This document shows positions 1-64,000 of a DNA stretch of 64,000 bases, one piece after another. Numbering within the stretch: position 1 is the stretch's first letter; every line of letters starts with the position of its first letter. The notes under the pieces were generated by a model, which was given only the letters and a program-made list of their open reading frames with translations, made no database searches and was not told the origin of the DNA. The DNA comes from Podarcis cretensis (lineage: Eukaryota): assembly GCA_951804945.1 (NCBI GenBank), contig OX638160.1, positions 41,354,001-41,418,000 of the forward strand, in the 5' to 3' direction. Position numbers and translations under genes: made by a program.

Positions 1-689
1 TATAGAATACTAGACGGACACTATACAAATATAACAAATAATCAGCAGCTGAACTGATAACGGCAGCACTGCTTTCTTCCCACCCATAGTGGTGAAAGTA
101 CAGCACAGCAGAAAGCAGGCCAGCAGCAACCCCACCTGTGTCCCTAACTTAAGAGCTAAGGTCAGGATTTCTTATGTCTTGACCTAGTTTGTACTGCAAT
201 CTAGGTAAAGCATGTTCAAAAATAGCTTCCAAAGTGCTTTTTTAAAAAGAACTTCAGTGATCACTGCTGTAAAAATTGTAACATGGGAATAATTTTGGAC
301 AAATACAGGAAGAATCAATGATTTTATCAGAGAGAGAGAGGATGGGAGGGAGAATGAAAGTTTCTTTTGATTTTTCTACACTCATGGTTTTTAATTGAAA
401 CTATTTATTCATAGTTTTAATCCTAACAGTTTACTAACTGAATAACAGGATAAGCTTCAAAAGCTGAAAAGCATGATATTAAACAAAAAGACGAACATAA
501 GCTGTGAAGCTGAAAAAAGCTCATCGACTCAGATCCACTGTAAAATAACAACAAATCCTGTTGTTTCTCTTTCAATTTATCAGAGGACTCATTTATCCAT
601 CCATTCCAGAGGGGGCACCTAGTGTAGAATGTAGGTGGCAGGTTGGTAAGTGTGGCACCCTAATGGCGCCATGTGTCACAAGTCTTGGA

Positions 690-772
690 AGCACCCTCTG
701 GTTGCCACTGAGCTACCGAGTGAAATCCAAGGTATTCATACCAGCATATAAAACCCTAAGTTTAATGGAGCT
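690..772 (+). mobile_element. L2 ORF2 remnant (other remnants at ~63190-63300 minus; tails at 8922-8995 and 35921-35990 minus)
   Basis: LWLPLSYRVKSKVFIPAYKTL resembles the L2 motif LHWLPVxxRIxFKxLxxxYKxL. Confidence 0.55.
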
Positions 773-1005
773 TACTCCCAGGTGAGTGGAAACAGGACTG
801 TGGAATAAGTAGTGCGGAAATCAGGCCCCAGCACAACATTATAGTTTTTAACAGCACCAGTGCTTCAATCCATTATACTGCTCTGCTAAATTGGGTCAAC
901 CAGCACTTCCAGGTGTGTTAGTTGAATTAAGCAAAATTGGCACAAAAGTGGAGAAGTGGCATGGAAGTGTCTAGACAAATAACTGGTGAACAATCCTAGA
1001 TTATA

Positions 1006-1416
1006 CAGTAGTGGCCAAAATTGGGGAAACCTTTTGGAGAAAGTGTATTTTCGAGGTTTGATGGCTCACAACACCACCTTTTTTTGGAGTAATACCATCA
1101 AATAATACCATCTTTCCATTGATATATTATTTTATGGTATTACGCAAAAAAAGTGGTGCTATGAGCCATAATTGCCAAAACAAGATGACACCTGATTGGC
1201 TCTCTAAACACTCCTTTTTCTGGTTATTTGGCTATAACTTTTGATAGAGTGCAGATTATTGAACAAACTTTGTTGCATTAGATTCTTCATTAGATTATCT
1301 TTCTATTGATATATAATTTTATGGTATTACTAAAAAAAAAAAAAAGTAGTGTTATAAGCCATCAAACCTCAGAAATACACTTTCCCCAAAAGGTTTCCAC
1401 AATTTTGGAACTAGTG
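1006..1416. mobile_element. Tc1-like MITE with ~93-bp TIRs
   Basis: TA-flanked. Left CAGTAGTGGCCAAAATTG...GTAATACCAT (1006-1098) mirrors 1321-1416. Confidence 0.85.
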
Positions 1417-2427
1417 TACCTATCAATATTATCACAAACCATGGGTCTGATAAACAGTTACTACAGTTTTGCAACTGACATGCAGCAGAGCTAGACAAAG
1501 CTGACTCATTTTGCTACAGTGGTATCCTGTACAAATCAGATCAGCATCCTTCCTTCTATGCACTGTTGAAGTTATGCACATCTCTGAATATCAGCTGTTA
1601 GGCTAATCCACTGCAATGAACCCATTGGGCAAGGCAGACACCTGTTGTTAATCCACTCTGGCTTTGGCTCTTGGCTTCACTGCAGGCATTTCTTTTGCTC
1701 ACTAGTGACCTTTGGAGAGTAGCTTTATACAACTGCTTTGTATTAGCAAGCTTTACTATGGAGACAACAGAAACAAGGCTTGAATCTCTGTGCTGCAAAA
1801 CAAAGCACAGCAATACTGAAAAGGGTTATTAATGGAAGACGTCAAAAGTTATTACGAAAATCACTTACTGCTTATTTAAACCCAACACTTACTGCATATA
1901 TAAACCTTGTCACAGTGCAAGGCTGAAACAAATGACAACTTTTAAAAAACTAGGTAAAGAGGCCTGTAATCCAAAATGTCTTTGATCAATGCCCCATTTG
2001 TGGTTCTCACGTCTATTTTAACCATTATTCAGTCTGATGTATTTGACCTTTAGGATAGAATATAGCCAATGGCTTTTACATTTATTTGCTCCATTGTGTC
2101 ACTGTAATTGAGTTCACCTAGAGAGACATCTGAAATTTTAATAACAATAATCGTTTAGGCACTAAATTTGGTGCTTTTAATCATAGGGGCAAATGGCCTC
2201 TTTTCAGCTAATCTGCTAAGTGGGGAAAAATCTGAAGTACTGCACTCCAGAGTGATGACCATCTCTCTTATTTTTATAGTACTGTTTGCCTCAGTTTCCA
2301 TCATCTTTTGATAACTTCAGATTCTGATAATTTGGGGAGATATTCTGAATGAGGGGTTTGGACAAAAAAATATGTATTGTACATTAAACAAGACTGAGTT
2401 CTATAACATAGGAGCTCACAACACCAT

Positions 2428-2780
2428 TGAGCCTCTTGGGCATGTCAATAGGAAGGCTGGTAGTTCAAATCCATGCCATGGGGTGAGCTCCCTTTGTTCT
2501 GTCCCAGCTTCTGCCAGTTTAGCAGTTCGAAAGCACACCAGTGAAGGAGATAAATAGGTACCAATGTGGCAGGAAGGTAAACAATATTTCTGTGGGCTCT
2601 GGCACTCGTTACTGTCCTCCTCACACCAGCAGCAGTTTAGTCATGCTGGCCACATGACCCAGAAAGCGGACTGTGGGCAAACACCAGCTCCCTCGGCCTG
2701 AAAAGCAAGATGAGTGCCACACCCCACAATCGCTTTTGACTGGACTTAACTGTCCATGGGTCCTTTACCATTTACTTTTA
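2428..2780 (+). mobile_element. Sauria SINE, older and 5'-eroded
   Basis: gggtgagctccc...agcagttcgaaagcac...gataaataggtacc...tcctttaccatttactttta. Confidence 0.85.
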
Positions 2781-3237
2781 CTAGTATTTGATTCTGTTTA
2801 CTGAACTGGGAAGCTAGTACAGCGAGTGCATGCTGGGAAACACAATTCCTTCAACTTTTTACCTTCGCATTGTGTTTGAGCCCTTACTTTAATATATAGT
2901 AGCAAAACAGAGATGACTGGCAAAATTCATGATTGCCTGAGCCAAGAACTCCCAGCAAGTAATCTAGTCAGCTCACGAAGTAGGATTCTCTCTTACCCAA
3001 TTCAGAACTCAACTATGTTGCAGATCAAGGTTTCACACACCTGGTCAAACAGAACAATGCCATTTATACCATACTTCCTGATAACCAGACTCCAGCACAA
3101 AACATGGCTGAGACACGATTACAATCATTAAGCCCACTCTAATTTCCAACTTTTAGTAAGGAGACCCCACCTAACCTCTAAAAGGGTGGAGAAAACCATA
3201 GTTTCTCCTTCTTACTTCATCTTAACCTCACTTCCAG

Positions 3238-3407
3238 CAGTGGCTGATTTTGGGGAGCTCAAATGGTTTGGTCACATTGGGCGCTGAGCCTTGGGGGTGC
3301 CACAGGGGCCACTGCAACTATGATTAAAAATGGAATGCTAAAAGCAAGGGGGGGAGCAAATTTTGGTGTTGCATAGGCACCACGGAAATTTGAGCAGTCT
3401 GCCACTG
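3238..3407. mobile_element. Old hAT-like MITE
   Basis: CAGTGGC...GCCACTG termini; flanking duplication CTTCCAG (3231-3237, 3408-3414). Confidence 0.6.
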
Positions 3408-3419
3408 CTTCCAGGCATT

Positions 3420-4078
3420 CCTATGAAACTAAATTCCTATAAAACAGATTGGATTTGGGTGCTCTGAATACTCTTCTTTTATCTGAATCCCACTATGTGC
3501 TAGGAGCATTTCAGTGCAGCACAGCACACTGGACCAAGAAGCTCTTTGGTAAAGGCATTCTATTGCCCAGCTGCAATAGCAGAGCTTTTTGAGTCTAAGA
3601 GCTGGAAATCATACAAAAACCTAAGGCGTAGACTCCCTGGCCCAAGCTTCTGGTTCTGACCAACACAGGCACATATTGCTACCAATTAACAGGATCCCCT
3701 CTATGCATTGGAAAGATAACTTTAAATCTCCTTTCTGCCTTCTGGAGCTTCATGTCAAGTGGGGACGCTCCACCCTTTTTCATCCATGTCGTTAGCATGG
3801 TAATATTTTTACTCTTTTAAGAACTTATTTTATTTAGGGTTGTAAATGTATTAGGTTAAATGTACCCATGAATTTATGTTTATATGCTACACCACACTTG
3901 ATTAGCTGGTAACTGAATTCCTTTTCTCACCCATCTGTAATAAACATCTTTTTAAGCGTGCTGTTGTTGTGGGTGTAAATCCCTAGGATTCTGAACTTCT
4001 TAGTTGCAATTTCAGAGTAGCACGCCGCTGACCCATGTAAAAGATCCCTCTCTTACAGAAGTGTGTGTAGGGGTTACA
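3420..4078 (+). mobile_element. Degenerate LTR-like remnant
   Basis: TATAAAA ~3438, AATAAA ~3939, terminal ...GGGGTTACA. 5' end not resolved. Confidence 0.35.
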
Positions 4079-4906
4079 TGTGAAACACACACACACAAGC
4101 TTTTTTTTAAGAAATACATACCACCCAGAGTGGTGTAATAGGCCAATTTCTATGCAGGAAAAAATAGATAATAAGGCAAGGTGTTTCTGGACTTCTGATT
4201 GTTTCTCGATTATTTCCAGATATACAGATAAATCCAGATATACAAAAAAAGTAGTATTTTATTCATGATTGCATTCTCATTTCAGTTCTCAGACAAAGTT
4301 TCTTCTCCAAAGTACCTGTGACTCTAAGGGATCATCTTAAGTGAAAGTCTAAGTGAACATGTGACTGGGTAATGAAGTAAAGCTGCACTCCATAAAGTGA
4401 AGGAAAGAAGCAGTGTGTCCAAGCTGAGCCACTTTCTTCCCCAAATCATCTTCCTACATGGATTAATCACCTTGTTTGCCTTAGTTGTGCTTCACTTTGC
4501 TGAACTCCCACTTTCAACAGGGATGCACAGGTGCTACCTCCCTTTATTCACAACTCACTAAAGTATTGGTCTATACCTAACTCAATAAAATGCCTGGAGT
4601 CCCCCGTCCCCTGCAACAGGCATCACTTAGCTTGGGCAGGGATGTGTACTGTCAATGCATGTTGATGATATCATTCACTGCACATAATCACAGCCGCCTG
4701 CACAGAAGCAGGGAGCTCTCTTGTGCTCCTCTGCTGAGCTGGGAGATCAAGAGGAATGGCTGTTAATTTTTGGCCCAGAGTGCTGCATTCATATGAATCG
4801 TCAACCATTGTTGTTATGCTAGGCAACGGATCCAAGTCTGGAATTCATCAAATCTACCTGACTATTTAGAAACAGCCAGGAAAAATAATATACATTTTGC
4901 TTAGAC

Positions 4907-4907
<1 letters not shown>

Positions 4908-4942
<35 letters not shown>

Positions 4943-5148
4943 GTTCTGCTTTACAGTGTGGGTTGGATCCAGCCCAAGTCAGAAGAGATCTGTGGGACTT
5001 TTATGATGACTAATATCTCATTGATTTCAATAGGACCCAAGTTCAACTAACTTAGTCTACCCCATTGTCTCCAAAAACAACTCACATTACACACACACAC
5101 ACAGAGAGAGAGAGAGAGGGAGGGAGGGAGAGAGAGAGAGAGAGAGAG
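4908..5148. repeat. Microsatellites (GTT)n 4908-4940 and (CA)n(GA)n 5088-5148
   Basis: Direct reading of the sequence. Confidence 0.95.
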
Positions 5149-5171
5149 ACCCTGGTCTTGTTTACAAACTA

Positions 5172-5408
5172 CAGTGGACGCTCGGTTTGCAAACGTGATC
5201 TGGGCGGGATGCATGTTCGCAACCCGCATCTGCACATGTGCGGGTTGCATTTTGGCGCTTCTGCGCATGCGCAAAGCGCAAGTTAGCGCTTCTGCGCATG
5301 CACGACTTCTGAAACCCGGAAGTAACCCGTTGCGGTACTTCTGGGTTTCGGCGGTCCGCAACCCGGAAAAAACGCAACCTGAAGCGGCTGTAACCAGAGG
5401 TATGACTG
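5172..5408. mobile_element. Tigger/pogo-type MITE (CpG-rich subfamily)
   Basis: TA|CAGTGGACGCTCGGTTTGC ... GTAACCAGAGGTATGACTG|TA. Confidence 0.8.
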
Positions 5409-5764
5409 TATAAAGACAAAATACACAAGGGGAAGAAAGAAAAAGTGGAGAAGATGAATCAGTTTGTTAATGGCAAAACGAAGAGGTAAATTGTGAATAG
5501 TATTGATATCTGTTCGGAGACAGGCGGATTTTCATTTGCTGGTGTTCTTTTCTGGATAGAAGGGATTCAACTACCTGATAGCACCTTAGTTCTCTAACTT
5601 GCGACAGAGGGCAGGGTATGCTTCCCCTTGCTTCTCCAGTCTCAGGGCAAATGGCATTAAATATAATGTAAAAAGAGCACATGGGCGTGCATGCAAAAAT
5701 AGAGCTAGACAATTCACCTTCTACAGATTTTGCAACTTCCTTAGCAGCACTCAGCTTATGCAAA

Positions 5765-5867
5765 CTGGAAGGTGGTGGACTCTCCTTTCAATGTTTTTTA
5801 AGCAGAAGTTTGATGGACATCTGTCAGGAATTCTGTGGGGGTACCTTCTAACCCCATGATTCTATGA
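5765..5867 (+). mobile_element. CR1 LINE 3' end
   Basis: ggtggactctcctt...gtttttaagcagaagtttgatggacatctgtcagga...atgattctatga. Confidence 0.65.
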
Positions 5868-8459
5868 AACAATAACCCCAAATATGGGAAGTATAATATG
5901 GGAAGCATAAAATTCACAATAAAATTTAATGTGTATTTTCACTGGCATTGCTTCTGTTTATAGAGTACATATATGGTGTCTGCCTTTTGGAAAAGTTATT
6001 GCTTGTGATAACCTCCTTTCTGTAACAAGCAACATGCAACACATCTATCAGCTATTACCTCTATTTTAATATTTATACTTTCAAATCCAATCTATAGGCC
6101 AAACAAAGTTTTCTACTCATTCAGCTGCCTAAGACACAGCCCTCCAGGACCCTTTCAGGCAAAAGTTCAATTGGAACAAATTGGATTTTCAAAAATACTG
6201 AGCATTTCTTGAGCATGGTTGTGCACTTGTGCAACTCACATTATAACAACTGATTCCAGTGGCACTAAACTGACTAAATCAAAATACATAACAATATGAT
6301 CAGATTGTACCTATGCCAATTCAGAACTGAAGCTGCTGCAAATCTAAGATGAATTTAACATTCAAAAACCATACTGATAGCTATTCTGTCAAAGGGACAG
6401 ACTGAGGCTACAATCCTATACACAGTTATCAAAGAGCAAGTCCCACTTAAACCAGTGTGACTTTTTTTAGTATTCATGCACCGGACTGCGCTATAAATAT
6501 TATGATGTTGCAGGGAATATAAAGTCAGTAGGTTATCTGTTTTAATTTCTGTGTGGTTTTATTGTACAGATGTACAGATGTATTGTATAGATGTAAACCA
6601 CTTTGGTCTTTTTAAAAAGAAACTGTGGTATATAAACATTTTTATAAAGGAAGGAAAGGAATTGCTTAGACCTCACACTCAAGCAAGTTCTTACACTGCA
6701 AATTTGATAACTAACTGCTGCTTTTTATCTCAGTAGGGAAACAAACTTGTGTTTGAGAGTCTCATGAAAACAGAAATGTGTAGTTTGCCTCTAAAACTAG
6801 TTTCATAGCTTATCTCTTACTTTCTCAGCTTATTCTAGTTGAAGCAATTGTAGACACTCTCCCCCTCAAAAAGCCAATCTAGCACTCAGATATGGCACAT
6901 TTCTGCATTGTGCAGTCCAAAGTGAATTCTGCAAGACTGTTGCACTTTGTTGCAAAAGGAAACACATGAAATTCCAAGGCAAGAACTATGCTAAAAATAT
7001 AACCAGGATTGCTTGCAAGGAGAGAAGGGAGAGGGGGAATTTAAACATCCTTCTGCAAAAAATCAGTGCATAATATTGCATTCAAAGAGCAGTCAAGATT
7101 CCTAATTCTCTAGCCCACACACATGAAAATGCCTCAGTTCTTAAACTCTTACGTTTGCTAAAATACAGTCAGAATAAAATATTTTAAAAACAGGCCAGTA
7201 ATAATTATGAAAATAATAACACAATATATGAACTTTATAGATTTCATAATTCTCACCTTTAAAAAAAAAAAAATAGGCATACATGCATTAACTTACCCAA
7301 CAGCATTGCAGTCTCTTCTAATGAAAAGAAAGCTGGTAGTACAAATCTTCTTAAGCCTCCAGTGGCATGAAAACTATTACAGAAATGAATAGAATAAAGT
7401 CTCCTGAGCCTTTCCCCTGCCGGCCTGTTTTACAAAAACCAGTTAGGATCACACTGAGAAGTGTCAAACCTGAATAAGCCACCAGCAATTGGACATATAG
7501 CCTCAGGGCAGTTAGCTTTTTCATAGGTGATCATTTGATTCTGTCCAGAAAAAAGAAGACTCCTACAATATGCAGGGAAACAATGCACAATCTGCTACAG
7601 ACAGCAGGCTGAGACATGTAGACAAAGAATCAGTTTTCTTCAAAAGACTTGGATGAGAGAGCTTGTCACAGAAAAATAACTCAGGCACCCTGAAATTACA
7701 TCAAACCAATCCATCTAAATTCTGTCAATCTGCTGCTTTTCTCACTGCATTTTAAGAGCTGTTCAACTGCAGCATGGCAGAGTCCCTGCATTTATGGTGT
7801 AATTTATGATCACAAGAGCACCTCTCCTTTCCCCCTTACATATTCAAATGCATGTTTGAGCACTACAGAAAGCAAGTTGCAATCAAATACATTTGTCCTA
7901 GCTCTATTAAGCAGGGCTTAAATTTAAGAGCTAGACCTTTATTGGTATATTTGTTTAAGGTATTCAATAACCATGATCCTATTCTCCAATCTAGGAGGAA
8001 TCCACTTCCATACATTAAAAATTGAGTGCATAGCCATGAAGAATTTGAAAGAAAACGGTTTACAAACTCCTACTACTACTACTAGGAGATAAAGTGAAAT
8101 AAAGGCACCCACATTTGCATTGCTATGTAAACTTTGCTTGCATGCTTGAACTATTTCTTATGTATAATAAAAAAAATTAAGAGTGTCATTATGCAGACCG
8201 CATTGGAAGATTTGTAGTGCCTCATCACAATCCTGGATTTGCATGAAGTCAGAGCTGGGAAGGGGAGCAGAAGACAAGGCAGGCTGCACAACAGCAGTGG
8301 CCATGATATGGGAACGAGATGAGAGGAACACTGAGGGTGAAAGTAGTGGCTTATAACAATGAGAGGGGTGTGAATAGATTCAAAAGGGAAGAACACAGGG
8401 GTTACAAGGAGATATAGCACATATGGGTACAACACAGAAGCTAACACCTTTGCACTGTA

Positions 8460-8700
8460 CAGTGGTACCTCGGGTTACATACACTTCAAGTTACATACGC
8501 TTCAGGTTACAGACTCCGCTAACCCAGAAATAGTACCTCAGGTTAAGAACTTTGCTTCAGGATGAGAACAGAAATCGTGCTCTGGCAGCGTGGCAGCAGC
8601 AGGAGGCCCCATTAGCTAAAGTGGTGCTTCAGGTTAAGAACAGCTTCAGGTTAAGAACGGACCTCCGGAACGAATTAAGTATGTAATCAGAGGTACCATG
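8460..8700 (-). mobile_element. Tigger-type MITE family A (orientation B)
   Basis: TA|CAGTGGTACCTCGGGTTAC...GAGGTACCA(C)TG|TA. Reverse complement of the copies at 13518, 16460 and 38296. Confidence 0.9.
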
Positions 8701-10620
8701 TACTCAAACTTCACCTTCTTTCATCCTTCAGCTGCCTCAGGTGAGATAAATATAGGATGTGGAACCCTCAAATATTCCATAATACCTTCACACAATGTAT
8801 TTCACTCTTGGTACCATGTATTATCTCCAACACAAAATGCCAGATTCAAGTATTTTATTAACCAGCAAACATCCATACATGCACAACATCAATCAACTGA
8901 ACTTAACATTCTTTAACTGAACAATAATAATAATAAAAAAATTGTATTTGTACCCCGCCCTCCACGGCCGGAGCCGGGCTCAGAGCGGCTAACATCATAT
9001 AAATAATACAATATGCAACAAGCTAAGTGACTGGATTGCTCTTAAAATTATGTTCATCTAAAAAGATACAGTGGCAAATAACATAATGGGGGGTGCAAAG
9101 AGGGCTGCAAAATAGGAGAGGACAGGAGACGTGCATGTGGGGGTGATCTGCGTGGAAGGAGGACTTGAGAAAAGGAAGAGGTAGGAGAAAGGGGTGGATG
9201 TACTAACAAGGTATGTGTCTGCAAAGGGGAGCTGGGGAATAGGAAAGAGGAGGAGGCATGAAAATGAAGGTGGTCTGCGTGCAAGGGGGAGCTGCTTCCG
9301 TGGCTGAATTGGCCCAGTCAGGAGCAGAACCAGAGCACTGGCTGGCTGGGAAGCTGGAACAGAAGAGAGGGAAGAGATAAAACCCTCCCCTCACCCTCTA
9401 TTGATTCCCCCATGATCCACATCCAACCAACTTTGCCTCCACAACCCCCTCAGCTTCCACCCCAATTGTATTAAGCCCCCTACAGTATTTATAACCACAA
9501 TCCCTACGCAACCCCACCTCTTGCCCTTCAGCGCCCCACGGCCAGCATTTGTAGAAGACCCTATTTTGCCACCTAGGAAATGCCCTCCCCCCAGCACACA
9601 TGCACATAACACCCCCATTCCGCTCTATTCTATTAACATACTATTTCACAAACCCAATATTAGCATACTACTGAATCCTACCACTTGAATATAATATTGG
9701 ATGTTTAACCACTGTAGTGCAATGCAATCCTGTTCATGCAAGACATTCAAGCAAGTCCACTGTTGTTCCATGAAACTTATTCAAAATCGTGGAAACCTAG
9801 GATTGAAGCCTTAAGCATCCCAAAATACCAGAGCAATAGATTTGTGTTAACATGGAATACATATAGAACAAAGGTGGGTGGGTGTGTTTAAAACCATTTC
9901 TATAGTATAAGTTACTTCTGGATAAACAAAGGTAGGAAGATATGTTTAATATTTAACAGATAGTGTGACATATAAATTGCCCCAAATGATTGATGTACTA
10001 TAGTAAGAACTTGGAAATTAATTAATGATTATGTCTGGTAGCAAAGAGCACACAATCAGCAGTCATATATAATTCAGCCAAAACATGCCATTTCATTTTG
10101 GGATTTGTCATTATGACGTACATTGCCAACAGCATTTTTACTAACCAGATTAATTTTGCTGAATAAATTGATTTCAGATACACACACACACACATTTAGC
10201 TTAGAGTACTGAATCTGACTAACACAGAAGTATAAAAAGGCATCTAATTTGAATCAAGCATCCTTTGGTTTGCTGATGAATAGCAAACCAAAGGCAGCAC
10301 AACCAACTGCTAACAAAAAGTTATGCTTTCTGTGAACTAATGAAAAAAAAATAGTGAAACACATGTAGCTCTGCATAGCTGGCATTTTTTTAAAAAAACA
10401 AAACAAGAAAGTTCAGAATTTCATAATTTACAAATTCATGATGTTTCAAGGAAATTGAGGAGAAGACATGGATCCTAGTCCTAGGTGAAGCATTCTATAA
10501 CACTTAATTTCAATATCCCTTAAATTTCAAAAAGTACTGTGTGTTATCTCTGTCAAAAAATAAGAGTGATTGCTTCAATAGATAGGCACAAAGATATGCT
10601 CACATCCTGGAGTCATGTGA

Positions 10621-10647
10621 AATCAATCAATCAATCAATCAATCAAT
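10621..10647. repeat. (AATC)n microsatellite
   Basis: aatcaatcaatc... about 6.7 units. Confidence 0.95.
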
Positions 10648-11499
10648 GTAATTATAAATATATCTATCTGAACTTTGATGGTTCCACATAGATTGAGGTT
10701 TCGAGACAGATTTGCGATTTGAAAAGGATATACAAACTGCACACAGCTGAGTCTAATTGCTACACACTGTTATAACTTTACACTAAGTAAAAGGAAAAGC
10801 CACTTGTGTATTGTAAATTGGATTTGGTCTGTTCCCTGTGGGATTGTAATACTAACAGTCAAATCAAAGAGTTTTAGCTCCATTTAATCCTTCTACAATC
10901 TGCTTTTCCCCCCCTTCAGTGCAGAGCCACTGAAGCCAAATGATTCCCAGTGCCATAAAGTCCAGCTGATTTATCCCCCTGCTGGGAAACGTCAATAGAA
11001 CAACCTACAGCCTGATATCCTGCACATCATGCACCCAACAAATCAAAAGGGGTTGACAGCCCTCCAATTCAACCGTGCATGTGTTTTCTGCTGGCGGTAG
11101 ACACTACAATATGTTGCTTTCATTAATGTGCTTTTCATCTAAGTGCACTAATAACAACTATCCCCACCACCACCAGAGTGCTACACTTCTTATGGTAATC
11201 CTAATTCTGTTCCAGAAGCAAGCTGGTTTTCATTTCCAATTCCTTCTCTGAGATTTAATTTTCAGCTGCATTGCTCTCAGTAGCAGACAGTGGGAAGGGG
11301 TGGCGACACTCACCTGACAGCTGTGACTACTGCTTACAGGGGAGGGACAAGGTGGCAGGCAGGGAGACTTGTGTAGTGCAAATGCACCAGACTGGCTCTG
11401 CTGGTGCATTTACACTGCGCCATCCTCCCTGCCACCTCGCTCCTCCTCTTCTCTGTATACCACTTTGTGATCCTTGAAAGATAAAGGTGGCATACAGGT

Positions 11500-11950
11500 G
11501 CAGCAAGGACCTTAATTGCCAGAAATTGGAAAAAAGAATTTGTGCCAACAAAAAAGGAATGGCAGGATAAATTATTAGATTATACTGAACTGGCCAGATT
11601 AACAGAGACAATTAGGGGACAACCCAGACAAGAATTTCAAAAAGAATGGGGGAAATGCAGAGAACACTTTACCAAACATTGCCCCAAAATATATCCCTGG
11701 ACTTGTTTCAATTAATTTCTACAGGAGACTTTGTGGTTTTGTAAGTCATAACTAGGAAAATTTGTAATAATCACATATAAAAGAAACAGTACACAAGAAG
11801 TAAATAAGGAGGCTATTTACAGGATAAAGGAAGTCTTTTACTTTTATGTTATGTTTTCTTTATGTAAGGGGATAGGAGTTTAATTCTGATAAATTGTCAA
11901 TGGTGGTGGGTTTGTTCGTATATATGAGTTTTTGTGGACTATGTTGTAAA
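11500..11950 (+). mobile_element. L1-clade LINE 3' fragment (ORF2 C-terminus 11500-11715 plus 3'UTR)
   Basis: Manual translation AARTLIARNWKKEFVPTKKEWQDKLLDYTELARLT...FQKEWGKC...* matches the AARxxIAxxWK..PT..EW end of non-mammalian L1 ORF2. Confidence 0.7.
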
Positions 11951-12615
11951 CAGTTGCACTCCCAACTATTACATTAGCAGTTCAATCCTATGCATGGTTA
12001 CTCAAAAGTAAAAGGGGTGGGCCACCCATGAGGCAAGGAGAGGCCACCACCTCAAGTGGCAGAATCCACAGGGGCAGCAGATTCCAATGTAGATTTTTAT
12101 TCAAGGCCAACCCACCCATAAGACATGGTGAGGCAAGGTGAAGAAATTGCCTCAGGCAGCAGGACCCACCAGGAAAGCAGATTCCTATGTTGAACTGGGA
12201 AATGGGAGCCATTTTGGGGTCCACCTCAGGTGCCAAAATGTCTTGGCATGGCCCTGTCAGTGGGGCTTGCTCCCTAGAACTGCATATGACAGAGCTTTCC
12301 AAATTTCCCACGTTTGTGTTATGGAAAAATTTCCGGGGTGAGAGACTACTCAACAGTTCATTGGGGTGCAAGTCTATGTGGTCAGTAAGAGAAGGAAGTT
12401 CCAGCCAAGTAATTTGGAGCAAAACAGTGGTCAATAGATCACGATCTTTGTTGTTGCGCAACAGGTCCCCACAGGAGTATGAACCCAGAGCATGGGGTGA
12501 CATCCTCTTTTAAAACTTCCCTCTTTCCCCCAGAATTCACTTCGAGAAGCATCATTGATACATCATCACTACATCACTAGCATATCACAAATGGGGAGGG
12601 GTATAAAAGGGTTAT

Positions 12616-12965
12616 GGGATGCGGGTGGCACTGTAGGTTAAACCACAGAGCCTAGGACTTGCCAATCAGAAGGTTGGCGGTTTGAATCCCTGCGACAGGG
12701 TGAGCTCCCGTTGCTCAGTCCCTGCTCCTGCCAACCTAGCAGTTCGAAAGCATCTTAAAGTGCAAGTAGATAAATAGGTACCGCTCTGGTGGGAAGGTAA
12801 ACGGTGTTTCCGTGCACTGCTCTGGTTCACCAGAAGCGGCTTAGTCATGCTGGCCACATGACCCGGAAGCTGTACGCCGGCTCCCTCGGCCAATAAAGCA
12901 AGATGAGCGCCGTAACCCCAGAGCCGGCCACGACTGGACCTAATGGTCAGGGGTCCCTTTACCTT
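12616..12965 (+). mobile_element. Sauria SINE, full length
   Basis: tRNA-derived head gggatgcgggtggcactgtaggttaaacc...ggtttgaatccc, core gtgcaagtagataaataggtacc, (CCTTTA)n tail. 13-bp TSD TATAAAAGGGTTA/TATACAAGGGTTA. Confidence 0.93.
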
Positions 12966-13517
12966 TATACAAGGGTTACACAAATTCAACATTAGGTCAC
13001 TTTATCAGACACCTTTCCCAACACCTCTTAAGTACCCATCACCAAAAGAACAATAAAACTCTTTACATATCCTTGCCCTCAGAACTTGTCTGGAGATGGG
13101 CTTTCAGAACACCTGACTTGCTAAACTGCCTCTGTGGATGTCTATTGTTGCCCTCTTGGTCACTCCCTGCCTGGGTAGGGTGCCATGTACCTGCTCTCAC
13201 GCTTGGGGAATTATGGCGGGATGCCCTGTCCTTACTGCCTGCAGTGATTTCCTGCTTCTTGGTTCATGTAGGGAATTGGAGCCCAAATTCACCTTTCTTT
13301 AAGGGTTAAAACAGCGTTGGAATGAGGAGAGTCAGTGAAAGTATGGATTTCCTATGAATTTATAAAGCTAGGTTTCTTCCCTGAGCTGTCAAGTCGAAAG
13401 GATACATTCAGGCATAATATTTGTAACCTTGTAACAACTTTAAAGATGTACCCCCCCTGTCATTTCTGTAACAGTGGTGACACACTTTTTAGATATGCAT
13501 CATTTCGCAACACAGTA

Positions 13518-13759
13518 CAGTGGTACCTCGGGTTAAGTACTTAATTCGTTCCGGAGGTCCGTACTTAACCTGAAACTGTTCTTAACCTGAAGCACTACTT
13601 TAGCTAATGGGGCTTCCTGCTGCTGCCACGCCGCCAGAGCACGATTTCTGTTCTCATCCTGAAGCAAAGTTCTTAAGCTGAAGCACTATTTCTGGGTTAG
13701 CGGAGTCTGTAATCTGAAGCGTATGTAACCTGAAGCGTATGTATCCCAAGGTACCACTG
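13518..13759 (+). mobile_element. Tigger-type MITE family A
   Basis: TA|CAGTGGTACCTCGGGTTAAG...AAGGTACCACTG|TA. Confidence 0.92.
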
Positions 13760-14991
13760 TAATCCAGTTTTACTAGCAAACCAGAGGTTAAACTTACCCC
13801 TTTCCAGCCCTGGGAGCAGTGTGGGGAGAGTTCCCACAACACTGCAGTCAACACACTAACATGTCATGACAAAACAGTTTGGAAAGCTCTGGTACCAAAC
13901 TGGTATATGGAATTGCATCCCAATATTCTTTTAAAGCGAATCTATTTAGTTTCTTTAAAAATTTCTGGGACATAAAAGCATTCTTATGTGTACTTGTTAA
14001 GGCAACACTTGCAGAGTTCTGTAATTAATCCTGACAACCATCTAAAGATCAAACTGATGTATGCTATAAAATACCTAATGCCACTTGCTAGGTCATTATG
14101 ACCACTTATTTCAGTCATCTGAGTAATAGCATGAAACAGCTAATGCACTTCACTCCCTCCCCTGGCCCACCCATTCATTCTTTTAGAATCAGTTATGGTT
14201 CCAGAGTTCTTGTGAAATATCTTCTTTGGATATTCGTTGCAATACGCAACTTCTCGCTCTCGTTTAACAAAGGTTTAGCACCACAATGGTTTCTGAAACT
14301 TATGAGATATGTTCAATCTTTTAATTGGCTTTTAAAGTAAGTAATCAATTGAAAGATTGAAATTAATTCTGAAGACCGAGATCCACAGAAGTGAGACATT
14401 TTTACTACTCGTGCAACAAAACTACTGTTTGCATCTTTATGCTAGCCAACATATAATATAACTCGAGTCTCAGGCTCGGTTTGCATAACTGTTTCAGCCC
14501 GCACTAACTTTTCTTGCTGCTGTTTCAAATCAGATCATGGCAATTTCTAGCTTGTGCTTCCACAAGATGACCCTGGAGTGTGTATGCTGATTTTAAAGTA
14601 CTTCAGCTTTCCTCATCTGGCCGTAAGCACTGCATGTAGTATAATCAGTAATTCCCTTCCTGTCAAGCAGGCCCATAAATACAATCACAAAGAAAGAATA
14701 ATGTCTTATCTGGTATGTCCATGGTTATAGCTGACACTTCCCAGTGAGAAATCAACATGATCATTGAAGCATCTTTTTCAGTTATCACATGCATTGCTGC
14801 CAAGCGCAGCATCTCTGTAACCATTGATGTGCCAGTCCAGCTGCCAATTCCCCCGAACAACTATATCTATCAGACTGCTTCACACAAGAGAATTTCAAGT
14901 GTCTCAACCAGCAGCGGTATGCAAACAGTGAAGCCATGTAGTTGACCTCCAGAATATATTGGATACACTTTTGTAGTTGAAGTAAATTAAA

Positions 14992-15320
14992 CATACCCTC
15001 CAACATTTCTCTGATGAACATAGGGATGAACTACTACTACTACTACTACTGATTTTATTATTGATACCCCAGCCATCTGACTGGGTTACCCCAGCCACTC
15101 TGGGCAGCTTCCAACATATATAAAACATAATAAAACATTAAACATTTAAAGACTTCCCTATACAGGGCTGGCTGGATAACTCCATACGCCGCAACATTTC
15201 TCTGATGAAAGGAGGGACATCCTAAGGAAAATTGGGATATTCCGGGGTCAAATCAGAAAGTGGGACAGCTTCTGAAAACCCAGGACTGTCCCTGGGGAAA
15301 AGGGACACTTGGAGGGTCTG
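14992..15320. mobile_element. hAT-like composite MITE with duplicated left end and captured L2 3' end
   Basis: CATACCCTCCAA...TTGGAGGGTCTG termini. Left end repeated at ~15183-15220. L2-tail segment ~15055-15170, also seen free at 35921-35990. Confidence 0.75.
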
Positions 15321-15340
15321 AATCAAATTGTACTGTAAAT

Positions 15341-15789
15341 CTGCAGGGAACAGAGGGAAAGAGAGGTAGGGACTCTCCTCCCTGGAAGAGAGGGGAGTGG
15401 CTGTGGGCGGAAGCCCGAGCTCCGCCCTTAGCAGGGGGCATTAGCCCCCTGCCTCCTCCTCTCACCTGGCTGGCGCCCACGCCCCACGGCAGGCACCCAA
15501 CCAAGTGCCTCCGAGGGGGCGTTCACTGCAGCCTTTTGTTCCTGCTTGGCGGGAGGCCATGGCACGACCCTCGGTGACATCAGGAGAGAGCCTATAGTTG
15601 GATTAGCATCAACAGGCTCCACCTACTGGTGAATAAACCCCCTTGTTTTAGACATCCAATGCCTAAGCCAATACCTTTTTCACTGCTGTAATCAATAAAG
15701 TTGTGGCCTTTTCTTGCCCATTAACCTTATATCACGTGTCCTTGCGTATTGATTTCACATTGCGGGGGTCGGGTCCTCGAACCACAACA
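15341..15789 (+). mobile_element. LTR-like or tyrosine-recombinase retroelement (DIRS/Ngaro-like) terminal repeat fragment
   Basis: GC-rich promoter-like 5' half, AATAAA at ~15632 and ~15694 (tcaataaagttgtggcc), ends ...ccacaaca. No TSD found. Confidence 0.45.
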
Positions 15790-16459
15790 AGAATCTTTGT
15801 TGTACTGCCATACAAATACTGAATTTAAAAATTTCTGTTGGAAAGAATGGGAGCATGGAAATGCTTAGCTGTCCTCATATAACACCAGGCGGAGATCTTC
15901 ATCGAATCAGCTGAATGGCATTAACTACAGCAACTGGGTGAAATGAGGTAATGAGAATGTTCAGCATGCTAGTGACCTTATCATGCTAATATACATGTAG
16001 ACTAATTCATGAATCTATATATAACTTCCAATGGGCAGTGCTTATAGCTACCTGGCCCTACACCACACTCAAATAGTTTGTTCAGTATAATAAGCTCTGT
16101 TTTCAGGACACAACAACAGAATCAGTAATTGTGTAAGGCCATATGGTATACAAGCTCTGACTCAAAAGCCAAATTACTTCCTTATAATCAATAATAGAAT
16201 ACACTGCCGCTGAGCTACAGTGAAACTTTGAAAATGGCCTTTAGAAGTTTACATCAAAGAATCCACATCTATCAAGGGAATAAGACAATCCCCTTGGAAA
16301 GTTAAGGACTGCTCTGAATGTATTTTTTGTGTTTGCACCTTAAGGGCAAAGATTGCCTCTGAGCAGAGTGTGACTGGCTAATGACAGACTAGGACCCAGC
16401 ATCAAGGTGATCTTCTGAAATTTCAGGAACAGAGTGATCCCTTCTGAAAAATGGCAATA

Positions 16460-16685
16460 CAGTGGTACCTCGGGTTAAGAACTTAATTCGTTTCGGAGGT
16501 CTGTTCTTAACCTGAAACTGTTCTAAACCTGAAGCACCACTTTAGCTAATGGGCCTTCCTGCTGCCACTGCGTCGCCACCACGTGATTTCTGTTCTCATC
16601 CTGAAGCAAAGTTCTTAACCCTAGGTACTATTTCTGGGTTAGTGGAGTCTGTAACCTGAAGCGTATGTAACCCGAGGTACCACTG
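16460..16685 (+). mobile_element. Tigger-type MITE family A
   Basis: TA|CAGTGGTACCTCGGGTTAAG...CCGAGGTACCACTG|TA. Confidence 0.92.
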
Positions 16686-19600
16686 TAGTTTGGAATGATT
16701 GTAACCCTGAGCAAAAGCACTTGACAACGTTGTTACAGGGTCCCACTTGTGTATATGATTAGGTGTGTGGATGAGTGGGTGTGCATGTGCATCTACATCA
16801 TCATCGCCATCATTACTACCACCATTATTATTGATAGAGTTATGTTCATTCTACGTCTCATAACATGAGGACAGGTTCAATGCTCTGTTCCTTAAAAAGT
16901 AAGCTAGAAAGAAAAGAAAATATTCAGAAGCTAGGGGAGGGTGGTACTGTATATTGTACAAATCATGCTGCTTTTCATTTTGATGCTTATTTTACAGATG
17001 CATAGCGTGCAGAAATTCAAGAGATGAATATTTCCTCAGCATGAAGATGTAGTGATGAGAAACTTCATCCTGCTCAGCTTCTGCTTTTTTGTGCAGCTGT
17101 TAGAAGTATAACAACTACTCAAGAAGTATAGCAACTATTCAGAAATTAAAAAGGAGCCCACCATAGCTGCAGCCAGCAACATGCACAAATAAGATGATTT
17201 TGCATTTGGAAGTGACGAGTTACTTGGATTGAGAATATTAATAGATGAATCAGTGTGAATCAGCAGGATTAATCAAACTAATGCATTAATCAATTAATGT
17301 AGTGACTGCACATCAAAAGCAAAGCCTTGATTAAAGTGCTTAGCTCTGGAGGAAACCAGATCCACATCAATGTACTATAAGGGTGTTCAAGCTGCCGGCA
17401 CTGTCATTAACGGGCTTTAAAAAAAAAAATCTCTTGATTGCTTCGCTATTAAAATGTGGTGTGTTCAGAATCCTGTATGTTTGGATGAGGAAACACACAC
17501 ACACAAGAGAGAGAGAAATATACACAAAAAATATGCCCTGACAACTGATGGTTTTATGCTGGTCTTAAATTGTATTTAGCTGTTGTGTTGATGCTTGTTT
17601 TAGATAGATTTTCTTGCTACTTTTTTTATATATATAATTGGTATTTTGAATGTCTCCATAAAACCATCTTAAGAACCTAATTATGTGTTTGAGCACTCTG
17701 CTATGCTGGGCCTCAAAGCATCAAGGGCCTTTGCAGAATAGAGTCCCTAATTAGTGGTTTTACTTCCTTCTTGTTAATGTAGAACTCAAATAATATATTA
17801 CAGCATGTTTTGCTCCAGGCAGTTCAATCAAGGTGTGGAGACATAAGATTATAGTACCAACACTACAAATCCCATGGACGTTTTTGCCAGAGTGAAGTTG
17901 TTCATATTGGAATTCTGCCCCAAGACTGGGTAATTATATTCAAAACTACATTCCTTACCCATTGCCACTATTGCACAGTTTTCTTTTTTTAGAATAAATG
18001 CTGTGAGGGGGGTGGGCGCGACATTCTAAATACTGTGTACTATAAGGAAGAGCATGTACAAATGTACTAGCTCCACCCACCATTGCCATCCCTGTTGCCC
18101 TTCAATGCGTTTTTAATAAATCTTGCTACAAAAACATATAGCTTCAGTTGCTAATGCAGACCTCCATAAGGCAAGGCAGCAAAATGGAATGGAAACTATG
18201 AGACAACCAGCAATATTGCACACGTATTTGCATGTGCAGAATGTACCACCCATGTGTACCACTTGCCACTGTAATCTGTGTCAGTTTGTATAACTGCTTT
18301 TTTCTACATAGGACAAAGAGGAGGCAAGAGCACAATTAAGCATGTGCAGGATTTGTTCAGAAAAACAACTGTTATCTGAGACAATACTCACACTTTCTAT
18401 GATGAAATAGGGAGGAAAGGCAGACCACTCTACAAAAATTAAGTGGCGGGTTTTGCACATTCCTATATGTGGTGCACACTACAAGCCAAAACAATATTTC
18501 TACTCAGAATTAAGTCCCAGTGTGTAATTGTGTATAAAATTGTCACCTCAATATGAGAGATCTACATTGCTTGTGGGGGGTGGGGAACTATTTAAAAAAT
18601 CACTACTACTATCTTTTTTGGACAGGATCGTGAATTTTCATTTATACTGTAATAGCTCAAAGTTCAAAATTTCTTCAGAAATTAATAGGGGGGGGGAGAG
18701 ATACTTTGAAGAACAGAGTTTGATGCTCATAATGATAAGGAATGTTCTTAATTGTAGAAAATGCCTCTTAGCCGGAACATTTATCAGTGAAAACTGAATA
18801 GCAAACAGTTAAAACCAACAGCAATTTTTTAAAAAATGAATATAATTCCTAGCTAATCTTGAAGTATGGTAAAAGCATGTGATTGGCAGTACAGCAACAA
18901 TAAAAACAAGAGATGGAGGTTTACCTTTATTACAATGTTATTAGTTCACTGTTCAATGGTAATTAGATTCCATTTTGATACCAAGTCATTTTTTAAAGTA
19001 TTTGGTCATCAAATATTTACCAAATGTAACATTTTCAAAGGCACTGCTCATTTTAATGAGAGTAGGCCTTTTAATCTTGCCTGCTAAATGAAGTTGATAG
19101 AATAAAGGAATCTCAACAAAGGGAGCATTAGGTTTCTACACTAATTTTATGCACTTGCAATCCTGTTATGAAATATAAGGGACAGAAAGTCAAAAGAGAG
19201 AGAGAGAGAGAGAGAGAATGTAAAACCAATTCAATAAAGAGTTTTCATTAGTTAGGAAACTTAATTTAATATAAGAAGTTTAATAAAAGTGGAATTGTGA
19301 GGTAATGGTAAAAGCATTCCTATGAAAAACTTAAAAGTGTATATACCATGAACTGTCTTGAGGTAATATACCACATGACTAACAGAGCAGCCTAGACACA
19401 GAGTTACAGCCATTAACTAATTACTGAGTTGTCGGGGGGGGGGCTCATTATTCCATGCATATGAAAAAAAAACTGTTGCAGGAACAAAAATAAATTACAT
19501 CATGTTTTCTTGAATTTGAAAACAGAGCCTACCAAATACTACCAAAATATGACAACATCAGCATATTTTATAAATTGTGTTTTTAAAAATGTGATGACTG

Positions 19601-19891
19601 AATGCTTACAGGCTTCCAACTGTACGAATTAATTCAACAGGAACCTCAAAAATCTTGGCATTTGGAGTGGTACCATATGGTTTTTGAGACTTTTTTTCTA
19701 TTTAAGTCTGGCTCACATACTTGCATTTCTAGAGAAACTGACTCTGAACCAACAGTGTGTGAATGTAGCAGATAGGACCACTATCAGAAAACCAGCAATC
19801 ATATCTATCATCTGTTCAACTGAGAAAAAGAAAGGGGGGGAGAGGGGGGGAACCAATCTCCACTCTTCGTTCCAAACAACTTATCATTGTA

Positions 19892-20052
19892 CAGTGGACC
19901 CTCTAGTTACGTACTGCTCTGGATTTGTAACTTTTGGGTTATGAACGCGGCAGAAGCGCGCCGCGCGCAGAAGCGGCACCTCTGCCTACGGACTTTTCAG
20001 GTTGCAAACGGACCCCTGGAACTAATTTAATTTGTATCCGGAGGGTCTACTG
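19892..20052. mobile_element. Short Tigger-type MITE
   Basis: TA|CAGTGGACCCTCTAGTTAC...GTATCCGGAGGGTCTACTG|TA. Confidence 0.8.
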
Positions 20053-20081
20053 TATTTGATAGTTTTCTGATTAGGCTATAA

Positions 20082-20350
20082 GTGCTGTGGGTTAAACCAC
20101 AGAGCCTAGGACTTGCCAATCAGAAGGTTGGCGACGGGGTGAGCTCCCATTGCTCAGTCCTTGCTCCTGCCATCATAGCAGTTCGAAAGCACGTCAAAGT
20201 GCAAGTAGATAAATAGGTACCAATTTATCAAATAGGGCCAAATAGGGCCACATGACCCGGAAGTTTTACGTCGGCTCCCTCGGCCAATAAAGCAAGATGA
20301 GTGCCGCAACCCCAGAGGCGGTCATGACTAGACCTAATGGTCAGGGGTTT
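20082..20350 (+). mobile_element. Sauria SINE with two internal deletions
   Basis: Head gctgtgggttaaaccacagagcctagg. Lacks the B box and ~70 nt of core; 3' part ggacctaatggtcagggg-like. Confidence 0.88.
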
Positions 20351-20601
20351 CTCCACAGCACCTGTTTGTACATGCAGAATACACATATGAAAACCCTGAT
20401 GCTTTCACATATGTCCCTTAGCTACATATTAGTTTGATATGGGGAAATGAACACTTAGAAGCCCAGCAACAGGCTTTGTGACCTCACTTGTAAAAAACAC
20501 AGAAAAACAGCACTGCCTCTATCCATAGCCACATGGTTTTAGCCTCAATCTATATGCATATTGCAGTTTCTTTAGAAATGCTCCCGTTTGATACATTTCC
20601 C

Positions 20602-21079
20602 TGTTAGTATTTCACGCTTCCAATGCTGCACATGAGATTGGTGTACATCACATGCCTGTCTGGAAGAATGTGGGAACGGAAAACAGTCTTATCTCTTCCA
20701 CTGTATGTACTATTTGTGTTGTACTTTTGCTTTTACTTCTGCCTGTTCTCTCGGAGCTGGAGAGAGAGAGACGCCATGATTCCTGTGTCTGTACATTGTG
20801 TGTAAATAAATACATAGATTAGCTCTACGATGTCTCACGCTTCTTGCTGTGTTATGCTAGAAAATTAGTGTATATATATCATTTGATATATGTCGCTGAA
20901 GCGCACTGGAGAAGAAAGGAAATGCCTTTTCCAGAGCTGCACTTGGAGTTCGGGGGCTGCAGGGGCACCCCAGCTTCCACCCAGTTTGAAAACACAGGCT
21001 ATGGTTAAGCTGAGATAGGGCACCGTTCAGACAGCCATCAAGCATGCACAGCTGACAGCGTATGCACAGATAAACAACA
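20602..21079 (+). mobile_element. Probable solo LTR
   Basis: TGTT...AACA ends, near-TSD TCCC/TCCT, AATAAA at ~20805 following a CT-rich R-like segment. Confidence 0.45.
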
Positions 21080-21822
21080 TCCTTGAATAGGAGTTCAGTA
21101 GCGGGGAATCAAAGCAGGTAATTTACATTGGGTGAAGACACTTTACCCCCTCTCTGGTGTATACAACAAGTGCAAATATGACTTGAAATTGGCGCACAGG
21201 GTTGGGGAATGGGGGGGGGGGGGGGCGGGGATGACCTAACTGTGTTTTAAGCCACTAATGTGCAGAAAGCCTAAACCAATTAAGGATTGCCACCAGTGCA
21301 AATGGTAACTTTGGTTTTGGTAGGAAGGCAGGCTCCTGAGCAAAGTATATTGAAAAATATGTTTAAAACGTCAAACATGAAGGTTTAGAAAATGGCAGGT
21401 ATAAAAGAATTGCCCGTGTTTATTGCTGCCATGCTATTTTTATGACTTGCATGAATTCTTTATGCTTCAAAGCATTATAAGACGTCATGGTAAAATAAAA
21501 AAATTAAAATGTTGATTTAATAAAGCCTGTGGTGCTTTTTTAAAATAAGTTGTGCATGCTAGAATGACTAAAACATCCATTTTGACACTAGGTTATAATT
21601 TGGATACGAAAGAAAGATTTGTGTTAAACTGCAATACTTTATTCAAGCACAATGAAATACTTCCTGATTTATATACGCAGCAACATGATTACATATGCAC
21701 ACATTATTTTCAAATAAAAGTAAAAATATTACATAGAGATACACATACAGAATCATATATGTGCAATAGAAACACACATATAGAATCATAAAATTGGAAG
21801 GGATCTTAAAGATCAGGTAGAC

Positions 21823-21945
21823 CAGGCATGGCCAAACTTGGCCCTCCAGCTGTTTTGGGACTACAATTCCCATCATCCCTGTTAGCTAGGGATGATGGGA
21901 GTTGTAGTCCCAAAACAGCTGGAGGGCCAAGTTTGGCCATGCCTG
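21823..21945. mobile_element. Palindromic hAT-type MITE (123 bp) nested in a CR1-type tail
   Basis: 58-bp arms with one mismatch and a 7-nt loop. CAGG...CCTG ends; imperfect 8-bp TSD AGGTAGAC/GTGTAGAC. Host tagaatcataaaattggaaggg... begins at 21781. Confidence 0.9.
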
Positions 21946-23335
21946 GTGTAGACCAAGCCCCTGCTCTAGGAGGATACAATTATAGCATCTCTGACAGATG
22001 GCATACAGCCTCTTCTTAAATATTCCAGCCAAGGTATTCAAAACGTGGACCAAATGAAATCCTTGAATATCCTAGTCAGCCTCCATCAGTGCAAAAGGTA
22101 GCCAGCAGCACATACAGCAGTTTCTCTCTTTGGCATTCAGTGTGGGTCTTTATCCAGACAACACGACACATTAAATTTTCTTATCTCAAAGCCCTCTAGG
22201 AACTTACAGGGCATGTTGGTCCACATCTGAGAATTATTAAAATGCCTTTTTTCTTTTCCATTTACAGACTTATTCAAATATGCAAAGAAGCACTCCCTTA
22301 TTTTTGTACGCCTGGTTTCTCTTCCAAAGTGATATGCCTCCAATAATTTGAGTTCCCTTTTAGAGGGAATTATGATACAACTGCAAATAAAATTAAAAGG
22401 CATAAGCAGAATTTAAATGTTGTGGCAAATTGTTTTAATGTGAACTAATTTAGGCTACCTTAAGCAGATGCAACAGAGGACAGGTCAACTGTACCTCTAA
22501 TAGCTGTATAGGAATTTTTCAAGCTCATCGTATCACAGTGCTTATATGAGTAAACAGGGAGGGGAGAAGCAACACCTGCAAAGGGGTATTTTTACCTTCT
22601 AATGGAAGTCACCATGGGGGAAACTGGCAATCATAACTACGTGGTAGAACTGGGATAATAGGGTTTAAAATCCACTAGCTCTCTTCCAAATGAATGTCAT
22701 TTACATATTCATACAAAGACAATGTAATATCACCACACTGGATGGATTAAAATGTATTTTGATCTATCACAAGATCAAGTGATTTACAAAAGGGGGCTTT
22801 AATGCATTGTGAAATGTGATATTTGTGCACACAGGTAGTAGCACAACTGACTGTGCAGCTAGCTATTAAGTGGAAACAGCTGTTTCCAACCTCTAGAGAA
22901 ACCTCACACCTGACTTCTGATTAATATTCCAGCTCCACTATATGCAGGCTAGAGTACCGTAATTGTAATGGACACAAAAATAATTCATTTGGAAACAGAG
23001 TGAAACAAACTAAAAACATGCAAAACTCTGCCGTGTGCTCAATTATTACTGGTGTGGGAAGGAGGGGGTCTGGCTACAATCCAGTTCCCAGCAAAGGGAA
23101 TTTATTTGTCCAGTCAAATTCACTACCTAAAGGATAGCTTCCAAATACATTGTGTCATCACCACTGAATGTTATTTCTGAAGAATACCAACTGCGTGTCA
23201 AATTTGTACTGGTATGAAGAGTGCTTAGGAACAAATTGTTTTTGTTCCACAGATAGAAACATGCAAGTATCCTGTGGGCAGATTCAGTGGACAAGACCAA
23301 CAGTGGGTCTAACTGTTAAGAAGATTGCATGTACT

Positions 23336-23738
23336 CTAGAGGGAAGTGAGGGGCAGATGGGGCTTGGGAAGGCAGCCCAACTAGGAGAAGGAAAACTCTG
23401 ATCCTAAACATCGGCTGCTTTGCAGGACATCTTCAGGAGAAGAAAAGGCTAAGGAGTAAACCCTATACAAGACAGCTGGATGACGCCTTGTATGCCCCCT
23501 TTGCCAACTCCTGCACCCAAGCTGGTGCCAAATGTATTGCTCTGCTTTCCTATGGACCACATCAGCAAGACGGAGAGTGGAGTCTTGTTGTCCGGGTAAC
23601 CCAGGACCTCCATGCAGTCTGCTCAGGCTTGCACCCCAGGGAGGTCACTTTGGAGCTGTTAATGCAACAATTTGACTTCACCCCCCCCCCCAGAGGGGGC
23701 ACTCCATTGTCTCTTGAGACAGACAGATGCCAACAACA
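23336..23738 (+). mobile_element. RTE-related non-autonomous element
   Basis: ggcagcccaactaggagaaggaaaactctga resembles RTE 5'-UTR motifs; ends agacagatgcCAACAACA tail. No RT ORF. Confidence 0.55.
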
Positions 23739-23749
23739 TATTCAATGGC

Positions 23750-23858
23750 ATTGCAGGTCAATGCCTGTATGGGACAGCTACATATTCCTGCTAATTCAGG
23801 GCGTTGGACTAGATGATACTGAGGGTCCCTTCCAACTCTACAATTCTATGGTTCTATG
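23750..23858 (+). mobile_element. Truncated Squam3-like SINE / CR1 tail
   Basis: catattcctgc...gttggactagatgat...gggtcccttccaactctacaattctatggttctatg. Confidence 0.7.
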
Positions 23859-25519
23859 GCAAGTTCCAGATTCCAGTGGTTTTCTCAATGAAGCCTGGAG
23901 AGAAGTAGGAAATACTAGTGGTATAAAAAAGGGGAGCAGGAAGGAGGTAAGAAGGGATGACAAACAAAAAAGGAAGGTGGAACCACACAGGAAATTGGAA
24001 GGTTTAATGTGGACCAAGACTTACTAGAATTCAAATAACCGGAGTGTCATCTTTCACCTTCATGTTACAGCTGCACAGCTGTGGCTGAGATGTAAACAAT
24101 TTACTGAAGACCACACAATAGCAACAATGAGACGAACACAGGTCTGTCATATATGCTTCATTTTGCTAGGCTAAACTTGCTCATAGGTCCCACAACTTTT
24201 GCAAGTAGCCATTTGTGGGGGGGGGGAGAGATTAAACACTAGACCAGGTGTAATATATTCATGGGGAAATATAAAAATAATAAATAATAACCTTTTCAGA
24301 ACATCTCCCAGCACAAACACACTCTCTCTCATTCTCTAACTCTCTCTCCTCCCCCCCCTCTCTCTCACACACGCACATAATGTCATCATACTCATCTGTA
24401 AAGTATTCATTTCTTTCAAATCATTATATCATCCTGAGTTGACCTACATGTGGAAATGTTATGAAAATAAACTAGGCAAAGCTGCTAAATGGTGCTCCTC
24501 CAATAAGCAACGAAGATCAAGCCCTGGGGTTGAATTTTAAACTATTTTTGTTCTGCGATACATCATACACCAATTGCCCTGGAGAGCTGCACAAAACAGA
24601 GTAAGAAATAATCTGGAAATGTCTGCAGATAATTGTTTTAACAACAAGAAAAAGGAGGAGAGGGGGAGGAAGAAGAGACCCATAACTCAAAACCAACAGT
24701 ACTTTTAAGCCAAACACTACCCATGGGAACTAAAACTGATGATTCTGTTAGATACCCAAATGTATCGTTATTGAATTCTAGAGAACAGAACATCTATGTC
24801 ATTATGGATGTATACATGAAATGTGTATAATAGGCTTTGGTTACTCTGAGCTTCTGGAACTCTGCACCAATAAATAACTTCTGTGATGAGACCAAAGTTT
24901 GAACACTGCATTATAATTTATACATTGCACTTTAATGGGTTTTTATTGTGCAGAATCTTTCATTCCTTTTACTTTTCACACAAACAGGGAAAGAAAAATT
25001 GAGACTTGTAGTACATTAGGAAGCAACGAAGATGGAAGTGAAATAAGTGGTGGGAACTTGCAGGTACCTGTCCTATTGCTTAGAAGCCTCTGAAAAATCA
25101 TTCTTTTTTTCTCGGGACTATTTATGTCTTAAGGTCAGGGTTGGCACCACACTTTAGGGAGCCTTAGACACAGTGCTGAAAATGCTCCCCTTGATCCTGG
25201 CAACTCTGCCTACTCTTGAATGGGAGGGTGTTAAGCACCTTCTCTCCCAATGTCACCTCCTCTCCAAAACTAAGGGCAGGACACTATTTTGTGTGAGGCA
25301 GCAACAGCACACCCTCCCACTGGTCTGTATCCACTACCCTGTTAGGACCCCAAAGCTATTTCAGCACCACTGCTTTTGAGCTTGACCCAAGCTCAGCTCC
25401 CATCAGTGTTCGAAATTAGCCAGGCGCAAGGCGCATTTTGCACCTGGCTATCAACCACTTGTGACCAAGTAAAGATGCCTGGGCACCAGGATCATTGGAT
25501 CATGGGTGCATGCTTAAGG

Positions 25520-25718
25520 AGTCTCAAAGTGGCTAACAATCTCCTTTCCCTTCCTCCCCCACAACAAACACTCTGTGCGGTGAGTGAGGCTGAGAGACTT
25601 CAGAGAAGTGTGACTAACCCAAGGTCACCCAGCAGCTGCATGTGGAGGAGCAGGGAAGCGAACCCGGTTTACCAGATTACAAGTCCACCGCTCTTAACCA
25701 CTACAACATGCTGGCTCC
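25520..25718 (-). mobile_element. tRNA/CORE-like SINE with L2-type tail (older copy on + at ~42085-42385)
   Basis: Minus strand: gagccagcatgttgtagtggttaagagcggtggac...ccgggttcgcttccc...gctgggtgaccttggg. Confidence 0.75.
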
Positions 25719-27423
25719 CAGTATCAGTTATATTTTATCTGCACAATCAGAATGAATTTCAGAAACCAACATGCTTTTTTCTGTGCAGCCTGAGCAGGAG
25801 CAGGAGTGAAGAATGTTATAGTTAATTGTTGTAGCTTGTCTTCACTCACCCCACCCCACTCCACTGCCCTGCTCACAGTTGTGAAGAATATTCTTACAAT
25901 ATGAGTTTATTTTTATTGTTTTTCGAGAAAAGCTTTTAAGCATATGGTCTCCAGCCTGTAGTCTGGTGGACTCTACTATGTAAACCCTGTTGTATGTCTG
26001 TCTTTAAAGTATTAATAACAGCAAGAGTTCTGTGACACCTAAAATGGTGTAGGCTTTCATGGACTACAGCCCACGTCATCAAATGCACGATGTAAGATAT
26101 TAATAAAGGAAATCCCTGACTAGAGCCATATTTCAAACACAAGAGCAGTCAGGAACACTGAACATCTACCGTCTGTTTCTAAATATATAGATACTACATG
26201 TTCTATGATGTTTATAGTTGACATCTCGCTAACTATTCTAAATGCTGGGGAAACAGACAAAGTAAATCTTAGGTCCAACATTTTATTCCCTGCTGAACAT
26301 TAGGGCATCATGATGAGTCCCATGCCGTCCTTTGTGGCATGCTTTGACCTTACCAAGCTGGTGAAATGGAGGTGGGGAGGGACTTCACCTTGAAAAAAAC
26401 TAGTCAGTAGATTCCTGCCAGTAAGTGCTCTACCAAAAATTGAAAAATGTTGGTTTTCAGGAGAGCAATAATAGAGCAATGCAAAGCATGCATTAATTGG
26501 TAGATGCATAAAAGTCAACATGTGCAGCTGTAATCTGGACTTTAAAAAATATTTGAAATACTAATTTCTAATGGAACAAATGGAATATATTCAAACTCAG
26601 TTGCTTTTGTCCTTTTGATTCAGGAACTCATTCCTGAGCTTGCTCTGCACAAATGCCAGAATGCTTTATTTTGCTTCATCACAGATTAATTGGTTTTATG
26701 GCAACTACAAATAGATTACTTCATCATCAGGATAACAGAGTACCAGGTTTCAGCCTCACAAACTTGTTTTGATCCTTTTAAATGAGAGGGCTATAAAACA
26801 GAATGGTTAAGCATGCCACCTGTCAAGAAGCAGATAGACTTGTCTTTCATTTCAATCTAGTACGGTTGGTAACTTAATATAACGTATCTGCAAATCCTCA
26901 AGAAATTTCACTGAGGTTAGAAGATAAAGTACGACAAGTTAATGTGCAATAAGAATCTCTTTGTGCCGTTTGCATGACTACATGACTTCAGCGTGACTAA
27001 GAATGTGAGCTGGTACAATCTGTTCCCTTTATAAGTTACTGGATCATTGAAAAAGTCTCTCCTCCCTACCCTCAATGAAGGGGGGCGACAAGAACAGGAG
27101 AAAGCTTTGTATCCCATGCAGCATAGTTTATTGCTAGCAAAATTTCCAGCCATGGCTGAAGTCCTATGAAACATATATTTAATATTCATGATTATTTTTC
27201 TGTACAGGATTACAGTGGGCTATGTCCAACTAAGTTCTACTCAGAGTAGTCATGTCCATTAATTTCAGTGTGTCTACTCCAAGGGTGAGTGGCACTGAAT
27301 TTAACAGAGTATGCATACAAATTACGTTTCTGTAGAAATGAGTGGGAAATTTATGAATGATTATTAGACTTTGGTATGAAGATACAACTGGAGGCTGTCT
27401 TTTCATCAGCGTTTTGTGGCCAT

Positions 27424-27491
27424 AAAACCATGGGAATGTGATTAATGGTTATCAAAACCATGGGAATGTGATTAATGGTTATTAAAACCAT
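27424..27491. repeat. 30-bp tandem duplication (2.3 copies)
   Basis: aaaaccatgggaatgtgattaatggttat(c/t) x2 plus a partial copy. Confidence 0.95.
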
Positions 27492-27671
27492 AACTTATTT
27501 GAAAGAACAGTTAAAAGCTCCAGTTTCTCAGTGCAGTTTGCCAAGACCTGCAGCTTCTTCCCTCTAAATGACCATGTGAGACCAAGTGCCCAATGAAAAT
27601 GACAACAATAGAAGAGCCAGTGGACAGCAAGAGAACACGTGAATTCATCATTATTGGCTTACATAAGTTTC

Positions 27672-27817
27672 CTAGAATTATAGAACAGTAGATTTGGAAG
27701 GGACCCTGAGGATCATCTAGTCCAACCCCCTGCAAAGCAGGAATATGCATCTGTCCTGTAGGGGGATCGAACCTGCAACCTTGGTATTATCAGCACCATG
27801 CTCTAAGCAACTGAGTT
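27672..27817 (-). mobile_element. tRNA-derived SINE with CR1-type tail (Squam3-like)
   Basis: Minus strand: ctcagttgcttagagcatggtgctgataa...ggttcgatcccc (A/B boxes), then ggttggactagatgatcctcagggtcccttccaa...ttcta. Confidence 0.8.
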
Positions 27818-28365
27818 ATGTTTCTTTAGCTTTCATAATTTTTCAGTAAAATGCTAAAATCCTGCCATTCCTTTACTCTTCCTTTTTCATATTTCAAACT
27901 TCCCTGCTAGTTCCAGCTCTTATCAAAATGGCAGTTGCCAGTCCAAATTCTTTAGTATAAGTGAAAACATATCCATGGCAGTACCTTGGAGCATTTTAAA
28001 GTCATATAACGCCTATTAATTATTGTGAAAATCATTATTCTTTGGAGTTTTTTCACAAAATTACTGTCATTGTATATTTAGTTTTGATTCACTGAAAATT
28101 ATATTTTAAAAAAATACAACTCTAGGATATGAATCCAAATATTGATATAATTCAGAACCAACGTTAAGTAAAACAAGACTCTGTAGTTGTATCATAACAA
28201 TTAAAACAATTTGCATCAGACCACCAGAGACCACCAGTGGTCTGCAAACTTCATTCAGGGGATCTGCAGTATGTGGGTATGTGGTTGAATATAGGAAATG
28301 GAACATCCATCACATTTAATATTCATATTTTAAATTGCATTTTGATTGCTTATTTTATTTCTTAT

Positions 28366-31300
28366 TGTTGTTGTTTAGTCGTTTAGTCGTGTCCGACTCT
28401 TCGTGACCCCATGGACCAGAGAACGCCAGGCACTCCTGTCCTCCACTGCCCCCCGCAGCTTGGTCAGACTCATGCTGGTAACCTCGAAAACACTATCCAA
28501 CCATCTCGTCCTCTGTCGCCCCCTTCTCCTTGTGCCCTCCATCTTTCCCAACATCAGGGTCTTCTCCAGGGAGTCTTCTCTTCTCATGAGGTGGCCAAAG
28601 TACTGGAGCCTCAGCTTCACAATCTGTCCTTCCAGTGAGCACTCAGGGCTGATTTCCTTCAGAATGGAGAGGTTTGATCTTCTTGCAGTCCATGGGACTC
28701 TCAAGAGTCTCCTCCAGCACCATAATTCAAAAGCATCAATTCTTCGGCTATCAGCCTTCTTTATGGTCCAGCTCTCACTTCCATACATCACTACTGGGAA
28801 AACCATAGTTTTAACTATACGGACCTTTGTTGGCAAGGTGATGTCTCTACTTCTCAAGATGCTGTCTAGGCCTGTCATTGCCCTTCTCCCAAGAAGCAGG
28901 CGTCTTTTAATTTCGTGGCTGCTGTCACCATCTGCAGTGATCATGGAGCCCAAGAAAGTAAAATCTCTCACTGCCTCCATTTCTTCCCCTTCTATTTGCC
29001 AGGAGGTGATGGGACCAGTAGCCATGATCTTCGTTTTTTTGATGTTGAGCTTCAGACCATATTTTGCACTCTCCTCTTTCACCCTCAATAAAAGGTTCTT
29101 TAATTCCTCCTCACTTTCTGCCATCAAGGTTGTGTCATCTGCATATCTGAGGTTGTTGATATTTCTTCCGGCAATCTTAATTCCGGCTAGGGATTCATCC
29201 AGCCCAGCCTTTCGCATGATGAATTCTGCATATAAGTTAAATAAGCAGGGAGACAAAATGCAGCCTTGTCGTACTCCTTTCCCAATTTTGAACCAGTCAG
29301 TTGTTCCATATCCAGTTCTAACTGTAGCTTCTTGTCCCACATAGAGATTTCTCAGGAGACAGATGAGGTGATCAGGCACTCCCATTTCTTTAAGAACTTG
29401 CCATAGTTTGCCATGGTCGACACAGTCAAAGGCTTTTGCATAGTCAATGAAGCAGAAGTAAATGTCTTTCTGGAACTCTCTAGCTTTCTCCATAATCCAG
29501 CGCATGTTTGCAATTTGGTCTCTGGTTCCTCTGCCTCTTCTAAATCCAGCTTGCACTTCTGGGAGTTCTCGGTCCACATACTGCTTGAGCCTTCCTTGTA
29601 GAATTTTAAGCATAACCTTGCTAGCGTGAGAAATTAGTGCAATTGTGCGATAGTTGGAGCATTCTTTGGCACTGCCCTTCTTTGGGATTGGGATGTAGAC
29701 TGATCTTCTCCAATCTTCTGGCCACTGCTGAGTTTTCCAAACTTGCTGGCATATTGAGTGTAGCACCTTAACAGCATCATCTTTTAAAATTTTAAATAGT
29801 TCAGCTGGAATACCATCACTTCCACTGGCCTTGTTATTTGCAGTGCTTTCTAAGGCCCATTTGACTTCACTCTCCAGGATGTCTGGCTCAAGGTCAGCAA
29901 CCACACTACCTGGGGTATATGAGACATCCGTTTCTTTCTGGTATAATTCCTCTGTGTATTCTTGCCACCTCTTCTTGATGTCTTCTGCTTCTGTTAGGTC
30001 CTTTCCACTTTTGTCCTTTATTATGGAAATCTTTGTACGAAATGTTCCTTTCATATCTCCAATTTTCTTGAACAGATCTCTGGTTCTTCCCATTCTATTG
30101 CTTTCCTCTATTTCTTTGCATTGCTTGTTTAAGAAGGTCTTCTTGTCTCTCCTTGCTATTCTTTGGAAATCTGCATTCAATTTCCTGTATGTTTCACGAT
30201 CTCCCTTGCATTTTGCTTGCCTTCTCTCCCCCGCTATTTGTAAGGCCTCATTGGACAGCCACTTTGCTTTCTTGCATTTCCTTTTCATTGGGATGGTTTT
30301 CATTGCTGCCTCCTGTATAATGTTACGAGCCTCCACCCATAGTTCTTCAGGCACTCTGTCCACCAAATCTAAATCCTTAAACCTGTTCCTCACTTCCACT
30401 GTGTATTCATAAGGGATTTGACTTAGATTGTATCTTACCGGCCCAGTGGTTTTTCCTACTTTCTTCAGTTTAAGCTTGAATTTTGCTATAAGAAGCTGAT
30501 GATCTGAGCCACAGTCAGCTCCAGGTCTTGTTTTTGCTGACTGTATAGAGCTTCTCCATCTTTGGCTGCAGAGAATATAATCAATCTGATTTCGATGCTG
30601 CCCATCTGGTGATGTCCATGTGTAGAGTCGTCTCTTGTGTTGTTGGAAAAGCGTGTTTGTGATGACCAGCTTGTTCTCTTGACAGAACTCTATTAGCCTT
30701 TGCCCTGCTTCGTTTTGATCTCCAAGGCCAAACTTGCCAGTTGTTCCTTTTATCTCTTGACTCCCTACTTTAGCATTCCAATCCCCTATAATGAGAAGAA
30801 CATCCTTCTTTGGTGTCACTTCTATAAGGTGTTGTAAGTCTTCATAGAATTGGTCAATTTCAGTTTCTTCAGCACCAGTAGTTGGTGCATAAACTTGGAT
30901 TACTGTGATGTTAAAAGGTCTGCCTTGGATTCGTATCGAGATCATTCTATCATTTTTGAGATTGCATCCCAGTACAGCTTTTGCCACTCTTTTGTTGACT
31001 ATGAGGGCCACTCCATTTCTTTTACGGGTTTCTTGCCCACAGTAGTAGATATGATGGTCATCCGAACTGAATTCACCCATTCCCGTCCATTTTAGTTCAC
31101 TGATGCCCAGGATGTCAATATTTATTCTTGCCATCTCATTTTTGACCACCTCCAACTTACCCATGTTCATGGTTCTTACATTCCAGGTTCCTATGCAATA
31201 TTTTTCTTTACAGCATTGGACTTTCCTTTCGCTTCCAGGCATATCCGCAACTGAGCGTCCTTTCGGCTTTGGCCCAGCCGCTTCATCAGCTCTGGATCTA

Positions 31301-31581
31301 CTTGTACTTGCCCTCCGCTCTTCCCCAGTAGCATGTTGGACGCCTTCCGACCTGAGGGGCTCATCTTCCAGCGTCATAACTTTTATATGCCTGTTGTCTT
31401 TGTCCATGGAGTTTTCTTGGCAGGGATACTGGAGTGGCTTGCCGGTTCCTCCTCCAGGTGGATCACGTTTGGTCAAAACTCTCCACTATGACCTGTTCAT
31501 CTTGGGTGCCCTGCTCGGCATAGTTCATAGCTTCTCTGAGTTCTTCAAGCCCCTTCGCCACGGCAAGGCAGTGATCCATGA
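28366..31581 (-). mobile_element. Full-length BovB (RTE clade) LINE, ~3.2 kb
   Basis: Single long APE-RT ORF and BovB-like 5' region. 3' end GAAGAGTCGGACACGACTAAACGACTAA + (CAA)n tail. Perfect 9-bp TSD ATTTCTTAT at 28357-28365 and 31582-31590. Confidence 0.97.
28375..31407 (-). CDS. BovB endonuclease/reverse transcriptase ORF (1010 aa from first ATG; frame open from TTG at 31476)
   Basis: APE motifs GTWNVRTM, ILGISE, GDWNAKVG, IDYIL, SDH. RT motifs QGCILSPCLFNLY and YADD. RTE-type C-terminus (YFGHLMRR, W..LV). No stops or frameshifts. Confidence 0.96.
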   Translation of the reverse strand: MDKDNRHIKVMTLEDEPLRSEGVQHATGEERRASTSRSRADEAAGPKPKGRSVADMPGSERKVQCCKEKYCIGTWNVRTMNMGKLEVVKNEMARINIDILGISELKWTGMGEFSSDDHHIYYCGQETRKRNGVALIVNKRVAKAVLGCNLKNDRMISIRIQGRPFNITVIQVYAPTTGAEETEIDQFYEDLQHLIEVTPKKDVLLIIGDWNAKVGSQEIKGTTGKFGLGDQNEAGQRLIEFCQENKLVITNTLFQQHKRRLYTWTSPDGQHRNQIDYILCSQRWRSSIQSAKTRPGADCGSDHQLLIAKFKLKLKKVGKTTGPVRYNLSQIPYEYTVEVRNRFKDLDLVDRVPEELWVEARNIIQEAAMKTIPMKRKCKKAKWLSNEALQIAGERRQAKCKGDRETYRKLNADFQRIARRDKKTFLNKQCKEIEESNRMGRTRDLFKKIGDMKGTFRTKISIIKDKSGKDLTEAEDIKKRWQEYTEELYQKETDVSYTPGSVVADLEPDILESEVKWALESTANNKASGSDGIPAELFKILKDDAVKVLHSICQQVWKTQQWPEDWRRSVYIPIPKKGSAKECSNYRTIALISHASKVMLKILQGRLKQYVDRELPEVQAGFRRGRGTRDQIANMRWIMEKAREFQKDIYFCFIDYAKAFDCVDHGKLWQVLKEMGVPDHLICLLRNLYVGQEATVRTGYGTTDWFKIGKGVRQGCILSPCLFNLYAEFIMRKAGLDESLAGIKIAGRNINNLRYADDTTLMAESEEELKNLLLRVKEESAKYGLKLNIKKTKIMATGPITSWQIEGEEMEAVRDFTFLGSMITADGDSSHEIKRRLLLGRRAMTGLDSILRSRDITLPTKVRIVKTMVFPVVMYGSESWTIKKADSRRIDAFELWCWRRLLRVPWTARRSNLSILKEISPECSLEGQIVKLRLQYFGHLMRREDSLEKTLMLGKMEGTRRRGRQRTRWLDSVFEVTSMSLTKLRGAVEDRSAWRSLVHGVTKSRTRLND

Positions 31582-31824
31582 ATTTCTTATATATGTATTT
31601 TATTATGTTATAGTGTGAATTCTAGGAAATTACAATTAAAATACAACTAAAAATCATGCAGTATCTAGCACAGTACACTGCAATTGCAGCACCAGGCAGA
31701 ACAACCATTAAGTTGTCTGCCAAGACCTTCAGCGATTTTCAAGTGGTCCATGGGAAATAAAAGTTTGAGAACCACTGATTTAGGCACTTCAAAACTTATT
31801 TCTAATGAGGCTATATGAAGTCTG

Positions 31825-32148
31825 TGTTGGGATTCGCAGGGTGATGAGTAAGTCTGCAGGCTTCAACAGGCTGATGCAATACTCTGTGAAGTGCTGGGTC
31901 AGAGTGACTCAGCAGGAATGTGATTGGCTATCACCTGTTTTAAAAGGAAAGCCTGTTCAACAGTAATGGTGGTTGTGCTGTAGTGTGGTGGTGCTGTGGT
32001 GGAGAGTATTCGTTTGCCTTAAGGAGCAGGTACTCTGTATGGACTGTTTTTGTAAATACCTGTATATAGCTCACATTAAAAAGACTGCACTGGAAGAACC
32101 TGGGACTCTGAGCGTTTCGCTAAAAAGCGCCGCGAGGAATTCGCGACA
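31825..32148 (+). mobile_element. Solo LTR (324 bp, Gypsy-like)
   Basis: TGTTGGGATTC...GAATTCGCGACA termini. Perfect 5-bp TSD GTCTG (31820-31824, 32149-32153). GATTGG (reverse CCAAT) ~31922, TTTAAAA ~31938, ATTAAA ~32075. Confidence 0.85.
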
Positions 32149-32359
32149 GTCTGAACTTTTATATCCATGTGAAAAATCGACCACATATATTACATTGCTA
32201 AGATACCATTGTAAAGTTCCCGTTTTGAAAATGTCCCAGCTTAGCTTATCTAGCAAGATTTTCCAAATCAGCTGACCATTTGTTAGTTCCTCAGCGCGTA
32301 AAGCAAATCACTACAGATCCTCAAAATCAGCTTTCCACATTCAGCTGCTTATGGAGGCC

Positions 32360-32680
32360 TAGTGACTCACTGATGTGTAAATAATTGACTCATCAAGCAA
32401 AAAGACACAAAAGCAAATAGATCAATATCCCACTTGCAAACTTGCTTACAGAGCTCAGAAAAACCTCAATTCACTTTATTTCCTTTATTTCATTCAATGA
32501 GTCAATTAACTCTGCAGAGCCTTATGATCTAATTCAGCATGTATAATGATCAACAATTGCTGACACTTTTGATTAAACTTTTAAATTGCCTCTTAATATA
32601 ATTTAAACATGTGGGAGGGTGGGGCAGGGGCACAGCTATTGACTGAAGTATTCTAAAATGTAACACACTGACTCAAGTTC
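32360..32680. promoter_or_regulatory. Candidate enhancer: cluster of AP-1 sites
   Basis: TGACTCA at 32363, 32386 and 32669; TGAGTCA at 32498; several TAAT cores; no obvious repeat origin. Confidence 0.4.
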
Positions 32681-33902
32681 TGAGAAGCCCAAATAGCCAC
32701 TTCAGGTGATGGGAACCAATCGCTTTTAATGTTATCTCACATCAGCGTCACATGAATTTTGTGTACACCAATAATCTCATTATGCCACCCTTGTTTTCTA
32801 CTGATTGCAGGCATGATTCACATTTCTCTACAAAAATTTGCAGACTTCCACTGACAGAAGGCGCATAGTTGCCCAAAGCTTGTCAGCTAAATCGCTTGCT
32901 TGGATGAATTCAGGAACATGTCACCCACCATCATTAACCAGGACAAAAATCTGGGGACAGGCCAAGCACTAATCCCCTCCACCAACCTCCCTTGCATGCC
33001 AGGATGTAGTATGGTATTGGATGGAAGTGATCCTTTTCCATCTCTTCTTTCATTTAGCCCCAGAAGAATGCATGGAACAGAACCTGCAAAAGATCAGCTG
33101 TTTGGGTCACCACTTTGGGAACACTATGAGTGGAAATGCAATGTGTTTATAAGTAAACAAAAACAAATAGCTGCTATCCTCTTCTTGCCTGTTTTCCATG
33201 TGACTGGTAAAGTTTTGTTAAAATGGTACAGAAATCTAGAACACTGAGATATTTTTCTCTTAAAAATCAGAACTTTCTTTTTTTAAAAAAAAACACCCCG
33301 AAAACATAGCCTTTGAAAGGAAAGTTGTTAAAGTAATAAAGGGAGAAAGTTAGGATGGGTGCCTGGGGAGACTGCCCCACACATTGCATGGAAAGGGTAG
33401 ATTTGACTGTGGAAGGAACAGAAGTGACCTCATCTGCAGGTAGACCTGCCAAAGCATAAGTTACTGGCTGCAGTAATTCTTCTTCTCCATGCCCCTTTGT
33501 TTCAATAGAATCCTTGCAAGTGCAAAGAACAGACACTTTGCCATCTGCATGGTGACTAAGTCAGCCACACTTATAAGGGGAAAGAAGCCTAGGGAACAGC
33601 CACCAAATGTAACCAAGTCACTTGTGGTACAAACGGCCAAAATTAAAGCCTTAAATTCACCCCTAGCTTTGACCCTACCATTCTCATATGTTGGATTTCT
33701 TGAGCCATCTGACCTGAGCCATCTGACTGCTGAGCTATCACTGTGTAACACAGTTCCTGACACCATTTACAGAATGTTTCCTGCGTCTCTTCTGGGTGAT
33801 AGCCCAAAGTCCAACAATAAATATAAGACCTTGGCTAGGGTTGAACATAAAATTGTACAATTGAAGCTACAGACCAACAAAATGTTCATAAGCTTAAGCA
33901 TA

Positions 33903-34265
33903 AAGGTAAAGGTAAAGGTACCCCTGCCCGTACGGGCCAGTCTTGACAGACTCTGGGGTTGTGCGCCCATCTCACTTAAGAGGCCGGGGGCCAGCGCTGT
34001 CCGGAGACACTTCCGGGTCACGTGGCCAGCGTGACATCGCTGCTCTGGCGAGCCAGAGCCGCACACGGAAACGCTGTTTACCTTCCCGCTGGTAAGCGGT
34101 CCCTATTTATCTACTTGCACCCGGAGGTGCTTTCGAACTGCTAGGTTGGCAGGTGCTGGGACCGAGCAGCGGGAGCGCACCCCGCCGCAGGGATTCGAAC
34201 CGCCGACCTTTCGATCGGCAAGTCCTAGGCGCTGAGGCTTTAACCCACAGTGCCACCTGCGTCCC
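33903..34265 (-). mobile_element. Sauria SINE, full length, young CpG-rich variant
   Basis: Reverse-complement head and (TAAAGG)n tail, intact B box GGTTCGAATCC. Perfect TSD AAGCTTAAGCATA (33890-33902, 34266-34278). Confidence 0.93.
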
Positions 34266-36999
34266 AAGCTTAAGCATACATTCATAGAAATGCAGGGAAA
34301 TCATGGAGGAGAATGTGTTGGATCCTTGCTTTTCTTAATCTTTTCTTCCATGTCACCTTCTGACTTTATGCATACTACAGGGGGGGGAAAGAAGAATCCC
34401 AGCCGAAAAACCCTGTTCCATTTGTCCTCTAGGATCTTGCCATGCACTGATAACAGCCAACCCCTGAATTTCTAGGCCTGTTTAACTGATTGCCACACTT
34501 AATGGGCTGAAAAAGACCCCCTCCACCAAAACACAACCCATCACTAAGGGAAGCCAAGAAATCACTTGCTGCTAATGACTGGCAAAACTCCACTTGGCTG
34601 GGCCTTTTTCCAGCTCCCCCCCCCCAAAAAAAAAAACCACTCACCTTGTGTCTTTTTGAGTTTTTAAGAGAAACCAAATAGGTGAAATATGCCTCTTCCT
34701 AGAGCTGGCCTGCCCATGAGGTAGACTGAGGCAGCTGCCTTGGGCAGTGGAATCCTGCAAGGGTGGGGTCCCCACAGGTGTCCCTGCAGCCACTCCCAAA
34801 GAAGGAAGGAGAAGTGGCGGCAGCTTCTGGTGAGATCTTGCAGCTGCCACCACTTCTCACTTCTCCAGTGGCAGGGGGTGCTGCCCCCACTGCCATGAAA
34901 GATAGAAGTGGCTGTTGCTTCCAGGGAGATCTCATAGACTTCTTGTGAGATCTTGCCAGGAACCACACATTAAGTATAATGGTTTAATTGACACAGAAAT
35001 GAAGAATGGCTGAAGGTATATTGAAAAGGTTTAACATGTTGTTGTTTTCCCATGAGGCTATATCAAAAGCAGGGAGCACTTTGAGGTCTTGCTAAGTTAA
35101 TGATTAACTAGGTGATTGTTGTTTTTCTGGTAGCTAACATGTGAGTCTTGTAACCTTAGATCATGTGGTAAAGGCATTGAGTTGCAAATCTCCATTTTTA
35201 AGGGAGTTGCCTTTGTGTCTTTTCTCCCAAACTCAATGGAGTGAAAATGTAAAATAAGCTCTTTTGAAGGGTGAATAAACAGCCTGGAGGCAGGAATGCA
35301 GGCTGCAGAAAGAGAGAGAGAGACCCCTATGCTTTTATGTGTGTTTGGATTATTTCATATTTTGTAAGAGGCTGAGCCTGTGCTGGACAGTACAAGACAT
35401 TGTATGATATTTTGAACATATCATTTGATGTATTCTGCTTTATTTTAAAGAGTTCTATCAGTAAAAGTTTAAATAATATTTTTATGGGTCTGGGCAATGA
35501 TTTATTCCAAAAAGGAGTCAGTTCTTATGCTTCCAGTTGCTTCAAACTGTGCATTATTAATATCTGCAACAACACAGCCATGAGACCCTGGTAAGTGAGG
35601 CTTCAGCGGAGGGAAGGCAAAGCGGGGTGGGCCACCCCTGCCTCTTCCACCCCAGTTTCCCCAGTCCTTTCCCAAGCAAGGAACTCAACTGTTGAGAAGG
35701 ACCAGAGAATAAGCAGGATGAGGAAGCAGAATAAATACAAGAACGATCTTTGCAACTTTTCCTTAACTGGAAATGATGCTGCTGAGTATGTTCAGGAATA
35801 CCATTTGGTTGTCCCCACCTCCCTTCTCAGAGGCAAAATGTTACTGTTTGTAAGGAGGGGTCTTGCAGGAGATCTGTGTAGTGGTAGAGGCAAATTCAAT
35901 TGTAATAAAAAGGGCCCAAATTATTATTATTATTTGTACCCCATCCATCTAACTGGGTTGCCCCAAGCCACTCTGGACAGCTTCTGACATACAATGTCTC
36001 TGCTTATTTATCTTTTTACATAAGTTCTGAGTTATGTCTCCTCCAAATAAAACTGAAACTCTTAAGGACTTCAGATTTCCTTTACAGCTGAAGGAAGAAA
36101 ATACAAGAGGGAGAGGGAGAGAAAGATTTCATAAAAAGAGAAAATCAGTGCAATTGCATGTAAATGTTTACTGTATTCTAAAGTAGAAGCCAAATATAGA
36201 ATAATTCTGATTCCTCTCCACACCCCTTACAAATTCTGCATTTTTGGATCCCAGCAGGAGCTCATGAAAACAGATACTTTGAAACTTTGATATTCCATTT
36301 CTGGATTTCAGTACCGATAGGACAGGAAAACTGTGTAGATAAATTTCTTTAATCTTAAATGCTGAGTAGATTATAAGATTTAAAGTAACCCCTCTGAAAG
36401 CTATATATTAACAGGACATAAATCCTCTTTTTCCTATTACTAAAATTTAAGAGTGGATATTTACATGTTATTCAAGGGGTTACGGAAACCTCTTAAGTGT
36501 AAGTACTACATGTGCATTATGAAATGGATTATTAATAATACATCCTTATCTGTCTTCAACAGAAAGAATAACCACAAGTATCTATGTCTCTCTTATATCT
36601 GTCTCAAGTACTGCTTGCATAATGCGTAGCGCCTCTAACTGTTAGACTGCTTCGTTGGTTAATTTATTGTTCAGAAGAGAGTAAGTAAGAAGCTATATAA
36701 TGCTATAATACTTTCAATTGTATCCTCTACTTCACCTGATGTCAGCAGGCTTGTTTAAGGGGTGCATGTCAGGCTGTGTGGCACACACACCTCTGTTCTT
36801 CAACAACTCATCACTGCTGCCCAGTGCCCAGCAGCTGCCACCTGAAGCAGCTGAGCTGCCTCACTCTACCTGACAATAGAGCTGGTCTGATAGTAGATAT
36901 TCTTCATTTAAAATGTGGCTTTCTATCAGATTTCATAAAAGTACACAAGTGTTTTACAGAAATTGCACACTGGGCATGTTCGGAGGAGTCTAAAAAATT

Positions 37000-37336
37000 A
37001 TTTGTGTCCCTCCTCAATGTGAGGTTCAGAAGGTGGCAACACGAGAACTGGCCTTCTCTGTAGTAGCTCCCCATTTGTGGACAGGTTTGTCTGGCGCCCA
37101 GATTATATATTTTCAGGCACCAGGAAAAAACATTCCTTTTCAACATGGCCTTTGGCTGATTAATATTCTACAGCCTTTTAAATGTGCCCATGGGAAGGGG
37201 GGTATTGTTTCGCTCTTTTGTTTTACTTATTTTCATGTTTTTATCCTGTATTTTACTCTGTGAACCGCACTGTGATCTTATGATAAAGGGTGGCATGTAA
37301 ATCAACTAACTAAATAAATTAAATAAAATAAAAAAT
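37000..37336 (+). mobile_element. L2 LINE 3' end
   Basis: RELAFSVVAPHLW motif, tgtgaaccgc...gggtggcatgtaaat and (AAAAT)n tail. Confidence 0.72.
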
Positions 37337-37849
37337 ATGATACTTTATATTGGAACCCCCTTCCACAATTTCCCCATAATGAATCAGATCCTAATTGGAA
37401 AACACATGAGTCAGAATTCTAAAATGCCAAGTCTTCCTCTGTCTAAAGGAAAGTTCTACAAACCAGTTAAATTATCCCTTCACGCCATCTCTCTCATCCC
37501 CACTCCTGTTTCTAAAAATAGGCAAAGATGAAATCATCTTCACATAGGCCTAGTTCAAATGTAATGTGAAAAATTATGGTTCCATGCATTGATGGGGAAT
37601 CTGTGGCCCTCCCTATGTTGCGGGACTCCAACTCCCACCAGCCCCAGCCAACATATTCAATGGTCAGTGCTTGTAGTCCAACAACATTTGGAAGATCACA
37701 GGTTCCCCATCCCTGGTTTAATGGGAGTGAATGGTATGCTGGTACACACTGCTCATCAAATCCTACTTCAGTTCTGCCTTTGCTGAACTGGGAGAAAACA
37801 AGCCACAGACTGACTTAACATTATGTGGGTTTGTTTCTTTCCACGCTTG

Positions 37850-38760
37850 CCCTCACAACCCAGGATTTAAGACTCACCCACAATAAAGTTGGAATACACA
37901 GTCACAACTTTATTAACAGACCAAAAGAATCTGCATCAGGGGACTAAACATATGTGGGATGAATTTCGGTAGAGAGAATGGGAATGCCTTGCTCTCAGTG
38001 TTTGGGCAACACCACCCTGGCTCAAATCCAGACCACATCTTTTGAACAGAGAGAGGCTTTTTTTCACTGCTAGCTGCCAAGAAGGTGAGGTGAGGGGGGA
38101 GCCTGTTTCCCTACAAAGCCAAGCTCTCAAGTTGGCTGGCAATGCAAGGTGGGTAGACAGAGAGCCTTCCCAAAATGTGAATCAGGATGCTTAGCTTAAA
38201 GCCAAATTCCTCCCTAGTCCACACAAAACGCTACGTTGTGACAAAGCAGCAGCCATTTAAGCCAAATTAGCCACACATCCCAGATCAGAACAGTACAGTG
38301 GTACCTCGGGTTAACCTGAAACTGTTCTTAACCTGAAGCACCACTTTAACCTATGGGGCCTCCTGCTGCTGCTGAGCCGCCAAAGCACTATTTCTGTTCT
38401 CATCCTGAAGCAAAGTTCTTAACCTGAAGCACTATTTCTGGGTTAGCGGAGTCTGTAACCTGAAGCATATGTAACCCGAGGTACCACTGTACATAGTAAG
38501 AGGCGAAATGCACCTCAAGCGGCTACAGCATTCCCAGTCAGTGCCTAATGGCAACTGGTTAATCCTGCACTGTCCAAAGGGTGGGTGGGGTGCTAAGTGA
38601 CAAGCAGCAGAAGGGAAGAGTTCCATTTATGCAACACACTTGCCCACCTCTCACTGGCCTAAGGTGGCATGATGAGCAGCCTAATTCTCCTCCCATCCAG
38701 GGGCAGCCCCATGAGCTGTCTTCTTTCCAGGTGGGGTGGGACAATCTCACTCCCCTCACA
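37850..38760 (-). mobile_element. Degenerate LTR-like element interrupted by a Tigger-type MITE
   Basis: Minus-strand AATAAA (tttatt ~37909), LTR-like composition, ends ...cccctcaca. Boundaries approximate. Confidence 0.3.
38296..38489 (+). mobile_element. Tigger-type MITE family A, internal deletion
   Basis: Same TIRs and TA TSD. About 32 nt deleted between TTAA microhomologies. Confidence 0.9.
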
Positions 38761-41700
38761 ATAAGCAGTGGGGGGACCAAATCGCAAGCCGAAGCCAAGA
38801 CTTGGTCTTAACTTACTGCTTCTGGTTTGTTTGAAGGAAACAAACAAACAAACAGTTTGATGCTCATTTGCCTTACCATAGTTAATTTTAATTATGGTTT
38901 AATGTTACACATGAACCGGGTCAAGGACTCTATTGACTTTCGAAAGGAAGCATGAAGAAGAAGTTATCCAGCCAAGTGCCCAAATTTACATGGCTGTGGT
39001 ATCTATTCCACTTGAAAGGACATTTGCAAAACAGCTGCTCGTTGCACCCAGAAGCCTCCACCCTCAAAGCTGTGCCCATCACCTACAAAAACATATCTAT
39101 TTGTGTAAATTATTTATAACCCAATCTTCTCAGACAATTGCTCACACATTGCCATGGTGAGGAACAACTTACAACAGAACAATATACCATTTAAATGAAA
39201 GAAACAGCAACGGGATTTTACTGTTAATAGAAATATGGCTGGTCTTTAACTTCAGGAAAGGCGGAACATCTCAAAGTACAGGAAAAAGAATTAATAAGCT
39301 TTAATATATACTTTAAGTAACACAGGAAATGTTTTCTGCTAAGTTGTTCAGCATTAATGTAGGACTTTGTAAGCAAAGCAGGCAGGGATTCTATGGGGTT
39401 TATTTTTATCTGAGCTCACTTTGTTAGAAAGAATGTATCCACAGACAAAAACTGGCTTTATTTGGTGAAAAGGAAGTGAATAGCAAGAGGTGTTTGCTGC
39501 TCTGCATAAATCCATTATCTATAAATATATCCTCAACAGTTTATTATGGACTGTGCTAAAGTTGTCAACAAAGCTACGGGGAGGAAGCACCCTCAGTAGA
39601 ACTGGGAGAGCTTATCTACTTGTACATGTAATGCCCAGATTAACTAAAACCAGAAATGTTTCGGTAAAGTTATTTCTCAAGTTCATTTCAGAGCAATTGC
39701 TTAATACTCAGGTTTGAAATTCCTAGACTCTGTGGAACCAGGGTTCAAATCCCAGTGAGATCACATCTTCCTTTCAAGATATAAATAGAAATATTTGCCG
39801 TTTCAAAAGTATTTTGGAAGAGACCTTAAAACACAACCAGGCATTAAAATCCGCATGCAAAATATCATCAGATTTACTTGAATTTGGAATGGTGGCAACA
39901 ATGCCTTCAGTTTTATACAGAACACTATTCAATTGCTGCCGGCCACTGGGGGTAAAATGATATAGTGAAATAGCAGGAGGGCCCAGTTACTTCAATTTAA
40001 AGCTATAGGACATGCATGTTCAGAAAATATATATGCAAGATATTTCCCTCCCTCTCCACTTCCTTCCATAGAGTAATGATACTCCTAACACACTGGATAT
40101 GGGCAGAATGTAAAAGTCCTTGAAATGCCCTTCACCACCCATCCATACAGCCAGATTTCGGTTATTTATAGAAGGAACTCAGTTGTCAGGGCTCTTTCTT
40201 TCCTCTTCATCCTGTGTAGCAACGAAACTAACAAGGCTTTCACATTCTCAGGCTGCCAACATGCCAGCATTCAGTTTTACAAGACGGTCATGAGTACATG
40301 TAGCAGTAGCCAATTAGGAAAACTGACAGAAAGATAATTGATGCTCTGGCACCAATTGCTAGTTACACAATTAAAAGGAATTTATTCTACGCTTAAGAGA
40401 GTGCAGAAGGTGAACATTTCCATTCAAAACAGAGCCTTGATTCAAACATTCAGTGCCTGCCGGGAGACCCCCTCCAGGCCACCATAAAGACAACGTCAAT
40501 GCTCTTTTCACACATTCAGTGAATGCACAAGACAAGGTGGGAGGGAGGTAGAATGGCAACAGCAGTTCCCGCTCCAAACCTTCACGGGTTCATTTTGAAT
40601 GTATGAATCAAAACCCAAAGAATACAAATGCACATAGTCAGGGCTTTCCTGGGATGACTGAAAGTTCTATTTTCAACTCCAACAGCACCACCACCCGGTT
40701 TGCCTAGCAGATGGATATAGTCCTGTGCTTGTACATATAATCTCTCTGCTCATTTATTCAAAATGAATTATCTGTGTATATGCTTAGGACAGGGAGTGCC
40801 AGCACAGTCCCATTTCCACCACCCCTTCCTCCTTAGACCTGCATTCAACAAGACTCCTTTGGGAGCCTCCCGCACATCTGCCTCTCCTGCAGATGTGGAA
40901 ACCGACTATGGTTTGTCAGGAGCAGCTCAAGATTGAGATGAACTATGCCAGGGACACATCACTCTCTATGCCAGCTTCGCTAAGCCATTTCAGGAGAGTT
41001 TAGAAATGCTCCCTCCATAATCACATACAGTCACTCTCTCTTTCTACTTCTTCCAGTATTTGTATTTCATTCCAATCCGTGAGAAACATATTGAGTGAAG
41101 TCAGCAAAACAGACAAATGAATGAAAACCCAACAACCACATAAACAGTTGCAAAAAAAAAAAAAAAGGAGAGGGGAGGGGAGAATGTACAAAAGTAACAG
41201 TGACTTTATTCTAATATCAGACTGATGCTAATACAGTAAGATTCTTTCAGAGCTCTCAGTTCTTGAGTAATTTACTTTGGAGCACTCCAGCCCATTTAAC
41301 AGGTCCTTAGTGCTGCAGCAATACTGCTCTGAGGCTTTTTTAAAGTTATGCAAACTTAATATGCGATGTCCATAAAACTTTACAAGCTTAAAACTGTTCT
41401 CCAGACAGTATATTTATGAGTAATACATCTTTAAATGCCATCTCTCTATGTCAGTATTATGTATCATATAACACATCAGGCACTTCAAATATCATTTCTT
41501 TGGCTTTCCCAGCTATAGCCCAGCCATCTGTGTGCATCAAGGGTCACTGACATCAAAAGAGTAGGAGATAAAAATCAAATAAAACATAATGAAATACTAT
41601 GGCACCTATTTTTAAAACTCTCTGTTCACATGTAATATTTCAAAGCATTATCGTGGGGCTTTGGAAAGCATTGTTAATGGCTAGCGTTCCATGAAACACA

Positions 41701-41961
41701 AGTGTAAGGCTTTCTCATAGCCGGCTACAGAAAACTGAATATTTAAGCATATTTTTGCAGACACCACACATGTGCAAATGTTGCCAGTTCTACAGGGGAC
41801 CACTAAAAACCAGTGTGCCTGCCAAGATCTAAGCCATATCATTTATATGCAAACCATGAAATTTCAGCTAGTCACACATTGTCAGGTAAACAGACTCAAA
41901 CATTTTTGTGATTTGCTTGAGATTTTGTCACGGGACCAATACAATATATAGCTATATAATA

Positions 41962-42031
41962 TTGCAATCCTGTGCATTTCTACTCAGAAATAGGTTTCTT
42001 ACTCCCAGGTAAAGGGATATAGGATTGCAGC
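41962..42031. repeat. Ancient ~90-bp hairpin MITE family GCAATCCTAT...ATAGGATTGC (other copies ~6406-6491, 9723-9810, 50992-51067, 52380-52445, 57525-57606, 60228-60512, 61190-61237)
   Basis: Recurring termini tgcaatcct/aggattgca and core gtaagtccca..ttcaatgggacttac in 7-8 degenerate copies. Confidence 0.7.
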
Positions 42032-42974
42032 AGAGCTGTTTTATCTGTACATAGTTGTTTCAAAAGTTTTCCTTTACAAATTAACACAGTGTTTAGAGCA
42101 TCAGGCTAGGAGCAAGGAGATTAAGGTGCAAATCATCTTTTCAGCCATGAACATCACCAGGTAAGCTTGGGCTGATCGTGACTTCTCAGTCTAATCAAGT
42201 AGCAGCCAATGTGGCAGTACAGGGCTACAAAGCCCCCTCCCCACACCAGTGTTGCTACAGGCTACCGCCATCTTCCCTGCCCCAGCCTTGTCCAGGTAAG
42301 CCTTTGCTAGGAAGCCACCTTTGTAGCTTGGGGGAGAGAGGAAGGACAATGCTTGCCACCCTGGGAAAGGGAGGGAGAGATTAATACTCAACGAGTAACA
42401 AACTCCCAGCAGCCCTGATCATTGCCTGTGCCAGGTGGGATGAATGGGCACTGAAGTTCTACAAGATCTGTAGGGCTTAGGGCAGTCCTACCATCAGACA
42501 AAGTGAGGCAACTGCCTCAGTTGGCAAATGTTTTGGGACAGCCGCAGCAGCCCCTGGGCCTTTGCTTCTGAGCCCTCAGACTTTCCCCCTGCTACCACAT
42601 GGCTTCTCCTGGGCCACCTGTTCTAGCCTGCTGCCTCACATGTGGTGGAGGATGTTATCCCATCACTGGGAGACTGAAGCTGGGGAGAGGAGGTTCTCTC
42701 TTATCTCCAACTACACCCTTATTTTCAAGGAAAAGGAATGAGTGTGCATGTGCAAAATTGTGGTGTGCGTAGTTGCAGTGTGTGCACTGTAGGTTCTCCA
42801 CTATGCAAATGTGCCCACAGGCCCCCAAAAAGGAGATTTGCAACCCCTGACCTAAAGAAATACTCTATCAAATGAGAATGGCACACCTGTGTGAAATTAG
42901 GCAGCCTATCTTTGTTTAAAAACGCAAGAGAGGTTTCTGGGAAAGGATCAGTCAGCCACTGCTGAAGTTGTAAC

Positions 42975-43014
42975 TGGTTACTTGGGATGTATATTGGTTA
43001 CTTGGGATGTATAT
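42975..43014. repeat. 20-bp perfect tandem duplication
   Basis: tggttacttgggatgtatat x2. Confidence 0.95.
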
Positions 43015-44065
43015 ATACAAGCACCCTCCCCAGTTAAGCAACACAAACGTATTTTGTATTTGGAATGAGAGAACATTTTGTACTCAGGTGTGATAAAACT
43101 GAACTGCTAATCGGCCACTAGAGACTGCAATGGGGCACCAGGGAAGAGATGATCTCTTCTGCTCTGGTTTGTTGATTAGGACCAATATAGAACTGCATGT
43201 ATCCCACAGCCATGCCCAACAGATTGAAGGCCATGTGTTTATTGTCACCGCTGAATTTGATCTGGTGCTTTCTTTTAAGTTACAAAACAGAGCCCTGGAT
43301 TGGGAACTGCACCAATTGTTAAACCATGGAGAAGACAGAAAAATCAGTCAGGAAATTCCCATGCTACACAATCATCACCCGCAGCAGGCTAATTAAATAA
43401 AATAGTTCATTACTGTGCTCAATTTTTACTTCGGCAAATCTACGGCCTTATTTTTTAGTATTTTAACAGGAGAGCAGGCAGTCTCTTTGGGACTCTTTAA
43501 GAATGTTTTAAATCTTTAATTTCATGAGTTTTACAACTCACCAAATAGCAAGATAATAAAGCTTTGTCAGCACCAACTTTCAACTGTGCTGCACCTTGAA
43601 GATGCTTTGGCTGCTACACTGGAAAGTCTAGAAACTAGAAGCCTGTCTCAAAATTCTACCCAGTTATTACTGGTCAAAAACTGAGAGCAGCACTGGTACG
43701 GGGGATGAGATGGAACCATTCTCCAGACAATAATGTCACTGCCGATAACCTGAACTGTGACTGGGGTATGGTGGAGCAACAGTGAGCTTGGGACTGCATG
43801 GATACACTGGAAGGGCCAACTAAGCACTCCAGTTGGTGTACCTGAACAACCCCAAAGTCACTGCTGGCCCAGCCCAGCAATGACGGCAGTATCAGGAGGG
43901 TGGATCCGCAGCTCTGCCCCATGCATGGGCCAGAGTTGAATACAAAGGGGATATAAAATGGAGCAGCCACTGGAGCTCCAGCTTTAGGGAAGGTTGACAG
44001 AGAGAAGAATGGGCTGTGCAAAAGAGTTCTGATCACCATGTGTAATTGATATATGCATCCAAACA

Positions 44066-44384
44066 TAGTGGCGTAGAAATGGGTTGTCAGCACCCAGGGT
44101 TGGGTGGGAGGGAGGTAAATGAACAGAGTACGCATGCGCATTCAACTGCTTAATGGAGTCCATGTCACCCAGGAGATGGCAGCCGCAGAGATAAGAAAAG
44201 AAGAGTTGTTCCATTGTCTGGAGAGGTAACTTCCTGGTTCACATGGAGAATCCATTTTCAATGCAGCCCAGTGACGGAAGTGCATAGCTGTATTGAGGCA
44301 GCACTGGGTGTTGAAATCTTCCACCCCAACCATTTTGCACCCCAGGCAACTGCCCCTGTGGGCCCTCCCCACGTTGCTCCACTG
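44066..44384. mobile_element. Old hAT-type MITE
   Basis: (C/T)AGTGGCGTAG...TTGCTCCACTG termini; TSD TCCAAACA/TCCAAATG. Confidence 0.7.
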
Positions 44385-45437
44385 TCCAAATGATACACTA
44401 CTAACTCCCCTAAAATGTTACTTAACTGGAATTAAAAAGGGCAGTGTTTGTTCAAATGATAAAGGAACAAAGCTGGTAATTGTTTTCATCCAATCTATTA
44501 CACACAAAATGTCAAGGCGAAAAATATGTCATTATTAAAAGGCAGGCAGGCAGGCTACCTTCAGAAACTGTAGGGAAACCATAATCATGACATATATTAT
44601 GAAGCCAATGAGACAAGTAGAATTAGAGCAGATGTCATGCCAGCCATACTAGAATAATTTAAAGAGTTAAAGCAGTGAGTGCAGCTGTCACCCCCAGCAC
44701 CCACTCAGAAACACTCCTGGTGCCACACTTAGGGCAAAATGAAGCATACTAGACCTTCTTTAACCTTCATGTGGTACATGAAGTTGGAATGCAACCTTTC
44801 CTTTGGCCACGGGTGAGATCTATAAAACCGAGTTATTGGGTTTTTGATAGACATCTCTGTGCTTGGCAAGTCACAAGTTGTTCATCTTAAGTTTCACAGA
44901 CAATTCAGTTCCGTCCCACTGCAGCAGAAGTTCTTAGATTTCTAAAATAGTTTTGGCATGTGGAGGGGAGTTTCTGAGCATTTGCAGAACAAGTGTATTT
45001 AAAAAAGAAGAGACTGAAGTACAACACTGTGGCAGATAAAATTAGAAGAGACTGTTCAGCGCAGAGCTGTCAGCACAAATATCTGAAGTTGGAAAAATAT
45101 GGAGAGAACACTGAAGGTGGCACATTTAGGATAAGCAAGAGGACCGAGCTTCGACTGAGAGCAGAAACTGGGCACAGCTTTCTTATATGCCCAAGGAGTG
45201 GACCAGAGAAGAGAGGCAGGGTAGCAAACAAGAAAGCTACAAAGCTTATGTGCACCACTTACACAATGTTGAGGTCTGCTGTACCCAGCACATAGCAATT
45301 ATATTTTGAAAGGCATAAACAGAAGAGAATATAATTGCCACAGTTCTTCAGACCATAGTAACAGTGGCCAGTGAGGCAGCATGGGTGGGGCACCATTGTT
45401 TTCCCAGCTTCCCAACACAGCAGGTTATGCTGGTGCT

Positions 45438-45688
45438 TAAAGGTAAAGGTACCCCTGACCATTAGGTCCAGTCGCAGACGACTCTGGGGTTGCAGCGCTC
45501 ATCTCGCTCTATGGGCTGAGGGAGCCGGTGTTTGTCCGCAGACAGCTTCTGGGTCATGTGGCCAGCATGACTAAGCCGCTTCTGGCGAACCAGAGCAGCA
45601 CTCGGAAATGCCGTTTACCTTCCCACCGGAGAGGTACCTATTTATCTACTTGCACTTGACATGCTTTCGAACTGCTAGGTGGGCAGGA
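45438..45688 (-). mobile_element. Sauria SINE, 5'-truncated
   Basis: taaaggtaaaggtacccctgaccattaggtcc...cctatttatctacttgcac...gctttcgaactgctagg. Confidence 0.9.
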
Positions 45689-45907
45689 CCTTACCAAGAG
45701 GGAAATGGGCAAGGGTGAGATATAGGAAGACTGGCCCAATGGAATACATGCCAGTGAAGCCCATCTGATGCTCCTTCCACCATGCACTGTATTGGACCAA
45801 GCTGTCTTTGGCTCACCCACTCTCAATAAGTGCCAGTGGCCCACTGTGTTGCAAAGCAACGGGGTCTTATCCATACTGCCTAATGGGTCACTACTGGACC
45901 ATAGAGT

Positions 45908-46040
45908 AGGGATGGGTAACATGTGGCCCTCCAGACTTAAACCCCCATCAGGATTAGCCAACAAATCCAGTGGTTAGGGAAGATGAGAGTTGTAATCCAA
46001 CAACCTCTCTCTGGAGGGTCAGAAGTACCCCATCCCCACT
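45908..46040. mobile_element. Degenerate copy of the palindromic hAT MITE family (another at ~37590-37715)
   Basis: gggatgggtaacatgtggccctccaga...gagttgtaatccaacaac...ctggagggtc...ccccatcccc resembles 21823-21945. Confidence 0.6.
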
Positions 46041-49000
46041 ATACAGGAAAGGAGCAGCAAGCTCAGCATGCTTAGGATACCGCCTGGGCAAGATGCTCGG
46101 TTCCTTCCGCAGACCCAAATATACAACCTCATGCCCATAACACTTGTATTCTTTTCCTCCCTATGAGAAAGTGGAGGAGTTTAGTGCACATGGAAGAGAA
46201 AGGAAAGCTAAACACCTGTGATACTGAGAATGCACTGAGATTTCACAGAAACAAAGCTATAAAAGCCATGGTAAACATGCAGTACTTTTGCCTGATCCTC
46301 CCTATATCAATATTTTCTACTAACTAATTTATATCATTGGCAGAAAAATAATTTTGTTCTTGCCTTAGCAGTCCCCCATTTGCTAAAATGTGGTTTATGC
46401 TAAAGGCAGGATATTTTTCACTCTCAGGTGTAGATGCCCATTTGCCTCCAAAACGATGCACACCTGCCACTGTGAGATTTTGTATCATCCAAGCAACTCT
46501 AATAAAATGTTGTAGGGTTGTATCCTGTGCTAGTAATGCACAGAATAAACCCATTGAAATGAATGGGTCCATAGGCTCTTAGGTCTAATAGTCAAATATG
46601 GCCCTTTATATCAGAGCTAGGGTTAGAGCATATATTTTACCCATTTCAATTATTGAGCTGAAAATGAGTAAAAAGTTATGTCCTGCAAATTTTAGAGTAT
46701 TCAGTTATGGATAAAGAACTCATTAGTTTTGAACATATTCAATTTCGACCCTCAATCCCATCCACTGCCATTGTTTTTGCTAACTGCTTCTGCTTCAACA
46801 GCTTTTTTTCTTGTTGCTGATTTCTTCTTGCATTAGTCAAGTAAAGTATGTGACCTGAGCTAAGAAGGGATCATTTAGCAAAGATCACCACCTAAGAATT
46901 ATAACTGGGACATGATGATGTCAGTGAGGATATACAAAGCCAGAAATCAGCGTAAACGATGGGACAAATGTTTCTGCAGACGTTGCTACAAAATCAGAAG
47001 AGGATAGTTTTTGACACTGCAGAAAACATTCCAAAAACTTATTGAGTCTTTTCCAAGGCTGACCTGAAAACTACTCATTCTATTTTGCTGCCCCACTCAC
47101 AGGCAACAAAATGGGGGGGTGGGGGGGAGGAAATGGGTGGCTGCCATTCACCCCATGATTCCAATAGGAATTATGCCCCCAAATATTTTTTAAAGCAGTA
47201 AACTGGGAGCTAGATTAGTTCTAGCGTGATCCAATACAGTAAATGATACTTTTTGTCTCATTGTGCTGCAATGAGCTCTCTAATACCTAGAGAGTAATAT
47301 GGCTCAGACTTTTTCTCAAACAGGCACCTAGCAAGTAGACTAACAAATACTCACCTAACGAGAAGGACAGACATTGTATCTGAGCTTATTTCTTCTTTTT
47401 CCAGTAGTCCGTTGCAACTTTGACAAAGGCTGCTGATTCCCATTAATCATTTCTCAGTTTTTACTATACCATGTTACAAACCCCACCCGAGCTTTCCATG
47501 TTGTGTGGAAATAATTCACATCAGAAACAGAAAAAGGAACAATCGCATCAACAAAGCTGCCATAGAGCATTAGTTTCAAGAGCACATAAGTAAACATCTG
47601 AAAAGACAACAGAGAAGCTTGAGCACTTAGATAGAAGCAAATGTGTTCTAGAACAGATGGTGGCTACACTTCACTGCTCCAAGAAGACCTGATATTTTCC
47701 CCTGTGGCTGCTGGTGTGCGGCTTAGGAAAATGCCCACAAAACTAATATTTTACAGTTGCTCCTTCATAAAACAGCTAAATCGTGGCTATTCAAAAATGA
47801 ATAATCACATCCAGTTTACAGATTTTTAAAATGCAATTATCTAATTTACAAACATCTTCAGGTTACTACTACAAAGGTGGATAGTGATTAAGCATCAGTT
47901 GTTTCAAAATTATGCAATTAAAGATCAGTTCTGTCAGAATAAGGCATAACACAAGGAGAGGAGTACTTGCAAAGGGCCTCAAACTTTGATTCTGTGGGTA
48001 GCGAAAAAGTTAACAACCCATGTCAGGATTTCAAGCCCATGATTATGGACTGCTAAATGGATGAAGACTTGCCAAATTGAGCCCTTCACAAGATGTTAAA
48101 ATTATTCAGTAGTAGGCTGAATATTCACAATGGTTTATTTTCAGTACCAAGGTTAATGATCTAGGTAGGGGGAAAGAGGTTCACCCACATGAAAATCTAC
48201 TATTTATTTTATAATTTATTTTCCATGCCAGCTTTCACCCACACTTCTGCTATCGTTCTGCTGCTTCAGAACCACTTTTTAACTTGGAAGAGCTTCTTCA
48301 ACACATGTTACCATGGGCCATGTGGTTATGACTTCACTCTGCACATAGCCACTTCAGTCTGGCTATCTGACAACTTCCCTGAGGACAAACAAATCTCTTA
48401 CCATCTGTGCATTATCTCACTCACCAGAGCAACCCTTCCTGAGATAATTTCATTGACTGTCAATTTCCATGAACAGAATTTAGTCTATATCCACCAACAG
48501 TGACTTACGATACAGGGCTAATTGCTGCAGAATGTACACCTGAATGCACATCCTATTTATTGCATTATTGTATTGTATTAAAATCTGTATGTGAATGTGT
48601 CCCTATCCATGTTCAGCAGCAACTAAATATGTGTGACTCGATTGCAATCAGTGAGCTGTTGCCTTGATAACATAATGCAATCTCTTGCAAACACTTTCAC
48701 ATACCTTTACCCTTTGCACATTTTGACAGGGAAGGAAGTTTATGAAATATGTATGCCACCAGACAGCAAACTGCAGCATTTTACACTAGCTCATGCTTTA
48801 GGACACTCTTCAAGGAAAGCTCCACAGAGAAAGCACTGTAGTAGTCTGGCCTGTAGATTTCACAAGCTTGAATAATGGTTGCCAAATATTATTCAAACAA
48901 GCTCACAGCTTACAGATCAGGCACAGCAGATATGTCATCAAAGCCACACTAATGAATATTTAATAATAATTTGAACCATAGCTTCTACTCTTAAATCCAA

Positions 49001-49066
49001 ATCTTAATATTTCTGAAATGTTTAAAATCTAATATTTTACTTTACACTACTCTTCTAAATTCTAAA

Positions 49067-49945
49067 TTGCCGATCAAAAGGTCAGCAGTTCGAATCCCTG
49101 TGATGGGGTGAGCTCCCGTTGCTCGGTCCCTGCTCCTGCCAACTAAGCAGTTTGAAAGCACGTCAAAGTGCAAGTACCGTATTTTTCGCCCTATAGGACG
49201 CACTTTTTCCCCCTCCAAAAATGAAGGGGAAATCTGGGTGCGTCCTATGGGGCGAATGCAGGCTTTCGCTGAAGCTTGGAGAGCGAGAGGGGTCGGTGCG
49301 CACCGACCCCTCTCGCTCTCTAGGCTTCAGGAAGACATCCGCAGCCTGCTTCCCGGAGCGTCGGGCGCCCTGAAAGCAGAGCGCCCGGCGCTTCAGGAAC
49401 ACATCCGCAGCCTAGGCAGCCCTGCGGGAGTTCCCCGCAGGGCTCCCCACGCTGTGGATAGCAGCCTGCCGCACGGCGGGTGGGGCGCCCTGAAGCAGAG
49501 CGCCCTGCGCGCTGGACAGACATCCGCAGCGTGGGGAACCCTGCAAAGCACCCTGAAGCAGAGTGCCCCTCGTGCCGGGCAGACATCAGCCAGCCCCACA
49601 AGCTCAGGGGACAGCAGGGAGGCGCAGCGCCGCCATCCCGCTGTTCCTTGACCTGGTTTGGTTTCCCCGACCTGCTTTTGGGGGGGGAAATAAAGGGGGA
49701 AAAATTCTTTATTTCCCCCCCCAAAAAAAAACTAGGTGCGTCTTATGGGACGGAGCGTCCTATGGGACGAAAAATACGGTAGATAAATAGGTACCACTCT
49801 GGCGGGAAGGTAAATGGCATTTCCGTGCATTGCTCTGGTTCGCCAGAAGCAGCTTAGTCATGCTGGCCACATGAAAGATGAGTTCCGCAACCCCAGAGTC
49901 ACTTGCGACTGGACCTAATGGTCAGGGGTCCCTTTTCCTTTACCT
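49067..49945 (+). mobile_element. 5'-truncated Sauria SINE split by a MITE (SINE parts 49067-49176 and 49780-49945)
   Basis: SINE core gtgcaagTA|...|TAgataaataggtacc rejoins exactly across the insert. 14-bp TSD TACTCTTCTAAATT (49048-49061, 49946-49959). Confidence 0.92.
49177..49779. mobile_element. Tc2/pogo-like (TcMar) non-autonomous DNA transposon, 603 bp
   Basis: TIR CCGTATTTTTCGCCCTATAGGACGC / GCGTCCTATGGGACGAAAAATACGG, TA TSD, GC-rich repetitive interior. Confidence 0.92.
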
Positions 49946-50113
49946 TACTCTTCTAAATTATGCAAGACATCAAAAATGGTTTAGCCATACTTAAAAGTGG
50001 AACCACCCACTGCCAACTTTTTAAAAAGGACTCAAGCACCACTTCAAAAGCATACCTGATGCACTTTCACACGTGAATCTCATAGACAAGACAGAATATA
50101 GCAAATAACTTAC

Positions 50114-50392
50114 CATTATCAGTTTTTGGATTTCCGTTGCTGAGCTGCTTTAATCTTTTCTGATGTGATTTCCCATTGTAGTGTATCTGTGCCTGAGCAG
50201 CAGAGTTCAGTTGAATGTTGCACACATTGCACAAAGTAAAACTGCTGTGTTTCTTCTCTCTTTCTTTCTTTTCCTCACTGTCATCAGGTGTCAGGTCTGC
50301 CTCGCCTTCTCTTTCATGAAAACATGTGAAATTTGCAGTATACGGTACATTGTCTTGAGATGGATTAGGACTCCAAGGTTTCTTCATAGTTT
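50114..50392 (-). CDS. ZNF385D: Internal coding exon of a ZNF385-family gene (matrin/U1-type C2H2 zinc finger), ZNF385D-like
   Basis: Translation (E)TMKKPWSP...KKHSSFTLCNVCNIQLNSAAQAQIHYNGKSHQKRLKQLSNG has C-x2-C-x12-H-x5-H and the CxVCNIQLNSAAQAQxH signature of the ZNF385 N-terminal finger. Acceptor: ttttctcttttgtttatcttAG before 50392. Donor: G|GTAAGT after 50114. 279 nt, phase 1-1. Family call is strong; paralogue (D vs B/C) rests on recall and the large-intron context. Confidence 0.8.
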
Positions 50393-52059
50393 CTAAGATA
50401 AACAAAAGAGAAAACTATGAGTGATGTGCGTACTGCACATCTAGCACTTTTGTCCTGTGGAAACTTGGTGGTCTGCACCTAGTGTCTATGGAGCAAAGCT
50501 GTGTTTCTCACATGGTACCAGCAATGCCTGGTTGGCTAGTTAGTGTGGCTCTCTGGCCCTAATGTCAGAAAACTCAGCATGCCATAGGGGGGCCAATCAG
50601 TGAAGTCCCTTCTACACATATAAAGACACAATTTCAGATCTGGTGGGGAATCATATTTTTGACTGCTTCCATTTTCCCTTGATGGCTTAGTATTCTCTTT
50701 ACAGTGAGTTTATTTAAAATAGAAGATCATTAAAAATTGAACCCATTGCTTGTAGTTTCAAAAGACACAGTCAGTTCTTTTACTGCCACTAATTCTAGCG
50801 TATGGAAAGACTCAACCACAGCTGTAACAGAAAAAACACACTATGTGGAGCAGCTTAAAGGTCTTCATCCAAATCACAAATTGAGAAATCTGATTTCTAA
50901 TAATGAATTCAAAAATTACAGACATTGAAGGTTATTAATCTAACTCACATTTGAAGATAGTCTAATTAATAACTAATTTGAACTGCTCACAGTGTGATCC
51001 TATACATGTCTGCTCAGAAGCACCACCAAGTTCAATGGGACTTACTTCAGGTTTAAGGATTGCAGCCCAAGACTCTGCTTTATTCAAGAAATCTAATATA
51101 TTTTTAAGGCTCCCAAACCTCCTCTTTACATGTGCATAGCACAGAATGGATGGCATTTTAAACACTTCACACAGTAGTGCACTAAACTTTACAATTCTAA
51201 TACAGTAGATCTTGTGATATTTGGAGTTTTTTCCCCAACGCTGTCATTTGGTAATCATAAATCTCATTAGCTGCAGGGAAATGCTTCAAAATATTAAGTG
51301 ATTGCATCTTAAAGGCTCAGAATCCAACAGGGAAATTTAAAATGTACTAATCCCTAGTAATAATTAGCAGTTCTTTATGAAATAAGGCCAGACTCCTGAA
51401 AGCATAGGCATGTGCTGCGATACTGAAGACAATGTGATTTGTGCACATTTTCAGGATAAAGACCCAAGAAATGAAAGTGTTAGAATTTAGTAACTGGTAA
51501 GTTAAGTTGCAGCCAAGAAAGACAGACTCCAGCTGCAGCTCTGCTGGAAAATTGCTGTACAATTTGGACAAGTTACAATATTTCACATCAGTGTAACCAG
51601 AGTTACATACTGTGTAAAATGGAGCTATTATCCATTTTCGGACACATAAAACATTGTGAGAAGTACAGATGGAGCTTGTGTTAATACCGAGAATTACTGG
51701 AACAGATAGAATTTTCAAACACCATTTTTGATGTGCTTCCTTGTGGGAAAGGAAAAGGAAGTAAACACTGGAAAAGACAAATATGACAGAGCTTTTTCTG
51801 AGTCATTGCTTAAACATACAAGAGGCTCTTCAGACAAAACACTTATGAAGGACACCAAAATTAAGTCAGCCAACTTACCATAACTGGTAAAAACCACAAA
51901 TTATAGTTGTGTTTACGAAAACATGTATCATTAGTGTCCAGGATTTCAGATATTTTGGTGAACAGAGCTCACAGGCCAGCTAAAAGCAAAATGTTAAGGA
52001 ATAAAATGGTCTACCCCTTAAACCAGATATTCTAAAGCTCTTTAACTGCAAACTTATGC

Positions 52060-52354
52060 TTCTACTTTCTTCTTTGTCAATCACTCATAGCCGAGTAAGA
52101 TTGTCTTTCATCAATAAGGTCTTAACAGTGTGTCTGTAAGTGACTGTGGAAGCCAATTCTAGATCCACACGTCCTTCCACAGTGGGGACATAGGTTTCTG
52201 GGTGGGGGTTGATCATGATGAGGATTTGCCAAATGTGCCTTCCTCTTAGCACGTTTCTCCCTTCTGTCCTGAGTTCAACGTGCACAACACCTTTGGTAAA
52301 GGCTGTTCTCCAATTAGAGCATTCGCAAGCCAGTGTTTCCCAGTTGTTAGTATT
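52060..52354 (-). mobile_element. RTE-clade LINE 3' fragment (not BovB)
   Basis: Minus-strand NWETLACECSNWRTAFTKG (RTE C-terminal WExLAxxRxxWR motif) and (GAA)n-like tail. Confidence 0.7.
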
Positions 52355-52519
52355 TATAGTACTAGATTTGCCTTGATATGCACAATTACCAAGAAGTAAG
52401 TCCCACTGAATTCAATGGACTTTACTGATTCAACAGAATAGGATCATGTTGTATCTCTGAGATCAGTCATGATTTTTTTAGATGATGTCAGAAAAACATA
52501 TTTCTTTCTATCTGCAAAA

Positions 52520-52886
52520 TAGGGAAAATGCTATAGCTTAGTTGTACGCTTTGTGTCCCCATTTCAGTACCCAGCATCTATAGAGTGGCTTGGGGAAAGC
52601 TCCTATACGAAATCCTGGAAAGCTGCTTCCAGTCAGTGTAGAACAGGGGTAGTCAACCTTTTTACACCTACCACCCACTAATGCAACTTTCTTGATGGTA
52701 AAATTTCCTTACCGCCCACCAGCGTTCAATGGAAGGAGGATTTAGCTTGTTCCATAGAACCCCCTACCATCTACCTAGAATCCTGAAATGCCCACTAGTG
52801 GCACCAGGTTGACAACCTCTGGTGTAGACAATACTGAACTAGATAGACCAATGGCCTGACTCACTATAAGGTAATTTTCTATGTCT
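52520..52886 (+). mobile_element. Old tRNA-derived SINE with CR1-like tail (split by the hAT MITE)
   Basis: ctatagcttagttgta... head; cctggaaagctgcttccagtcagtgtaga|caatactgaactagatagaccaatggcctgactcactataagg tail. Confidence 0.7.
52644..52821. mobile_element. hAT-type MITE nested in a tRNA-SINE
   Basis: CAGGGGTAGTCAACCT...AGGTTGACAACCTCTG; 8-bp TSD GTGTAGAA/GTGTAGAC. Confidence 0.88.
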
Positions 52887-53039
52887 CCATATTACTATAA
52901 AAGGTGGCTGTAAAAATTATTGAAAAGTTAAATTAAGAGCTCTGAACTCTAAAAAAAAACACACACACACACACACACACAACACCAGACCTCTGAAAAA
53001 GGTCTTTTTAAACATTTATTATTGAGCTTTCAACTTTTA

Positions 53040-53530
53040 TCATTTGGACTTCTTGTGTCCTACCAGGTCGAATTTAAGGTGCTGACTTCAGTCTGCAATG
53101 TTCTATACAGCTTGGGGCCCAAGTATTTGAAGGTTCATTTTCTCTGTTACCAACCAACTGATGCTTTAAGTGGAGGAGGAGGTCCTGCTCATAGTTCCAT
53201 CTTCAGTTGCAGTCCACGGTACATGAGCATTTCTGCTGTGGTACCCCTGATGTGGCATTCCCTTCACACTGAGATACAGCTGTCCCCTATATTAAATGCC
53301 TTTAGGTGTCAGCTCATGACACATTTGCTTCTTCAGGCATATGTAAATGTTTGATATAATACCTAAATTGTTATTGGCTCCTTCTGACTATATTATTTTT
53401 TAAAACATATATATAGTTGATTTTTAAGACCTCGTATTTATGTGTATATTTTTTATGAATCATTGTGTAGCACCCTGATGACCTCTGGTTGAAGGGCAGA
53501 ATGCAAAATTATTTTTTATTATTATTTATA
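53040..53530 (+). mobile_element. L2 LINE 3' fragment
   Basis: Remnant (HW)L..SYQVEFKVL..V...L..LGPKYL and FS...P..W.SL...I motifs, followed by an L2-type 3' tail. Confidence 0.7.
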
Positions 53531-53857
53531 ACATGCCAGTGTGCATGTTGCCATCTGGAGCTCTATGATCAAGTTACAAAGTTCCTGATCACAAGGAGTT
53601 TATAATCTAAAACTGACAGTGGAGAAACTATGAGGTAGGTAGAGATCAGAAAGTCGAGAATGCCTGGATGAAAATCAAAAAGGAATGAAAGTATATAAAG
53701 AACTTCTCAGAGTGTTTTTTTCCTGATTAAGCTTGTGCTGAAAGAGCAAATATTCCCTGAGGAAGGCAGCAAGGATTCTATATCTACTATCTCTGGAAGA
53801 AGGAACAAAAGAGCTATCGTCTGTCAAAGGAATATTTATTTATTTATTAAAAGGTTA

Positions 53858-54062
53858 AGCCACATCTGCACTAGAGTTTCCCAGGAAGAGGTATCGACTG
53901 TGAACAAACTCTGAGACCTATAGCTCTGAGAGGGGACTCTGAGAGTCCTCCTAATAACTATCAGCATCCTTAACAAACTACAGTTCCCAAAATTATTTGG
54001 GGGAAACCAAGATTGTTCAAAGTAGTATCATAGTGCTTCAGATGTATAGTTCAGATGGGGCC
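53858..54062. mobile_element. PIF/Harbinger-like MITE
   Basis: GCCACATCTGCACTA...TAGTTCAGATGGGGCC termini near TAA/TTA trinucleotides. Confidence 0.55.
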
Positions 54063-55168
54063 CTAAGACTTACAAAAATACTATTAGGAGGAGGACAAGC
54101 ATAAATCTTAAATGCAAATAATGAAATAACATCAGCATGCCTGTTTCTGTTTTTCAACATCCATGCATCTTCTGCATTGAAAGCATTCCCCACTAGAGAG
54201 CAGTATGAATTTAAAATTACAAATACTTTGTGTGTATATATATAGGATAATAACTATGTTTTTCTATACAACTGCACAAATATTTTCTAATCTTTTGAGT
54301 CATTTTAAAACCTAATATACAGGATAAATTATGTACATTTTGTGGTTAACATGAGCCAAATAGAAAATGTGCATAAATACTGATGGTTGTGCATTCACAT
54401 GAAGGAGTGGAGAATGTACACAAATAGGCAGCATTAACATATTGTACATAGTTCTGCCAAAATACAGAGTTTCCACCTGAAAACTGCATATTGATCAGAT
54501 AATATACAAATTCTTGACATGAATTCACATTTTACCAGCAGCATTTGAGTCTATGCATACTGATTGTTTGTGCTGCTCATTTGTGAAAATTCATGTAAAT
54601 GTATGCAACTGCAGGTCCAGATTTTGACTGTTAAAGGTTCAGGGATCAGTAAAAACAAAAGGGGAAAAAATCTTTATGGGATAAGGGGATAAGCAGAGAG
54701 TTTGGTGGAGTAGTGAGGTAGAAGAATGGATGAAGTGGATGGTAGAGTAACTATTGAATTCACAGCCCCTGTATGGATTCCTTTAACAACATTAGGATGT
54801 GCAGAAAATATTCAGGCGACAATTGGCATGGACATAAAGTTATGGGTAAAACTTTGTTTTCTTAATACCCATACTGGGGAAAAGAGACATCTGTTATATT
54901 CCCACGTGTCAAGACAGAACAGATCTGGGGGTGGGGGGAGTGTTGGAAATCAATGGACATAACAGAATAGCAAGGTTTTTTCAGAAGTAATTGTAATATT
55001 AATAAATGAATGTCCCTCTGCTGGTCTGGTGAAAGAGCCTGTGGGGCAAAGGTGGCAGGTCAGGAGTTTAAGCACCACGGAGAGCTCCAAGTGAGCAACT
55101 TGTTCTAGCCAAAGTCAAAAGCCAACCAAGGCTGTGTACACATTACCTACTTAAAACACAACTAGGTA

Positions 55169-55402
55169 CAATGGTACTTCCGGTTATGAACTTAATTCGT
55201 TCCAGAGATCCGTTCTTAACCCGAAACTATTCTTAACATGAGGCGCGCTTTCGCTAATGGGGCCTCCTGCTGCTGCCGGTACATGACTTCTGCTCGCATC
55301 CCGGGGCAAAGTTCACAACCAGGAGCATCTACTTCTGGGTTTGCGGAGCTCGTTACCTGAAGCGTTCGTAAGGAGGACGGTACATAACCCAAGGTTCCAC
55401 TG
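55169..55402 (+). mobile_element. Tigger-type MITE, diverged relative of family A
   Basis: TA|CAATGGTACTTCCGGTTATGAACTTAATTCGTTCC...AAGGTTCCACTG|TA; shares gctaatggggcctcctgctgctgcc. Confidence 0.82.
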
Positions 55403-56009
55403 TAATTATTTTCCCCGCAATTCAGATTGAAGCTGGTTGGAGGTGGGGGGGTGGGGGAGGAATGCATCAAAATGTATTATTTCCTTAAAATAAATGAGAA
55501 GATACGATAGGTATGGATTGTGATAAAAGTTGTGTTGTCCGCCACTTCCCAAATCACTGGTGGGAACACAGTGGATTCAGAGCAAATAGGAATGTGTACA
55601 AGGCCTCATTCCATTTAAGTTTCTGCCACCAGACTTCCTCTCCCAGGTGCTGTCCCCTTGTGGAGAACCTCTGGCCTGCAGACAGTTACTGCTATGTTTC
55701 ATGACCTTCTCCAGTACATGCTCCCTGTGCTACTGGACCTTTAGAGGACTGTGAGAGATATTTTGTTTGTTGGGCTGAAGGGAAGACATCCATGAAGATC
55801 CTGGCTCTGGCTCCAGAGACCCAGGTGTTTTGGAAGGTTGTTCTGTGGGCTCCTCCCGTCAGTCAGGCTCAGTAGTCCCTCAGTCTCTAGCAGCAGGCTT
55901 AGAGCCCTAAAGTTGATGACTCTGCAGTCTCCAACACTTTTCCTCACTTCGGTATTAGCACCAGAGGATAAGGGATCATTTTTTTAAAGATTTTTTTTTC
56001 TTTACATAC

Positions 56010-56834
56010 TGTCAGAGCTGCCCGAGGTCCCAGCTCACAAAGGACCAACACCAGTTCGTTGTTATATACAAAAGTCTTTATTGAAGTTCAGTTTCGATTT
56101 CAAAGCCGTGGCGCGCAGCTCTACGTCTCAAACTCTAGACCGCTGAAGCTCCGTCTGAATCTCCTCCCCCCAGACACCAGTTTAAGACTCTAGCCTTGCT
56201 CCACCTCTTCCTTTGCTCTTTCCTCCTCTGGGTCCACCTGTCCGCTGGGGTCTTGCCCTTTCTAGACTCTTCTGACGCTGAGTCCCCTGAGTCTTCCCCC
56301 TGCCTCCGGTGGGCTTTAGGACCTGGTTCCCAATCCGGGTTTTCTGCTATCCCGCGCACCTGTACATTCGAACTTGGCGCGCGTGCCCAGCCGGCAACCT
56401 TTCTCTTGACCGTTACACTGCTCCTGTCACTGCTTCCCCCTTCGGGGAGGCTAGCTGGATCTGACTTCCCCTCCGTTCCCTCACTCTCCGATAGAGGCGT
56501 GGCCAGCCCTGACTCATCTTCTCTCCCTGCTGGAGGAGACGCTGGCCCTGATACATGGGCCTCTTCCCCCCCACTACGCTCTGGTGGGGGAGCTGGTCCT
56601 GATCTCCCGCTGCTGCTTTGGGAGTCCCCGCTGGCCCCTTGCTTCTGGTGCATCCCCCCTGGGATCCCCCTTGCCCTGGCCCTCGGCGCCCCTCTCTGGG
56701 AATCTTCTGATTCGTTGGAGAAGCTCATGGAATCTCTCGTGCCACTGTCATACTCCCCTACGCTGCCCTCAGATTCTTCCCCTTCGCTCTCCATTTCCTC
56801 TCTCCCCTGTGCCTCTGCTCCTGAGCCCCTGACA
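56010..56834 (-). mobile_element. Solo LTR (825 bp, Gypsy-like), containing a long ORF
   Basis: Inverted termini TGTCAG...CTGACA. Perfect 5-bp TSD CATAC (56005-56009, 56835-56839). Minus-strand AATAAA at 56082-56077 and TATA-like TTAAA at 56185-56181. GC- and CpG-rich, so probably young. Confidence 0.9.
56135..56794 (-). CDS. Hypothetical LTR-encoded 219-aa Ser/Gly/Glu-rich protein with basic C-terminus
   Basis: ATG in strong context (GAAATGG) at 56794. Open to TAG at 56135, entirely inside the LTR. No recognisable domain; coding status unproven. Confidence 0.35.
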   Translation of the reverse strand: MESEGEESEGSVGEYDSGTRDSMSFSNESEDSQRGAPRARARGIPGGMHQKQGASGDSQSSSGRSGPAPPPERSGGEEAHVSGPASPPAGREDESGLATPLSESEGTEGKSDPASLPEGGSSDRSSVTVKRKVAGWARAPSSNVQVRGIAENPDWEPGPKAHRRQGEDSGDSASEESRKGKTPADRWTQRRKEQRKRWSKARVLNWCLGGGDSDGASAV

Positions 56835-59028
56835 CATACATTAAAACATGGAAAACAAAGATAACTCTCCGGTGAAAAATCTATTAGCAAAATAATTTCA
56901 ATTTGCTTTTTCTTTCAGATCTGTTCAGTAAATAAACAATCCCTGTCTGCTATGACTGGTACAATGCCTATAGCTACACATAACAAAAAGAAAGTATTTT
57001 GTCTTCGGTGCCTTGTGGCAGATCATTAAAATTGTCCAGGGTGGGCTTTCGAACTTGGAGCAAATTCTATGCAGCATCTCTGCAGTCAGCAGGCATTCCC
57101 AACTTATACCTAAATCCAACAAGTTTAATCTATGTTTCAGCAATTTCTTTATGCTGGAAAGCACCTTAACGGAAGCCTAATTGTGTTAAAATATGCTGCA
57201 CTCATTTATTTAATTAAGTTCTATAAAAAGAGATGAGCACTAATCTATCACATATGTTATTTAATTAGCAATACATATCTTTTTCATAATCCTTTGTAAA
57301 AGAAACAGAGCACTTTCAGTGGCTTTTAAGCAGATTTATAAGCATCACCATTCAAATTCTAAGAAGTTATGCTGCAGTTACTATAATTTCTGCAACACCT
57401 ATATCTGTGCATGTGACCATCTTATTTCCCTTAGCCTCAGGATCCTAACGAAAACAACTGGAGTTGGTCTCAGTATGAAGAGAAAATGTAAAGTTGTCTG
57501 TGTTATATTCTTTTAAAATATTAAGGCTCCTATGCACTTACCTGGGAATACGCCTTATTAAAAACAATAGGACTTAATACTGAGTAGACATGCACAGGAT
57601 TGCACTATAAATTCACTACCTTAAAAGGACCCAAGGGGTTCAGCTGAAACTATAAAGTAGTACTTGTTGAATCGAAATAACTACAAAGAAGATCGCTTTA
57701 CAGACTTTGGGTGGAACTGAACATTGCACTATTTATGAACGTTCCATCTGTGCAAGCATTTCAGTTCACCAGATGGACCAGTTCCCCTTCTTCCCTGTGC
57801 ATTCACAGTTCTGGGGATTTCCTCAGACCCCAACAAGCCAATTTCAGAAGGCACAGCGGATGTGGGGGAAGCCCCATTACTCAAGCAGATTTCTTTGTGC
57901 TTTGGGCTTCTGCTGATGGAGCTCATTAACTGAATTCTGCCCATGGGCTTGGATCATAACTAGGCTTCCATGAGCAGAAAGGCTCCATCCATACTTTGTT
58001 TTAAATTTTAACTTTTGTATTTTTTAAAGTTAAAATGCTGAAATTGATTAAAATTACCTCAACTTTCTAAGCATTTGGGTAAGCTTGTCTAAACTAGAAT
58101 GTTTTTACCAGGCGCCAAAAAGAGTACTTTAGTATGGTTTACTCCTCCGTAAAGTGTAACATTCCACTTTGGCTATGCTGGGAACCCCTTTCCCTGGTGC
58201 ACATTCCCCCCCTTGTGAGGTTTTCAAGTGAAGTTCTTACATTCTTTCTAATGGACATCAGTACCTTAAAAATGATTTTAAGAGAAAAAGCAAGTAGGGG
58301 GGTCATTTTCTTTTCATGCTCCTAGAAACAGAAGCAGGAGAAAAAAGGCTCTTCTGTACAGTTCTGAAAACATCAAATGTAGCCTTGCTTCTCTCCTCCC
58401 ACTGGAAAATGTTGAAGGTAACTGGAACAAAAGCCTGGAAGCTACTGTTGTAATGAAGCTTTACTCTCTTGCTTAGGCTCTGTGGAGTGCTAATGCTAGC
58501 CCTGCTGAGTGTGCAAACTCCTTCCAAGGCCCTGTGGCTCATCTAAGCACAGTCAGTAAACTCTTCCAATATGCCTCACTAACCTCAGACTCTGTGGAAA
58601 AGCAAATACTTGCATCGTGCATGAGAGAATTCAGAAACTTCTCCCGAGGTTTGATTGAATTAAACTTCATTACCCAAGCCAATTGAGAGTAAGACACAGA
58701 TAAACTCGCTAAAAGTCCTTTGTGAAGATTTCTGTTAGCTGAAATACTGCCCTCCAAGCAAATATCCTATTAAAGACTGAACTGCAGATGAGAGTCATGT
58801 GGCTGTGAGAGCTAGCTCAGCGAGCCCTCGGCAATGGACGGACACATTCAAATGACTGTTATCTCAGCCATGTCGCCACCCTGCCCTTTATGCACCTCCC
58901 TTTGCTGCAGAGTGTAGTTGAAGCAGGGTGCCTCTATTTAACCATAGTTTCACATTTCACCTTCGCTAGTAAAATAGGGTTATCAGCATTGGAACAAGTC
59001 AAGATCCGAAACCAACTGCAAACTATTG

Positions 59029-59840
59029 TAAGGTTACCAGATTTTTTTCAATGAATCCAGGGACACTTTAAATAAATAAATAAATAAATAAATACTACAC
59101 ATTCGGGACGTTGGTGCCGCAGCGATGGCAGGGCAGAGGGGCCGCTGCCGCCTTGACCTCAACCACCATGTTTCCCCTTCCTCCTTTCCCCATGAGCCTG
59201 GGCAGCCCCTGAGTTGTTGGTTCTTCAGTGGTGGTGGTGGAGAAGCGATGCGCGGTGGGTAAGGCATAGAAGGCGGAGAAGGAGGGCCAAGAGCGGTGGC
59301 GGCGAGGCTTGGGCAGCACGATGCCTCTCTTCCCATCAGAGCAGCCCCAATCTCATTCCTACTTGCGTGCAAGCAGAAGGGGGCAGGGATCTCTCAGCTG
59401 GGAAGGGAGGCTTCCCGTTGCCTAACTGAGAGATCCCTGCCGCCTCCTGCTTGCACGCAAGCTCTGATAGGCAGCGTGAGGCCTCCTTTCATAGTTGAGA
59501 GATCCCCACCCCGCTCCTGCTTGCACGCAAGTAGGAGTTGGGAGGCTGCTCCGATAGGCAGCATGAAGCCTCCTTTCACAGCTTAGATGCTGGGGTCTGG
59601 GAAGGTGGAGGCAGCCCGGAAGATGCATCTTAGAGCCCCTGCACCACCATCATATGGGGACTTCCGAGCAGCTTCTGAAGCCAGACAGAGCCAACTGCTC
59701 CGGGCTGCTAAGACTGCCACTGCTGCGTTTGCCAGGAACATTAAAAAAACCCGGGGACATTCCGGGGATGGAATTTGTCTGGGGACTTATTTGCAAATCA
59801 GGGGGCTGTCCCCGGGAAACAAGGATGTCTGGTAACCCTA
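59029..59840. mobile_element. hAT non-autonomous element, 812 bp
   Basis: TA(A/G)GGTTACCAGA...TCTGGTAACCCTA TIRs. Perfect 8-bp TSD AACTATTG (59021-59028, 59841-59848). Subterminal GGGGAC repeats. Confidence 0.92.
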
Positions 59841-60240
59841 AACTATTGTTTAATATCCTGGCTGGTTCTAAAGCTGGTAAGCATTTATTTATTCATTACA
59901 CCCAATAACACAGGTTTGGCAAAAACAAAAAATTATACTTAATTAGAGGCTTCCTAGTCGTACTGTGGCTCACACAATGGAAGGAGCCAAAGGCATAATA
60001 CATAAGTAAAAAGACTTGTGCATACTTCAGTCAATAAGCCAACCTATAAAAATCTCAACTGGGTCAGGGTTCCTGAGGATTATCGCTGAAATTACTAGGG
60101 TTACTAGGTCCTAACTCCATAATTTGCTTGACTCTTTAAGCCTGGTACCTTAAATCAGAGTTCAGCCACATGAAAGCTTAAGCAAAAGTGAATTTGTTAG
60201 CCTCCAAGGTGCCACAAGGTTCTTAGAGTGCAATCCTATA

Positions 60241-60465
60241 CAGTGGTACCTCGGGTTACATACACTTCTGGTTACAGACTCCACTAACCCAGAAATAGTG
60301 CTTCAGATTAAGAACTTTGCTTCAGGATGAGAACAGAAATCGTGCTCCAGCGGTGTGGCGGCAGCAGAGGCCCCATTAGCTAAAGTGGTGCTTCAGGTTA
60401 AGAACAGTTTCAGGTTAAGAACGGACCTCCGGAACGAATTAAGTACTTAATCCGAGGTACCACTG
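60241..60465 (-). mobile_element. Tigger-type MITE family A (orientation B), inserted into an older hairpin repeat
   Basis: TIRs and TA TSD. Flanks gtgcaatcctata|cacgtctattcagaagt rejoin into the gcaatcctatacatgtctactcagaagt repeat. Confidence 0.9.
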
Positions 60466-62889
60466 TACACGTCTATTCAGAAGTGGTACAGATAAGTATA
60501 AATAGGACTGCAGTCTCCTCTGGGCTTGATGTTTTTCTGCAATAGAATTCACCTACATGGGGGGGAGAAAAACCTAATAGAATATTATGAACGTTATGCA
60601 AAACAAAGCTAAGGATTTTACCCTTTGGTGTATGTCATAGATATTTCCCCAAAATGGCTTCCATATATAGTACCCTTTTGGTACCAGGCTAAATCCACTG
60701 TCATCAACAGCTTTTCACAAATTGATTGATTATTGATCACTATGCTTATCGTTCTTCACTGACCTAAACATTTTACACTGCCATTCTCCTGCTGCCTCAG
60801 CATCTCTCTGACATTTCTATGGTTGCAAGCTCTCACGTGCAGCGACCCTTTCCTAAAGACACCTTATGGCCATTTAAAGATTTCAATTTTTTTCTGCAAT
60901 GGTGTGCATTTTTTTTTCCTTGGAGGAAAAAGTGCCTGGGTTGCAATTTAAACTTTCGATCTTTTTATCCATAAAATTTGAGGAAAATCTTAAGTCAGGT
61001 GCTTATGTTTTCCCTGATATGCCATATTGTTACATATTGTAGAAAACTGAAACAAGTTGAACAGCCATCTGCTAACTGCTTTAAACATATACGGTATGTT
61101 CCAAACCAAGCTTACATACACATAGCAGATGTGGATGCAGATGAGCAATGCTAACTTCCTTCTTCCATTAAGTCACTAACAGCCACCTACTTTGAGTGGG
61201 ACTTACTTCTTGGTAGACATGCAAAGGACTGTGCTGTAAAAGTTAACCTGTATGCTGCTGCTTTGGCTATATCCACAAATGGAATCTGACTTTCCTTTTT
61301 CTGTTTTGTTTTGGTTACTTCAAAGTAAGTAAACCATACATCTAAGTTACAGGGCTAAGTGATATGCTTCAATAATTTTCACCAGTATATCAATTATTTA
61401 GGTTTTTCCCATTTTCCTGGCAAATAATACTTGTTTCTTTAATTATTATTTTTGTAAAAAACCTACAAAACTAATTGCACCCAAGAAATTACTGTTTTGC
61501 TTGGTTTTGAATGAAGCAAGTGGGTGGTACTCAGTGTAGATCCACTGAAAACAATGAACATGACTAAGTTGGTTCCATTAATTTCATTCTGTCTACACGG
61601 AGTAGAACTTAGCTGAATACCATCCAGTGTTTTAAATTTTCAGTTTTTGCTTGGTCGAGAACTTTCTACCTCCATTTCCAGCTACAAAATGGAAACAGCA
61701 GCAACTCATTTCAAAGGATAACTGAGTGGATGAATAAAAGAAATTCTTATCTACCTGAATCTATAAAGAAAAGAAGGAATGGCTAACCAGGATCACAGAG
61801 AAATGTCTTGGTCCTGTTGCCAATCGGCCTTCCATGGGTGATCCTACAAGATCTCAGTATACATAGCATGGTCTCCCTCAGCGCATGTTTTAAAACTGGG
61901 ACTTTTTATTTTAAAAGAACCTTTTTTGCTTTCATTTTACAGAGAGTTACCTTATGAAATGTGTGGTCTCAATGAGAAATTATAATTATCAGTAATGTAA
62001 AACCAGGAGTTTTTCTTTCTGTTCCCAAAGTGTATGAAATAGCCAAGTGTTTAATTGTTGAATGTCCAGGAATGTTTGATAAGATACGATTTGCAGAGCA
62101 TAATGCTTCTCGGATTATCTATTAAAGCAGCAGCAATTGCTGCTCAGAAGGCAGTGGATGAGGATTTTGTGCAGAAGTGTCCAACTGTGCACAGTATAAT
62201 CATACTGGACTTTCTCTGCCCCTTGAACCCCACTTACTGAGTTTCTACAACATAGTGACTTCAAGACATGGTTACAGGGGCATTTAAGAACAAGGTAGCA
62301 TATTGAAGAATGTATAGTATAAGCACATTCAGTTCCTAAGATGAGAAACTGGTCAATAAAGTTATATGGCTGATAAGTGCCTTATGATATGGTTGTTCAG
62401 GAGGTGTAAGCTTTTGTGCCTAAGTGCACATCATTTAAACATTCAAAGATTGGACAGGGTTAAAGGTAAGTGACCCAAAATTCATCATGTTTACAATTTT
62501 CATAGAACTTGGCAACTAATCTAAGAGAAAACCAATGCAAAAAGCCTTTGTTTAACTGTGATGTTATTTACCTGCAAACAGATTTTGGATTGAATCGTAT
62601 TTTTAAAGTGGTGTTCACTGCAATAATTTTAAACCAAAGTCCAGCTTCACCTTTTGATTTTTCCACAGTAACACACTTTAGATTGCAGCTAGGGATAATG
62701 CCATTTTTCTCATGTTTTGCTCACCAAGTTCATTCCAATATTTTCAACCACATTATCCCCATTGTTCTTAATAAAAATATTTATATACAACTAGTTGGTT
62801 TTAAAAAAATCAAAGCAGTTTAAAACAAGAATATTTATAGACAATAAAAATCATGTGAAAACTTTAAAGCAGAAACCATCAACCAACTC

Positions 62890-63035
62890 ACTGTGGTGCA
62901 ATGGGTTAGTGCATCTCACTGTCAACTAGAAGGTTGGTGGTTCAAGCCCACCCAGGGATGGCTGTAGACAGGATACCTGCATTGCAGGGGCTGGACTACA
63001 CTACCCTTCCAATGATAAAATTCTATGATTCTATG
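62890..63035 (+). mobile_element. tRNA-derived SINE with CR1-type tail, degenerate
   Basis: tggtgcaatgggttag...ggttcaagccc head; cctgcattgcagggg...cccttcc...ttctatgattctatg tail. Confidence 0.7.
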
Positions 63036-64000
63036 AGCTATTGCGGAAAGACGCTGAATCTCTAAAACATTAGCTGAGCATTCCACAGGACTGAGCCAAT
63101 GACACTAAAAGCTCAGCTTCTTGTTGCTGTCAGATGAGCCTCACCAGCTTGAGGGACGACTAGTAAAGCTCCTGCAGGTGACATTAGTGATCAAGCCAGG
63201 ATATAAAGGTATAGGCAGTCCCTAAGGTACCTCAGACCTAAGTTGTTCAGTACATTGTAAATACAAGGACCTTGAACCTGGCTTGCTAGTAGATGGGCAG
63301 ATTTAATGGATTAGTGGCATCATGTGATTTTTAAGAATAATGACCATGGAACGGCTAGGACAAAATGCTAAAACACAGTTTAGCATTGTGAGAACAAGCC
63401 TAGTCCCATCTCCTCCTCTAGTGGACTCATAAGGATATAAGAAACTTCTGCATCTATTTTTTTATTATTATTAACCACTGTTTAGCATTGTATTTGAAAC
63501 CTAACCTGTGGCTGATCATGGTATGAAGTTGGCTTGTTTCAACTAACCAGTGTTTGTCTGGATTTGGAGAAGACGCTAAACTGTACTTAATTAAAAACAG
63601 AAGTAAAGCTTCCAATTTCCTCTTAGCAGCTGTGCTTGAGAAGGAGAGGGAACAGGATGTGTGAGCCCGAGGCTCTTTCAAGTAACACCAAATCATAATT
63701 TAGCATTGTGTCAACATGAGGCCAGTTCCATCCAATTGCAATTGGATAATACTACAAGATTTGAGAGAGCGGGAAGCTAAAAGTGAAGCAGAGCAGGGCT
63801 CATTGTGCTGCCTTAGCTGTGTATTAGTGTATTAGCTACTAAAGCACAAAGTACTGTTCACTCCATAGGAGCTGAAGTTGCTACATAGTTCTGACACACA
63901 GAACTAGCTGTCCCTCTGCATTTAAATCCTTTTTGGTCATCTGCAAAAAGAAATTATTCAAATGCATCACATTATTTGCATGCACCCAATTTGCCAGCTA

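What the first reader, a model, noticed from the sequence alone, without database searches (positions are those of the whole stretch)
56010..56834. Solo LTR whose U3 region is one continuous ORF: candidate LTR-encoded accessory protein
Seen: TGTCAG...CTGACA termini and a perfect CATAC TSD define an 825-bp LTR. On its sense (minus) strand one frame is open from the LTR's 5' end to 56135, ~50 nt before the AATAAA. A strong-context ATG at 56794 gives 219 aa: acidic start (MESEGEESEGS), four imperfect S(G/D)(P/L)A(S/P/T)xP repeats, and a basic NLS-like tail (RWTQRRKEQRKRWSKAR). Known: a few retroviruses encode proteins overlapping the 3' LTR U3 (MMTV Sag, HIV Nef), but LTRs are normally non-coding. 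Inference: this lizard LTR-element family may carry an undescribed disordered nuclear accessory protein that persists in solo LTRs. Caveat: GC-rich, purine-skewed DNA is stop-poor, and an opposite-strand frame is also open.
Basis: partly seen in the sequence, partly recalled or inferred. Interest (0 to 1): 0.75.

Follow-up and report, generated by a model that had tools for sequence, protein, structure and literature searches.

The report
Integrase tail encoded inside retrotransposon LTR
The open reading frame in this lizard jumping-gene remnant is not a separate gene but the selected, in-frame last 232 codons of the element's pol (integrase) gene, which runs across almost the whole terminal repeat and would likely give integrase a floppy tail for nuclear entry or chromatin docking; the lone copy here is probably never translated.

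Summary
The 825-bp solo LTR (TG..CA, CATAC target duplication) and its open frame are real and beyond chance (shuffles p about 0.007). It belongs to a young, abundant Ty3/Gypsy chromovirus of the self-priming Tf1/sushi type. In full-length natural copies, and in Podarcis Pol proteins of about 1500 aa in UniRef, the pol frame runs unbroken from integrase through a degenerate chromodomain, an acidic linker and the polypurine tract into the 3' LTR, ending at this ORF's stop. The ORF is therefore the C-terminal tail of Pol, not a free accessory gene; the ATG at 56794 is not conserved. The frame is under purifying selection across subfamilies 15-17% apart (dN/dS about 0.3, about 0.5 against a private-variant baseline; only 3n indels; no shared stops). 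Other chromovirus families in the same genome also read pol across U3, ending in a basic segment. In a solo LTR the frame lies upstream of the predicted promoter and is likely silent. Pol running into the LTR is known in plant CRM chromoviruses; I found no open-access report for vertebrates. Function (nuclear import or tethering, as for Ty1 integrase's disordered tail) is inferred. New variant of a known kind; moderate interest.

The parts
56010..56834 (-). Solo LTR (825 bp) of a Ty3/Gypsy chromovirus, Tf1/sushi type; subfamily A of this report
   Evidence: Termini and TSD; 97% identical to the 3' LTR and 94.5% to the 5' LTR of a gag-pol element
56005..56009 (+). Target-site duplication CATAC, left copy
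56835..56839 (+). Target-site duplication CATAC, right copy
56135..56833 (-). Open frame of 232 codons plus stop: the LTR-encoded C-terminal tail of Pol/integrase (orphaned in this solo copy)
   Evidence: In frame with integrase in natural copies L047, L124, L125 and in UniRef Pol proteins; purifying selection
56792..56794 (-).
   Evidence: ATG in 42 of 49 A, 31 of 31 B, 34 of 35 C, 0 of 3 D copies; Thr in P0004, P0021, P0024, P0029
56174..56239 (-). Codons of the conserved basic C-terminal segment (R..R..R...RWS....L.WC), predicted helix, NLS-like
   Evidence: Invariant columns in alignment A2; only helix predicted in the tail, low confidence
56177..56187 (-). TATA-like element (CTTAAA) about 30 nt upstream of the predicted start of transcription, overlapping the last codons
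   Evidence: Same spacing in all 5' LTR copies examined; inferred, not mapped
56146..56156 (-). Predicted start of R and 11-nt self-primer, complementary to the primer-binding site that follows 5' LTRs
   Evidence: The 11-mer and the PBS change together in subfamilies A, B and C; predicted R-U5-PBS fold z = -2.9
56077..56082 (-). Polyadenylation signal AATAAA
56139..56864 (+). Antisense mirror frame; a by-product of the sense frame
   Evidence: Carries stops in the diverged copies and among shared and fixed variants

Best explanation
The frame is the in-frame 3' end of the pol gene of a Ty3/Gypsy chromovirus, kept open by selection, and would be translated from the 3' LTR of full-length RNA as a predicted disordered tail of integrase that likely helps nuclear entry or chromatin docking. 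Shown: gene order gag, then PR-RT-RH-IN-SH3-chromodomain-acidic linker-PPT-U3 in one frame; selection on that frame; self-priming complementarity. Inferred: transcription starts at about 56156 in the 5' LTR; Gag-Pol is made by a -1 shift at a GGGAAAC heptamer followed by a stem-loop; ribosomes run through the polypurine tract and all of U3 and stop about 20 nt into R; protease releases an integrase carrying about 150 aa of linker and 232 aa of LTR-coded acidic, serine-rich tail that ends in a basic helix. U3 thus does three jobs (promoter, coding sequence, and, at its end, self-primer). A solo LTR, left by LTR-LTR recombination, keeps the frame but has its promoter downstream of it, so the copy in this window is likely a silent remnant that is open because it is young.
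For: Unbroken natural frames from RNase H or integrase to this stop: L124 1055 aa, L125 987 aa (with an internal deletion), L126 803 aa (junction altered), L047. UniRef Podarcis muralis proteins with RT, RH, IN and the tail at 53-54% identity, 3 of 3 hits among longer proteins; three more of about 1500 aa; a 415-aa Logan protein spanning chromodomain to tail. dN/dS 0.27-0.32 between subfamilies in this frame against 0.81-1.71 in the other two sense frames; stops 7 of 312 private variants, 0 of 140 shared, 0 among fixed differences. Between-subfamily differences at codon positions 1/2/3 = 39/36/75, private variants 105/115/128 (p = 0.008); subfamily-level indels inside the frame are -3, -63, +6, outside it +1 and -1. 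Synonymous rate in the tail (0.39-0.56) is not lower than in the integrase core (0.39-0.44), so the constraint is on protein. In 7 of 12 loci of other chromovirus families pol runs 68-118 codons into the LTR, 2 stop near its start, 3 were uninformative. AlphaFold: chromodomain folded, tail unstructured except a C-terminal helix; all listed top fold matches are chromodomains, weak E-values. Precedents: PMC3059260, PMC3605345, PMC8487063.
Against: Only 16 of 36 junctions in this assembly are in frame (p = 0.11 against one third), the rest being off by 1-2 nt in G runs; the same happens in 18 of 28 copies at a G run upstream of the conserved chromodomain, so it looks like decay or homopolymer error, but this is not proven. 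Against the private-variant baseline the constraint is weaker (N/S 1.2 versus 2.2, about 0.5) and the antisense mirror frame gives a similar ratio (0.37-0.43). Subfamily C copies were mostly found by a protein search, which favours open frames. The last 30 codons overlap promoter and primer signals, so part of their conservation may be at the DNA level. No protein, ribosome or transcript evidence; the function of the tail is by analogy only. UniRef entries are automatic gene models.
Confidence: 0.85

Rival explanations
1. The U3 frame also, or mainly, gives a stand-alone protein, from a spliced or internally started RNA, from the ATG in the polypurine tract or at 56794, or after protease cleavage from Pol.
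For: Strong context at 56794; ATG kept in 107 of 115 A, B and C copies; an M-D-V-R start at the LTR edge in all relatives; 20 of 36 junctions out of frame; separate Logan gene calls for the tail alone, which solo LTRs would also give.
Against: ATG lost in subfamily D, in 7 A copies and in Podarcis Pol proteins; the 13 codons before it are conserved and in frame with pol; other families have V, not M, at the LTR edge; the sequence before the LTR edge is purine-rich, not a splice acceptor.
Confidence: 0.15
2. Slippage in the G runs of the polypurine region is a real, tolerated or used switch, so that elements come in long-tail and short-tail forms.
For: 20 of 36 junctions out of frame here; in an unrelated family chosen only by its chromodomain, 14 of 26 read a long tail and 11 stop soon after the junction.
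Against: Out-of-frame junctions are scattered over many run patterns, whereas the commonest single pattern (10 of 36) is in frame and in-frame junctions occur in all four subfamilies; a G run inside pol is hit as often (18 of 28); short-read contigs of four runs laid on an in-frame copy list no 1-2 nt indel at the junction at 5% or more although they do list that copy's own single-G loss elsewhere (contigs drop rare variants).
Confidence: 0.07
3. The frame is open only because G/A-rich DNA is poor in stops and promoter constraints mimic selection.
For: Shuffles of this composition give long frames (mean 115-136 codons, maximum 275); the mirror frame is open in the window copy.
Against: Third-position excess, 3n-only indels, no shared stops, fusion to pol, and the same design in several families.
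Confidence: 0.03

Closest known systems
Tf1/sushi group of chromoviruses (Metaviridae; vertebrate V-clade: sushi-ichi, Amn-ichi/ni/san)
   Same: gag with capsid and CCHC knuckle, PR-RT-RH-IN order, GPY motif, chromodomain, no env, 11-nt self-priming instead of a tRNA PBS (PMC6317226 and PMC4600332 passages); Gag's best solved match is PEG10, Pol's is Ty3.
   Different: Pol continues about 380 aa past the chromodomain, 232 of them across U3; the chromodomain is degenerate (below Pfam's cut-off). I did not see this described for vertebrate members in the papers I could search.
Plant CRM chromoviruses, group A (CR motif / putative targeting domain), and beet Bingo elements
   Same: [quoted passage not shown]
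   Different: CRM elements use tRNA-Met, have the CR motif in place of a chromodomain and are centromeric; here a chromodomain is kept upstream of the PPT, the LTR part is a long acidic-then-basic tail covering all of U3, priming is by self-primer, and solo LTRs are spread along chromosomes.
Ty1 integrase C-terminal module
   Same: Large intrinsically disordered integrase C-terminus (PMC8487063 abstract) with a short host-tethering segment (PMC10050235, search listing) and CK2 phosphorylation (PMC9673352 abstract); its bipartite NLS is recalled.
   Different: Ty1 is a copia element, its tail is internal to pol, not in the LTR, and no sequence likeness was found; a functional analogy only.
MMTV Sag, HIV Nef (retroviral ORFs overlapping U3; recalled)
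   Same: Coding sequence overlapping the 3' LTR U3.
   Different: Those are separate proteins from their own spliced RNAs; this one is the end of pol in a retrotransposon without env.

Membership tests
Ty3/Gypsy (Metaviridae) | gag, then PR-RT-RH-IN order between two LTRs, no env | tested here: met
   Pfam on L031: Retrotrans_gag, Ty3_capsid, RVP_2 (weak), RVT_1, RT_RNaseH, Integrase_H2C2, rve, SH3_Tf2-1; best PDB match Ty3 Gag-Pol E 1e-132
Chromovirus | Chromodomain at the integrase C-terminus | tested here: met
   Pfam Chromo E 1e-4, 22.7 bits, under the 25.1 cut-off; confident local model and chromodomain fold matches with weak E-values; dN/dS 0.05-0.20. Degenerate: aromatic positions partly lost (read from sequence)
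Tf1/sushi group | Self-priming: PBS complementary to the 5' end of the RNA | tested here: met
   11-nt complement, changing together in three subfamilies (B rests on one 5' LTR); fold z = -2.9
Tf1/sushi group | Placement in the V-clade by an RT tree | not tested
   No reference sushi or Amn sequences were fetched; only best matches to Ty3 Pol and PEG10 Gag
CRM group A centromeric retrotransposons | Polyprotein frame extends into the 3' LTR | tested here: met
CRM group A centromeric retrotransposons | tRNA-Met PBS; CR motif replacing the chromodomain | tested here: not met
   Self-priming PBS; chromodomain present upstream of the PPT
CRM group A centromeric retrotransposons | Insertions concentrated at centromeres | tested here: inconclusive
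   Copies with internal sequence: 16 of 40 within 1 Mb of a contig end (2.5% expected); LTR hits: 3 of 40 and 4 of 40. Centromeres are not mapped here
Retroviral U3 accessory genes (Sag, Nef) | Frame separate from pol, with its own conserved start | tested here: not met
   In frame with pol; ATG not conserved
Retroviral U3 accessory genes (Sag, Nef) | Spliced subgenomic RNA | not testable with these tools
   No RNA holder on record; only contigs could be laid

The most novel reading that the evidence does not exclude
Lizard (perhaps all vertebrate) sushi-type chromoviruses use their entire U3 as the gene for an unrecognised integrase module, an acidic disordered arm ending in a basic helix, that has grown from about 70 to 232 residues as the chromodomain decayed and now does the nuclear import and target choice; thousands of solo LTRs scatter this ready-made 219-codon frame through the genome, where host transcripts could pick it up.
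Probability: 0.3. Interest if true: 0.65.

Novelty: new variant of a known kind. Interest (0 to 1): 0.4.

Why it matters
LTRs are treated as non-coding and neutral when elements are dated and annotated. Here two thirds to four fifths of the LTR is protein-coding and under selection in several abundant vertebrate families, and its last 60 bases are at once codons, promoter and primer. It points to a testable integrase module in vertebrate chromoviruses, relatives of the ancestors of PEG10 and RTL1, parallel to the LTR-coded targeting domain of plant centromeric elements. For this window the locus itself is an ordinary solo LTR.

Tried and rejected
Pfam found no family for either the sense or the antisense frame; the ESM Atlas gave no usable hit; neither shows novelty. 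DNA-level repeats inside the LTR are weak two-copy matches, and the four peptide repeats are not conserved. Non-autonomous DNA element (MITE) rejected: full gag-pol copies with two LTRs exist. ERV rejected: no env, Ty3-type Pol, self-priming. Antisense frame as the gene rejected: stops in diverged copies. Expression: no RNA holder listed; two runs guessed to be RNA, from another organism, gave contigs over all 30 bins and no convincing splice joint; this is no evidence either way. Strict targeting to chromosome ends is not supported because LTR hits are dispersed; the excess of full-length copies at contig ends may reflect low recombination. In one search the 60-nt windows at the junction straddle a boundary and were not used; the 16 of 36 count was. 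Earlier findings of the scan: none by sequence or place; two by words, in other genomes. No complex prediction was run, as there is no candidate partner.

Full report
Observation. The window holds an 825-bp element at 56010-56834 with TGTCAG...CTGACA ends and a CATAC duplication. On the minus strand a frame is open from LTR base 2 to a TAG ending at 56135: 232 codons, 219 from the ATG at 56794. Such a run arose in 0.7% of 2000 dinucleotide shuffles in three frames and 1.7% in six. The own genome gave 4273 first-look candidates, of which 40 were scored, at 97-100% identity; 28 of the 30 fetched carry a 5-bp duplication. Pfam knows neither the sense nor the antisense frame.

What element it is. 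One copy without a duplication (L018) is the 3' LTR of a full element: 5' LTR, gag (Retrotrans_gag, Ty3_capsid, CCHC), PR-RT-RH-IN-SH3, polypurine tract, 3' LTR. This fixes the minus strand as sense. Pol of a close relative matches Ty3 best among solved structures (E 1e-132) and Gag matches PEG10. The sequence after the 5' LTR is not tRNA-like but complements an 11-mer inside the LTR; the 11-mer and the PBS differ between subfamilies A, B and C and differ together (B rests on one copy), and the R-U5-PBS region folds with this duplex closing it (z = -2.9). That is the Tf1/sushi self-priming design (PMC6317226 and PMC4600332, passages read) and puts the predicted RNA start at window 56156, about 30 nt after a CTTAAA box and 75 nt before AATAAA. 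gag and pol overlap in the -1 relation with GGGAAAC followed by a 10-bp stem (z only -1.3; likeness to the PEG10 signal is recalled). The frame therefore covers all of U3 (678 nt) and ends about 20 nt into R.

The frame is the end of pol. In natural copy L047 the integrase frame runs without a break through the SH3 domain, a chromodomain-like domain, about 150 acidic residues and the polypurine tract into the LTR frame and stops at the same codon. L124 (1055 aa from RNase H), L125 (987 aa, internal deletion) and L126 (803 aa, junction altered) do the same in subfamily C. A search among longer proteins returned 3 hits, all Podarcis muralis Gypsy Pol models with the tail at 53-54% identity; in P0004 the LTR frame aligns to residues 1290-1498 of 1498. 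Three of the four further cluster members I read are 1503-1506 aa with the same junction and tail; the fourth ends at the LTR edge. Against this: only 16 of 36 distinct junctions in the assembly are in frame (p = 0.11 against one third); the others are off by 1-2 nt in G runs. The commonest single pattern (10 of 36) is in frame, in-frame junctions occur in all four subfamilies, and a G run upstream of the conserved chromodomain shifts the frame in 18 of 28 copies, so G runs break these copies wherever they occur. Short-read contigs of four public runs laid on L047 list no 1-2 nt indel at the junction at the 5% level, while they do list L047's own single-base loss inside integrase; contigs lose rare variants, so this is moderate support.

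Selection. 121 distinct full-length LTR copies fell into subfamilies A (49), B (31), C (35), D (3) and three singletons; A, B and C are 15.5-17.3% apart. They are the best-scoring hits of five searches and their neighbours, not a random sample, and most C copies came from a protein search that favours open frames. The frame is open to its usual end in 29 of 49 A, 30 of 31 B, 28 of 35 C and 1 of 3 D copies. Between subfamilies dN/dS is 0.27-0.32 in this frame, 0.81-1.71 in the other sense frames, 1.1-1.9 in two antisense frames and 0.37-0.43 in the antisense frame that shares third positions. Private variants include 7 stops in 312; variants shared by three or more copies include 0 in 140, and fixed differences none; the mirror frame has 2 shared and 2 fixed stops. 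N/S is 2.2 for private and 1.2 for fixed changes (p = 0.004), i.e. about 0.5 on that baseline. Fixed differences fall on codon positions 39/36/75, private ones 105/115/128; subfamily-level indels are -3, -63 and +6 inside the frame and +1 and -1 after it. Against one C copy, six A or D copies give omega 0.09-0.11 for the integrase core, 0.05-0.20 for the chromodomain, 0.20-0.29 for the linker and 0.22-0.29 for the LTR tail, with similar dS throughout. The tail is constrained like the linker, as expected for one disordered extension.

Generality. A profile-free search of 1.84 billion representatives with the chromodomain-to-tail region gave 10 hits; two distant ones (P0012, P0015) show the same plan with a different sequence. 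In the own genome, of 12 loci of other chromovirus families, 7 read pol 68-118 codons into the 3' LTR (among them 1351-, 1333- and 1544-aa frames between 99% identical LTRs, the last with a canonical chromodomain), 2 stop within 11 codons of the LTR edge and 3 were uninformative; in the 1333-1351-aa families the stop again falls about 25 nt past the self-primer and the tail ends in an arginine run and LLCW. Of 30 loci picked only by Pfam Chromo, 26 could be read: 14 have a long tail, 11 a short one, 1 breaks in the chromodomain.

The protein. The tail is 16% Ser, 15% Gly, 17% Asp+Glu, acidic at the start and basic at the end. Conserved blocks across eight relatives are R/K-K-V, SSN, PG.KA.R, SAS.ESR and R...R....RWS....L.WC; the four repeats are not conserved and the fourth is deleted in several. 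AlphaFold on a 7-row alignment folds the chromodomain with confidence and leaves linker and tail unstructured but for a low-confidence helix at the basic end; top fold matches are chromodomains with E 0.007 or weaker.

How it most likely works. Shown: one frame from integrase to this stop, selection on it, self-priming complementarity. Inferred: the tail is made as part of Gag-Pol from the 3' LTR, stays on integrase, and supplies nuclear import or chromatin tethering, as the disordered C-terminal half of Ty1 integrase does (PMC8487063 abstract and opening; PMC9673352 abstract; PMC10050235 search listing only). I put the Pol-tail reading at 0.85 and the import or tethering role at about 0.5. 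Copies with internal sequence lie near contig ends (16 of 40 within 1 Mb; 2.5% expected) but LTR hits hardly do (3 of 40, 4 of 40), which fits retention of full copies in low-recombination regions better than strict targeting. In a solo LTR the promoter lies downstream of the frame, so translation would need a host transcript reading in; none was shown.

What is known. A polyprotein frame extending into the 3' LTR, coding the integrase's putative targeting domain, defines plant CRM group A and occurs in some beet Bingo elements (PMC3059260, PMC3605345, passages read). The present element is not a CRM member (self-priming, chromodomain kept). Searches of the open-access library found no report for vertebrate chromoviruses; PMC3601003, PMC2864245 and PMC6317226 (passages) do not mention it. 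The two key papers on vertebrate members (Butler 2001, Gorinsek 2004) were seen only as reference entries, repeat databases were not available, and no supplements were read, so prior note of the read-through cannot be excluded; UniRef already holds the tail inside automatically named Pol entries. Sag and Nef comparisons are recalled.

Verdict. Observation confirmed; interpretation partly supported. A new variant of a known kind: interest 0.4.

Noticed in passing
window 28375-31485 (-): Unbroken 1036-codon endonuclease plus reverse-transcriptase frame of an RTE/Bov-B-like LINE (family name from my reading of the translation); its 3' end also occurs in L031.
   Followed up: no
window 62887-62960 (+): tRNA-Asp(GTC) called by ARAGORN; could be a gene or a SINE head.
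   Followed up: no
L001-L030 flanks: Target duplications are rich in alternating purine-pyrimidine words (CATAC, GTATG, ATATA, GCATG, ACGTG), several inside TA or TAT microsatellites: a possible target preference.
   Followed up: no
G000 contig ends, e.g. C1:141.2-141.4 Mb, C12:0.08-0.09 Mb, C14:0.1-0.5 Mb, C16:44-45 Mb: Full-length copies cluster and nest within 1 Mb of contig ends (16 of 40) while solo LTRs are dispersed.
   Followed up: partly
L031:7399-7879: A partial (482-nt) LTR copy lies head to tail directly before the 5' LTR of the full element.
   Followed up: no
L031:5467-5420 (-): GGGAAAC heptamer plus 10-bp stem at the gag-pol overlap, a PEG10-like -1 frameshift signal.
   Followed up: partly
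L189, L190, L194, L191: At least three further young chromovirus families with near-identical LTR pairs and unbroken pol frames of 1333-1544 codons in this genome; one keeps a canonical chromodomain, the others degenerate ones.
   Followed up: partly
L124 pol residues about 700-760; L189 linker: The acidic linker after the chromodomain carries short conserved aromatic-acidic motifs (F.GF, YWW or W...F), repeated twice in the 1351-aa family: candidate short linear binding motifs.
   Followed up: no
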